A stretch of 64,000 bases of DNA from Curvularia clavata (lineage: Eukaryota), in the NCBI GenBank assembly GCA_023920165.1, contig CP089277.1:434001-498000 (forward strand), read 5' to 3'. Position 1 is the first letter of the stretch. Each line of letters begins with the position of its first letter. Shown here one piece after another: positions 1-64,000 of the stretch. Both the position numbers and the translations under genes were made by a program. Below the pieces are notes generated by a model. That model did no database searches, was not told where the DNA came from, and was given only the letters and a program-made list of their open reading frames with translations.

Positions 1-1337
1 GGATAACGGAGTAAAGTTTGGGACGTTTTGTCGGATGTTGGCCCTTTGTAACAAGCGGGCCCCACTTAATTCTGTTTTAGTCTGATCCCCAATCGTAATT
101 GAACTTTCAGCTGGTCCCCATAGATATGATGATGCACTTGAATTGTGATAGGACGTGATGGTGAAATGCGGCGTTTGGTTGAAACCACCGACATGGCAAC
201 CACAAGGAAAAGAATAATCTCGCAATTCGCCTAGGGAGGTGTACGAAGTTGAACATACGCGGCTCCCTATCTTACTGGTAGTCCGGCAACAACAACACCA
301 AACTTGCAGCAAGCACACACCAGCAGCGACATTAGCGCCCGCTCATCCGAACCTAACCGTCGCCCAGGTGAATCTAACAGTCATACTGCATCTTCCCGCT
401 GCAAAACAACGCTCCTCCACATACCCAACGGAATACTCTCCGCCCACGTGACATTGTTTGGCCCGCAAAAAAACCCACACAACTAAGTGTAGTAGCCCAC
501 GTATCCACATCCGACACCCGCAATCACGATCGCAAAAACCCGTACTTTCGTAACTCCACCTAACATGGCTCCATTTCTTCGTCTCCCCCCCTCCCCCTCT
601 CTTCCAGTGCTTAATCTTAGTAGATTCTGCTATTTTTGCCCCCTTTCAGTGCGGTGAATGCGTGGCGGCCAGATACCCGACATCCACATACGTATTTGTA
701 CGGGGTATACGCGCAAAATGCAATCATGGGCTACGTAAGTACAAGGGGGATACAAGGGATTACAACAAGTACGAGGCAAGGAAAAAACAAGTACCGACGG
801 TGGGGGGTTTTGGTGTCGGTCCGACTGCGGGTGGTTAGAGGTTAGCTTTATGATGGATGTGCCGAGGAGGGGAGCTTTGAGCCGCTTACTGCGGCGGAAT
901 GGATGTGGGATTGAGGAAGGAGTGCCCGTGGGGCTGTTATTGTTGTTGAGAACTGAAGTCGTTGCAGCGTATTCTATGGTGGTTTCGTGTATGCATGCGG
1001 ATTGAAGGGAGGTTGGTAACGACGGCGAGATTGATTTGCCCTTAGCGTTTTGTGTGCGCCAGGAAGGCCTGTGTAAGATTGGTGAGTAGGAGCGTCTCAA
1101 GTTTGCACTTCATCCAAGGAATCAACAGTAAGATACCGGTATCTCAATTGATGTGATGTAACAAATGCATTCTTTGTATCAGCTAATATATGATCGAGTC
1201 TATGATCTATGGCGACTAGCGCTCTGTATCATCCTCTTCAAAAGTAGAGACAAGAAAAGGTACTACCCATGCGCCAACACGCCTATGCTATGCTATAGAG
1301 AATTAAACGTAACGTGGAGAAGAAAAGATTCGCCAAA

Positions 1338-2731
1338 CTACTCGTCAATCACACCAGTCGCCATCATGCTCTCCTTGAGAGCCTTCTTATATTCGCGCTC
1401 CATGCCGTGCTTGACTGCGTCAAGGACAGTGTTGACAATGGCCTTGGGCTCAAAGCGGGGCGTTGTGCCGTCTTGGAAGACACCAGTCTTGACCAAGATC
1501 GAGTACCAGTTCGCGTCGGGGTTTTGTTCGTTGTACTCATTGGTACCCCGAATGTCCGATTCGGGTGTGTCTCCTACAAAGTAGACGGTGGATGGAGGCG
1601 AGTCAATGCCGTGTGTGTCTTTGCGCCATTCCTGAAGGAGGCGTGTAGCGAACTGGAAAGTGCCGATTTGCGGCTTTCCGAATGCAGTCGTCTCAAGAGT
1701 GCGGCCGGTGACAGCCTTGAACATAGCCTCTAGAGAAACGCGGAGGGCGCCCATACCAATGCGAGTGAGGTCATGCGAAGCGCTCCAGACTACGTCGTTG
1801 TGCGAGAAGAAAACAGGTGGGCCCTCGTCAAAGTTCTCGGACCTAGTGCCGAGACGACCCTTCTTCGACATTAGCAGGTCCAGAATGATCTGTTGATCGG
1901 AAGCCCAATCGCGCGAATCGGCAAAAACGAAAATAGCCTCGATTTCGACCTCGGCGAAATTACGGGTTCGTGAGTTGTTGTATTCTTCCTCTGTAAGCTT
2001 CCGGAATGGGGTAGTGTCTTGGTTGTCCTTGATGATGTCACCAGGGGTTACGCTGAGTTTTGTGTTAGACTGTGATGTAGATGCCAAGCATGGGCAAGAC
2101 TTACACATCCTTGAAACCGTAGCCTTCGGCAACGATGCGGCACTTCTCGCCCTCGCCACCAACCACCAAAACAGTACCGTACTTCTCGGCCATCTCCCTC
2201 ATTGGGGTGTGTCCGCAGATGAACTGTCCAGGCGAAACCTCAATCTCCAATTGCTTGCTCAATTGAATACAACGCTCAGCTTCGGTCTTGCCGCCGCCAT
2301 TGGTGACAAAGATGTACGGGACTTTGATGCCATATTCGTTGTCACCATTGAGCATCTTCATGGCCTCAATTGCCTCAGGGATTGGGCGGCCGCCACGAAT
2401 AAGGACACCATCGATATCTATTTAGAGTTAGAATGCACTGGTCTTCACCTGTTGTGGTATACAACCTACCAAAAGCAAATGCGTATTTGTCTGTGACAGA
2501 TGTTTCAGGAGGTGTCAAATCTGGGGAGCCAGGAGTGACGGCTTCGAGGTGGCGTCTAGCATTCGCAAAGCCATTGGCAACCTCGGACTGTTTCGATGGA
2601 GCCATTAGGTGTTGTGGTGGAACGACGACGGTTGGTCCCATCTTGATGTTCTCGCGAGTGGCCTCCACTGATGAGAGGCGACGGACAAAACGGCTGCCCG
2701 CCGTGGGGACTGCAAGAGAAGGTGCCGACAT
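1338..2731 (-). CDS. HAD-superfamily hydrolase, subfamily IIA (CECR5/HDHD5-like); introns 2418-2469 and 2053-2104; alternative in-frame start at 2755
   Basis: Splicing restores motif I FAFDIDGVL. Also present: FVTNGGG, FGKP and YFVGDTPESDIRG motifs. Both introns are GT..CTAAC..AG. Confidence 0.9.
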
Positions 2732-4512
2732 GGTATGTGATAGTGCAGTGTACAAGATGTTCTAATCGCAGATGTTCATAGAAGTATTCCCCTTTAGAAG
2801 GTGGAGACTGGATGGTTTGAAGAAGTGATAATGGAGGAAATCTGGTGGTCTTTATAGCGTCTGAGCCCGAGGGAAAGGTTGATTCTCCAGAAAACCCCTC
2901 AATGAAGTGGAGAGAAGAGTGGGTATGTGGGTATGGGGATGGAATGTCTGAATACATGGTTGGTTTTCGCAAATCAACGGGTGTTTTATACTGAAGACAA
3001 ACGGTACATTCACGCTGGACCCTAGCATCACTGAAGTCACAGTCTGCAGCACTAGTGGCATTACACTCTGCATGTCTACGTCGATTCACCGGACCCTGAG
3101 CGTGATGGCTGCCTCTGTCGGTGTGTGTTGCGTACGGTGATGGCGTCACTCGGTTCGAAACAAGCGCAGGGGATGCCTTACTAAGTTAAATTCGATGGCT
3201 GTACATTACCCCAGGCGGGTGCTATTGACATGTGCCTGGAGATTGTGGCACGTTTCTCGATGCTGATTTGATAAGTATGTCGGTGATGTTGCAATAAGAG
3301 TGGGTATACGGCCGAAGCTGAGTGGCCGCCTGGATCCCGGACAACCCTGGGCCAAACCCGTCTCATGCGCGCCCATGTGGCAGACGGCCGCGGCTGTAGT
3401 TGTAGCTGTGGAACGGTGTTGCAGAATTTTGATGTTCTTTGGCGCTATGATGTCACTGATGATTAGCCTGCATATCGCTGCGCCGCCTGAGAGCGTCTAT
3501 CATCGCCGGCCGGACTTGCCAGCAAATGACGATTCATCAAAGGCTCGAGGACTGAAAGACTCGGGGAATCAGAGTCTCAGATTCTGCAATCCTCTTAGAT
3601 ACTGGCCAGTATGAAGTTTCGAACAAACAAAATGTCAGCCGCCCCTGGTCTTTGGCGAGGACAAGCCGGCCTACATTTTCGCCAAGCCTTGGGGGCCCGA
3701 TGAGGCAACTTGAGGCTCAAGGTAGCTGTCTCGGCAAACATGCCAATCGTTGAGCCGCCTCGTCAGTGTTTGGCGCATCACATCGAAAAAAAGCGTGCCA
3801 ACGTCCGCCGTATACACCCGTTTGCACTTGTGATTTCGTAGTCAAAACTGTTAGCGGTACCTTTGCGATAAGGCCTGGACCATTTGGACCCTCTCTTGCT
3901 CGAGTAAAAGCGCATGCGTATCTACCTCACCTACACCAAGTACTATGTCATTAGTAGGAGCGAGTACCCACCTCCAAGGCACAGGTATGGGTCGCTTGAC
4001 GTAACTGTACATGAGCATGCACTGCGCCTGGTGCTCCTGCAGGGTGCACTGCGGTTGTAGGTATGCGGCATATGGGTGAACCTTGGCCAGGCTGCCATAA
4101 AGATAGTAATGAGGCATTTCCTCAAGACCGACATTGGCGGTATCAGTCCTCGCAACTACGACGACGGCGACAACGACCGCACCAAGGAGAGTACTCGCTA
4201 CCGGCCGCAAAATGAGCGACATACATATGCAGTATGCAACACTGCCAATCTCTTTCTCGGTGAGACTGCATTTTGGCAGCCAGTAATCCTCTCACTAGCG
4301 CGCATGGGCATACACCACAGAGATGCCGGGTTTCCGTTTTGAACCGGATGCAATCCTGTAAGCAGCAATGATCGGACGCCGGATTGTGGATGCCAAAGAA
4401 TGTATGATACGCTGCCACCGCTGCCAGCAGCTTGGATCTTGGATGCCAAAGAGACGGATGAAGGACTCGCTGAGCCCCAACGAAAGGCGGGGTGTAGTGT
4501 CAAATTCCATCT

Positions 4513-4544
4513 TCTCCACGTCTCCACGTCTCCACGCCTCCACG
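4513..4544 (+). repeat. Tandem 8-mer (TCTCCACG)x4, last copy imperfect
   Basis: tctccacg tctccacg tctccacg cctccacg, read directly in the intergenic region between the divergent HAD and HEIP1-like genes. Confidence 0.85.
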
Positions 4545-5173
4545 AGTTCTTTGAAGCGGTCCCCGATTCACGGCCGGTGGAGAGCACACTCAACATTGGG
4601 GTTGCTGACAAGTTTGAAGGGCTCACCGCATGTTTTGGTGCCATCGGTCGAATGTCACTGGGGTAGCGCTAAGCAGTCCTAATGTCTCTCTCTGCAGGTC
4701 TTGACCATGATGGCGCAAGATTTTCTCGCCCACGGGGTTTCCGTCGCAGGGACTCGGATGAGCTGCCGTGCTCCACTCTTTTTGCGGAGGGACGAAGTGG
4801 AAGCGCTGATCAGTCAGGAGAGGTGGACCCTTTGATCTCTGTCTGCTTTACTATCGGCATAGCAGATCCGAATAGCCATGGGAGGAATTTCGGTGACGGC
4901 AAGGAAAGACGGATGACTAGTCAGTGAGTGGAATGTACGCCTATTGTGAATGTTGTGTTGTGGTCAAGTGAGTCCGAAGCGGGGAGATAGACAATGTGGG
5001 GTTGTCTTGGGCGGGGACTTGGCTAGAGAGGAAGGTGCGCCTTCCTCTGGCAGGGAGGAGCATGCCCAAACACCACACGTTGCGTCTCCATTGCTGCTGC
5101 TACTACTCGGCGGCCAATGCCCACATCCCTCGCTCAATCCCACTCAAATCTTAATACAGCCTTTGTTTAAACC

Positions 5174-6880
5174 ATGAATTGGACGGGTGGCTCATTGCAG
5201 CGCACCAAGAAAGCCAATGCGGGTATGCTTCAACAACAGAAGGCGTATTTCGCCAAGGCGCGAGCAAGCACCCAGAGCACTCCTCGGATGCCTGTTGCTC
5301 CCTTTTGCCCGAGTTTTCTTCGCGACGATGATAAACTGGGTCCTGGGGGATTGCCATCATTCGGCTCGTATTCGGTTCTACGTGGAGAGCGCTCCGTAGC
5401 AAGTGGAGGGGAGAGATTACAACGTGAGCATGTACCTACACGACAGAACAAGTGGTCCGCGATAAGCGGGCGTGGAGCATCTCCACGTGAACCGTCCAGC
5501 AGACGTGTCACCCACCATTTGGTCCACCCAGAGACTCCACCCCAAGCTCAGCAAGGTAATTGTGGCGGACAGATCCATCTTCACCTTTTGATGTACAGAC
5601 CGAGAAACTGACCACAGGTAGACTTGCGTAGCTCCAAACGCAAGGCCCCGGACACAGACGTGGAGATCCAACTTCTTGAGGCAAACAAGAAAAGGCTCTT
5701 GACACAGAAGGACTGGATCGGCGTCAACCCTTCAAAGCCAGTCAGCCTGCAATCTCTGGCATACAAACGGAATGAAAAGATCAGCAGATGCAGAGCGATA
5801 AACAGAAAATATAGTGTGGCAAAGAGACAACATGTCGACGGAGAGTCCACTCGAGGAGATCCTGATCTTCAGGATCGGGCCTTTACTAAACACTTCCAGG
5901 GACGTGCTAGACGTGAAAAGCCCGAAGACATACGAATTTGCATAGGTAAAGATGCATTGACAGATACACCTACTGACTTTGCTCGAGTCGAAGCATACGA
6001 AGAGTCGGAGCCTTGTTCAGACTTGATGCTTTTTGAGCAAGACAGACCACTGACAGACCAATCCATCGGGCAAGCGAGATCTGAGCCATCGGTAATATCT
6101 CAACTCGATGTGCCAATGAGTGCCAATGAGCATGGCGATCTATTCCCTCAAGTGTTGGCGACAGGTAGGGATGCTCAATACTGTGAAAATGTTCCTGACC
6201 GTACGGAATGGATGCTAGACAGAGATGCACACGACATGTTGCTCAAAGGGCAACCGCAGCTGACCAGAAGGACTACGGATGAACCCGAGAGCTCAGAGTT
6301 TGGCTTTCGTCTTGTTGGCCGAGATGACGAGTACAGTCTACGTCTTGTGTTTAGCGGCTCCTCGAGCTCTTCCGCAGGCGTACGCACCCACGACCTGGGT
6401 GTGATGGATAGACAAGAAATGTGTGAAACACAGCTACTCGGGGAACCAGAGTCATCGCCCGCATCTCCAGCAGAACGCGTATACCGAGTGACTAATGAGG
6501 GTGAGGGCCGGGGTGCATACGCAATCGTCGATCAGGAACCCTGGATGGCGTATGTCGCAATTTCCGACGATTGTCCAAAACCATACGATGCAAGCCCACA
6601 TAGCAGACAGCTGTTGCAGCTTGATGACACTAACACAAGAAACAAGAGCGGAGTTCCGACCACCTGGCCGCAATGCGCAACCCAAGGCCAGGGAGATGGT
6701 GAGTGTTTCGATACGTCGCATTCCGACTCTCTGGCGTCCCTGAGGCGGAGTGCGGGAAACTCCATGATAGAGTCGTCTGTAGGAGAGATTAAGCCGGATC
6801 GCCAGAGCAAATCAAACTCGGCGCATGTGCAAACCTTGGATGAAGACGAAATGAACTGGCAGGTGTTCGTTTTCGGGTAA
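5174..6880 (+). CDS. Low-complexity protein with HEIP1/REDIC1(C12orf40)-like N-terminus; intron 5556-5621; 3' end possibly frameshifted (continuation to ~7145)
   Basis: N-terminus MNWTGGSLQR...QQQKAYF fits the W-x-G-G...Q-K-x-Y-F pattern. The GT-AG intron joins ORF 5174 to ORF 5624 in frame. Confidence 0.65.
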
Positions 6881-9800
6881 AGATGAGAAGTCGGGCCTAG
6901 CACACGACACATGGGCATGTACGCCGAAGTTTTCGGCTTGTATCAAAAGTATCCAGAAAATGAATGTTCAGAGGTCCTTACCGCTATCTCACTCTGTTGC
7001 GGCCAGTCCCACAAGCCATTTGCCGCGGAGCACTGGACCTGGGCTTAGGTGCTCCACATGCGACGAAGCCAACAATGGTGCAAGCAGAATACCATGGCTG
7101 CGGCCTCGGAATGCCAGTCGAAAGAGGCCTTGGCGAAGGCGTTGAGGAGAAAAAGCATGGTTGGGCCTGATGAGGAATACTCAAACGTGAGGCGGTGGAT
7201 GGATAGTCGGTGACTCACCAGCAGTGTAGTGAACAACGCATATCTGGATGCCGTGTTCTCTAGGATGTCTAGGCGCAACGTCCCGTAGTGATTCGGAGCG
7301 ACTCGAGGGGGCCGAGTAGTCCTAAAGTCAAGATTACAAAGAAAACTAGGCAGGCAGTGTATGAGGGGCCATTTTGTAGGGTACTCTAGCAGCTACGATA
7401 CCCCTCGCGGGCCACGACGAGGGGACTTTGACCTCGTAGATCCCAACAAGCGGTTAACCAGGCGTATGCCTGATGGTTGTTTCAGCGGGGACGTGGGATG
7501 AGCTGAGACTAGTGGATTAGCCCGTTTTGCCCGAGGACATTACAACGCCATGTTTTGGCTTTGATGGTAGGCTAACGTAGCGACATGGCTTGGTCTTGAG
7601 AGTTCAGCGAATGACGATGAACAGAGGTGATGATGGTCGCCCTGTGGACGCGCTAACTGCACTGGTCCCAGATTGTAACAGGCTGTCGGAACCTTAGTTA
7701 ATCACCTTGGTCAGCCTTACTAGGGTCATGGGCAACAGAATTGCGTATGTTTACGCAGCGCGCATTGGGGCTGCCAGTAAGAGCAGGGTGCGGGGGCATG
7801 CTAAGGGCATGACGGATGCGGCGGTGCGAGTAGGATCAGAGACGTGCATTGGGGAGCGCCAAGATGGGGGGTAATGCGAACGCCTGCAGACAAGTTGGAT
7901 TAAGATGCACGTCGTGGATAACAATTATTTTTGAGGAGGGCTCGGAGCAGGCGGAGCGACGTGCACCGCCTATTTCTGGGAGAGCCCTATGGGTTGAGGG
8001 GGATGGGGTGGCCAGGCATCCTTGCGTTAGCGAACGGCACCTAGGCGCCGGGCAACCAGGACAACAATGGCAAAAAGTTAGGGCTGCACACGAGCACGGT
8101 GAAGCCCAAGGAGGGCCGAATACGGCCACGAGAGAGGTAGCGGGTCGACGTATCTTTCTCAGGACACGGCAGCGCTTGGGCAACGATTGGACAGAGGACA
8201 AAGAAGGCAGAGGGATGCATCACACCGCCAGCCGGTCACATGGACAGGTGGTGCCGGAAGAGGACTGCCCAGCACAGAAGGCACCACAATTGATGTGCGG
8301 GGGGAGGGAAGGGCGGCGTTGTGTGGCATGATTCGAATTGGGGCATGGGCGTCAGGGGTAAAGTTCCTTTGCCTTCTCGAAGGCGAGCACGATGACTAGC
8401 AGGACGCAAATCACATCACGCGACTCGTGGATGGACGGGTACGACGCATGGACAACAAAGGCGCCTTGTCGCGCCATTGCGAGTCGTTGCAGAGAGAAGA
8501 GAGGGAAAGGGACATGGAGACATGTTGCCGTGAAGCAGCCGAGGCGGCAGGAAATTGGATGGGATGGCACGGAAACTTTAGCCCTCGATGACGGCGGATC
8601 CCTGACTTTTGGCGGCGCCGTCAGAAGCCGGCGGTGATGATCGAACCGTTGCACCGGCTTCGCACTTTGTTTCAACTTGGGCACCCGCCACGTGTGAGCC
8701 TATCGAGGTGGAGGGGTGCGCCGCCACACATGGGGCGCCTCGCCGGGTTGCATGTCAATCACCGCAACGTCGCCAGCGCACTCGGTAGAGTCATGCTCTT
8801 GTCCGCATGGGCTGCCAGCAAAGCAGCACACCGGGCAGTCTGTGTGTATGAGCATGTGCACGTGGGTGCAACGCACAGGTGGCATGGGGCTGCGTCGATG
8901 TACAGTCGGGTAGGTACAGTCGTATAGGCTGTACGAAGGAATGGATAGCTACGCCACACACAGCCTTGCCCGGCCCCTCATACGACATGGAATAGAGATG
9001 GCCTCTCTGGCCGGATGTAACGGCAGGCCTCGTCTGTCAGCGGGAGGCGGTAGGCTATGCCATGGTGCTTAGGCGTGGTCAGGCTTCGAGGCGTCGGGGC
9101 AAGTGTGATTGGCCGAGTGTATGGTGTACCTCTGTGGGTGCGTCATTGTCGACGCCGTTGCTGGGTGGGGCCTAACCAGTGTCGCGGCTCAGCATGGGAA
9201 GCGCTAGGACAGGAGACAAACAGGGAAGAGGGCGCTGCAGCCCGAGCAGAGATGGGCTGGCGAGGGCGAGGGCGAGGGCAGGGTGAGGGCGGCTTTGGGC
9301 CCGACTGACCAGGAGTCAAGCAAAGCGTAGGCGTGTCGTTGCAAAGTTAGCTGAGAAAATTCCGTGTGGGCTTGTCTGTTCCTGGCCTGATTCAGGCCAG
9401 GTCCACCACCGCTGCCGGCCCATAGCACTTGCCTACTTTACTTACTTGTACTGGCTGCGCCCGTCTGCCCTACCGTTGATTCATTACCATGATTATCGCT
9501 GACTAGCTATTGCCTGCATTACACGCCAACGACATCACTTGTCCTCAACCCACGACAAACTCCCGGCCCTCCCGCCTTCTCCTCACCAATCCTCTCTTCT
9601 CCTCACCCTGCCCTCAGCTCCCCCTCTTCTCTCGCACCAAGCAGGCAATCAATCAATCACCCCGTCAGTCCACGTCTGCTGCACCTGCAGCTGCCCGTCC
9701 GACTCCGCACATCATCCCACCGCCTTTGACGAGCTCGGCTTCGCCCGCCCTGGTCCTGCCGAATCGCTTGCTGCAAAAAAACCAACCCGCCCCCCCCCCA

Positions 9801-10199
9801 CGACTGCTCCGGAGTACCTCAGATCGCATATTATCCATGCATCGTGCATGCAAGCCCGCCTCGTTGTAATCCCAGCTGACCTCGACCTGCACCTCGCGCA
9901 GCGCGCGCTTCCTCGTCCCAACTCGTCATAGCCAAACTATTCGGTCAGTCTCACGATGCCATCCAGCTCCTAGCCTGAGCTTTTTCTCCAGGACCCAGCA
10001 GGCTGTTGATCCTATCTGCTTTTATTCCCCAGTGGCGCCCGCGATTCCTGAACCCTCGCACACTCGCACACACACACGCACACCACCACACCACCGCTCC
10101 CCTCGTCCAATTGCCCACGCCATGAAGAAGTGCTAGCACGCCCCCCCCCGGACTATCAACCCTTTTGCTTTTTAAAAGAGACTTCGTCCCACAACAGCC

Positions 10200-13100
10200 A
10201 TGTCGCTCCTCCACGACTCGTACTCGCGCCCGCGCATGCCCTCGCCCTCGCCCAGCTTCGCCCGCGCCATTAGCATTTCCGCCCGTGGGAGTCCCGCCCT
10301 TACTGCATCCTGCCTCAATGGCTCTCTCCAGTCCACTCCCGAAGGCATGGTTCCCATTTCATCCTCGCTGCCCGCCATCCCATCCTATGCACTGCCCGAG
10401 TCGCTGCTGCCGCCACCCGTCCAGTCGCAGCCAACTTCCTCTCCGTCCGCCATGGCCGAGGCCCTGGGAAAGGGTCCAGGCCTGATCCGTCGAGTTAGCC
10501 GGGGCGCCCAGGGTATTCCACATCGCTTCCGTCGCGGCAACTCGACTGCCCAGCGCGACAAGAGTTCCGGTCCCGTCATCATGCGCCGCCGCAGCGACAG
10601 CAGGACTGCCGCCGACGCCGACACTGGCATTTCCGACTTTGACGCCTTTGAGGAAGAGGAGGCCATCGAAGACCCCTACGAACCCATCCACGGACTTGGC
10701 ATCACCGGTCCTTCACCCAGCTTCAGCTCCATTCCCGACGCCGCTGTCGTAGCCCCAGTACGCAACTCCCGCCTCGAGCAAGGCACCGTCCTGAAGAAGA
10801 TCACCAAAAAGGAAAAGAAGGAAATCAACTTGCGCCTCGATCTGGAATCGGCAAAAGTATTCTGGGACCCCTCAAGACCTTCAAAGGCCTTCTACATCGA
10901 CGATGTCAAGGAAATCCGCTCCGGCCCAGAGGCAAAGCACTACCGCGAGGAGTGCGGACTATCAGAAAACTGGGCACCCTACTGGTTCACCATTGTCTAC
11001 ACTGATACCACGCGCTCCAAAGGCCGCATTCGAACCATGCACCTAATCGCCCCCGATGTGGGTGTCTTCAACATGTGGACCCAGACGCTCGAATCGGTAT
11101 CACGTAACCGCATCGACCTCATGGCTGGCCTAATGGGCTTTGCTGACAAGAGCGCTAAGCTTGTGTGGCAACGCGCAATGAAGAAGCGAGGCGATGGTGA
11201 AGAGACCTTGGACTTCCCCAGCATCGTCGAGCTGTGCCGAAGCCTGCACATCAACTGCAGTGAAGCCACACTCCGCGCCGTTTTCCAAAAGGCTGACACA
11301 CTCGACACCGGAAAACTCAACCAATCACAATTCCTATCCTTTGTAAGACGCCTAAAAGAGCGCAAGGATATCAAGACCATCTACAAGTCCTTGACATCAG
11401 GATCCAAGATGGAAATGGACAAAGTCACCTTTTTCTCATTTCTCCAACAGGAACAGGGCGTCGATGTAAACGCAGACCTCGAGTACTGGACCAACACATT
11501 TGAGAGGTTTGCACGCGCAACAAAGCCCCGTGCGGCGGCTACACCCGCCGAGGGTGGTGAGATCCCTCTGCCACTCGCCATGAACTTTTCCGGTTTCCAG
11601 ACATTCCTCACATCCTCCGCAAACTCCATTCTGCGCCTAGTTGGTCGACAACAGAAGCTTGACCGACCGTTGAATGAGTACTATATTTCTAGCTCCCACA
11701 ACACATACCTCCTGGGTCGCCAGGTAGCTGGCGAATCTAGTACCGAAGCGTACATTACTGCACTTCAGAAAGGCTGTCGATGCCTTGAGATTGATTGTTG
11801 GGATGGTGCCGACAGTGTCCCAGTAGTCATGCACGGCCGAACTCTTACAAAGAGCATTCTATTCCAGGATACCATCAAGGTCATCAACAAGTACGCCTTC
11901 ACAGAGTCGCCATACCCGGTCATCCTCTCGCTCGAGGTCCACTGCTCGCCAATCCAACAATCAGCCATGGTCAAGATCATGATACAAGAGTTTGGTGACA
12001 AGCTAGTGCTTCAGCCGTTGGACTTTGAGTCACAAAACCTGCCCAGCCCAGAGGAACTCAAGTACAGGATACTCATCAAAGTCAAGGGTGCTGCTGGCGA
12101 CGAGTTTGACACAAGAGCGCTGTTGGGCGAAATCACCTCACGAAGGCAGCGCAGTTTCAGCTCACCGTGGTCACGACCCGTGATTATGAACGACAACGTC
12201 ATCCCAAACTCGCCCCTTCTTTCAAGCCCGCCCTCAATGAGCCCACCAGAGCGATCAGCCACCTTTTGGGCAACTCCCCGGACCTCAAACAACACACTAC
12301 CCACATCGGCGGCTGTGAGCTCGGCTGAAGATAGTGACAGCCCCAACGCAACCGCCGTTGAGGCTGCCGAATTGGTCGACAACCAAAACAAGCACAAGAA
12401 AACAAAGACCAACATCACAAAGGAGCTCGGCAGCCTTGGTGTCTACACCCGGGGTGTCAAGTTCACAGACTTTGCCAGCATAGAAGCCAACACCTTCAAC
12501 CACGTCTTCTCCATCAACGAGCGCGCTTTCGACAAGCTCACCAAGCCCGGAGCACGTGAGAAGCACTTGCTCGAGGAGCACAACATGCGCTGCCTCATGC
12601 GCGTGTACCCGCACGCTTTCCGCATCAACTCGTCAAACTTTGACCCTCTCAAGTTCTGGCGTCGCGGCGTGCAGATGGCCGCCCTGAACTGGCAAACATA
12701 CGATCTTGGCCAGCAGCTGAACGAAGCCATGTTTGCCGGCGGGGACGACCGCACGGGCTATGTGCTCAAGCCTGCAGCACTTCGTCTCGAGTCGCAGACC
12801 CCTGTTATTGGTCACAGGAAGGCTCCCAAAAAGGAAGTCAAGTTTACGGTACAGATCATCTCCGCTCAACAGCTTCCCCGTCCCCGGGGTCTTGGACAGG
12901 AGGCCAACATCAACCCGTACGTCGAGTTTGAGATGTACTGCGCCGAAGACATGGGCGCCAATGCTACAGGTATTGGCGGCCAAGATGCATCAGCCCGCAA
13001 CGGTCACTCGGGCATAGGCAACCCTCTCCGCAAACGAACCCGTATTGTCGAGGGTAACGGATACAACCCCGAGTTCGGCAACGAGATTGATATGACAGTT

Positions 13101-13538
13101 ACGACCAGATATCCCAGCCTCGTGTTCGTACGTTGGACTGTCTGGAACTCGCTCGATGCACGGACCACGAATCACGCGCCGCTTGCTACCTTCACAGCCA
13201 AACTCAACAGCATCCAGCAAGGCTACCGTCATCTTCCCCTCTACGACAGCAACGGTGAGCAGTACCTGTTCTCCACGCTCTTCTGTAAAATCAAGAAACA
13301 GGATATTGTCGATGCGCCTGAACCCTCAAGCGCCACTTCATGCGGGTCATCCATTGACCCTGGCAGCCCCCTTCAGGAGCCAACCAACGCCAAAGCGAGT
13401 CGTAGCTTCGTCAGACGCTTGATCAGCCGTGCACCGAGCGAGCGCAGGAGGCGCAAGGAGGAGCTGCATCGCACAGGCAGCGAGTCACGCGAATCCGACC
13501 TAGACCCTATCAGTCGCTCAAGCACAATGGAGCGATAG
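10200..13538 (+). CDS. PLC1: Phosphoinositide-specific phospholipase C (PH, EF-hand, X/Y catalytic, C2 domains), 1112 aa, intronless
   Basis: X-box YYISSSHNTYL, GCRCLEIDCWDG, SLEVHCS; Y-box LMRVYP...SSNFDP...GVQMAALNWQTYD; C2 region ISAQQLP...GYRHLPL. Confidence 0.97.
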   Translation: MSLLHDSYSRPRMPSPSPSFARAISISARGSPALTASCLNGSLQSTPEGMVPISSSLPAIPSYALPESLLPPPVQSQPTSSPSAMAEALGKGPGLIRRVSRGAQGIPHRFRRGNSTAQRDKSSGPVIMRRRSDSRTAADADTGISDFDAFEEEEAIEDPYEPIHGLGITGPSPSFSSIPDAAVVAPVRNSRLEQGTVLKKITKKEKKEINLRLDLESAKVFWDPSRPSKAFYIDDVKEIRSGPEAKHYREECGLSENWAPYWFTIVYTDTTRSKGRIRTMHLIAPDVGVFNMWTQTLESVSRNRIDLMAGLMGFADKSAKLVWQRAMKKRGDGEETLDFPSIVELCRSLHINCSEATLRAVFQKADTLDTGKLNQSQFLSFVRRLKERKDIKTIYKSLTSGSKMEMDKVTFFSFLQQEQGVDVNADLEYWTNTFERFARATKPRAAATPAEGGEIPLPLAMNFSGFQTFLTSSANSILRLVGRQQKLDRPLNEYYISSSHNTYLLGRQVAGESSTEAYITALQKGCRCLEIDCWDGADSVPVVMHGRTLTKSILFQDTIKVINKYAFTESPYPVILSLEVHCSPIQQSAMVKIMIQEFGDKLVLQPLDFESQNLPSPEELKYRILIKVKGAAGDEFDTRALLGEITSRRQRSFSSPWSRPVIMNDNVIPNSPLLSSPPSMSPPERSATFWATPRTSNNTLPTSAAVSSAEDSDSPNATAVEAAELVDNQNKHKKTKTNITKELGSLGVYTRGVKFTDFASIEANTFNHVFSINERAFDKLTKPGAREKHLLEEHNMRCLMRVYPHAFRINSSNFDPLKFWRRGVQMAALNWQTYDLGQQLNEAMFAGGDDRTGYVLKPAALRLESQTPVIGHRKAPKKEVKFTVQIISAQQLPRPRGLGQEANINPYVEFEMYCAEDMGANATGIGGQDASARNGHSGIGNPLRKRTRIVEGNGYNPEFGNEIDMTVTTRYPSLVFVRWTVWNSLDARTTNHAPLATFTAKLNSIQQGYRHLPLYDSNGEQYLFSTLFCKIKKQDIVDAPEPSSATSCGSSIDPGSPLQEPTNAKASRSFVRRLISRAPSERRRRKEELHRTGSESRESDLDPISRSSTMER

Positions 13539-16500
13539 TCCGAGCTCCAGGATAACGCCTCACTCTGCAGCTGACAGTGGCGCCACGCGTCTGTAAGCAT
13601 GAATCCTCGGCTACAGAGGCATCATGCGCTTGCATATTGTTCCACCCCACATATACTGATATCTCACCGCGTGCCGGGCTTCTTGCTTTCCAGGAAGCCT
13701 AACGCCACGACATGGGGGGGCAAAGAGGCCCACGGCTATCTGTGCCGCAGCTTACATTCAATCACGGTTATGCGGAACAAAGCTAAGAATTATCTCGGGT
13801 ACAGGCACAGCCATTGTATCTGATGACGACTATCGATATTTTCCACTAGAGCTGCAACGCAGACTTGCTCCACTCAACAACACTGGTTTTTTTACCAAAA
13901 ACAAAAAAGTTATCACTGATGCGTTGTCCCGGGCCTGGACGCCGATCGCTTTCATCGCCTTGTGTATCCGATTCTATCATATACCCTATTTTTTTCGCAC
14001 AGGAAACTTTCTTTTCTTTTCTATTTTCCGGGACCGGAACATTGGCGTCGTTAAACATTAGGGAGATTATCATGGTTTGCCGGCGCGCAAGCCCCTTCTT
14101 GCATCTTGGCGATATCCCCATAGACTTTGCTTTTCGACTCGGAAAGAGCTTCATTGCTCTGTTCTGGAAAAAAACCTCCTTCTGTACAAACCCTTCTTTT
14201 TTTTACTTTTACTTCTCGTTGAATATTTTTGGTGGTTGGTTTTTATTTTATTTTTACTCGCCATGGTAGGGCTTAACGACTTGATGATGTGTAGTAGTAG
14301 TAGCTTATTCTAGCATAGCTAGTAGGAATTTGTTGAGCAGGATTCTGCCAACTGTTTTTGGTTTCTCGTAGCAAAGCGATGAGACCGTTGAGTTTTCGGT
14401 GCCGCTTTTCTTTTCTTTTTCGTCCTGTTTGTTGTCGTGTTTAATGGGACCCTTTTTCTTTCTTTTTCGTCATAGCTCCAGAAACTCAACACTTGGCTGT
14501 TTGGCTCAACAAGGCCTACAGCCAAGGTAGAGTTGTGCTTCTGGATCTGTTCATTGTACTTTCTTGTCACCTTTTTCCATTGAGCAAGATGTATTATTGT
14601 TTTTTTTTGCTTTGTCTGCCTTGTATGTATGTATGTAACATTGGGAATTTGAGATTGGTGTCTGTGACCCCGAGACGCAACTCATTGGTTTTATTTCCGG
14701 GACCTTGGGGAAAAAAAGGATTGGTGATCAGCATTTCGGAAGGGAAACAGGGCCCGACAAAAAAAGAAACATTGGAGGAGAATTAATGCCGACCCGCTTC
14801 AAACAGACACACAGATGAAAACTACACTCTCGGGCATTTAGGATAGAAATGATATCAGACGAAACCTTTACAAGCAAAGCGTATTGGAGGGTGGGAAAAG
14901 TGTATAATATATTCCAGCGCCATTCTGCACACTGTATACTGTTCCTCGTCCTCTTGTTTGGCTTGTGAGTGCCTTTTCCTCGCGCTCGTGGTGGTTGTTT
15001 CGAACTCTCGCATGACACCACGTCAGAAGCGAAGAAGGTGGGGAAATGGCATACACATACATGACACGCATGCAATCGATCGAAGCAAACCTCCAACCAC
15101 GCACCCTTGAACTCAGCAAAAGAGAGGAGAAGGGAAAGAACCGCCTACACCTTCCCCTTCCTCATCCGCATCCCATAGTCTCGGAAACGAGACATGCACA
15201 ACACCTTTTCTATCAAATCTCGAATCTCGATTTCCCTTCAACTTGCGGTGTGTGCGTTTTTGCATACACAAATACTTTATCCCGTCTTCTCACACTGCAG
15301 GGAGCAACCATACATATCTTATCCGCACTTAAACAATCCAAAAGTGTCATCGCTGCACCCCCACGCCCGCCTCACTCACCCCTCTTCACAATTCTACACC
15401 ACTATTACACCTATACATGCATATATGCAGACTACCGCTTACCGCTGCATGAGGCTGACAAGACGAAAAGAAAAAGTGGGTCGATGCAGTAGTAGCGCAT
15501 AGTTCTTGTGGCGCTCGGTTGTTCGCTTCATTTTTTTCTCTCGCCTTTTCTTGACTTACATAATGGGACTACGGATAACTATGCAGAGAGGAAGCTAAGT
15601 AGTATGCATATAACCCACAAGGTGTATTTTTCGAATGGGAGGAGAAGTGCCGAGGTTTACTTCGTATGCATGAAGTTTTTGAGAGGGGCTTTCCGCTGGG
15701 TTCCGGATATGTGAGGATATCCACACTTTAGTGTTATGTGTGCGTTGGGGAAGGATGACTACATTGCGTTTAGCATGCGGTATTTGTCTGCGCGCGGGAG
15801 AAAAGGTTTATCCCTTGGAGCGGACGGCATCTAGTCAGAACGACAGGTGTTAGTGTTACCCTGATCATTAGAAGAAGAAGAAAAAACCAATCGAGCACGT
15901 GAGGTCATTACCCACAAATTCTAGATCTAATCCCCCAAACCCCAGATACGATACCCACGTGCAAATAACCTCAATTGAAATCACACCAGCCCGTAAAGAA
16001 AAAGGGGGTTTTTAGCCACAACCCCCCAACTCGTTTCCTCAAACTTTCCTCGCAAAGGCGAGTACGTTCAACGCACACACAGACAAGGGAGAAAAAAAAA
16101 TAGTTAGAGGCCTGCAACGATCCAGACCCATGCCACACACCCAGCTATCCCCGTCCCGCACGCGCGCGCTCGCTGAGTTGAGCTAGTGTCAGCGGGAACG
16201 ACGGACGGACACGGGACTGCTGCGGGCGTCGTGGCGGGTAAGGTTTAAGCACGGAGACAAGCGCGGGGGTTAGCCATGTACATGGAGGGTTTTTAGAGAA
16301 GGAAAAAAAAAACTCTTACTCGAAAAGGGACTGTGCAAACCCGAACTTCCTTTTATGTAGAGGTTCTAGGCCCATGTGTGTGGCGGGCTGATATGCAGTC
16401 TTCTCTGCAAGATTTTTTTTTATTAATTTTGTTCTCAGGGGGTTTGGAGCAGGCGTTTAGAGATTCTGGGGTAGAGTTGATGGGGGTTGACTTTGGTGCC

Positions 16501-19469
16501 AATTGTACTGCCTGTGTGTATAGAGCGCAACAACAACTCTTCAACGCTTGAATCTACAAGTACCGTTAAAAAAACAAACACCAAAACCGCTCGCGTGCGC
16601 TAAACGAACTTCCCCAACGTAAGCCTGCGGCTATGCTAAACGCCCCTGCCCATATTACTGCCGTGCAACCGAATTCGGGTCTACTGCGGCTATGCTCTGC
16701 CCCCATTCTCAGCAGCACCCGCCCGCCCCCATCTTACCTACTCTTGCCTTATTTGTATTCCTAATTCTGCGAGGCGTCTCACCCAATCGTTCAATTACTA
16801 CGGAGCAGGTTGACCTATATTTACCGAGTCATTGGCCGGCAGCACCCGACGTCAAAGCGAGACAATCACATTTGTCCAAGCCTTGCAGCTTGCATGCTGC
16901 CCCGCTCAGCTCCTCGGCAGGAATATGTTACACAGCATGCGCGCAATACGTAGTTACTGCGGGCGGGCGTGCGTGAGCGGGCGGAGACATTAGCCGTGTT
17001 GGTAAGGTCGAAGATGGAATCACCCCCTCTCTTTCTCTCTTCGTCTTGCTCGCATCAAGGGTAGATGCATACACAGTCATGTTCCCCATGTTCAACATTT
17101 TAGGCAGCACCTATGATCAGAGGGTGTGCAGAGCACAGCAGCTTGGATCCGGTCAAAGACGAATGGAAAAAAAGGTGGCTGCAAGTCACGGAGCTCGGAA
17201 CCAGGGCCGGGCATCTCGCAACGTGCATACAGTAGGAGGGCCAAAGTAGTCCTGTGCCTTGCGTCTGGCGTTCTGCGTGACATAGGAAAAGGGCCGAATA
17301 CCCCGTGTATGGCTACGTGTTACCGCCTGCGTGGCAGCAGAGGCTGAAAACGGATTTGGCTGCACAAGAAGCTTCGAAGCCTTCAGGTCGGAACTGTACT
17401 ACTGACCTTGATCGGTGAAGAGGATGAGGTGATTGCCTACCATAAGCTGAGTATCCCTTTTGATTGCTTCTCGCAGTAGTTTCCAGACTAGACGACCATG
17501 TGGCTGCCTTGCCTTGTGCGGGGGTGCAACCTGATAGAGGGTGTCGTTGTTAAATTGTGAGGCTGCAACATGCTATTCCTATATTAGACGCCAGTCCGCG
17601 GTCCACCAGTACCATTCGTCCATTGCATCATGACCTTGACGATCTGCCAGGCTCAGTTGCGGAGAAGGACATGTGCGACATACCAAGTGTTTTGCAGTAT
17701 GGCAGCCGAGACATGGTAGACCATGCGAACCTGCATGAAACCAGACGCCGAGCAACGTGGTGCCAATTGTGGGGGTTGCATAAAACTGATAACCGATCGC
17801 ATGTCAGCATCGTGGTCCTAGTGAGGACTCCGGGCCTCGCAAATCCGGTTACCTGCATGATGCTAAATGCACGGCGTCGTCGCCTGACAGTTGCAACTAT
17901 CGCGCTCGAGCTTCCCCCCATCTTTGTCAATGCTGGATATCTGGATTTATCGATTTGTAGTGAAAATGCATATGCACAGCCGAACATCTGATCAGTATTA
18001 CTCGGTTACTGAAAGTCGGTATATTGCAAGTTGGAAATAATGTACAGGCCTCGCTAGTAGGCGATGTGTACCGTGACCGCAAATGGATCGAGTATGTGAT
18101 GACATTATACAATCGAAATATAGCGTCTTTGCAGTAGGCAGCTGATGCGATTGTCAGTCTCACTCCAGGCAGCACCAGTGCTGGCGGCTACTGACGACGA
18201 AGACGCAATCACCGCATTAGCCGCCAGTACTGTGGAAGGATACCAAAAAGCACCCTGTGACTTTGCTTTGGTGTGTCAACAGATATCTTCTTTCAGTACT
18301 TGGAGGGCTTGATTGCGGACGAATGAAGACATGCCAATGTAGGCTGAGTACATGCGCCACCGTATGAGTAAAAGAAGTGGTCGTGATGAGTCAAGAAGAT
18401 AAGGACACCGATCATTCTTCTGTCGGTCTTAGCTGCTATGTCGGCTTTAGTAGTTTCAAGTGTTGGGACTGGTTAGCAGAGGCGTGGGCATATCCACATG
18501 TGCATCACCGTCATCTCTTTTGGGTAAGAAGCTTGACCCTCACTGCCACATGGAAAGCGAGAGTGAAAGTCTGTGTGAAGGCTTTAGTAGGCCACGAGCA
18601 AACGAAAGCAACGGCTGACTTACTATCGCTCGCTCGCTCACTGATCTGACTCCTACTCCCACATCCTCAATAAAAGCTGCAGTTCTTCTACAACTCAGCT
18701 GGGGGATCTCCTGAGAGCGATGTGAGAAAGGGAGTGTATACAATCCACTCTCCCACCCCAACTTGGATTGTATCAAGACCAAGGATTGCATATGCCGTTT
18801 AGGATGCAGCTTGATGTCTATGTCCTGCCCCGAAGTCATTGTCGAGGGCGGGATAGTGCAAACAGCCTGTACCATGGACATGAACCCCGCAACCGATAGA
18901 CGACCGACAAGGGAACATTCGGCCAGAACTACCTAGTGTTATGTGGGGTTTACTTCCTGGAACTAATGAGGCTGGAGCCATGGTTATACAGTGGCTGCAA
19001 TGACGTTGCGTGGGGTCTTCGGATGGCGATTAGTCGCTTATAGTGACGGCATCTTTACGAATGGCGGACTGTTATAGTTCACAGGATGAAGTGGCTTGGT
19101 TCTTTACACTGTGTCCGCGGCTTGCGGAGGTCCAAATAAGGTGTTGGTAGTATGAAAGCAACCCATGGGAGAGCGCACGCGCCAAGGACGACATGCTCCG
19201 ACATTCCGACCCCGCTGGACTTGGGTTCAACACAATCTTTAATCCGCCACAACCGTCCACATCTAGGCGCAAACGCACACGCACACGCGCAACCACCAGG
19301 CTTTTTCTCCCTATAGGCAATGGTCTGAGTAGGAGAAAAGCCCATATTCTCAACCGCTCCCGCTCACCAATAAAACCGCCACCAACCGCTGCCTCGAAAC
19401 TTCGCACTCGACCCCACGAATTTCCCACCCAAGTCGGGGTGAGCGAGCGTTCAAGCGCGCACGACGACC

Positions 19470-22400
19470 ATGGAGGGCGCCTTCACACATATGGGCAACC
19501 ACCTGGTGTCCGACTCGGCAGCCACCATCAATGCTGGAGACGTAGACGAGGGCATCCTTGACGGCGACCTTTCTCGCGGCCGGCTCTCACGTAGGCGCCG
19601 CGCCGACGACGACGAAGAGTACGATGACGACGATGCGGAGAGCATGGCCAGCATGCCAGTGGGTGGACGGAACGCCCAGTCAGGCATGCGTGCAGAAGAT
19701 GCAGAAGATGCAGAGGTCGAGCTGCCACCCCATGCATGTATGTAGGAAACCGGCGGGCACAACGCAAGGCCCTGCCAATGGACTGATTGGTTGACTGACT
19801 GGTTGATTTAGGCGCATACTGTGGCATCCACAACGCCGGGAGTGTCGTCAAATGCCTGGCCTGCAGCAAATGGTTCTGTAGCGCCCGTGGCAACTCATCG
19901 TCGTCCCACATTATCAACCATCTTGTCCGCGCCCGCCATAAGGAAGTCCAGCTGCACCCCGCCTCATCGCTCGGCGACACGACGCTCGAATGCTACAACT
20001 GTGGTACCAAGAATGTCTTTTTGCTCGGCTTCATCCCCGCCAAGTCAGATACGGTCGTTGTTCTGCTCTGTCGTCAGCCATGTGCCGCCATGCCCTCACA
20101 GAAAGACATGAACTGGGACACATCGCGCTGGCAGCCCCTCATTGAAGACCGCTCTTTTCTGCCCTGGCTCGTCCCTCCCCCAACCGACCAAGAACAGCTC
20201 CGTGCCCGCCATCTGAGTCCCCAGACTATTGCAAAGCTCGAAGAGCTGTGGAAGGATGATGCGAATGCTACAATCGCCGACCTCGAAAAGGGAGCTGGCC
20301 AAGAAGAGGTTATTGCCAAGGTCTTGCTCCGCTACGACGACGCCTACCAGTACCAGAATGTCTTTGGTCCCCTGGTAAAGATTGAGGCCGACTACGATCG
20401 AAAGCTCAAGGAGTCGCAGTCGCAGGATAACCTCGTTGTGCGCTGGGATATGGCTTTGAACAACAAGCACACAGCCAGCTTTATCCTACCCAAGCTCGAG
20501 CTAGGCGACGTCAAGCTCGCTGTTGGTGACGAGATGCGACTGCGCTATACTGGAGAGCTCCGCCCGCATTGGGAAGGTGTCGGATATGTCATCAAGATTC
20601 CCAACAACCAGTCTGACGAGGTCACTATCGAATTGCGCACCAAGGGCGACCACAAGTCAGTCCCTACTGAGTGTACTCACAACTTCAGTGCCGACTACGT
20701 CTGGAAAGCCACTTCCTTTGACCGCATGCAACACGCCATGAAGACGTTTGCAATCGATGAGATGAGTGTTTCCGGCTACATTTTCCACCGTCTCCTCGGT
20801 CACGAAGTTGCGGCAGCCCCTATGAAGGTTACCATTCCCCGCAAGTTCAGTGTACCAGGTCTTCCGGAGCTCAACAGCAGTCAGAACAACGCTGTCAAGA
20901 GTGTTCTCCAGAAGCCGCTCAGCTTGATTCAAGGTCCTCCGGGTACCGGAAAGACCGTTACGTCTGCCACTATCATTTATCATCTCTGCAAGATCAGCGG
21001 CAGTCAAGTCTTGGTTTGCGCACCCTCCAACGTCGCTGTGGACCAGCTGTGCGAACGCATTCATCTAACTGGCCTCAAAACGGTTCGTGTAACAGCAAAG
21101 TCGAGGGAAGACGTCGAGTCTCCTGTTGGCTTTTTGTCTCTCCACGAGCAAGTCCGCATGAATGACACCAACGTCGAGCTGAACAAGCTGAATCAGCTGA
21201 AGAACGACGTGGGCGAACTCTCAAGCCAAGACGAAAAGAAGTTCAAGCAGCTCACTCGTGCAGCCGAGCGCGAAATCCTCAACGCAGCCGACGTCATCTG
21301 CTGTACTTGCGTTGGTGCTGGTGATCCTCGACTAGCCAAGATGAAGTTCCGCACTGTGCTTATCGATGAATCGACCCAGTCTGCAGAGCCGGAGTGCATG
21401 ATCCCCTTGGTTCTTGGATGCAAGCAGGTCGTACTGGTCGGTGACCATCAGCAACTTGGACCCGTCATTATGAACAAGAAGGCTGCCACAGCCGGTCTGA
21501 ACCAATCTCTGTTCGAGCGTCTCGTCATCCTTGGCTGCTCTCCCATCCGACTTCAGGTTCAGTACCGCATGCACCCTTGTCTGTCCGAGTTCCCGTCCAA
21601 CATGTTTTATGAAGGCTCTCTCCAGAATGGTGTCACCATGCAAGAGCGCATCCGTCGCGATGTCGACTTTCCTTGGCCCGTTGTTGACAGCCCTATGATG
21701 TTCTGGTCCAACCTTGGTGCTGAAGAAATCTCAGCTTCTGGAACTTCCTACCTCAACCGTACCGAAGCCCAGAATGTCGAAAAGATCGTAACACGCTTCT
21801 TCAAGGCAGGTGTACAGCCCAGCGATATTGGTATCATCACCCCATACGAAGGTCAGCGCAGCTATGTCGTCAGCTCCATGCAGGCAACCGGTAGCTTCAA
21901 GAAGGAGAACTACAAGGAGGTTGAGGTTGCCTCTGTCGACGCTTTCCAAGGTCGTGAGAAAGACTTCATTATCTTGTCTTGCGTACGTTCCAACGACCAC
22001 CAGGGCATTGGTTTCTTGAGCGATCCCCGTCGTCTCAACGTCGCCCTTACGCGAGCCAAGTATGGTCTCGTCATTCTTGGAAATCCCAAGGTCCTCTCCA
22101 AACACCCATTGTGGCACTACCTCCTCCTTCATTTCAAGGAACGCAACTGCCTCGTCGAGGGCCCTTTGACCAACCTTCAAGTGTCGCTTCTCCAATTCAG
22201 CCGCCCCAAACAGACCTACCGTGGACCTCAACGCTACCAGATGGCTTACCAGCACGCCAACGCTATGACTGCTGGTGGTCGTCAGCCGGGCTTCAATGGC
22301 AACAAGCCTCGACAAGAGTATAACGATAACGGCTCCATTGTTGGCTACATTCCAGATGACGTTTCTTCTGTTCACTCCTCTGCCCTCGGTGGTGTTGGTG

Positions 22401-22792
22401 TCCCTTCCAACTACCCTCCTATGTTCTCCAATTTCCAGGAGTCTTGGCCCCTACCTGGCCGTCCCAACGGCAAGGGTAAGAACGGCGCGCCCCAGAGCGT
22501 TGCTGGTGAGTCCATCGCAGCTAGCGAGCTCACAGATACCCGCAGTGATGCGCCTGGTGGTATTAGTCTTTCTGGTTTGAGTTTGAACGACTACAACAAG
22601 CCCACCTCACTCAGCCAGTCAGATCGCCTCAACCGCTTCGTTGAATCTACTCGCCAGGGCCCGAACGTCGGCACCGGCTTTGGCGCTGGTCGTGGGCTGC
22701 GCGGTGCACTTGGTGGTTTCGAAGATGATGATGCTCGCAGTGTATCCACTGCTTTTGCCAGTCAGATTGGCACCGGCAACGGATATGACTGA
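19470..22792 (+). CDS. UPF1: NMD RNA helicase Upf1/Nam7; intron 19738-19811
   Basis: Splicing restores the CH zinc domain (PHACAYCGIH...). SF1 motifs [49 protein letters not shown]. Confidence 0.98.
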
Positions 22793-23887
22793 TCTCGCTT
22801 TCCTGATACAGTGGTAACATATCAAACCGCTACTACTCCTATGACACGTTTTGGCTGCGAGCCTCTCTCCCACCGGATGGAGCAACAGACCAGCTTCATC
22901 GTCGGCAGTTCGACCTAGAACACGCCCTGTCGGCGGAATTAGAGCAGGCGACCGCCAGTGCGTTGGCACTGATATTGATATTAAGTTCAGTCCGTACCGC
23001 AGCTTGTGTCGACTACTCTGCTCAACGCACCGTCACACGCTTGGCAACCTGTTGCTAGTACGTAACCGCATCTCGACTGCACACAAGCTTTCGATCCGTT
23101 GGATTCAGCCTAAGCACATGATGCGTTGAGACGAAATGTACACTAGAGTAAGTCCAGTTGCAGACCGGAAGGGCAGAGGATCAGTCACAAAATCGAGCTT
23201 CTTTCATTCCTCACAATCTTTTTCACTTCCACGTATGGAAGTTTGATTTTTACGAATGATTTATCGAGAAAAGGGAGAGAAAATCATACTCGGCTTAGTT
23301 GTTTAGTTGCTAGAAGAGAATTTAAACTGTGTTCCGAACCGTCTGTCTGTGTTTTTGCTGAGTGCATTATGTGTGTGAGGTCGAAGAGATTTTTCATCTC
23401 GGTTCGATGGCTCGGAGATGACCTAGTACGTGACATATGGGAGCTCAGTTCAAGTAAATATTCGACATAGCTGTATAGCTAAGCAGGTCACACAAAGACT
23501 CTTGTTATCAGACAATCAGCACTTATAGAAGATAAGAAAGTATCTCATTCATAACCCCAATCCATTCCAAATCATCAAACGCTATACACATTCTTACCCA
23601 CCAAATCAAGTTCAAATAACATGATGTGGACAGACTGTTCATCATGCAAGAAGTAAAAAAAAAATCTCATATACATATATACCCTCATAACACATATTCT
23701 GGGTATCACAACCTCTCCGCTTCATTCCATCCTAAACAAGAAAAAAAACCCCCCAATTAAGATACGACACGACCATCCCCAGGTGGGACCCGACTAGACA
23801 AGCTGTACGCTAAACGGGATATATATGCGTATATGCAACACATACACAAACAGACGCCGTACAAGCAAACGGCAACGTCTGACACGT

Positions 23888-24715
23888 TTACATAACGGTA
23901 CAGCACTTGAGCATCTTGAGCAACTTGGGCAGCCCCTTCTTGACCATCTCCTCGATCTCGTCATTCTGGTTCTGCTGTTGCTGCTGCTGTCCATGATGCT
24001 GTTGACCATGGTGTTGCTGTTGACCGCCATGCTGCTGTCCAGGGTATCCGCCGCCGCCATGACTAGGCGCCACATGGGGAGGCGGCGGCATTTCATCGAC
24101 GCTACCGCCCTGGAGGTTAACAAAGATTCTACCCTCGTTCTCCTCGGTGCGGTATTGCAGGCCTAGCTCGCGGCATACCTGCTCGACGCGCGGCTTGATC
24201 TTCTGCACGTGGTTCCGGCTGTGATTGCCCTTGCCGACAATGACGTGCAAGTGGCTTTGGCCTTGCTGGCGGGCGACTTTGATGCGTTCTTCGAGGACGT
24301 CCTCGGCTTCTTCGACGAAGAGACCGTGAAGGTCAATTGTATCGCTGGCGACGCGCCCTTCGGAATTGTTGGCACGGAAAATAAAGTCGCGGGCTTGTCG
24401 GTTGTATTGCTCCATCTTCTCCGCATGCTTCTTTCCTTCTTGCGACAGCTCGTGGGCGGCAGCGCCGTCGCCGGCCTCGTAGGCTTGGTGCGCGCGGTCA
24501 AAACATGAAGAGCGCTTTGCGGCTTCTTGACGGGCTAGGTCGCGAAGGCGGTCATACTCAGCTTCCGTGTCGGCAGAGGCGTGATTGAGAGCTACAGGTC
24601 CATGTTAGTTGTGCTGTTGCGACTCGGCGTGGCTGGTGTTGAGGAGATGGGGGGTGGAGGCTTGTTAGAGGCACGTACAGCGCGAGCCCAAAGAGGACAT
24701 TTCCATGGCTGCCAT
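23888..24715 (-). CDS. DUF1771 + Smr domain protein (Ypl199c-like putative endonuclease); intron 24592-24678
   Basis: Smr motifs IDLHGL and VIVGKGNHS, N-terminal helical region EYDRLRDLAR, Q/H/G-rich linker, C-terminus CCTVM. Confidence 0.9.
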
Positions 24716-25195
24716 ATTGTCGCGACACTGAGTATGTCAGATTGAAGGGAACGCAATGTATCAATGCTGGTTTATTGTTGTTCCTGAGCGATGTGCTGGG
24801 CGGAATCAAGGTACATAAACTAGGGCTCGGGGACGCTAAGCGGCTGCGTGCAGGATGCTAGCACATGGCGCAGGGTCCAGATCTGTGGCTCAGCGGTGAA
24901 GATCGGGTTGCCCGATCACCACTGGGGAGCATCCAGCACTCACGCAATTGCAGTAGGAAAACTACGTGTTACTCCCATAAGCTACGTGTTCGGCAGAAAG
25001 TACGTAGAGCGGCATGGATGTTGACTAAGTTATGGGCCATAGCTATGCATGACACGCTGTCATTGGTGCCCATAATGATGTTGGCACGCCAAAAGTGAGC
25101 ATTACACTTCGCCGACCCTTCATGCCCGCGAAGCATTGGCAGACATAGAAAGTCATAGTTCCTTCTTGGGAGTGTTGCTAGGTGGGAGAGCAGTC

Positions 25196-26157
25196 CTAGA
25201 AGCGGACTTTGGGGCCTACAAAAACAATCAAGAATGCGATCAGCCATAGCCCACCAATCATGCCATAGAGCTTCATTCGATCCCACCAGCCCTTGCCTTC
25301 AGTCATCTTCCGCAATGTGCTCATCCTCTTACTAGCAGCATCCATATTCAGCGTGTTCTTGTCCAGTCCGGCCAGTGCACGGTCTACCACATTCTTGTCG
25401 CCCTCGAGTGTATTGCTAAAGTTGATGGATTGTTGCTTCAGCAGCTTCGCCATATCGAGGAGGCTTGTCGTGAGTGTTTCCTGTTCGTTGCGTTCGTATG
25501 ATAGAAGTGCCTCGGCCTGCGCATGCGGTGACTCGCCTGTCGTCGTTGTAGGTTTGGAGGGGAAGAGAGAGTTGCCAGAGGCTGCTTGTGCCCCGGATCC
25601 TGCAACATCAGCTTCTGGCTTGCCTCTCCGTCGCAGTTCTGACGCTAATCCCTGTGCCGCGGTCTGGAATGCTTCGTTGTTTCCTCCTGACCCTGAGACA
25701 TCCCTTCCAGCCTCTGTCTTTACTCTCGGTGCATATGAAGGGAATTCGTCTGCGTCTTCTTCGTCTGAATCCACAGACGCATTCGATTCTGTATCATCTA
25801 GCTGGTTCAGCTCATATATTCGCTGGTTAAGCTGCTTTATGAGCTCGCGTTTGTGTTGTAGATCGGTTTGTAGTTCCGCTTTCTTCGACTTCGAGGGTAT
25901 TGTCGAGGCAGAGTGCTCGAGATTGAGCAGCAATGTGCGCGCATGCTCAATATTCTAGAGATGCGTTAGCGAGTCACAGTTGCGACATTGGAAAACAGGC
26001 TCCAGCTTACTGCGCTCACGCGTGCCCGCTCATAACTGGACTTTCGCAGCTCTGGTGACGGATCTGCCAGTACTATTCGATCTAGCCTCGAGAGCAAGCG
26101 GTTGAGGTTGATGTTATTAACGTCGCCAAAGCCTGGCGAGCGGGATCTGGCAGCCAT
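25196..26157 (-). CDS. USE1: Use1-like ER SNARE (C-terminal SNARE coiled coil + transmembrane anchor); intron 25955-26010
   Basis: N-terminal INLNRLLSRL; coiled coil EQETLTTSLLDMAKLLKQQS...L..D..V..N; C-terminal TM segment ending FVGPKVRF. Confidence 0.75.
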
Positions 26158-26732
26158 CACTTGCTTTGCTACGGTCTGTGGGTTGTTGGCGCGACTTTGG
26201 CTGGAAAATGCCCTGCGTGTAGCAAGGCACTGCAAGTGGGAAGCAGTTCTAGTGTAAGTCCTGGGCTGTGTAGACAAGGGAGTTTATTTTGAAGGCTACA
26301 ACTTAGGCGGAAGAGGAAGTCTTTGGGCGCGAACAGACAACAGAGAAATGTGTTGATGGACACTGTGGTGTTCTAGCCACAACGTCACTGTCAGAGTAGC
26401 CAATAGACTGTAGCCAATGGCGACATGGCGGATCTCCCCGCAGTTGCCCAGCCTGACCCTGGCAGCGAAACCCACATTTCACTCATGGTCATGTTCGTAT
26501 ATCCCAGCCACGGGCTTATTTGTTCATTATCGTTGAAACTGAACGCTATTGATATAATACATGCTCGGACATGCGCTTTACATTGCGATTTATCCTTTTC
26601 CGACTCTTTGAACAATCACCAACTGTCGCGTGACAATGCTACGGTTTGCAATGCTCAATTTTATGTTCTCCTTCATTCCTGAACTCCATACTTAAACACA
26701 AGATCGTGCCATAAGGTTGATGTGTCGTAAGC

Positions 26733-27168
26733 TTATGAGGATCCGTTCTTGGGTTGTGATTGCAGAGGACCACGTGTGAAACTAGGGAGAGTTAGTGCTG
26801 TCTTGAGAATACAAGCTCATCAACATACTTGTTCCACCAGGTACCGAGAATACCGGGCTTTCCATATGCGTCGTGGAATGACTGTCTCCTGGCCACGCTC
26901 TCCTCGTCCTGACGACGCTTGAGAGCTTCTAAATTGGCGAACCGCTGTGCTGCCGAGGACTGGAATGTGTCAGTTACAACAGTACATCAAAGTAGATATT
27001 CAAACCTACTCTGCGACGTCCGTTAAAAGAAGAGTCGGATCCAACTGAAGCATCAGATGATCGACGCTCGTTGTCTTGCTTAGGAGCCTCTGGCATGGCG
27101 GGGGTGGGATCATTGCCAAAGATCTTGTGAGTTTGAGTGGAATACTTCTGGTGGAATGGAGAAGTCAT
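26733..27168 (-). CDS. Small (~112 aa) Ser/Arg-rich fungal protein of unknown function; introns 26960-27009 and 26782-26828
   Basis: Two canonical introns give a continuous frame MTSPF...RRRSSAAQRFANLEALKR...ARRQSFHD...PGILGTWWNNFTRGP...*. Confidence 0.8.
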
Positions 27169-30100
27169 CTTGGAAGATAGTACAAAGGTAGTTGAGTTTG
27201 GTTGAGGTGATGGATTGTCAATGAGATATGCGATAGTGCAGCCTAGACAACGGGAATACAGCCCATTCATAAATACTTCCTCAGCTTCGTGCTGTCAAGC
27301 ATGCGATCGTATGTGGCATGACCATTACGCAGACGATATGTGATCGTACCAATCAGTGAAGGGCCTAGTGCTCCCCCGCATTCTGACAGTGCAGTTCGGA
27401 CCCTGACCAGCAGTAACAATGACATGGAGGGCAAATGAGAAGCGCTAGACGATGTTTGCTTTTGCTAGTCAAAGCTAATGGGGGCTTCATGGCGAATGAG
27501 CTTCTGATGGCTGAATGGTCCAAACATGGATGCTAGCCAGAACGTTCGCCTGCACGTGACATCGATCTTCAGTGACAAGTCGAGGCATCGACGACCGTCT
27601 GCAGGGTCTACCGACTTGAAGATAGATACGGCTTCACCCATCTCCAGGGGCATCAAACCACAGTCGACAAAAGGGTTACCGATCGCGCTAATTTTTGTAA
27701 GTAGATCGTGCCGTCCGGGGGCGAGGTGACCGCCGGTCGGAGCTCCTGTTGATCCTTTGGTAGTCGAACAACGGTCTACTTGACCGAGAGTTTGAGGTAA
27801 AGCGGCTACGCGTGCTGTCGTATTCGTCAAGTCACCCGCTGGAACCCCTCCGCATTGTATAACGCTGCACGCTATGACAGCATCAAGAACCTTCTACAGT
27901 ACGTAGATAGTCAGGTCTCGTGCAACTGTAATTCCGTGGCACCCTTGATGTCATGTCTCTCGGAAGTGCCGCTGGGTTCCGTCGCAGTACATTGTAGATA
28001 AGGCATGTTGTAAAGAAGCTAAAAGACCTTAGCCGTCTGAAGCACAGTAGCTATGGCGATGACGTCAACGGCTGACAAAGAATGCCGCCTTACCGCTTTC
28101 GCTAAGCGAACAAGCGCAAATGTCTTTCGCCCTCGCGCTGCAGAGCTGTCTCTTCCTCAAAGCTCACCAAGGCCGAAATGATGCTTGCCTCTGCAAATTC
28201 GACCGGGCCGGACACGACCTTGACCAACTAACCTCGTGTCTATATCTATGGCATCTGCGGCCGTGGCGCCGCTCTTTTAGAGTTTGCGGCTTTCAGCCGT
28301 TTGGTTGGGTGCTGTCTTGGTCTCCTGAGGCAGAGTGACCGTTGCTGATGCAGATCTTTTCGGACGCAGAGAAGCCGGGCCGACAAGCAAGTCCCTCGCT
28401 TCTCGCTGCACGTGTCGCAGCTCGCCCTTGATCCTTTAATGCACAAGGTCGCGCTGACACTGCTTGTATCACCTCGACACCAGCACCGGAATCAGGTTTT
28501 TCAACACAGACTCACAACGCAGCTCCAATCTCGCAACCATGGCATAGGCCAGCAAAGGTACGTGGAATATTTGTCAACCAGCCCTTCCCCTTCGTATGAT
28601 GATACCACAAATTTAAAGCATAGTTCATCTTAGTCCAAAGGACACTGAGGAACCAAACAGCATTGTCTTTCGCTCCTATCTGATCATATTCACAATTCCG
28701 ATCCCTGTCATTGGTCGTTTGTTGTTGCAACAGATTCTGACTCTTAATAGGTATAGACTTTCCAGCAAACGAGCCACGTTGCTTTGAGCATTGTAGCGCG
28801 GCAGGCGTTTGCCACCAGGGGCGTCCTGTCAAAGCCTCACTGGCGTACATGTCATGGCTCAACAGACACGCTTTCATGGTGTGCCTTGGACATCTGCCAA
28901 CGACATGTGTGTCACATGACGTTATAGTCCTTGGCTCCGTCCGTATGGCGACAAGCAAGGCAGATGATATCCTGGCTTATTCTGAAGCACAGTCACTTGT
29001 AGCCCTACCCGCGCCCGTGCGCCAATATCAGTGAGAACTGATTTTATTTTATTTTTCCTAAGAAAAAGAACAAAATCTCTCAGACGGTGGTGCCGAGCTT
29101 TGCGGATGCGCCGGGTGAAGGGAGTACCCAGCCGGTATCCCGTGTATCAATCAAAGAACTATTGCGCGGCCGCTCACCTTGCCGCATTTTGGGCAAAGCT
29201 CAGCCCACCAATGCTTTTGCTGAAATGATTCGTGGGTATGGCTTCGGCACACTTCAGGTTTGTTCTCGTTGATCACGAGGCTAGACGAGGGTGTATCCAC
29301 TGGGCACGCGTTTGGCTGTGGCATTCCCTGAATTTACAATGTGACGGTGGTATCGAGCCGCCAGCCGGCCACGCGGTTGGTGGTCGGCTGCGACGATCAC
29401 TGCTCCCTTGGCCTTCCCGCCAGGCCCCCTGGCGGCATTCCAATTTCACGATCCCCATTTTAAACCAAGAGCGACAGGAGTATGTATTTGGCCGACGCGG
29501 AAGGCTGTCCTCCGTCTGTGAATCGCGAGTGTGGAAAAGGTCGTTGGTGAGCCGAGCGTCGTGTCTGTGACGTTAGCGCTTGACTCGGAGTGATAAGAAG
29601 TGCATCTGTCCCAACCCGGCCGCACACGCAAATTTGTCCCATTGGCTTCCAAGCCGCCGAAGATTTTTACTCGCGGGACTTTGCGTGTGGGGCCCTCTCC
29701 TATGCGTTGGCATTCAAACCAAGCCACCAGCCGCCCGTCAGCACTCCTCACCCGCATATTCTCAGCTCGCTCGCTCCCTTCCTCCCTCCTCATCTTCACA
29801 CCTTTCACACACGACGACTACAATCGCACTGCCAACAAGCAGCACTAGCAACTCTTTTAGAGACGTTTGCTTATCTGTCAAAATCGACACCGACAAAAAA
29901 TACAAGAGCCCTTGCTCAGGATGACAATTCGGAGCCCAGACGGAGCCCTATCCAGGTACTTACTGCCCAACGGTTTCCTCCCCCCAAAAACTGTTTTGCT
30001 TTGACATTTCATATCCAACTTACTACTACCACTTCTTGTTTTGCTACTATCATGTGTTTCTTTCCTATTGTTTTTGTTTCTTTCTGTTCAGCCTAGCCGC

Positions 30101-31249
30101 CATTACAGCCCAAGAAGGATTTCCCAAAGGATGCCACAGGATTCTCTACCCAATGGATTTACCGCCCCGGTAAAGGACAACCACAAGGCCACTTTTCTTC
30201 AGTTTTACCAGGACCACATATTCCCAAGGACAATCTTCCCAGGACACGAGGCACGTAGCACACTGCCCTTGCGGTGTTTGTAGACACGACAATCACGAGG
30301 TGCCTCGATGCCCCCGATTCAGAGCTAAAATGCAGAGCTCTCGAAAAGGCGGTGAACATGCGAGAGTGGATCCTCGGTAATAATGATGCCCAACACAAAC
30401 TATCGATCAAAATTCGACAATACCGGCATGCAGCCCCGCATCGCCGTAGGGATCACGTAGGCACCCAACAATGTCGTTCTGTATTATGTTCAACTAGGCT
30501 TCACGACGAGCGACTGGTAATGTGCACGCCATATCCCAAGGGACGCCAAGCCATGGACCAGAAACTCCCGGATCAGCCAATGGAAATCGTGACCCTGGTA
30601 TATGCTCGCCCACATGCCGGATTATTCTCTGGAAGTTGACCCATACCGGCCACGGCTATGGGTGTCGAGAAACTTTGGACGGACATGAAGTACGTACATG
30701 GGCTGAAGTCTGCCTATCCTCACCAACCCGTTGATCGCAACTAACTTGGGTGTTGATTAAGGAACACATGCTGTTCTGCGTCGCCTTCTATGCTGGATTG
30801 ATTGCCCTGGTCTTCTGCGCACTGCTTCTACTGGACCTGGATATCTGTTCCTCGCCTTGCACATGGTCACTTACTCGTTGAACTCATCGGTCTCGGACGT
30901 GGGCAATAATATGGATTCCTTTCCGGTGATGCTGACCCTGCTGGCTCCTTGAGGTGCGTGCGCCTCACATAATACCCGTATACCAGCCAATGCTAACGTG
31001 TCGTTTTGTACAGACTTCCCTCTGGCTACTGTACTAACATGGCTATTTCCTTTGTATTAAACTATTGTCTTGTCATTGAGGTTTGCTGTGCAAATGTGCT
31101 TGGTACTGACTTTGGTGTTTAGCGACTCTTTCTTCGATTCACCACCGGAGCCCGCATTCTACATCTCAAACATTACTGAGTGGAGAAAGGAGATCCCCAC
31201 GCCTGTTGTTTCCGCGCCGGACTTTCCTTTCTCTTCAGATCTTCAGGAC

Positions 31250-32780
31250 ATGAGCACATCAGAATTCTTCGAGCTGAAGGACACTGTTTCTGAGTGCAGC
31301 ATGGACAGCGCATACCAGAGCCAGAGTGGCGCCAGCCGGCGCGGACCCAGGAAGCCAGAGATGCACCGCCAGGAGAGTCAGATGAGCAGCCACTTTGTTG
31401 GCAGCGACATTTATTCACCGACAATGAGCTCGGACAACTTCAGTGCTTTCCCAGACACCCTGGACATGAGCCACGTTCAGCCACCTGCCACATCCGGATC
31501 ATGGGAGCCCACGGATGGATCCCTCTCATATGCTAATTTCTCTACTGCTCAGGACTATAGCCACTACTCCACATCGAACATGACCCCGCACTGGCCATCC
31601 GCCGATGCGCAGTTTCAGAACAACACATTCCAATTCTCGTCATGGCCATCGCACAGCGTAAACGATGCCATGTTCAGCACTCCTACCTCTCAGCGCAACT
31701 GGCAGAGTACTTCCATTGACGCCTCTGAGCGCCCTCCTGCCGCACGCTACTCATCATACAGCTTCCAAGAAGAGTCTAGGCGAGCATCTACACACGATTC
31801 AACCTTTGGTGCATTCGTCGGAACCCCGACGAGCACCACCAGCGCGCACTTCCCTACAGTTGATCTTGAGCAGTCAAGGCTTGCTGAGTCTCGGTAAATA
31901 ACCTTCCTTTTTACCCATGTTACTAGTTTTAACCCCATGTGAAGCAGCGAGAACGGAGACAGGAAGGCAGTATCTGCACCTCAGTCGTTGGACGAACACG
32001 ATGACACCCTCTCTCAGTCCGAGTCTGCTGAGACTAAACTCGAGGAGGAGCGCACAAAGGTTGCTCGCAGCCACCCTCTCTACCAACAGACTCCAGACAA
32101 GGACGGCAAATACCACTGCCCTGAAGAAGGCAAGGCTGGGTGCAGCCACAAGCCAACAGCTCTAAAGTGCAATTATGAGTATGTCCGGTGTTGCTCTACC
32201 TTGATTGTCCATGTGTCTAACGCCTTGCAGCAAGTATGTCGACTCTCACCTCAAGCCTTTCCGTTGCAACAAGAAGACTTGCGTTGGTGTGCAGTTCTCT
32301 TCCACTGCATGCCTTCTTCGCCACGAGCGGGAGGCTCACGGTATGCACGGTCATGGAGCACGGCCACATCTGTGCCACTTCAGGGACTGCGAGAGGGCGG
32401 TGCCCGGCCACGGCTTCCCTCGCCGTTACAACCTCTTTGACCACATGAAGCGAGTACACCAGTATGATGGGCCGACCACCGAGCCTTCGCCGCTTGTACA
32501 GGGACAGCCTGCTCGCAAGTCTTCTAGCCGCAAGCGCAAGGCGTCAGCCGAGGAGTCTGGAGAGAAGCGCGCCAAGGTTGTGAAGCTTACTGCCGAGCAA
32601 CAGCGCCAACAGCGCCGGGAGGCTCTTGCTAAGGAGTTCCTCGCCAAGAAGCAACACATCATTGATGTGCTGACCAACTTGAGCAACCCAAGTGACCTCG
32701 GCGACGATATCCAGCTGACAAAGGAGGTTGTTGGCCTTCACGACATCTGCACACAATACCGAGATGTCTTCGGTGGCTGA
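31250..32780 (+). CDS. C2H2 zinc-finger transcription factor; introns 31894-31944 and 32179-32230; true start uncertain
   Basis: Three fingers: YHCPEEGKAGC...DKYVDSHLKP, FRCNKKTC...LLRHEREAH, HLCHFRDC...LFDHMKRVH. Basic NLS RKRK. Confidence 0.9.
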
Positions 32781-34295
32781 ATGAAGCACGCGTCTGGCAG
32801 AGGAGGTCTGCCGTGACGCATCCAAGTAGGTTTGTCGTTGCACCAAGGATCCCCCTCTGCTTTTGCTTTTTCTTTCAACACATGCACATTGCGTTTTGTT
32901 TTTCCGCATTTTCCAGAAGCCGGATGGGATTCCCGCATGCCTGCGGATGAAGGACCATGACTTGCCACAAGTCTCGGATGGATGCCCATAGCCCTGGAAG
33001 GATCAATACCCCCGGATACAAGCCACAGGAAGCATAACCCCAAGGTCTTGTCCCAGCCGTGGACTCGGAAGCCGAAGGATCGCTGTTCAGCCGTCAAGGC
33101 GACAGCAGAGAAGCCTCTTTGAGGGGCAGATGGACTGCGGTCCGGCTCATTGCAATATGGTTGGCATGAGTCCTGGTTGATGTATGAAGCTAAATCATCC
33201 ATTGTACATGGAGGGGCCGACGATCAGGACCCATGTTGTATTTTGTTTATTCTATTTATGGCGTCAAAGGTACTTAGACAGGAATGGGCAAGGAGGGGGT
33301 GACCACTCGCGGAGGTCAGTCTTGTAAAGGCCATCATTGCCCGTTCATCGGAAGTTGGTGGCCCCCCCTCCTTTGGTTATTTGTATTTTGTATTTTAAAA
33401 TAGAGCCTCCTTATTCTACTCGTTATCGATGATACCCAATAGATATTGCCACCAGAAAGAAGTGCCACTTGTTGAACGCTGAGGAGAAGCGCTGCTTGTA
33501 CCTTACTCGCCCCTCAGTCTTCGGGCGATACCCAGCTCCTCGCAGTTGCCCGAATCGGGCCGAGTCCGATGTTGTCAACCTGCAAGTTGTGATGTGCGCC
33601 GCCTGATGCAGCACTCAAGACCGACCCATAATACGTCATCATCTGTCAGCCAGGATCAAATGTGCTCTGACCTCGAATCGCATCATATCGATAAGCTTTC
33701 GTCCGTAGTACGCATCATCGGCCAGCAGGAAACAAGCCGAGGCAGCTAATATTGCTTGTCGACCCGCATCTCGAGGACTCCCTGCATTCCAACCGGCCCC
33801 CGGCAAACTAACAGCTTTTCGTCTCGGTGTTCCGTCCCTAGTGTGTGCAGCGCAGGACGGCCACAATTCAAAGCCATCACGGGTCCGGCGGGGTTTATTT
33901 TGACAGCAAAAGGTCCGAACCATACAAGACATACTGGGAGCCCGGCAGATTAGGGAACATTGATCATGGCATTGTGTAGGATATCCGATGTGGGCGGCGC
34001 CGTCGTCGCCGCGGCCGTAGCTTCCGGTGTACGATCACATGTTGGCAGGCAGGGTGGTGGTGGTGGTGCACGCGTGGTGGGGAGATTAGGAATCGGACGA
34101 GGGGCTAGAAGCTTGAGCACAGCCCCGCGTTGTGTCGCGACAAACCTGCGACCAGACTTAAACTCCATACGTCCTACGACCACTACTTTTTCTGCACCTC
34201 ATACTACTACTACCCTCGACTGTCTGAGTACCGCGCGATCCGAGTTATACAGAACAAACACTTTTCCGAGTCACACGAAGAGAGAATACGCAACC

Positions 34296-35109
34296 ATGGC
34301 TTCTGCGACGAGCTTTTTCGACTTCAAGCCCAAGGACAGTATGTTTGGCCTCTTCCGCTCTTTGCTCTTCGTTCCCTTCACACGGGTAGGAAGAGGGAGT
34401 GTGTGTGTTTGTCTTTGCTATACCGCATAGCACACCAACCTCCCCTTCTACCTTTCTCGCCTCCCACACCCCACCGACGTCATCCGCCCCTTCTCTCCTT
34501 CTCATCCACGAGCTCCGTAACTAACCACTCCCCCGCTTACAGAAAAGGGCCAGCCCTACGACCTCTCCAAGCTCTCAGGCAAAGTCGTCCTCGTCGTCAA
34601 CACGGCCTCAAAATGCGGCTTCACACCCCAATTCGAGGGCCTCGAGAAACTCTACAAGGAAATCAAGGCTAAGCACCCCGATGACTTTGAAATCCTTGGT
34701 TTCCCTTGCAACCAGTTTGGTGGCCAGGACCCCGGCTCAAACGATGAGATTCAGGAGTTTTGCCAGATCAACTATGGCGTGAGCTTTCCAGTGCTGGGAA
34801 AGATTGATGTATGTCGTCACCCCTCTTTTCTCTGACTTTTCTTTTGTTTATGTGCATTTTTTTTTTCGGAAGTTTTCGTTCAGTATATTGACATGGCGAC
34901 TACAATAGGTCAACGGCTCCACCGCGGACCCTGCATTCGAGTGGCTCAAGAACGAGAAGCCCGGTATTATGGGCCTCAAGCGCGTCAAGTGGAACTTTGA
35001 AAAGTTCCTTGTTGGCCGCGATGGAAAGGTCAAGGGCAGGTGGGCTAGCACGAAGAAGCCTGAGGATCTCAAGGCGGAGATTGAGAAGGAGTTGGCGGCT
35101 GCGAAATAA
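34296..35109 (+). CDS. HYR1: Glutathione (phospholipid hydroperoxide) peroxidase, Hyr1/Gpx3-like; introns 34339-34542 and 34809-34908
   Basis: [25 protein letters not shown] and KWNFEKFLV signatures after splicing. Confidence 0.95.
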
Positions 35110-35351
35110 GCTAGGAGAAAGTGATACAATGATGGAAGGAGGAGGGAGAAAGAGGAGGTTGAAGCCTAGTTTCTAATACTCGTTTTGGAAGAGGGCATTG
35201 ATACCATACTGCGAATAAAATGAAATTGCTATTTACTTTATTCATGGGGAATCGTGGTGTCTATGTTGTAATTTCTGTTTCTGAATTCAGGTACGCCTCC
35301 TCGCCCCTATGTAAACGCCCATTCTCACCCAATTCCCTAAATAAGAACCGT

Positions 35352-36647
35352 TCAATCAAACGGTACTCTCCTCAAACCCCTCGCACCCCCTTTCCTTGCC
35401 TCGCCCTCCGCGCCCACCGCCGCCGGCACACGTATGCCACAGCAATCGCCCCAGCCCACACTCGCATGAACATGTCTCTTCCCTGTCTCATCATCAAACA
35501 CTTTGACCTCTCCGCCATCTTGCTCATTCTCCTCGGCATCCAATCCCGCCTCCTCCTCCGTACTCATACCCTCGGTTGCCGGGATCAAGCTACCGAACAG
35601 AAAATGCTGCATAACTGGTAACTTCTCCATAATCTCCTTGCGAAACATCTTCCGCATCCCAGACTCAATCTTGGCCCAGTTCTTCGCCGAGGAGATATCG
35701 TCGAGCATGGGGGAATGCCAACGCAGCCCTTCTACATTCTTGACGCTATTGACGAAAGCGATTTGGTCGAGGTAGAGGTAGTTTTTGCCTTCCTCTTCTA
35801 GCACGAGCGTGTTGTGGATGGATTTGGGCGTGATGTAGGGATGGTGCAGGAGCTGGGCTGCGCCGAAGAGGAAAGGTAGGAATTGGTAGTCATCGAGGCC
35901 CCAGACGCCGTGGGAGCCCGCAGGCTCCAGGTAGTATGCTTCTTGGATGCGGCGCATGAGGCGCAGGTATGCGGGGAGAACGATAAGGGCGAGTGCGGGG
36001 AAGGTCGAGGTAGGGAGGTCTCCCAGGCGGTTGAGGCATAGCAGCCATAGGAAGAAGTTGAGTTCGTGACCTGAGCCGTAGTCGATGCGTTGGCGGTTGC
36101 CGAAGGAGTGTCGAAGGTACGTAGATATCTCGTCGATTTGCGATGGGTTGGTCAGGCCCAACTTTGCGTGCCAGGCTGGTAGTACTTTATCCACTTCGTC
36201 GAGAAATGTGCGAAACACGGGGTTTCCAAAGCGCGAGCCAGTGTCTTCGGGTGGACATGTTGCCAGCACTTTTTCTGCTTCCTGGAGTATCTCAAGTATT
36301 GTTTTAACGGTGGCTGTTACTTCTTCTCCATCCTTGACACTGGATATGCTCCTATCGCGAACGGAGTCGGCGATACCGAAGATGAAGGCTTCGACGAGCG
36401 TACATGTCTCGCTCTTCAGAAACAACTGGTGGTCTTCTGGGCTCAGGATGCGGCGTGACGGCCGAATGTACGTATGTTGTGCTAGGTTTGGTGGCACCGG
36501 GAGCGAAGGTGTCGGCGGGGGAGGGGCAGAAGGCGGTTCTCGCGTCGCGGGGGCGCGTTTACGCGGAACGAGCTTGGGCAATTTGGCGCTGAGGTCTGGG
36601 GGCGCTGCAGGAGCATCCGGCGAGGATGCAGGCTGTGTTTGCGTCAT
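35352..36647 (-). CDS. RRD2: PP2A phosphatase activator (PTPA family), probably Rrd2/Ypa2
   Basis: RFGNP.FR, RIDYGSGHELNF, LEPAGSHGVWGLDDYQFLPFLFG and KLPVMQHFLFGS motifs. The paralog call rests on the C-terminal GDCCGI..P...PFD tail. Confidence 0.88.
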   Translation of the reverse strand: MTQTQPASSPDAPAAPPDLSAKLPKLVPRKRAPATREPPSAPPPPTPSLPVPPNLAQHTYIRPSRRILSPEDHQLFLKSETCTLVEAFIFGIADSVRDRSISSVKDGEEVTATVKTILEILQEAEKVLATCPPEDTGSRFGNPVFRTFLDEVDKVLPAWHAKLGLTNPSQIDEISTYLRHSFGNRQRIDYGSGHELNFFLWLLCLNRLGDLPTSTFPALALIVLPAYLRLMRRIQEAYYLEPAGSHGVWGLDDYQFLPFLFGAAQLLHHPYITPKSIHNTLVLEEEGKNYLYLDQIAFVNSVKNVEGLRWHSPMLDDISSAKNWAKIESGMRKMFRKEIMEKLPVMQHFLFGSLIPATEGMSTEEEAGLDAEENEQDGGEVKVFDDETGKRHVHASVGWGDCCGIRVPAAVGAEGEARKGGARGLRRVPFD

Positions 36648-37590
36648 GAGGTCGTTTAATGTGTGCTAGGTGTGTTGGCGTTATGAGGAGATGTTGGAGT
36701 AGGGTCTCAGATGCGGATTGGTATGCTGCGACAGTATGGAAAGTAGAAGAGCGGGCCGTGGCGCCGCGAACACCGTTTATGGTGCCACACATGACGAAGC
36801 ACGCGACAATGCATGTGAAGATTGATCGATCGAAACATCTGGAATTGCTTAACGATCGATTGTGTGTGTGTGAGCATTCGAGCACGTACGGTGATTATCG
36901 CACTGTTTAGTACAACGCCACTTCAGTCATCGTGGTCTTTTGGAACTCGTGCAGTATCGTTGTGTGTAGAGTACTCTATTCGTATTGGGATCCTTCTTGC
37001 TTGATAGGATTCGAGTAACACGTACTGTCAGCTGTCTTTGTCCAGCTCTTCTGATAAGATTTGTTTGCCTAGTTCTACTGCTCTCTTACTCGATGGTAGT
37101 AATACCCTCTACCGTTCCTCCAACAGATATCTTGTAAACCTTGCACTCCACGTCTTCTATGTGTGAACAACTAACAACACAATTGAGAGCTAAGCAATAC
37201 ATTGATTGAATAGAGCAGCAAGGCCTTTTCGGTCTGCACCGATATAGAAACGCCAGATTAACGCCCTTCTATGGGTTTGCCAATGGGCAATGCGGAAATG
37301 CACACCGCCGCCTTTAGTTATCGCAATGCAACCAAACAAAAAGGGAAAGAAACGATCTATCTAGCGCGTATCCAGAATCGCAAGATGATGCCCAATATGT
37401 CCAAAAATGTCGTACCCCAGAACCAAAGAGACCAATTAACTGCTTTATCATGTGAGGGAAACCTCCCCACATGACAAAATAAAAGCCAGTGAGAAAGAAA
37501 ACAAAATAAAAAGGCACAAGGGCTGGATCTTTCATGCAGCTTGCCCGATCTTTGGCAAGACGCCGAAACAAGAACCGAAAGGGAGTCTTT

Positions 37591-39212
37591 CTAGTCATCG
37601 AGCTCGCTAGGAGCCTCCTCAAGTTTGTGTCTCCGCTCCTCATCCATTTCCTTATATGAGGCCCAAGACAAGAGACTGAAAGCCCCGATGATTAAAAGGC
37701 CGCCAACAATAGCGGCGGGCGTAAGCGGCGAGTTGAGTGGCGGAGGAAGCAATTGGTCAACCAGGGCGACAATAAAAATTGTAAGAAGTGCTGCGACAGA
37801 AGATAGGACGGGAGACGTAAGAGAAATGAGGGCGAGAAAGGCGCCGGAAAAGGCTGTGAGTGGAGAAAGTCAGTAGCTGTTATTTGCAAAGGCTGAAAGG
37901 ACATTGGAGGGGTAGACGTACTGGCATTGGCCAAAACACTAATGGCCATCATCCATGCTTGCTCTCCTCTGGGCAGCTCGAAGATTTCCCAGCCCATCCA
38001 GTGGAGCAACGGAAGTGGAATCCATAAGACGCTCAAGGTGAAAGCGCCAATCAGGCTGCCAAAGAGGTTTGCAAAGATAACCCCCTTGTTCGGTGCTGCG
38101 CCCTCTGGTGGACAAGCCAGCCTCTTGTACAGAACTTCGTAGAGTCCGTACAAAACGCTTCCTACGCCAATGACTAGGTTGCCAAAAGCACGATTTTCGG
38201 CTGCTTGCGAAGGCGGCGCCTTATCGCCGCCAGCTCCACCGCCAGACTTGGAGCCATGTTTTGCGGGCGACTGGTCGCCGTATGCGACAACAAAAACACC
38301 TAAAATGGCAATGGCCACAGCGACAATCTTGCTGGCGCGGACCTTCTCGTGAAGAATAGGAATACTAAATGCGTAGGCGAAGAAAGCAGAGCAGTTGTAG
38401 ATAGCGGTCAAGTCGCTGGCGGTCGTCAGGTTGACAGCGACGTACCAGCTACCTCCTGCCAGCGTAAGGGCACATGTGATGAAAGCCGTCATCTTGACCA
38501 TGTATCGGACCGGCGAGACTTGGGATTGACGAGGCGTAGGATGGAGGGTCTGGTGCTGGACCATGAGGGCAGTCTGGCGCAGGACCTGGACGTGCCTGCG
38601 CCAAAACGTCGGCCATGGCTCGTCCAAGTGCTGGAGGCGCAGGATGCCGAGAGTGGCAGGCCAGAGCACAACCCATGAGCCGTGGGTCATGTACAGCATG
38701 CAGTAGGGCTTCTCCCATTTCAGCTGGTGCTGAATGTACACGGCCGTCTCGGTCTGTACTGTGAAGCTGATTAAGCTCAGCGCAAGCAGGAAAGCCGCGT
38801 AGGTGTATTTCCTCCGCGTCTCGAGTTTAGCCTGTGTCTCTGGGTCCCTTTCGTGAAAGTGATGTGTGCTCCTGCCCAACAGGCTTTCCTCCACGGTGTC
38901 ATCCTCCGTCTTGCGTCCTAACAAAGGCGAGTTTGCGCGCCCGCCGCCGCGCTCCAATGACGGTCTAAGATCAGATGGCATGGCTGCGTCGTGTTCATCC
39001 CAATCGTCCGAGTCGATGCCAGTGTCGCGCGGACTGGTGGCCTTTCGATGTTGTCGTGAAGAAGAGCGTGAGCGTGAGCTGGAGCCGGCAACGACGAGGG
39101 ACGAGGCGGCGCTGGTATTTCTACTCTCGAGGCTGAAGTCGTCGGAAAGGGTGTGGGCGAGTGTGCGAGGGTTTGCTGGGGGCTTTTTCCGCAGGGGAAT
39201 CGACTCAGGCAT
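37591..39212 (-). CDS. EamA/DMT (DUF6) family membrane transporter; intron 37854-37921
   Basis: About 10 hydrophobic segments; motifs SWYVAVNLTTASDLTAIYNCSAFFAY...ILHEK and ISLTSPVLSSVAALLTI after splicing. Confidence 0.88.
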
Positions 39213-39297
39213 ATAAGGCAATTGTTGGGCAAAGCGAGTGACGGCAGTGAGTGGCAGATGACGGGTGGGCCCGGGGCTGCAGCGTGGGAGCTGACAA

Positions 39298-39323
39298 GGG
39301 TTACGGGGTTACGGGGTTACGGG
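39298..39323 (+). repeat. Tandem (GGGTTACG)x3 in the 5' region of the transporter gene
   Basis: gggttacg gggttacg gggttacg gg read directly. Confidence 0.8.
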
Positions 39324-40099
39324 TGGGGGCGATTGGGTACGAGGGTGACTGGCGATGCGGCCGGTGAGAATGAGCTGGATCCGGCGCAGGCGTGGAACGG
39401 TTTGTACTATGCAAAGTGGTGATATCTGTCTTCTGGTGCGGTCGCAAGCAGCGCCTAGGGCCAAGCCCCCTGCATGCCGTAACCTCCGTGCAAACTCCGC
39501 TGAACAGCCCAAAGGGTCCAATGGCAGCCGCGCCTTCCCCTTGCCTACGCGTCTTTTCACGTGTGTCCAATCTCCTCATCGCCGCCAAGTCCCCTACCAA
39601 CTATATTCACTTCTTCTTACTCATCGTAACTCCCCAAAGGTGTCCTCTTCAGTGTTTTTTTCTATCTCGAAACCCTTGGCAGTATGGCCATGACATGGCC
39701 TGCCGCCGCAATCACGTCATACTCTAGTCGCATGCATAGCCGAACCACAGCCCAGGGCCACGAGTGGCCTTGCGTGGCGGCCGTCTTTCCTCAGATGACC
39801 CAGCATCTAAACATGCATGTGCATGTAGGTGTACCGTCAAGTGACTTGCTTGTCTTAGTACGTGTGGATACAGACAGCCCAAATCCCATGTGCTGCAACT
39901 TCAACAAGACTGCATGACTGGCAGCAAGGCAGAGGTGGTCACGTTTCCTTGTGCCCATTAGGAGCTAATAATGCTGTTATCTTTCGGTCGTAAAATGCTC
40001 GTTACCCTTCCTAAACCCTAGCCCAGCCACCACGAAACAAAGAAACAAAGTGCCCGGGGAATCAATACATCCAAGACATTTCCAGCCATGACCCTCAAA

Positions 40100-42346
40100 T
40101 CACACAGGACTACCGTCTAGGCCCTCGGCTCGTTCTTGAGTCTCGGCCTCTTCCAGCTCCTGCAAGATTTCAGGCAGCATAGACTCGACGTCCTCTTCCC
40201 GCTCGCCCAGTGCCTTGGCAATGAGCTTCTTGTACGTGCCCTGTTTCTCGCTCATGCCGGCCACGCTCAAGTTGCCCACGACTTCTCGAACAAGCTCTCT
40301 CCGTTCAAGCTGTGCTCTGTGTAGCAGCAATGCTAGCCGCATCTTCTCCGTAATATCCACCGGTGACGTGTCGCTGTTTTGCTGTGGCATGCTGCTGCAC
40401 AGTCGCCGTAGCTCGGCCTTTTGTTCAATCTCTAGAAGGGACTCTGCTTCCTCTACAAGCAGTCGTAGTTCATCTTCCTGCTGCCGGTCTGCCTCGTCAT
40501 CGTTGAGGTCGATATGTAGTGCATTTGACGTGCTTTGCAGTTCGGCCATTAGCTTCCGTACAGTCTCCAGCTCTGCTTGCCGTCGCTTGACCACACGTTC
40601 TGCGTCGAAAAATTCTGCCTCCTTTTCCTGCAATTCTGCTTCATAAGCGGCAGCTAGTTCTTCGCATTTTTCAAGCAGCGTAGGCGCTACTTTAGTCATC
40701 AAATGTGAGGCAGTCTGTGACCGGTACTGGACTGGTTCTCGAACTGCCATGCTGGGAAACGGCACAGGCATCAATGGCCCACCATCCAAGTGGGGAACAT
40801 GTCCGTTCAGTCGGTGCTCCGGCGGCGGTGCAAATGGCGATGACGAGGCCTGCCGCGTCCGGCCATGCATACGTCGTCTTTGGTTGAGCTCTCGGATCAA
40901 GTCGTCAGCAGTCTCGCCCTTCTTGTTCGGAATGTCCACGGCAACGTTTCGTCCCAGCAGGCTTCGTACGCATTTCCTGGCACCGTTGCGTGCAGCAATC
41001 ATGATAGCCGTGTCGCCGTTTTGATCCGCCGCATTCAAAAGTCTTGTGACTTCTTCCGGTATCCAGGTTTCCGAGAGCTTGTTGATGATGCAGTCAAGAT
41101 ACCACCTCGCGCAAACATACTTGTTCGAGCTGCTCGTAGTCGCTGCAATGTGATGGAACACGGTGCTGCCAAACCAATCTGTCCTATGCACTGTCTGTTG
41201 GAAGATCTTGACCATACTCGGCATTGTTTCTTTGTCAAAGTTGTTGGTGAACATGACGGCACGCATTAGAGGTGTCTCCAAGTTGTTCGATAGACAGTCT
41301 AAGCGTGCTCCTCGATGTATGAGCTCCTTAACCACACCAACGTCACCCATGGCGGCTGCCCAGTGCATCGCCGCATGTCCTTTCTCGTCAATCGGCCGGT
41401 CTAGGTTGATGCTTGGGGGTGGTTCCGGCCATGAGACGGCGGCTTCGTGATCCAGCAGCATGAAATAATCTAGGAGCTGATCTGCCCATATCTGATGTTG
41501 CTGGTCTAGCAATGACATTTGGTCCATGCCCCTCTTGCGCTTTCTGTTACCGTCGGCCGAGTATTGCGACATGTCCATCAGGTCGGCGTCGCCCAGCATG
41601 GACTCTGAAATGACTGTCTCGTTATCAGGTGTTTCGTCGCGGAAAATCTGCGACCTAATCTGGGAGGCTTCGTATGGGTCTTCGCTGACTTGCGACTGCG
41701 AATTGTTGACGATTGCTGCAAGACAAGTCAGTCGCGGATTCCCTCACATGGTCGCATGAACAGAATCAACAAGGGAAGAGATACATTCAAGTGGATGGAC
41801 GGGTTTACCATTACGAGTCGCAGCTGCAGCTGTAGCGGCAGCCGTCTGTCTCGGCGGCTTCATGCGATTCGACGCCGCTGTAGCATGCTTTGGCGCAGGA
41901 GGAGGGCTCCTATCACCCGGTACGTAGTCGAAGATGGCACGCATCTTATCCAGGACGCCATTCCGCTCTGCAAGCGCGCGCCCCTCCTCGAGCGGTATCC
42001 ATGTACCCTGATATTTGCCGTAACCACCCTGCACCTTCTCATGCACGCCTTTCTGCACTTCGCGCTCCAGGATACGGGTTCGCGCCGGCTTGTCGTAATC
42101 GGCTACCTTGAGAATGTGCGTAGCGTTGATCCAGTCGTCGGCGCGACGGCGCATCACATGGTTGCCGTTCACATTGCACTCATAGACGGGGACCTGGGGC
42201 GAGTGTTAGCATGCGGTAGGTGGTAAGCATGGTAGCAAAGCAGCGCTGAAGGACATTCAGCGAACAGAGAGCGGTTTGTCGCTACACACATTACTATATG
42301 TCGCCGAATAGATCTTGCCATCAGGCGCCGGGGGCATTTTCACCAT
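40100..42346 (-). CDS. MBP1: Mbp1/Res1-type G1/S transcription factor (APSES/KilA-N + ankyrin repeats + coiled coil); introns 42194-42289 and 41716-41808
   Basis: [13 protein letters not shown]...[19 protein letters not shown]...[17 protein letters not shown]; ankyrin repeats [32 protein letters not shown]. Confidence 0.93.
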
Positions 42347-42614
42347 TCAAGGAGACTCAAAGGGCGTCTCGCAGGCGGGTCAAGTGATTTCGTGAAGGCG
42401 TGTCTGCGGTCGCGTCGCACCTGGATGAAGTCGCGTTGGAAGGGCCGCGGTCGCGCCTGCCCTGCCAAGCATCGGAGTCGGGCGGTGGCAGCTTCCCTTT
42501 GCCGACCGTAGTGAACCTCATCAAGCTCGCCCGCAAACGACGCTCCAGCCTACCAGCCCGCCCCCCTCTGCCTCCGCGTGCCATTGAAGACGAACAACAT
42601 ACTGGGCCGCCACT

Positions 42615-43028
42615 ATGACTGTCACCGACACTATCAAGCATGCCGTTGGTCTCGGCGGCGAGCCGCGGAGTGAGTGCGGCCACACACCCAACCGTACTTG
42701 GCCTACGCATGCCAGACACTGACAAATGTGCAGAGGCTACCCGCGAGGAGATGAGTGCTGCTAGACTACCGCTGCCCTACCGAGACTCATGCGCACATCT
42801 TCTGATCCCGCTGAACCGGTGTCGGCACGAGGAGTTCTACCTGCCATGGAAGTGCGAGGTGTGTAAAACCCCATTTTCCGCTATGTCTAGACAGATGGCG
42901 GCCCGACTGACTGCGTTGGACAGAACGAGCGACACTCATATGAGAAATGCCAATACGAAGAGTTCAAGGAGCGTGTGAAGAAGATGGATGAGTTGAGGGC
43001 AGCCAAGGCCGGAGAGAGAAGCAACTAG
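42615..43028 (+). CDS. NADH:ubiquinone oxidoreductase B18 subunit (NDUFB7 family); introns 42670-42733 and 42859-42923
   Basis: ATREEMSAARLPLPYRDSCAHLLIPLNRCR...PWKCENERHSYEKCQYEEF twin-CX9C pattern. Confidence 0.95.
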
Positions 43029-43323
43029 AGCGTCGATAGACGCGGATTGACGGTAGATCACGAGAATGACAGTCATGAGCGGACACCGCTGCATGTATAT
43101 ACCGAAGCAGCAGAAGATACGCAATATCAACAGCAAGACACTCCAAAGGCTACCAGACATGGTACACTGGTTTGAAGACACAGTAGCAACCGGGTGCCTT
43201 TGTACAACAAGTCACACAGGCTTCACCCGCACCACAATCCAGGCTGATATGAAGACTGCAATCGCTGTATGATTTCCAGAATCACGAATTCCTATCTAGG
43301 CAGAGACATATGAAGTGAACCAA

Positions 43324-45068
43324 CTATAACTTGGCCTTGGCGTCTTCCTGCGCAGCCAGCTCCCTCAACTCTTTTCTGAGAATCTTTCCTGATGGATTTT
43401 TGGGTATTGCGTCGATAAAGTGCAAACCGCCCTCCAGCCTCTTGTGCTTCGAGACCCGCTCTGCCAGCCATGCTTTGATGTTCGCTGCCGTTTCCGGCGT
43501 GGCCTTGGCTGAAGGCTGAAGCACAATATAGGCGCGGGGACGTTCGTCATCGTCGCTGACTGTCATTAGCAGGTAGAATTTTCAATCACCGTGAGAACTT
43601 ACATCTTAACTCCAATCACAGCAGCGTCTTGTACTTGGGGATGGTCCAACAAGAGAGCCTCCAGCTCTGCTGGCGCAACTTGTAATCCCTTCACTTTGAT
43701 CAGCTCCTTCTTTCTGTCGACGATGTACAAGTGGTCATTTTCATCCGCATATGCTACGTCTCCCGTTTTCAACCACCCGTCTTTCGTCAGCGTCTCTGCA
43801 GTCGGACCAGGCTTCTTCCAATACCCCTTCATGACGTTGGGGCCGCGAATCCAAATTTCACCTCTTTCACCACGGGGGGCTTCAATCTTGCCCTCGTCAT
43901 CCAAGACAATCTTCGCCTCGAGGTTCGACACCAGTTCCCCTACCGAAGAATCCCGATACTGGACCGCAGGATGGTGAAGAGCAGCAGCACAGGTGATTTC
44001 TGTCATGCCCCAGCCGTTGGTGAGCTTGATCCTGCCGTCTGGAAAAATGCGTTCGAACTCCGCTTTGATTTCACTGCCGAGCGGGGCAGCACCACTACCC
44101 ACCCTCTCCACGGAGCTAAGGTCGAATTTCTTGATTGCTGGGTGCTTGGCCATGGCTGCAACAATCGGTGGCACCAAGGTGAGATCTGTGACGCGGTACT
44201 TCTGCACGTTTTGCAGCATTTGCAGAAAATCAAACTTGGGCATGATATACACCGAAACGCGCTCTTTCACTGCACCCATGCAGAACACAGCCTGTGCCAT
44301 GACATGGTACATGGGGAGAAAATTGAGATAGACTTTTCGCTTCAACAAGTCTTGGTAGCCATCTTGAGCAGCGGTGTTTGACAGGGACTGAGCGACGTTC
44401 GCGATGTAGTTTCTGTGCGTGATCATGACGCCTTTTGGAACGCCTGTGGTGCCGGACGAGTAATTGAGTGCTACTATGCGGTCCAGTTCCTCGGCGGTGC
44501 GCAGCTCTGGCCATCTGTATGCATCGCCGTTTTCCGCTGTATCGAGCAGCTCAGTCCAGTGTCGGATGTATCCCAGCTCCGTGCTCTTTTCCACCTTGCG
44601 GCCTTCAAATGTCGCCGCTCCGTCGTCGAAAATGAAGACCTGATCTGCGCTCATTCCGACTTCTTTTGCAGCTGCGATTCCTGTATCGAGACTGCCCTCT
44701 GCACAGATGAGATACCGCGCGCCGCTGTCTTGGAGTTGATATGCTAGTTCTCGAGCTACGTAGGATGGATTCGCTCCGGTGAAGACTCCTTCGGCCATTA
44801 TGACGCCCATGACGACAGCTGGAAAGAACAAAGTGTTTGACGAGAATAATAGCACGGGGTCCCCAGGCTGCAGTCCCGCGCGACGTAGCCCAGAAGCAAC
44901 TCGCTTTGCATATTGCCGGTACTGGTGCAGGGTCAGGAAGTGCTTGTCTGGGTTACTGGCAGAAAGAAAGATCGGTTTATTGGGTAGTTCTGCAGTGGGA
45001 GAGTCGAAAAGATATGTTGGTAGCGAGACCTGAGGTATTGGGAGCGAGAAACGTGATTTGATCACCAT
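43324..45068 (-). CDS. 4-coumarate/phenylacetate-CoA ligase-like AMP-binding enzyme with PTS1 (AKL); intron 43556-43602
   Basis: YSSGTTGVPKGV, GWGMTE, GWLKTGD, DRKKELIKVKG and PKNPSGKILR motifs; C-terminal AKL. Confidence 0.93.
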
Positions 45069-47285
45069 GGTTACGGTTGATGAGAATGGCTCTTCTCTAT
45101 CTGATCACTGTATCTGTACTTAGCATGTATCTTGTTATGACTTAAGTACTGCGTGTCGTGACGAGCCCACGCATCGGATAGTCACCATCTTCCGCTCCGA
45201 TACACATGTGTAGCCTACTCGGACAACTGATTATTAACCATGCAAGGAATCGTTGTTTTCCTCATTGCGTTAGCACATTGCCTAAGGCGACTCGGCTACC
45301 ACCACTCGCTGCGGGGGCGAGGACGTTGCCGAGGTTCCAAACTCTGGGGTAAAAGGGATAATGCCTTCATGGTCGAGTCAATGAGGGGGATTCAGTCAGT
45401 AGGCTGCATGTATCCGTCATGCTCTGTGCTATAGATGAGTACATGTGTAAATGGAAAGTCTCCTTATCGATACATGTAAGATGTGTGCATGCTTATGATT
45501 GGCCATTTGTAGTACCGTCTCAACAACCAACTACAAAGCGCCCTCCGTTCGTCTTATACATCAGTATGTCTTTCTCGAGCTAGCGAAGTCCACAGGAGCT
45601 GTTCAGTGAATGAGGAAACTGAAGCGCGTAGACTTTTTGACTCGAGGATGGCTATCATGTCTACTGAAATGGGCTCCACATGACAGATATATTGATGAAC
45701 TCAAGCTTTGTGACCTTTGTAGCCTATGGTGCAAAGTAAGTATTTAGTAGAAAGCAAATACATGATCAGTATTTCTTCTTGTTTATCCAGTTGAGATTGA
45801 GGCAAAATAGGTAGTTGACGTCACTCGATATTATGCGCTGGTCCCTAACAGGATACCGCAGGATGTCAAAGGTATCGCACTACCTGAGCTACGGGAGTTT
45901 TCTAATATGCAGGGTCTATGTGTATTACCTACAACACGTGTCCATCCTACTACCAATTTGCATTCTCCGTACAGTAGGCGCAGCCTAACCCTTAACAGTG
46001 CAACAGCCGCATTCTCTACAATTGTAGTAGTTACTCCGCTTGTGTGAAATTTTACACCGCCGCTGATCTGCTCCATCCAAAATAGAAGCGGGCCGGCAGT
46101 GGCCTCGGATCGAGAAACTTTCCGGAGCGTTTAAAGAACAAAAGAGATTGACAGTGCGTGCATGTTAGTGGGGTATGGTATGATCAGCATCCCATTAATC
46201 GCCCGCGATTTTTGGGTTGCGACTCATTCTACAACAATCCATGTTTGCGACACGGCTGTTGTGTGACAGTAGAGCAAACTTAGCACGGCTTCTGGCACTG
46301 AACAAGCAAGAAATTGGGTCTTTTTTTCCCTATGGAGACAACGGGAATAAAGCCATGTACTGACTCGACAGAAAACATGCCACTTCTTCTTTTTTCCGAT
46401 GTAGAAAAAGCTTAGCGCAGGGCGATTGTTAAGGCGCAGACGTTGTCTACAAGGTGAGGCGAATAGCACAACGAATCCAATGCGGAAGCGAGCAAAATAA
46501 GGTTCTGAGGAGGCAGCTAGAGTCGGGGAGGCCGACTAGCTCCCACTGTCATACAACGCAGTTAGGCACCCCAGGCCATTTAATATCTTCTTCATGTCAT
46601 GTCCATCCCGGTTGATAGATCCGAACCATTCTCAACACTCGCACTCTTGTCGAATGAGGAGTTCGTGGCCTGTTTCAATGTCAAATATTGAAACCAAAAC
46701 TCTACTCGGTTCAGCTCAACACGGTATAACATAACCCATTGATATGGCTGGGTAAGGGATAGAAAAGAATTGAGTTGATTTTTTATTTGATCACTCTGAA
46801 AAATACGAGCCTTAAGCTATGGTGACGCCATCACAACTTCCAGTCTTGCATAAGAGCTTGGGTTCTGCGGCAGTGCACAAGGCAGGATGCCCTGTACGGA
46901 AGTTGATCAGCTCCGCGGAATCATGGTCGAAGTAACAACTCTCAATTTTGCGATGGTTCTGTGGGTGGTCCACCAAAATCATGCTGAGGGGATGGTTGGT
47001 CAGCTGTACCCTCGAACAATGGACACTAGAACATGCGTATGCAGTATCTATTGGACGGCCACCTGACGGGTTACAGCATGGCGTAGACTAGAAGCGAAGC
47101 ATGTTTCGTGAGTCGTCTCCCATACGCGGCAAATCCAAGGTCCCGAACGAGGGCTATCGCTCCCTGTCAGGTGTTGCCCTCGGAGCCATTCAAGGCCATA
47201 CTTTAAGACTGACTGTGGGGCCATTTAATCTACGAACGAATATTGCTCGTGTTACATGCACGCTCACTCGTGAGTTTGAGCATCA

Positions 47286-48710
47286 TGACTGACGACCAGA
47301 AATTTGCAAAAGAGACGAGAGTACGCAGGAAAAAGACCTCCCTGATACCGCAAAGATGCACCAATCTGACCATATTCAGGTTCCCGAAACCATCGCCATC
47401 GTTACTGTCTTCTCGATATTCTCGTGCATCTGCGTAGCTCTGCGATTCTATACCAGGTAAATATAAACTACCCGGGACAACCACTACGATCAGTGGTCTG
47501 ATAGGAGCCTGTATAGACGGAGGATCCTACGAAATGTCGGATCTGATGATTATGCGATCCTCGTAGCACAGATTCTCAACTTGGGAGAGTCAGCGGTCAA
47601 TTACGCAATGCTCATGGTTGGGGGTGTGGGACGACACCGCGTGTTTGTGGAGGACAAGCTACAGACGTTTACAAAGGTAAAAAGGGCCCCACTAAGAGAA
47701 CGAATAGAAGATTGAGTCTAGGCTAACCTAGAAGGAAGATCATGATGGCGGCAATGGCATTCTACAATGCAGCGCAAATTGCGACCAAAATATCGCTTCT
47801 ACTCCAGTACAAAAAGATCTTTCCCAGTGAACCTATGCAATTGATTTGTAGCTGGGGCACTGCGCTGCTCCTGTTGTGGGGAGTTGCGCAACAGTACGTT
47901 GATCAACTATATCAACGTTTGAACAAGGTTGAAGCTAACTGAACCCTCTGTGAAGGATACTCTCACCGTTTATCTGCTCCTACCAGACGATTACGATTAC
48001 AACACCGCAAACATGCCTCGGCGATAACCCGTAAGCAATGTAGTACCAGCACACGTACTATGAGCGCTTTAGCTTTACTAACAGTTGCCAGAGTTGTCAC
48101 TGCCCACGCTGTCATGAACATGGTCACCGATTTCCTTGTTCTTATCATCCCGATCAGACCAGTGGTTCAACTGCAGATCAACATGCTGCGCAAGGTATAC
48201 CTTGTAGTTGTCTTGTGTATGGGCTTAGCGTAAGGATTTGTTCTAGTATATTTCCCCGAAGAACTAAACTTATATATTGGCAGCGTATGCATCATCTCGG
48301 CCATCAGACTCGACATGCTCGTCGGAACACGATTCGACTGGAGTGACGTAACGTGGGCAATAGCCGTCGTCAGCTACCTCTCGACCGTTGAGACTAGTCT
48401 TGGAATAGCATGCGCCTGCATCCCGACGCTCCGACCGTTAATGAAGCGAATCTTGCCCGCTATGATGGGATCGAGTGGCAAGGATGCGACATCCCGCCAA
48501 TACGCCAACATGGGGAAAAGGTTCAACGACAGCGCGCTCAAAACAAAGTCCAACAACGACAACGCAATTTATGTGCAGAAGGATATCCATTATCAGAGCA
48601 CGACAGAGCTTAGAGATATGCCGCCAAAAGAACCTTACTCGGTTTCTCACCGATCGTCCGACGAGATAAGTTTAGAACCAGCGTACCCAGCGACGTCGGC
48701 GAATGGTTAG
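47286..48710 (+). CDS. PTH11-like 7TM (fungal rhodopsin-domain) integral membrane protein without CFEM; introns 47321-47379, 47457-47516, 47677-47738, 47894-47955, 48031-48091, 48230-48283
   Basis: Spliced product contains VALRFYTR...GSDDY, GVGRH, KISLLLQYKKIF, NMVTDFLVLIIP and VETSLGIACACIPTLRPL family motifs. All six introns are GT-AG and keep the frame. Confidence 0.88.
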
Positions 48711-49136
48711 GGTGCATTTCTACAATGTTGATAAAAGCGATATTTGGAATTAGAGGGAGGCAATGTGTACACAAGCTATGGGTGGATTCTCTTTTGTTAT
48801 TTGTTTTCCGTCTAGACCGGCTTTACTTGTTTCAGCCACGGCTGAGCTGTGACTTAATGTCTGGAAAGGACAAGGGCACATGTGTCCGAGGAAAAATGGT
48901 ATACAACATATGAGTTTCATGTCACTCTCTACACAAGGCGTGCTGGTCGCGAACGTGGAATCAACACCAAAGCGTAGTTGCAATCAATGCTTATAAGGAA
49001 CTTTGGGTGTGAGTTACTTTGATTCATTTCTGCATACTTAAGAAATTACATTAACTATCAATCGGCATGTTAGGACTTCCACAACTCCACATCGCGCCGG
49101 CCATGCATCGTTCGAACTAGTCTCTCCACTAATCGC

Positions 49137-49897
49137 TTACTTCTTCGATGGGTTAGGGCTGATAGTGTTGTCAGGGAACTTGCGGAAAATGTCGGCAATG
49201 TGGTCGATGGGAGCAGCAAGCATGCCCAATGGGCCCTCAAACAGAGGGTTCTCGCCAGCGCTGGGATGGCTCCTTGAAGGCACAAGCATCTTTGTCCTGC
49301 CAAAGTTCTTGGCCAAGCTCTCTGAAGTACCCTTATCTGCCTTGGCAAGCGCACTCTCGAGGGCTGGCAGGTCATCACTCTCTTCCTCCTTGATGTGTTG
49401 ACCGAGTATTCCCCATAGTTCTTTGAGCTTGGGGACGTAGGCGGAGTCGGTGGCCTTCATGTTCTGGAATTCCTTGAGCAACTCCTTGACCTATTGCTTG
49501 TTAGCATGATTCAACAGATTATAGAGGATAAAATAGGGCTCACTGACCTGGTGATGTTGTTGGCGGTCCTTCTCAGCGTGCTCCTTGCCCTCCTTCCCGC
49601 CAATGTACTTTTCCATAGCAGGATAGATAAGCAGCTCTTCGGCTACAGAGTGTCGGGCAAGCTCCCAAGTAAACTGGTTGCCGAAACGAGTCTTGTGGTC
49701 GACATCGTCCGAGTTGATAACCTCGTTGTAGTACGACTCGAGTTCGCGGTGGTCCTTGATAATGACGTCTGAAATCGTCGACATGGCTGCGACACGGGCA
49801 CGAAATGAGGCAAAGTTGTTGTTTACTGTGACACGAGTAGCCTGGGGCCTAGGAGCAGCTCTGGCAAATGATGATACAAGAGTTCGAGAGAAGGACA
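49137..49897 (-). CDS. Hemerythrin/HHE cation-binding domain protein; intron 49491-49547
   Basis: DHRELE, WELARHSVAEELLIYPAME, DRQQHHQVKE, HIKEEESDDLP and PSRSHPSAGENP motifs. Confidence 0.9.
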
Positions 49898-50958
49898 TAT
49901 CGAAAGAAGGAGGACAAGAGTTCAAGGCAAGAAGCAGGCTTTTAATATGCTGTTGGCGAGCAATGGAGGATTCGAGTCTTGCAGGCTCCTTCCATTGGCG
50001 CTTTTATTCTGTGAGAAGGTGTTGTATATTTTGCGCGTCATTGTATCGCAACTCGCCCAGCTGCACAGTAACACGACTACTTTCATTGGCAGGGAGGCAA
50101 ACACCGTGGTCGTGCACAGGCGATCCTTACTAGACGTAGTGGAGACGATGGCGCGAACCCGCTTACCGTCTCAAATCGGAACCGCGCCTATTGGACAGCA
50201 TCACTTTCACGTCACTACACCAACCCCAGAACATATCACTTCTACCTTTGATACACGGCGCGACGGCCGTCAGAATGCCACGCAGCTCGACCTTGGGGCC
50301 AAGCTGCTGCGACCAGCGAATCAGATTCTAAGTTTTGATTTGTTTCACCCTAAAACTGATTGGAGCATTCGACTCCGTACAAAGTTATCAAACCGCTGTA
50401 TTACAGCTCCGCGGCGCATCCACTTGAACACCCACGTCACCAAATTCTCACAGCTACTGCGTTGTCAGCTCCTCGTAGCCGGCTATGTTGCGTCGAGATT
50501 CTGTGCGTCATGGCATCGTCGTTGATATTCTGCATACAGATTGATGCAGCAACCGCCTTGACCAATATTGAATTTCTGTTACGCTCATATCGAGAAGGAT
50601 TGATCAGCTATTCTCAACCGTGCAGTTAGCTAGCACGTGAAAGTAACCTTTGTTTCTTACAGCAGACAGTCGTGCTTCAGAAACTCAAGAAGAAGAAAAA
50701 TATCAACGTACTCGTGCCATCTAGGCGTGAGAGCAGTTCAATGTCGAACACGACTTCTGTTGAACAAAGGAATTCTAAAGTCCATGTAGAGAAGAGAAAT
50801 CCCCCCCAAAAAAGCAGACACTAAAGTTAGAGTGATAACCTAACCAACCAAACAAGGGAGAAGAGAAAATCCAATCAAAGAACTAAGGAAAACAAGAAAC
50901 TCTTGACCGCACGACTACCCAACAACAACTCACCAACCTCTCTCCAAAACCAGGGATA

Positions 50959-53900
50959 TCACATCCAGAACATGGTATCATCTAGTTCCTTAGCCCAAGG
51001 ACCAGGGCCGTCCTTACGAACCTTATGCCACTCCTGAACTGCGCGATTCAACACTTCCTTCGCCAGCAAACCCTGTACAAACCTTTCATGCTCTCTCTCC
51101 ACCGCAACCTCCTCTGTCCCCTTCCTAGGTGTACTCTTCCCAGGCTGCGGAGCCGCTGGCATCAAGCTCGCCTTCCGGTTAGCTAAACGCTTCTGATTCC
51201 CCTGCCTGATGGTGTTCGAAGCGGCCAGATACCAATTGTACTCGGCACTGCCTTTGTCCGGACTGAACCAGTTTCTCATGTACGCCCGACCACGATCGCA
51301 AAGTCGATCGGCGTAGTATGCTGGAGGTGGATACGAAACTCCAACGGTTGCACGCGCGTACGTGTAGCAAAGCTTGTATGTCAGTTCCTGGAGCTCCGTG
51401 TCTTTGAAGCCGATTTCATTCGCGATGATCATGTAGTGCGTTGGTATGGCTGTACCTTTGAGCCCGTGGTGTGACTGAAGGTAGAAGTCGGCGTAATGGG
51501 GTGATGTGATTGCGCGGTCGACAAGAGTGCCGGGATTGCAATTACCGTTTTTGGCGGCGACAGAGGTGGCGGGGAAGAAGCGCGTTGAGTGCCGTTTGAC
51601 GGCGACGACGACAGTGATTTGGACGTTGGGACAGCCGGCGGCTTCGCATGCGGATCGAATTTGCGGGAGCTCTTCGTCGCGGACTTGTGGGAATTGGCCA
51701 GTGCTGACGCCGTCACGGTAATACAGGATTTTCTTGGGAAGGACTCGAGTCGCGCGGAAGTAGGCCTGGATTCGCTCAGAGACCATGGCTTCGAGGTCGT
51801 CGATGATCTGGAAATCTGAGTTAGCCGGCACCTGGAAATCTGGATGCTCACTTGAACGTTACCTCTTTCTTGCATGTCCGCTGGAGTCTCATAGAGCCGC
51901 GAAACTTGATTGCGCTGGAGTCAATGGAGCCAACAACGGCAGCAATGGATGGACATCCTGTCAGTGAGCCACTGCCCGGGTGAGTGACATCTGCTCCGAG
52001 AACCAAAGTTCCTTGTAAAGCAGCCTGGAGTTGTGACTTGGGATTCGTTCCAAACTGAACTTTGTGATTGGTGCCACCAAATTTGAGGTTCACCTTCATC
52101 ATGATATTGGCCATGTACTGGGTAATCTGGGTGTTGCACCTCCCTTTAAAGTTTGGAGCTTGAGTCATGCAGAGGGACTGCATAGCCTCGTAGCGGTCCA
52201 CGACGTCTTTAAAAGCAGAGTACGCCGGAATGCTCTTGTTCTTCAGCAACAGAATGACAAAATCGGCTTGGGGAAACTTCTTCTTCATGTTCTGCAGTGG
52301 GGTTCGGATTTTCGCCTTGATGGCATCGTACGGTATCCCTCGGACACCCTGGATGTACCCAAATGCCAGGCGACTTGCGCCGCTGCAGATGTTGTATGAG
52401 CCAAGTAGAGTGTTGAAAGCCGTCGTGTAAATGTTGACAGTGTTTTCGCGGTCGCTCATGTCATCCTCCACAAGCAAAAGGTAATTGATCCGCTTTTTGG
52501 ATGCAGCGCCGGGCGATTCGGCAAAATTGCGGAGCTTCCCAAGATTCCATTGCGCTTTATCGTTCGGTCTCGCGGTGGGAGTCTCTTTTCCGTACGAGAT
52601 CACGATGGGTTGCATTTGTGCGGACGGTATCTTGAGCATCATAGGCTTGATGAGGAGCTGGGGACAGCCAGGCTAAAGCAAGTTATTTGTTAGTTCGCCC
52701 TTAAGCTGATTATGGAATAACACTCACAAGTGCCTGTTCCTTCTGGTTGGGGTCGAGCCCAAGACTCTGCATTCCCTCAATCTCGATCAAGCGTCGGGTC
52801 TGAGCGGGAACGTGCGCTGCCATTGACAACATATCGTCAATGAGCCGCTCCGGAAGAAGTTTCTTGTAGAGTTGGTACGGTAAGATGCGTAAATACTCCC
52901 GAGGATAGTAGACCGGATCCTTCTCGTTGCCAACATTGATGGCCTCGAGGTTGGGGTTGAAGTCTTTCCCAAACACTTCTCTCAAATGTTGCTCAACACG
53001 CTTGCGTTTCTGGGGATCAGCTGCATTTGAGAACGTCATGCTCGGGTCATTGAACTTCCTGCCAAATCCAAAGATGGTTTTGACGCGGTTCGAGGTCTTA
53101 TTGAGACGATCAATCTGATCTTGATTGGCCGGGACCGGCTTGCGGTCATACATCACGTACACGCGCAGAGTCTTGAGAAGCCGATGCTGTTCATCCGGAC
53201 TGAAGGTTCTGTCGGCCAGGAACTCGCCGACTGTGATATCGTTAAAGAATGCGCTAGTCGCAGGGTTGACGTTGAGAAGGATCTTCTGCATCCCTGGCTT
53301 GATCGTGAAATAGTAGCCTCGGATTGCGCACAGTGATTTGAGTGATCCGTTGCCACCCAATATCATGGCGCCACATTTCACGAAGAACTTGTTACTGGAT
53401 TGCTGAAAGACCTTGGAAGTCAGGCTGTTGGCGATAGCAAGGTTGAGTGCGCTGATAATGGGGCTGACGTTGAAGTCCGGATCGCTTCCGTTGCGGCTCG
53501 CATCCATGTAAGCATGCAGTCCATCCAGATCGAGTTCCCGATGGAACTTGATGAAGAGTTGAACTCTCTCACTTCCATCTGCAAAAGCCTCGGGCTGCCA
53601 TACGGCGCCAGCGTAAGTGCCATCATCTCCAGGAATGATGGGCTGGTACCCGAGTGACTCGTGGAGGTTCTTCCATGCGATAATGGTCTTGATGCGATCA
53701 GTGGCGTAGTACTGCCGATTGTTCCTGAGCATATCCCATGTATCTTCAGCAGTCTTGAAGATATAATGGGCTTTGCGCTTGCTCTTGCCAGCAGGGATCT
53801 TGAGAATCTCGTACACGAAGAAGTGGGTGTTGGGTTTGAAACTGACTTCGAAGTGATTGGTAAAGACCTCTGACGACGTCGAAGCAAAGTCTTTCCGCAG

Positions 53901-54500
53901 GGGAAATTGGGCTTCCTTCGCTTTGCTGAGGACGAGCTTGGGTTGGAATGCGACGCCTGAACCATCAGACTTTCCTTGCACCTCGGCGAATGGTACGGCA
54001 TGTGTGTCCACCGGATCTGCCTGAGTGACCGAGAGAACCTTCTTGAGACCAACGACCGAGCGATCAACTGACTGAAGAATGCGATTCAACGTGGCATCCT
54101 CATCTGCGGCTGCGGCTGTGTCTTTGGCTGGATCCGTCACCACCGCTTTGGCTGGAGCCTCGACTGCCCCTTTTGCTGAGCTCTCCGCCACATCCTTGAC
54201 CTGATCTTCCAAGTTGACCTTTGCCAAAGCTTCCGCAGTCGCATCCGCGGATGCTTTCGCCGCTGGTTCCTGGTATCGCGGCTTCTTTGCCTTGCGGAAC
54301 CTGACAATAGCCTGACGAGCAGCATTGGCTTTGCCTACACCGTAGATTTTTGCGAGTGGTGAGTCCATGCCAGCAATAACGTTGAGTTTCGGACAATCTC
54401 CATCATACGCATCGTGACCGCTGATGCCACAGATGACGCAGGGGTCATCATTCATGTGGCGAAGGAGAGATGCCTCGGTCATACGCTCGAAGTCGCTCAT
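50959..54500 (-). CDS. Argonaute (N, L1, PAZ, MID, PIWI), divergent paralog; introns 52673-52727 and 51808-51862
   Basis: TNHFEV, RGYYFTIKPG...LLNVN, YYPREYLRI, NIMMKVNLKFGGTNH, LVLGADVTHP, YYRDGVS.GQF, KRHSTRFFP, DFYLQSH.GLKGT, GVSYPPPAYYADRLC; ends TMFWM. Confidence 0.95.
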
Positions 54501-55152
54501 GGTAAGGTTCGGGGTTGCCAACTGGGGGTGGATTTGGACGAATAGAGAAGAGAGGGAAATAATTCAGATCGACAATGACTTATTCAGATAGTATTGACGA
54601 ATTAGTGGATGGGCTTCGTGATGAAAAATGGAAACCTGTAGATGCCTACCTAAATATTATCTCGACGAGACGTGTCGCATCCTTGGTTTGCGGTATTACC
54701 GCCTGGGTGGAAACTGACAAAGGATGCCTGCATACACAAACAAGGAGTGCAAACAACTTGCAACCGCTGTAATGTATGCCTGACGCAGCCAACCATGGCA
54801 CACAAACCCGAAAAGAGTGGCGAAGACTATTCGGCAACCGCCGCAAACATTTATTGATCTTTGAAGGTTGAGATCCTCTTTGGTTTGACTTTGTCCGAAG
54901 CTGTCGGGATACTTAGTTTGCGATGCCAAACGGGAATCGGTCCAAATATGCGAGCAACGAGGGAACGGTTGCCACTCTGTGTTGCTAAAGAAAAAACTGC
55001 ATGCTTTTGTCGAGTAGTTTGTTGGTTTTTGTGGATGACAACAAAGTGTATGAGATATCTCGAACAATGGTATTGATTGGCTGGACCAACTAGCCCGGAG
55101 CGTCTATGAAAACTGCTCCTGATGGACGAAAAATGAAGTGAATTATGCCTGT

Positions 55153-57784
55153 CTACCTCTTTTTGTGCTTCTTCGCTGCCCTCTTCTCGCCCCGAACATC
55201 CTTCTTCAGCCTGGCATCGACCATCTTGTATTTACCCTTGGTACCCTTTGGTCTGTTCTTGATGCCCTTGTTACCTCCTCTGGCCACAACGACACTGACC
55301 TTTTGTTTGGGCTTCTTCTTGGCCGCTCTTGACATCAATCGTGCGATACTTTGAGCCTTTTCCTTCTCTGTCATGCCCTCCTCATCTGCCAAAAGTGCTG
55401 ACTTCTTCTTGAGCTTTTCCAAGCGTTGCGCGGCCTTGTATTTCTTGCGAGCCTGAGCTTCTCGGACCTTCTTGATAGGCCGAGCGTTCAGAGCGCGAAG
55501 CTTCTCTTTGATGGCAGCAGCTGCAGCCGCGGACGTAGGCCGCTGTATCTTGGAATGTTTGTTTTCATCATCGAGGAACCAATCAGGAAGACCATCAACG
55601 TCTCGATGCGAGTAACGGTTGAATGACTCGTCCAGGAGGTCGTGCTTGGTCTTTTTCCCGGTAGCCATTTGGTGAGCGAGTGTCATAGCTTCTGCCGTAA
55701 TGATATCGATGTCTGGTTTACCATTCTTCATAGGCATAGAGTCTTGCTCCCATTGTGTTTCGTCGCGCGCGACTTCTTCAATCTTGTCATCATCATCAGA
55801 CGAATCGTCATCGAACGCTGCCGGTGGAGCAGCGGCCTTGTTGCTTGTTCGAATAGACAACTCCTTCTTGGATGCGGGAGCGGGTGTAGCTGACTCCTCC
55901 TTTGGCTCAGCATCCTCTTCAACATCAATGCCGCTGTCGTCATCCTCCTCAAGGTCGTCAAGTCCGTCGATGCCCTTGAATATGTCTTGATCGAAGAAGC
56001 GCGCTGCGCGCTTCGTGAGCCCTTGCTTAGATGAGCTTTCGCGGTCCAGATCAGTGATTAGTTCTTGCGGTCCTTCCTCTTCATCACTGCTCCAGTCACT
56101 GTCGGCGTCTTGTACGAGCTCTTCGTCATCGCTTTGCTCCTTGTCCTCATCAGAGAAACCATTCCATTCTCCATCATCGTCTTGTTTCCTCGCGCGTTTT
56201 GCCCTGTACTTGGCATCCCGGGAGGATCTCTGCTCAACGTATTCACCGTACATCGCGTCGAGTTCTTGTTCGAGTCGGTCTTCTTCGTCGTCGGTCTCGG
56301 GCTCTTCCTCTTCCTCTTCCTTCTTCTCCTTTTCAACAAGCTGTGCCATCTTTCCTCTAGCAATCTTATTGAGAGCGCCAGCCTTATCGATACTCTTGAG
56401 ACCAAACATGGCGTCTTCGCCAGTCGGGCCAACCTGTTCCAGACCAATGTCGAATGGTGTAGCCATGTTCATTTGTAGTCTGGTAATCTCCTTCTGCCTG
56501 CGTTCATTCTCGATACGACGCTGTTTCTTCTTTGCCTTGTTGTCCTTCTCTTTCAAGCGTTCCAGTTCTTGCTGGATCTGCATCTCTTCGTCCATGGATT
56601 CAACTTCTGCAACCTCTTCACCTTCTTGCGCTTCCTTGGCCTTGTCCTCGTCGGCTTTGTCCTTCTTTGACGAGAAACCAAAAATCTCGCGCACTTTCAG
56701 TCGCCAGCGGAGAAGGCGCTTGAAGTCGGCTCGTCCCAGGACTTTGAGATCAGCGCAACAGTCTCTTATCTCCTTGGTTGTTTCTGGGAGCTTGTCGATG
56801 GTGGCTATGGCGATATCACCGTTGGGCTTTTGATCAAAGCTCAGCTTGCTCAAGCCACCGAGCATGGCAATGGGATCGGTGGTTTGGATGAACTCAGACA
56901 CGGGAGCCTCCTTGAACTGTGTCCAGTCTCCCTCTTCGTAACCCTCACGCTTCCTCTTCTTTTGTTCAGGCTTGAATACCTTGGCCTCGTTGTTAGGCGT
57001 GGGATCTGCGAGCTCGGCGAAGACACTACGGGCGTCAAGAAACTTGGGATCGAGGTGCTTGGGGGCCTTGTAGCCGCGGCAGACGACGAAAATTTCGGCA
57101 GAGACATTTCGAGAAGATGGAGGCTTTGTTGCCTCGACTTTGGTGAAGAGCTGGTTGAAGACCCAGAGCAGCGAGTTGTAATCCTTGGATCTGAAGACCT
57201 TTGTGACGAAAGTTCCACCTTCGATCAGGAATTCGGTTGCCAACTTCATAGATTGCAGCACAAGCTCAGCCTGGGTGAAGGCATCCTGCACCCACGCAGT
57301 TCCGACATTGGGCGCACCATCGTGAAGTACTGTGTCGCACTTGAGATGTTTAAGATGCTGGCGCAGTGTCGCTCGGCACTTATCCGTTGTGATATCGCTT
57401 TGGAAGGTAATGCATCGCGGGATGGGCTTGATTGGAGCGAGATCTACACCGACGATGAGGGAATTTGCAGGCATAACCTGGAAATGTCAGTATAAAGTCT
57501 GGCGCATGGCTTTTTGCATGAGATGAAAAAAATCGCACCTCGGAAGCGACCTGACACCATGATCCAGGAGCGGCGCAAAGATCAATCAAGACCTTGCTCT
57601 TTTCTAGGAAGTTGTACTTCTTGTTCAACTGAATCAACTTGAAGGCGGCACGCGCGCGGTAGCCCTTCTCTTTGGCAAGCTTGTACCACTTGTCAAGACG
57701 ACCTTTTCCATGCTGGTTGTCGATTAGTCATTGCGTGTCGCATGAGTACAGTCAGTATTTGCGCACCTTCTTTTGGATCGCCAT
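55153..57784 (-). CDS. SPB1: AdoMet-dependent 25S rRNA 2'-O-methyltransferase Spb1; introns 57713-57766 and 57478-57538
   Basis: [61 protein letters not shown]-terminal NARPIKKV...YKMVD. Confidence 0.97.
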
Positions 57785-58071
57785 GGCTGCGGTTTGGGGG
57801 TGTCGTGATGGCGCGGGCAAAAGTTCGCCAGAGTAAATTTTGGGATCTCCGACGGCGCTATTGCCGGGCGGTGGCAGAACCACCCGCGCACCCTGAGGCA
57901 CGCTAGTACCATGTAGTGCACGGGACGACCAGCATGCGTCATGGCCAGCCGACGCGTGCCTGGGCCACGGCAAGATGAAGGTAAACCGCCAGCTGCCACA
58001 TGTCCTGTCTGCGCTGATTATCGAGACAGAGGCCTCTCCGCTTGTTCGGCCTGTTTTCCCGCGCTCAAGGG

Positions 58072-60898
58072 ATGAGTCCACGCAAGAAGTCCAAGCCAGA
58101 TGCCCAGGCGCCTGCCGACACCCCCAGCGGGAGCCAAGTCCTGCAAGATGCATCCTCAGATCAGTCGGCAACGAACTCGACTTCTTCGGTTGGCAGTACA
58201 ACTCCTGCCTCGACCGGTTCACAGACTCCCAGGGGTAGAAAGTGGCTTTCAGGCTCAGGCAGCTGGCGGTCCAAGGCTCCCGCTATCGTCCAGACCGCAA
58301 AGGAGAGCATCGGCGTGAGCGGCGGCGCGACCAACGAGCTGCCGGGCGAGGAAGCGAAGAAGCCCAAGGATGAGTCGCCCAAGAAGTTCCTAACCAAGCG
58401 CAGTTCGAGCAAAAGTAACGCCATCCCTGCCGCCATTACACAAATCAACGTCTCTTCGGATGGTCAAGTCGACGAGATGCTCAAACCGAAACCAGATGAG
58501 ACCGAACCCCCATCCACGCCCGCTACCGTTGAGGAGCCACCTTTACCTCCAGAGCCGTCTACATCACAGGCGTCAGCAGCTGCGAGTACGTGGGGGTGGA
58601 GGAGTTGGTGGTCACGGCCAGATGGATACACTGAAGCTGGGAAAGCCACGAATGAGGCAAAAGCGAGTGTCGAAGAAGCCTCTACTACGCCATTGCCTGG
58701 ACCAACTCCTTCAGAAGAGCCAGATTCCCAGACAAAGGGTTTAGATGCCAGTGCCGTACCAGCAAAGACTGATGAGGATGGAGACACTGAAATGAAGGAT
58801 GCTCCCCAAGTATCATCCAACCAAGACGCACAGACAAAGGAAGCCCTACCCTCTACTGCAAAACGCTTGGCAAAGGCGACTTCTGGTTCGTGGTTTTGGA
58901 TGTGGAGCAGCGCGCAGAATGCTCAAGCGAACCCCCCTCCTACAGAACCACCAGTTCAGGAAGGCAGCTCACAGCACCCAAACCAACCCTCTCAAGCAAC
59001 ACCAGAAGCGCCTGTCAAGGCGGTCGAAACGGCCAAAGTAGACGAGATAACATTCGCACAAGAAGCGCCTGCTGCTGCCGAGCCAGCTGCGCCAAGTGAT
59101 CCCGGACCGTCTTCCGCGCAGGCATCAGCATCCTCAAAGCCTTCGGCGTGGGCGTTTTGGTATAGAGGGAAGCCAGAAGAACAAAAGAATCAGGGAGATG
59201 CTGGGCCACACAAGCATGTGGGTGAGGTGGCAGTCTTCGACACCCCTTCGCAATCAAATCCAGAGGCGGCGCAGTTCAACGAGCAGGAACAGCCAAAGTC
59301 GGATCAAGAGACCCCCAAGGAGCCGCAAAAACCCTCTGAAGAGAAAGCGGCAACCAAGAGATCGTTTCCGTCATTACGAGGTCGGCCAAAATCAAAGGCT
59401 GCTGCAAAAGATACTCCAACAGCCACTCCTAGCTCCAGCAAAACGGCCACTCCAACCAGGACCTCTCCAGTGCGCGAGCCTGTGAAACCTGAGACGGCTC
59501 CCGCTCCCCAGCCAGCTCCAAAGCAAGCAAGCAAAGGCAAGCAGGAACCGCCAAACCTTCTGTTGCCAGAGTTCAGAAACACGTACCAAATGGTGCAACA
59601 ACCGACCTTTTGGAAACAGATTCGCCAATATTTTCTCGGGGGCGAGCGTGGCTCCCCTCACCTGCATATCAACCCTGCTCCACCGAGGATCAAGAAGGCT
59701 GTGGCCATCGGTGTCCACGGTTTCTTCCCTGCACCTATTATCCAAAAAGTGCTGGGCCAGCCAACAGGCACATCGATTCGGTTCGCGAATGCCGCTGCCG
59801 CTGCTATTAAAGATTGGACAGAGGCACGCGGATACACTCCAGAAATTGAGCAAATTGCGTTGGAAGGCGAAGGCTTCATTGCCGAGCGTGTAAACTCGCT
59901 GTGGAAGCTTCTGCTTAATTGGATCGACCACATCAAACAAGCAGATTTTATTCTTGTAGCCTGCCACTCTCAAGGCGTGCCGGTTGCGATGATGCTCGTA
60001 GCAAAGCTGATCCAATTTGGTTGCGTCAATGCCACGAGAATCGGAGTGTGCGCAATGGCAGGAATTAACATGGGACCGTTTATCGAATACAAGACCAAGT
60101 ACCTTGGCTCCATCGCCGCGGAACTCTTTGAGTTCACGAACCCTAAGAGCCTAGTGAGCCAGATGTATCTTGCCGCCCTAGACGAGGTTCTAAGGGCTGG
60201 AGTGCGTATACTGTACGTTGGAAGCATTGACGACCAACTGGTATCACTCGAAGTATGACATACCCGATTCTCCTGCATAATCAGTGCTAATACTCTTTCA
60301 GTCATCCACATTCTCAACACTCTCTCACCCCTATATTTACCGCGCTGTCTTCGTAGACGGCCGCATCCACGCCCCCGACTTCCTCACTCACCTCGTTGGC
60401 TTCACGCTCAAACTTCGCAATCTTGGGCTACCCGACCACGGCCTCATCCGAGAGCTGTCTCCTGCGCTAGCCGGCTCTCTCTACGGCGGCGAGGGCCACT
60501 CTCGTGTCTACGAAGACCCGGCTGTATACGCCCTTGCCGTCCAACATGCACTTGAAACAACATCGCTTCCTATTCCATCAAGCAAAGAGCGACCCTCAAC
60601 AGCGGGAAGTTTCCAGGGAATTAACATCCCTATTATTGGCGAGAAGCTGAGCCCAGACAACAAAGAAGACATGTATAAACTTCGAGTCAAGGAGTATGAA
60701 CCCAGCGGGAGTTCCACAAATCCGAATCCGTTTTTCCTGCCGTGGGCTATGAGAGGCCTGCTGGAAGAAGACTTTGTGAAGAAAGAACTTGGGGACGAAG
60801 TCGAGCGCTTGCTGGCCTTGTTCGAGCAGTGGAAGCCTACGGCAAAGCAGCTGAAAGATGTCAAGTTTAGACTCGAGGGTGTGCGAAGTAAGCTGTAG
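58072..60898 (+). CDS. YML020W-like conserved fungal protein (disordered N-half, alpha/beta-hydrolase-like C-domain); intron 60253-60301
   Basis: KKAVAIGVHGFFP...GQPTGTS, ACHSQG nucleophile elbow, GSIDDQLV, GEGHS and NPFFLPWAMRG motifs. Confidence 0.82.
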
Positions 60899-62342
60899 AC
60901 GACGTTTGTTTGTCTTACCCTTGGAATGAGTTTAGCGTCTTGCATTAGAAATTCGTATGCATTTTCGGGGGTTTGGTATAGGAGTTTTACTTGACATGAG
61001 CAGGGCGGCGTTTGAGCAAGATACCATGTACTTGAGAAGCAAAACGCGTATCACTTTTTTTTCAATATACATATTGCCTGATCGTAAATTCTGGAATTTT
61101 TTCTTGTTCACAAGTAACATCGGTTCTTTGTCATGAACTCTCTGGTTTCGAACGAAGCTCGAGATTCGTCTGATAAATTGGGCTATGATTGGCCCTAGCT
61201 GCCGTCATCCTCTTCTTCCGCTCATCATACCAGCACCCCAATCCAGAAAAGCAAGTCGTTAGATATCCAGCGAAACCTAGTTGTCGTCGTAGAAGATCTC
61301 TTTGTACCGGTGCGTCGCCTCCACTACTGCATTTGCCGCATTGAAATCTGTGTTGGCATGTTATATTAGCCCCCCTTGTTCCCAACGATAAAAGCATCAA
61401 GAACAGTAACAGCATACTTCTCTGGTGCGCGAAAAGACGAAAAGGAAAATAACATACCAATGTTCGTGCCAAAATCCGTGGCCGCTTGTACCTTGATGTG
61501 CAAATTCTGATCTACTTTGCCGATGATTTCTACTGCATGACCGACAGTAAGGTGGGAGTCCTGAGTTTTGTGTCAGTGACAATTGATCAGTTTTGGTTGT
61601 CTTCTTGCACTATGCTATTTTCCCCTCCTTATCCCGTTTCTTCCTTTCTCTTTTCGAGCACACCAGCAAGCAGAAACACGTACCCTCGTCAGAATAACAT
61701 CGACTTGACCTCCTGCGTCGATGACCGCCGTCTCGCCACGTAGTTGCACCACTTTGCCCAGCATGCGCACGATGCGATGTTGGAAGTTTGAAAGGTGGGG
61801 GGCTAGGACGCGGGGCGTTTGTGGGTGGTCCATAATTGATTTGAGAGAGTTTCAGCACCAAACAGGATATTGAGTTTCTCAGGCTTAGACAGAAGAGAGA
61901 TGGCTTGAATCTTGGGAGTGGCGGCTGCGAGTAAGTGGTGCAAGGTGTGGAAAGTGAGGGCCTGACGCGTCGCGTGAGGTTAGCGTGGTGCGCTAGCACG
62001 TGATGTCTGAACAAATTATTGTACCAACACACTAAGGCAATGAAGGCCTTTTATTCCTTGTTTTCGAGCTGGCGTTACAGCATCCTAATTCAAGTTAGAA
62101 TGCTCTAGCTCATTTCCAAGCCTTTTGTGTCACACAAGCCCTTCATCTCGTACTATGGTTGCAAGCCTAAGTTGTATGTGGGTCAGATATACGGTTTTTG
62201 CTCTTGACCAGCCAAAACTTCTAGACCAAAGAAAATACAAAGTCGTAATTAGTCTTAGCCTGGTGTTTGATGTGGGCTAACCAGTTAATTTAGCTTAGCC
62301 TCATGGTCCCACATTCCACTAGCAAAAATTTCACACGTAGAC

Positions 62343-62350
62343 AAAAAAAA
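62343..62350 (-). terminator. RNA polymerase III oligo-dT terminator of the 5S gene
   Basis: Run of at least 8 T on the minus strand immediately after the 5S 3' end. Confidence 0.85.
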
Positions 62351-62469
62351 ACATACGACAGCGGGGATTCGCCAGTAGTCACCTACCCGACTACTAATCC
62401 GCCGGTAAACTGCTTAAGTACAATTGATCGAACGGGGAATTCTGCTTTCAGTTTCCTATGGTCGTATGT
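62351..62469 (-). rRNA. 5S rRNA gene (dispersed copy, 119 nt)
   Basis: Minus strand reads ACATACGACCATAGG...CCCCGTTCGATC...GTACTTAAGC...TTAGTAGTCGGGTAGGTGAC...GCGAATCCCCGCTGTCGTATGT. Ends pair as helix I and are followed by a T run. Confidence 0.95.
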
Positions 62470-64000
62470 GAAGGAATTGTAGATCACGGCTGTACATGAA
62501 GAGGTTAAGATCACAAAATCTGTGCCTGACCCTAGAGGACTTCGCTATTGTTCCTGAAGAAACAGATAGTGTTACGAACTTCTATCGATGGCTGCTTTTT
62601 GAAACAGAGAGCGCATTCATCCAAATGGTCGGTTTGCACGAGACCGCTGCTTTATGTCCAAGTGTATCTATATTTCAACACCAAGAAATTATGACGAACA
62701 GGTAATATTGGAAAACGTCTTCTCTCCACCTCCCCTGGTGACTTTCTCCCATCTCCACTGCTCAGTCTTTCTGATCTGTGCCCGGTTCTTACTCATGAGA
62801 CCGTGATTGTCATGCGTATGGCTTCTTATGTTGAATCAATCTGAGTTACTGCACCTTTCAGCAAAGTCCCAACGCTGATATCAAAATTCAGAAGCGTACC
62901 TTCGAAGACTGTGATGTACTGGCTTGCGAAGAAGACTGACTCTGTGTCTGTCCCTGACCTTGTCCCTGACCTTGTGCGGCTGCGGAGGCGGGACCCAGCG
63001 GTGACGTAAAGACTACGGGTATCATGTTTGGATGTCAAGATGAATAGAGTGAATTATTTCGTTATCGAAAGCGTTATAGTAGTCGTGAAAAGCTGGCGAT
63101 ATCGTCTTTGCTCCACGCTACCCTCATATCTTATATACAATGTCAGGCCGTACAAGCCAATTTTTGTTCGCCCTTAGTGCAAAGATACGAGAGACACTAC
63201 AATTGCCCGATGACTTCCTCATGAAGTATTATGGACGCTAGTTGCACCTCAACTCCATCCTCCATAATACTTTCTGGGTGAGTAAACTAGCAGTACACTC
63301 AGCCTTGCAAAAATTTCCTAATTAGACGACTGGAAATAACCCTTGTGTTAGGCGTAAATCCCAAGGTAAGACGGGATATCAGTCTTCGAGGAGCCGGTAA
63401 CCAATGGGCTTATTTTCCTGCATCTTAGAGGATCCATTCTTCGCTACTTTGCTTGGCTTAGCCCCAGGGCGATAGGCGCACTGCCTTCAGCCGCATATCT
63501 TGGCCGTTCTGACTTCCGCATTCAGCACAACTTTTGCGAGTTTCCCGGTCCTCGGTTTAAGCCCCTGTCAGAAGACAACTATCGTGCACCTGAAGTAACG
63601 AGGCCCAAGGAAGTGGCGCGAGAGTAGCACTGCTTTGTCATGGTAAACTACACCGCGAGCAAGCCGAGAGGCATCAATACCAGATCACTTCTGGAACGTG
63701 TGTGACAAAAACGCACATGGAAGGGGTATTGCAACGACGTGCCGCCCCAAATGAATATATCCAGCGCAAACATAGCGAAGTAGTGACATCACCAAGGCAC
63801 CTGAAACCTTCAAGACACTGTCCTCTGTTACGCCTGACTTTCAAACCTGTCTTGCAAAAACATCACGCCGCCAGGTCACAGCCAGCTTGTTCCGCCCCAA
63901 GTTCTAAACTGAAATCCCACGCTAACGCCCCGCCACGCCAACGCTTCCCCCACGTTTTATACCAACAAAAAAATCACCCATCTCCCAACAATCACACCCA

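Follow-up and report, generated by a model that had tools for sequence, protein, structure and literature searches.

A predicted zinc-helix module at the N-terminus of an Argonaute from Curvularia clavata and its Dothideomycete relatives

Eukaryotic Argonautes usually begin in a disordered tail, and a folded, clade-wide zinc domain at that end of the protein is unusual. The 64-kb stretch of the Curvularia clavata genome analysed here (hereafter the window) appears to encode one: on its minus strand, positions 54440-54393 specify CVICGISGHDAYDGDC, a C21-x2-C24-x4-H29-x6-C36 motif at residues 21-36, in the first exon of an Argonaute gene. Structure prediction makes this motif the core of a helix-knuckle-helix-helix domain of some 70 residues, apparently an undescribed, folded, class-wide accessory domain borne by an otherwise intact Argonaute. 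Where the initial annotation had pictured a CCHC zinc-knuckle-like module, we now see the predicted zinc site of a larger helical domain and not a free-standing knuckle of retroviral type. The full-text literature within reach of our search, which takes in few subscription journals and excludes tree figures and domain cartoons, gave us no account of any fungal Argonaute bearing a zinc module, and the mentions of zf-CCHC followed up there were unrelated to it. Dothideomycetes include many crop pathogens, which have several poorly characterised Argonautes. Zymoseptoria tritici has four, a diversification that its authors call unexplained in the available text of PMC8303167, and SNOG_10421, the Parastagonospora nodorum orthologue of the window protein, falls outside the four SnAGO genes studied in the accessible portion of PMC10792503.

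The gene runs on the minus strand through three coding exons that keep the frame open for 1143 amino acids. Exon 1 (54500-52728) encodes the module, a linker, the N domain, L1 and the PAZ region; exon 2 (52672-51863) encodes L2, MID and the start of PIWI with D819 and E861; exon 3 (51807-50959) completes PIWI with D893 and D1028 and adds a long two-helix C-terminal insertion before the closing PW...TMFWM. Pfam recognises ArgoN at residues 211-355 (PF16486, E 8.1e-8) and ArgoL1 at 387-419 (PF08699, E 3.6e-6), both exceeding the curated cut-offs, as well as Piwi, with PF02171 matching exons 2 and 3 across the MID-PIWI lobe. PAZ returned no Pfam match in the window protein and a match in 7 of 43 module-bearing relatives; that a PAZ region is present we infer from the model of the Bipolaris maydis orthologue (P0196), which aligns to human AGO2 (E 3.4e-56, TM 0.80 over the target, 880 columns aligned) and is 75% identical to the window protein over L1-PAZ. 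Because that model matches human AGO2 the core is taken to be complete, and with its tetrad of D819, E861, D893 and D1028 the gene product is predicted to be an intact slicer-type Argonaute; DEDD recurs in 75 of 90 long rows among the matches listed. The full-length P0196 model is confident (pLDDT 90.1) and ordered in all but residues 75-124, with two long helices (1041-1066 and 1084-1113) inserted ahead of the C-terminal motif. No second Argonaute was found in the 64-kb window, and the neighbours identified by eye are presumably housekeeping genes: an SPB1-like rRNA methyltransferase (55153-57780, minus strand), a hemerythrin-like protein (49137-49900, minus strand), a UPF1-like helicase (about 19800-22790, plus strand) and a Smr-domain-like protein (23891-24604, minus strand).

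Two public runs from separate studies, X1 and X14, bear out the gene structure: their contigs precisely skip both 55-nt GT-AG introns (minus strand, 52673-52727 and 51808-51862); neither run is on record as RNA, and we read them as such because the joints are spliced. X1 contig 4 is continuous from 54773 to 52728 and is then joined to exon 2, which places the module in the spliced form. A few percent of sequence difference from the window marks X1 as a close relative rather than this strain, and it carries a 6-nt insertion at 54233, within the linker. The coverage of runs X14, X15 and X9 lies outside the knuckle and is not evidence on it. The first in-frame ATG past the upstream stop is at 54500, in the context ACCATGA, and P0196 and the P. 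nodorum protein P0203 are annotated as starting at the equivalent methionine. The initial annotation had noted that translation might begin downstream of the motif; the motif is retained from Met1, Met7 or Met16, being lost only with Met45, and the spliced X1 contig covers the whole module.

The module spans residues 1-72 (54285-54500) and was folded by AlphaFold, as residues 1-85 with an alignment of 43 rows picked for carrying it (A2), at a pLDDT of 88.8 and a pTM of 0.78, with helices at 9-15, 48-53 and 55-70 surrounding the knuckle (54393-54440). The predicted fold is thus confident, and larger than first supposed. The P0196 model concurs, with a pLDDT of about 90 over the module, below 50 over residues 75-124, and order restored from 125 to 200. 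The module very probably takes up zinc and is an independently folding domain. Behind the knuckle, the basic patch and alanine-rich linker remarked on at first sight are both present, the former (residues 55-77, helix 3 and its tail, 54270-54338) with eight K/R and zero D/E and a net charge of +8 against a family median of +2, the latter being 27% Ala with a net charge of -6 over residues 78-150; yet of the long linker then described only about 50 residues (75-124 in the B. maydis orthologue) are predicted to be disordered. We place the flexible, acidic linker at about residues 73-135 (54096-54284), from its low pLDDT in the orthologue and its low identity. Module and linker differ sharply in conservation, at 82% versus 51% identity between the window and B. 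maydis, and linker identity is the lowest or near-lowest of all regions compared. The motif itself stands well beyond chance: when residues 1-194 were shuffled 20000 times, C-x2-C-x2-8-H-x2-8-C turned up in 5 of the shuffles, and with the entire protein shuffled as often it turned up in 41. A similar CxxC-H-C pattern occurs three times in the six-frame translation of the 64-kb window, the knuckle included; the other two strings, on the plus strand at 30270 and the minus strand at 17713, may be chance.

Searches with the module by itself returned little. No Pfam family matched residues 1-85 at E <= 1, and none of the 25 families listed for the 43 module-bearing members covers the module. Weak likeness to the AIRE PHD finger and to Nanos, from phmmer of residues 1-100 against PDB sequences (E 0.22-0.76), was judged to reflect chance cysteine matches. 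The best ESM Atlas scores were 0.84 and 0.81, with rows carrying PF00098 at 0.76-0.77, and serve as leads only; a word-indexed search with residues 1-70 of P0001 gave seven candidates and returned P0001 alone.

Among Argonautes the module is widespread. Three full-length matches, from B. maydis (71% identity to the window protein), P. nodorum (47%) and Melanomma (41%), retain the four ligands, with six, five and four residues, respectively, before the last cysteine. Conservation of the ligands, proposed at the outset as a check among orthologues, thus extends across a wide Argonaute radiation. A search of 50% clusters found 684 proteins at E <= 0.001, of which the best 150 were used; the working set of 154 sequences comprises 153 matches and the window protein, and 60 of these, in many cases fragments, were set aside because fewer than 80 residues precede the core. 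Among the matches listed, C-x2-3-C-x2-20-H-x2-7-C/H is present in 53 of the 94 long N-termini (the window protein and P0014 included) and a CxxC variant in seven, and conservation of the motif reaches down to about 30% core identity. Within A2 the ligands are kept in 43, 42, 43 and 41 of the 43 rows, in order, alongside conserved hydrophobic positions at 4, 12, 16, 22, 31, 49, 53, 61, 65 and 68. Spacing is looser: across 74 motifs the canonical x4/x4 is commonest (23), followed by x3/x4 (13), the x4/x6 of the window occurs three times, and the interval before the histidine ranges from x2 to x13. Apparent C4 forms (P0130 and P0139) occur among the ligand variants.

Nine relatives (P0031, P0036, P0038, P0041, P0066, P0075, P0077, P0177 and P0178) keep helices 1-3 without any of the four ligands, and hhalign relates this knuckle-less form to the module (probability 59%, E 9e-5, score 23.4 versus at most 12.2 in 50 column shuffles). 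The knuckle is therefore not the indispensable part of the module, and the zinc looks structural. The knuckle-less forms offer a natural control for function.

Carriers are named from many genera of Pleosporales, from Botryosphaeriales (Diplodia, with two copies, and Lasiodiplodia), from Coniosporium, and from Mycosphaerellales-type fungi (Pseudocercospora, Zasmidium, Elasticomyces with two copies, Oleoguttula and Meristemomyces); among the matches listed the radiation is almost exclusively Dothideomycete. The Mycosphaerellales-type proteins bear a long-loop form, CxRC...H...C...LWxGF, which profile comparison shows to be homologous to the module (probability 87%, E 3.7e-6, from 17 rows chosen on CxRC). 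A FastTree phylogeny of core sequences, rooted on Wilcoxina and Tephrocybe, retained 89 of the 90 long rows after one with fewer than 450 core residues was dropped, and two long-branch joins were flagged. Among those 89 rows from the matches listed, 44 carry the module, two a canonical knuckle and two the helices only, while 21 have none and another 20 lack the length needed to tell. An 86-row group (support 98) splits into two deep branches, each of which includes carriers; Sclerophora, lacking the module, lies outside it. The tree calls for at least 16 changes of module state, and an ancestral domain repeatedly lost is the simplest reading. One 12-row Pleosporales subclade is without the module, and at least six of its 12 members start Arg/Gly-rich by eye. 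Among the matches listed, Massariosphaeria and P. nodorum have three paralogues each and Alternaria dauci two; those of P. nodorum differ in state, P0002 having the module, P0177 the helices only and P0164 an Arg/Gly-rich start. The rows nearest the window protein are COCC4DRAFT_127590 of B. maydis and the P. nodorum cluster of SNOG_10421. Two members, P0014 (Massariosphaeria) and P0179 (Lophium), replace the helical module with a canonical retroviral-type knuckle set within Arg/Gly tracts; they are not sisters in the tree, and their knuckles are therefore read either as convergence or as a remnant of how the module arose. One of them, P0179, comes with a precomputed PF00098 match, so at least one member of the clade has already been labelled zf-CCHC automatically.

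The initial annotation also suggested that the module might define an undescribed silencing or antiviral branch; it is, however, lost repeatedly inside the clade, and the clade itself may be no more than an SMS-2 lineage that has expanded. Like the meiotic-silencing Argonaute SMS-2 of Neurospora crassa and its orthologues MoAGO1 and ChAGO2, the window protein has a fungal AGO core with Asp at the fourth catalytic position, and we take its PW...TMFW end and YADRLC motif to resemble SMS-2; it departs from that clade in its long helical insertion near the C-terminus and in the multiple paralogues found within one genome. Neither SMS-2 nor any other Sordariomycete AGO is labelled among the named matches listed, and the zinc module goes unmentioned for SMS-2-clade proteins in the available text of two papers on fungal Argonautes, one of them PMC5946944; the word 'zinc' occurs in neither. 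A link between a Magnaporthe AGO and retrotransposon Gag was dropped, 'gag' being absent from the text of PMC5946944. An SMS-2 origin would not exclude a role in vegetative defence, since MoAGO1, an Sms-2 homologue, is described there as acting in both hairpin- and retrotransposon-induced silencing. Meiotic silencing (MSUD) does operate in B. maydis, where RdRP is the sole component identified according to the accessible part of PMC10512333. The quelling Argonaute QDE-2 of N. crassa (PDB 2yhb) shares the AGO-clade MID-PIWI lobe with its DDD/DEDD residues; the B. maydis orthologue nevertheless scores 189.8 bits to 2yhb versus 206-212 to human AGO1-3 (212.4 to AGO3), a rough comparison, made without a tree and with the human chain the longer. 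Roughly, then, the orthologue appears no closer to QDE-2 than to the human AGOs, whereas true QDE-2 orthology would be expected to give a far higher score to 2yhb, and this argues against it.

For the function of the module, the reading we place first, tentatively and short of calling it probable, is that of a tethered, low-specificity RNA-gripping arm. The knuckle would bind one zinc and brace the three helices, the disordered linker of about 50 residues would let the module move relative to the Argonaute core, and RNA would be contacted through Arg/Lys and Trp on knuckle and helices, with no guanine pocket of the retroviral type. Such an arm might raise the avidity of the Argonaute for long target or precursor RNA, such as transposon or viral transcripts, or might alternatively hold it in silencing granules, Arg/Gly-rich tails filling the same role at the same position in sister proteins. 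We put this reading first because canonical knuckle spacing is the commonest in the family, because of its K/R positions, and because Arg/Gly tails or canonical knuckles occupy the same N-terminal slot in relatives (the Arg/Gly-rich subclade, P0014 and P0179). K/R stands in 37-53% of the 43 rows at each of seven module positions, four belonging to helix 3, and position 50 is aromatic in 53%. The intact core, with its DEDD tetrad and AGO2-like model, fits the same picture. RNA-binding modules often occur in tandem, and 4 of 89 rows (among the matches listed) have two copies of this one. The module shares with zf-CCHC PF00098 (NCp7, Lin28, CNBP, Air2) its C-C-H-C ligand order and, in 23 of the 74 motifs, the exact x2/x4/x4 spacing, from which the window protein departs with x6 before its last cysteine; the knuckle probably derives from the canonical C-x2-C-x4-H-x4-C type. 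A QDE-2-group protein, Colletotrichum higginsianum AGO1 (ChAGO1), bears not a zinc module but an RGG box, described as binding nucleic acid and protein in the available text of PMC4890784.

Several observations pull the other way. RNA binding is plausible, but the initial claim of a single-stranded RNA-binding knuckle finds support in part only, from the canonical spacing of the family. In knuckles of the NCp7 and Lin28 type the residue after the first cysteine is aromatic and stacks on guanine, whereas of the 43 modules aligned here a single one has an aromatic residue there. The window knuckle is acidic (net -3), the net charge of the module has a median of just +2 (range -3 to +5 over 43 rows), and the basic patch is not conserved. 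Unlike zf-CCHC, the knuckle is set between conserved helices, and zf-CCHC is absent from the 25 Pfam families listed for the 43 members. Helices 1-3 outlive the knuckle in nine relatives, and 34 of the 94 long N-termini among the matches listed have no motif at all.

Some of these same features suit a protein-protein adaptor, a possible but somewhat doubtful reading in which zinc does no more than hold together a three-helix domain that would offer a binding surface to a partner (RdRP, Dicer, a helicase, a granule scaffold or a viral suppressor) and routes each paralogue to its own pathway. Conservation does fall mostly on hydrophobic positions and ligands, the helices outlast the knuckle, and the net charge is low. 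Between distant members identity is 24-36% over the module and 39-70% over the core regions (N, L1-PAZ and PIWI), a faster divergence such as paralogue-specific binding surfaces would show, and several paralogues coexist within single species. A precedent exists in nematode GTSF-1, a zinc-finger cofactor that binds an RdRP (PMC13650160, in its accessible part). Against the adaptor, its candidate partners are putative, and what sister proteins have in this slot, an Arg/Gly tail or a canonical knuckle, points at least equally well to RNA.

GTSF1 also figures in two readings that we hold to be less probable. Like the module, GTSF1/Asterix is a small zinc finger amid helices that works with a small-RNA effector, as a PIWI cofactor and, in nematodes, with RRF-3; it differs in being a separate protein with usually tandem CHHC fingers, where the window protein has a single CCHC copy fused to the Argonaute, and the likeness is one of analogy only (accessible text of PMC13650160). 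No sequence likeness between the two was found. One unlikely reading is that the module is an undescribed zinc domain acting as a fused Argonaute cofactor, either a fungal GTSF1 counterpart that licenses slicing or a fast-evolving sensor that tethers the enzyme to retrotransposon or mycovirus RNPs; if so, gain, duplication and loss of the module would partition Dothideomycete paralogues into defence pathways beside quelling and MSUD. Improbable, too, is a built-in regulator, in which the module would dock on the PIWI/N lobe of the same protein to activate or inhibit slicing as the fused counterpart of metazoan GTSF1. The flexible linker of about 50 residues could reach the core, and GTSF1 is a zinc-finger PIWI cofactor reported absent from fungi in the available part of PMC13650160; yet the ligand order is CCHC and not the usual CHHC of GTSF1 (the same text records CCHC variants of GTSF-1 in some nematodes), and members without the module retain the same DEDD core. 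A model of the P. nodorum module in complex with zinc and the core of the same protein scored 0.00, with alignments unused and the partner fold uncertain, and is evidence neither for nor against.

An equally improbable account makes the module a near-neutral appendage, a small ancestral domain in decay with little effect on silencing. It would explain the 16 or more state changes on the tree, the variable spacing and the ligand losses (P0009 and P0098 end in histidine, P0116 is without the second cysteine), but sits badly with a module so much better conserved than the linker in B. maydis, with a single module difference among 13 P. nodorum records, and with ligands kept on both deep branches of the class. 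That the Cys and His residues cluster by chance, or that the stretch lies upstream of the true start codon, is suggested by a few divergent annotations (P0001 begins at the module's second methionine, and the N-terminus of P0214 differs) and is refuted in practice by the shuffles, the conservation, the confident fold and the unbroken spliced contig.

The module is a marker for sorting Dothideomycete Argonaute paralogues and, at 70 residues and four ligands, a handle for clean mutagenesis. The role of the extra fungal Argonautes is thereby directly testable, with a bearing on mycovirus control and RNA-spray fungicides.

Elsewhere in the gene, the two-helix insertion between the end of PIWI and PW...TMFWM (about 51270-51016, minus strand) is modelled in B. 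maydis at high confidence and is much shorter in the Mycosphaerellales-type members compared. The 5' leader (54501-54773, minus strand, an extent set by X1 contig 4, whose end is not a transcript start) has two upstream ORFs that could dampen translation or act as a gate on it: the ATG at 54733 opens one of 27 aa, out of frame, and the ATG at 54680 one of 7 aa, which is in frame but ends at a stop of its own. Across intron 2 (51862-51808), which falls directly after the catalytic E861, X1 yields an unspliced contig at depth 15.4 beside the spliced one at 7.8, reflecting either DNA carried in the library or retention of the intron, which would remove half of PIWI.
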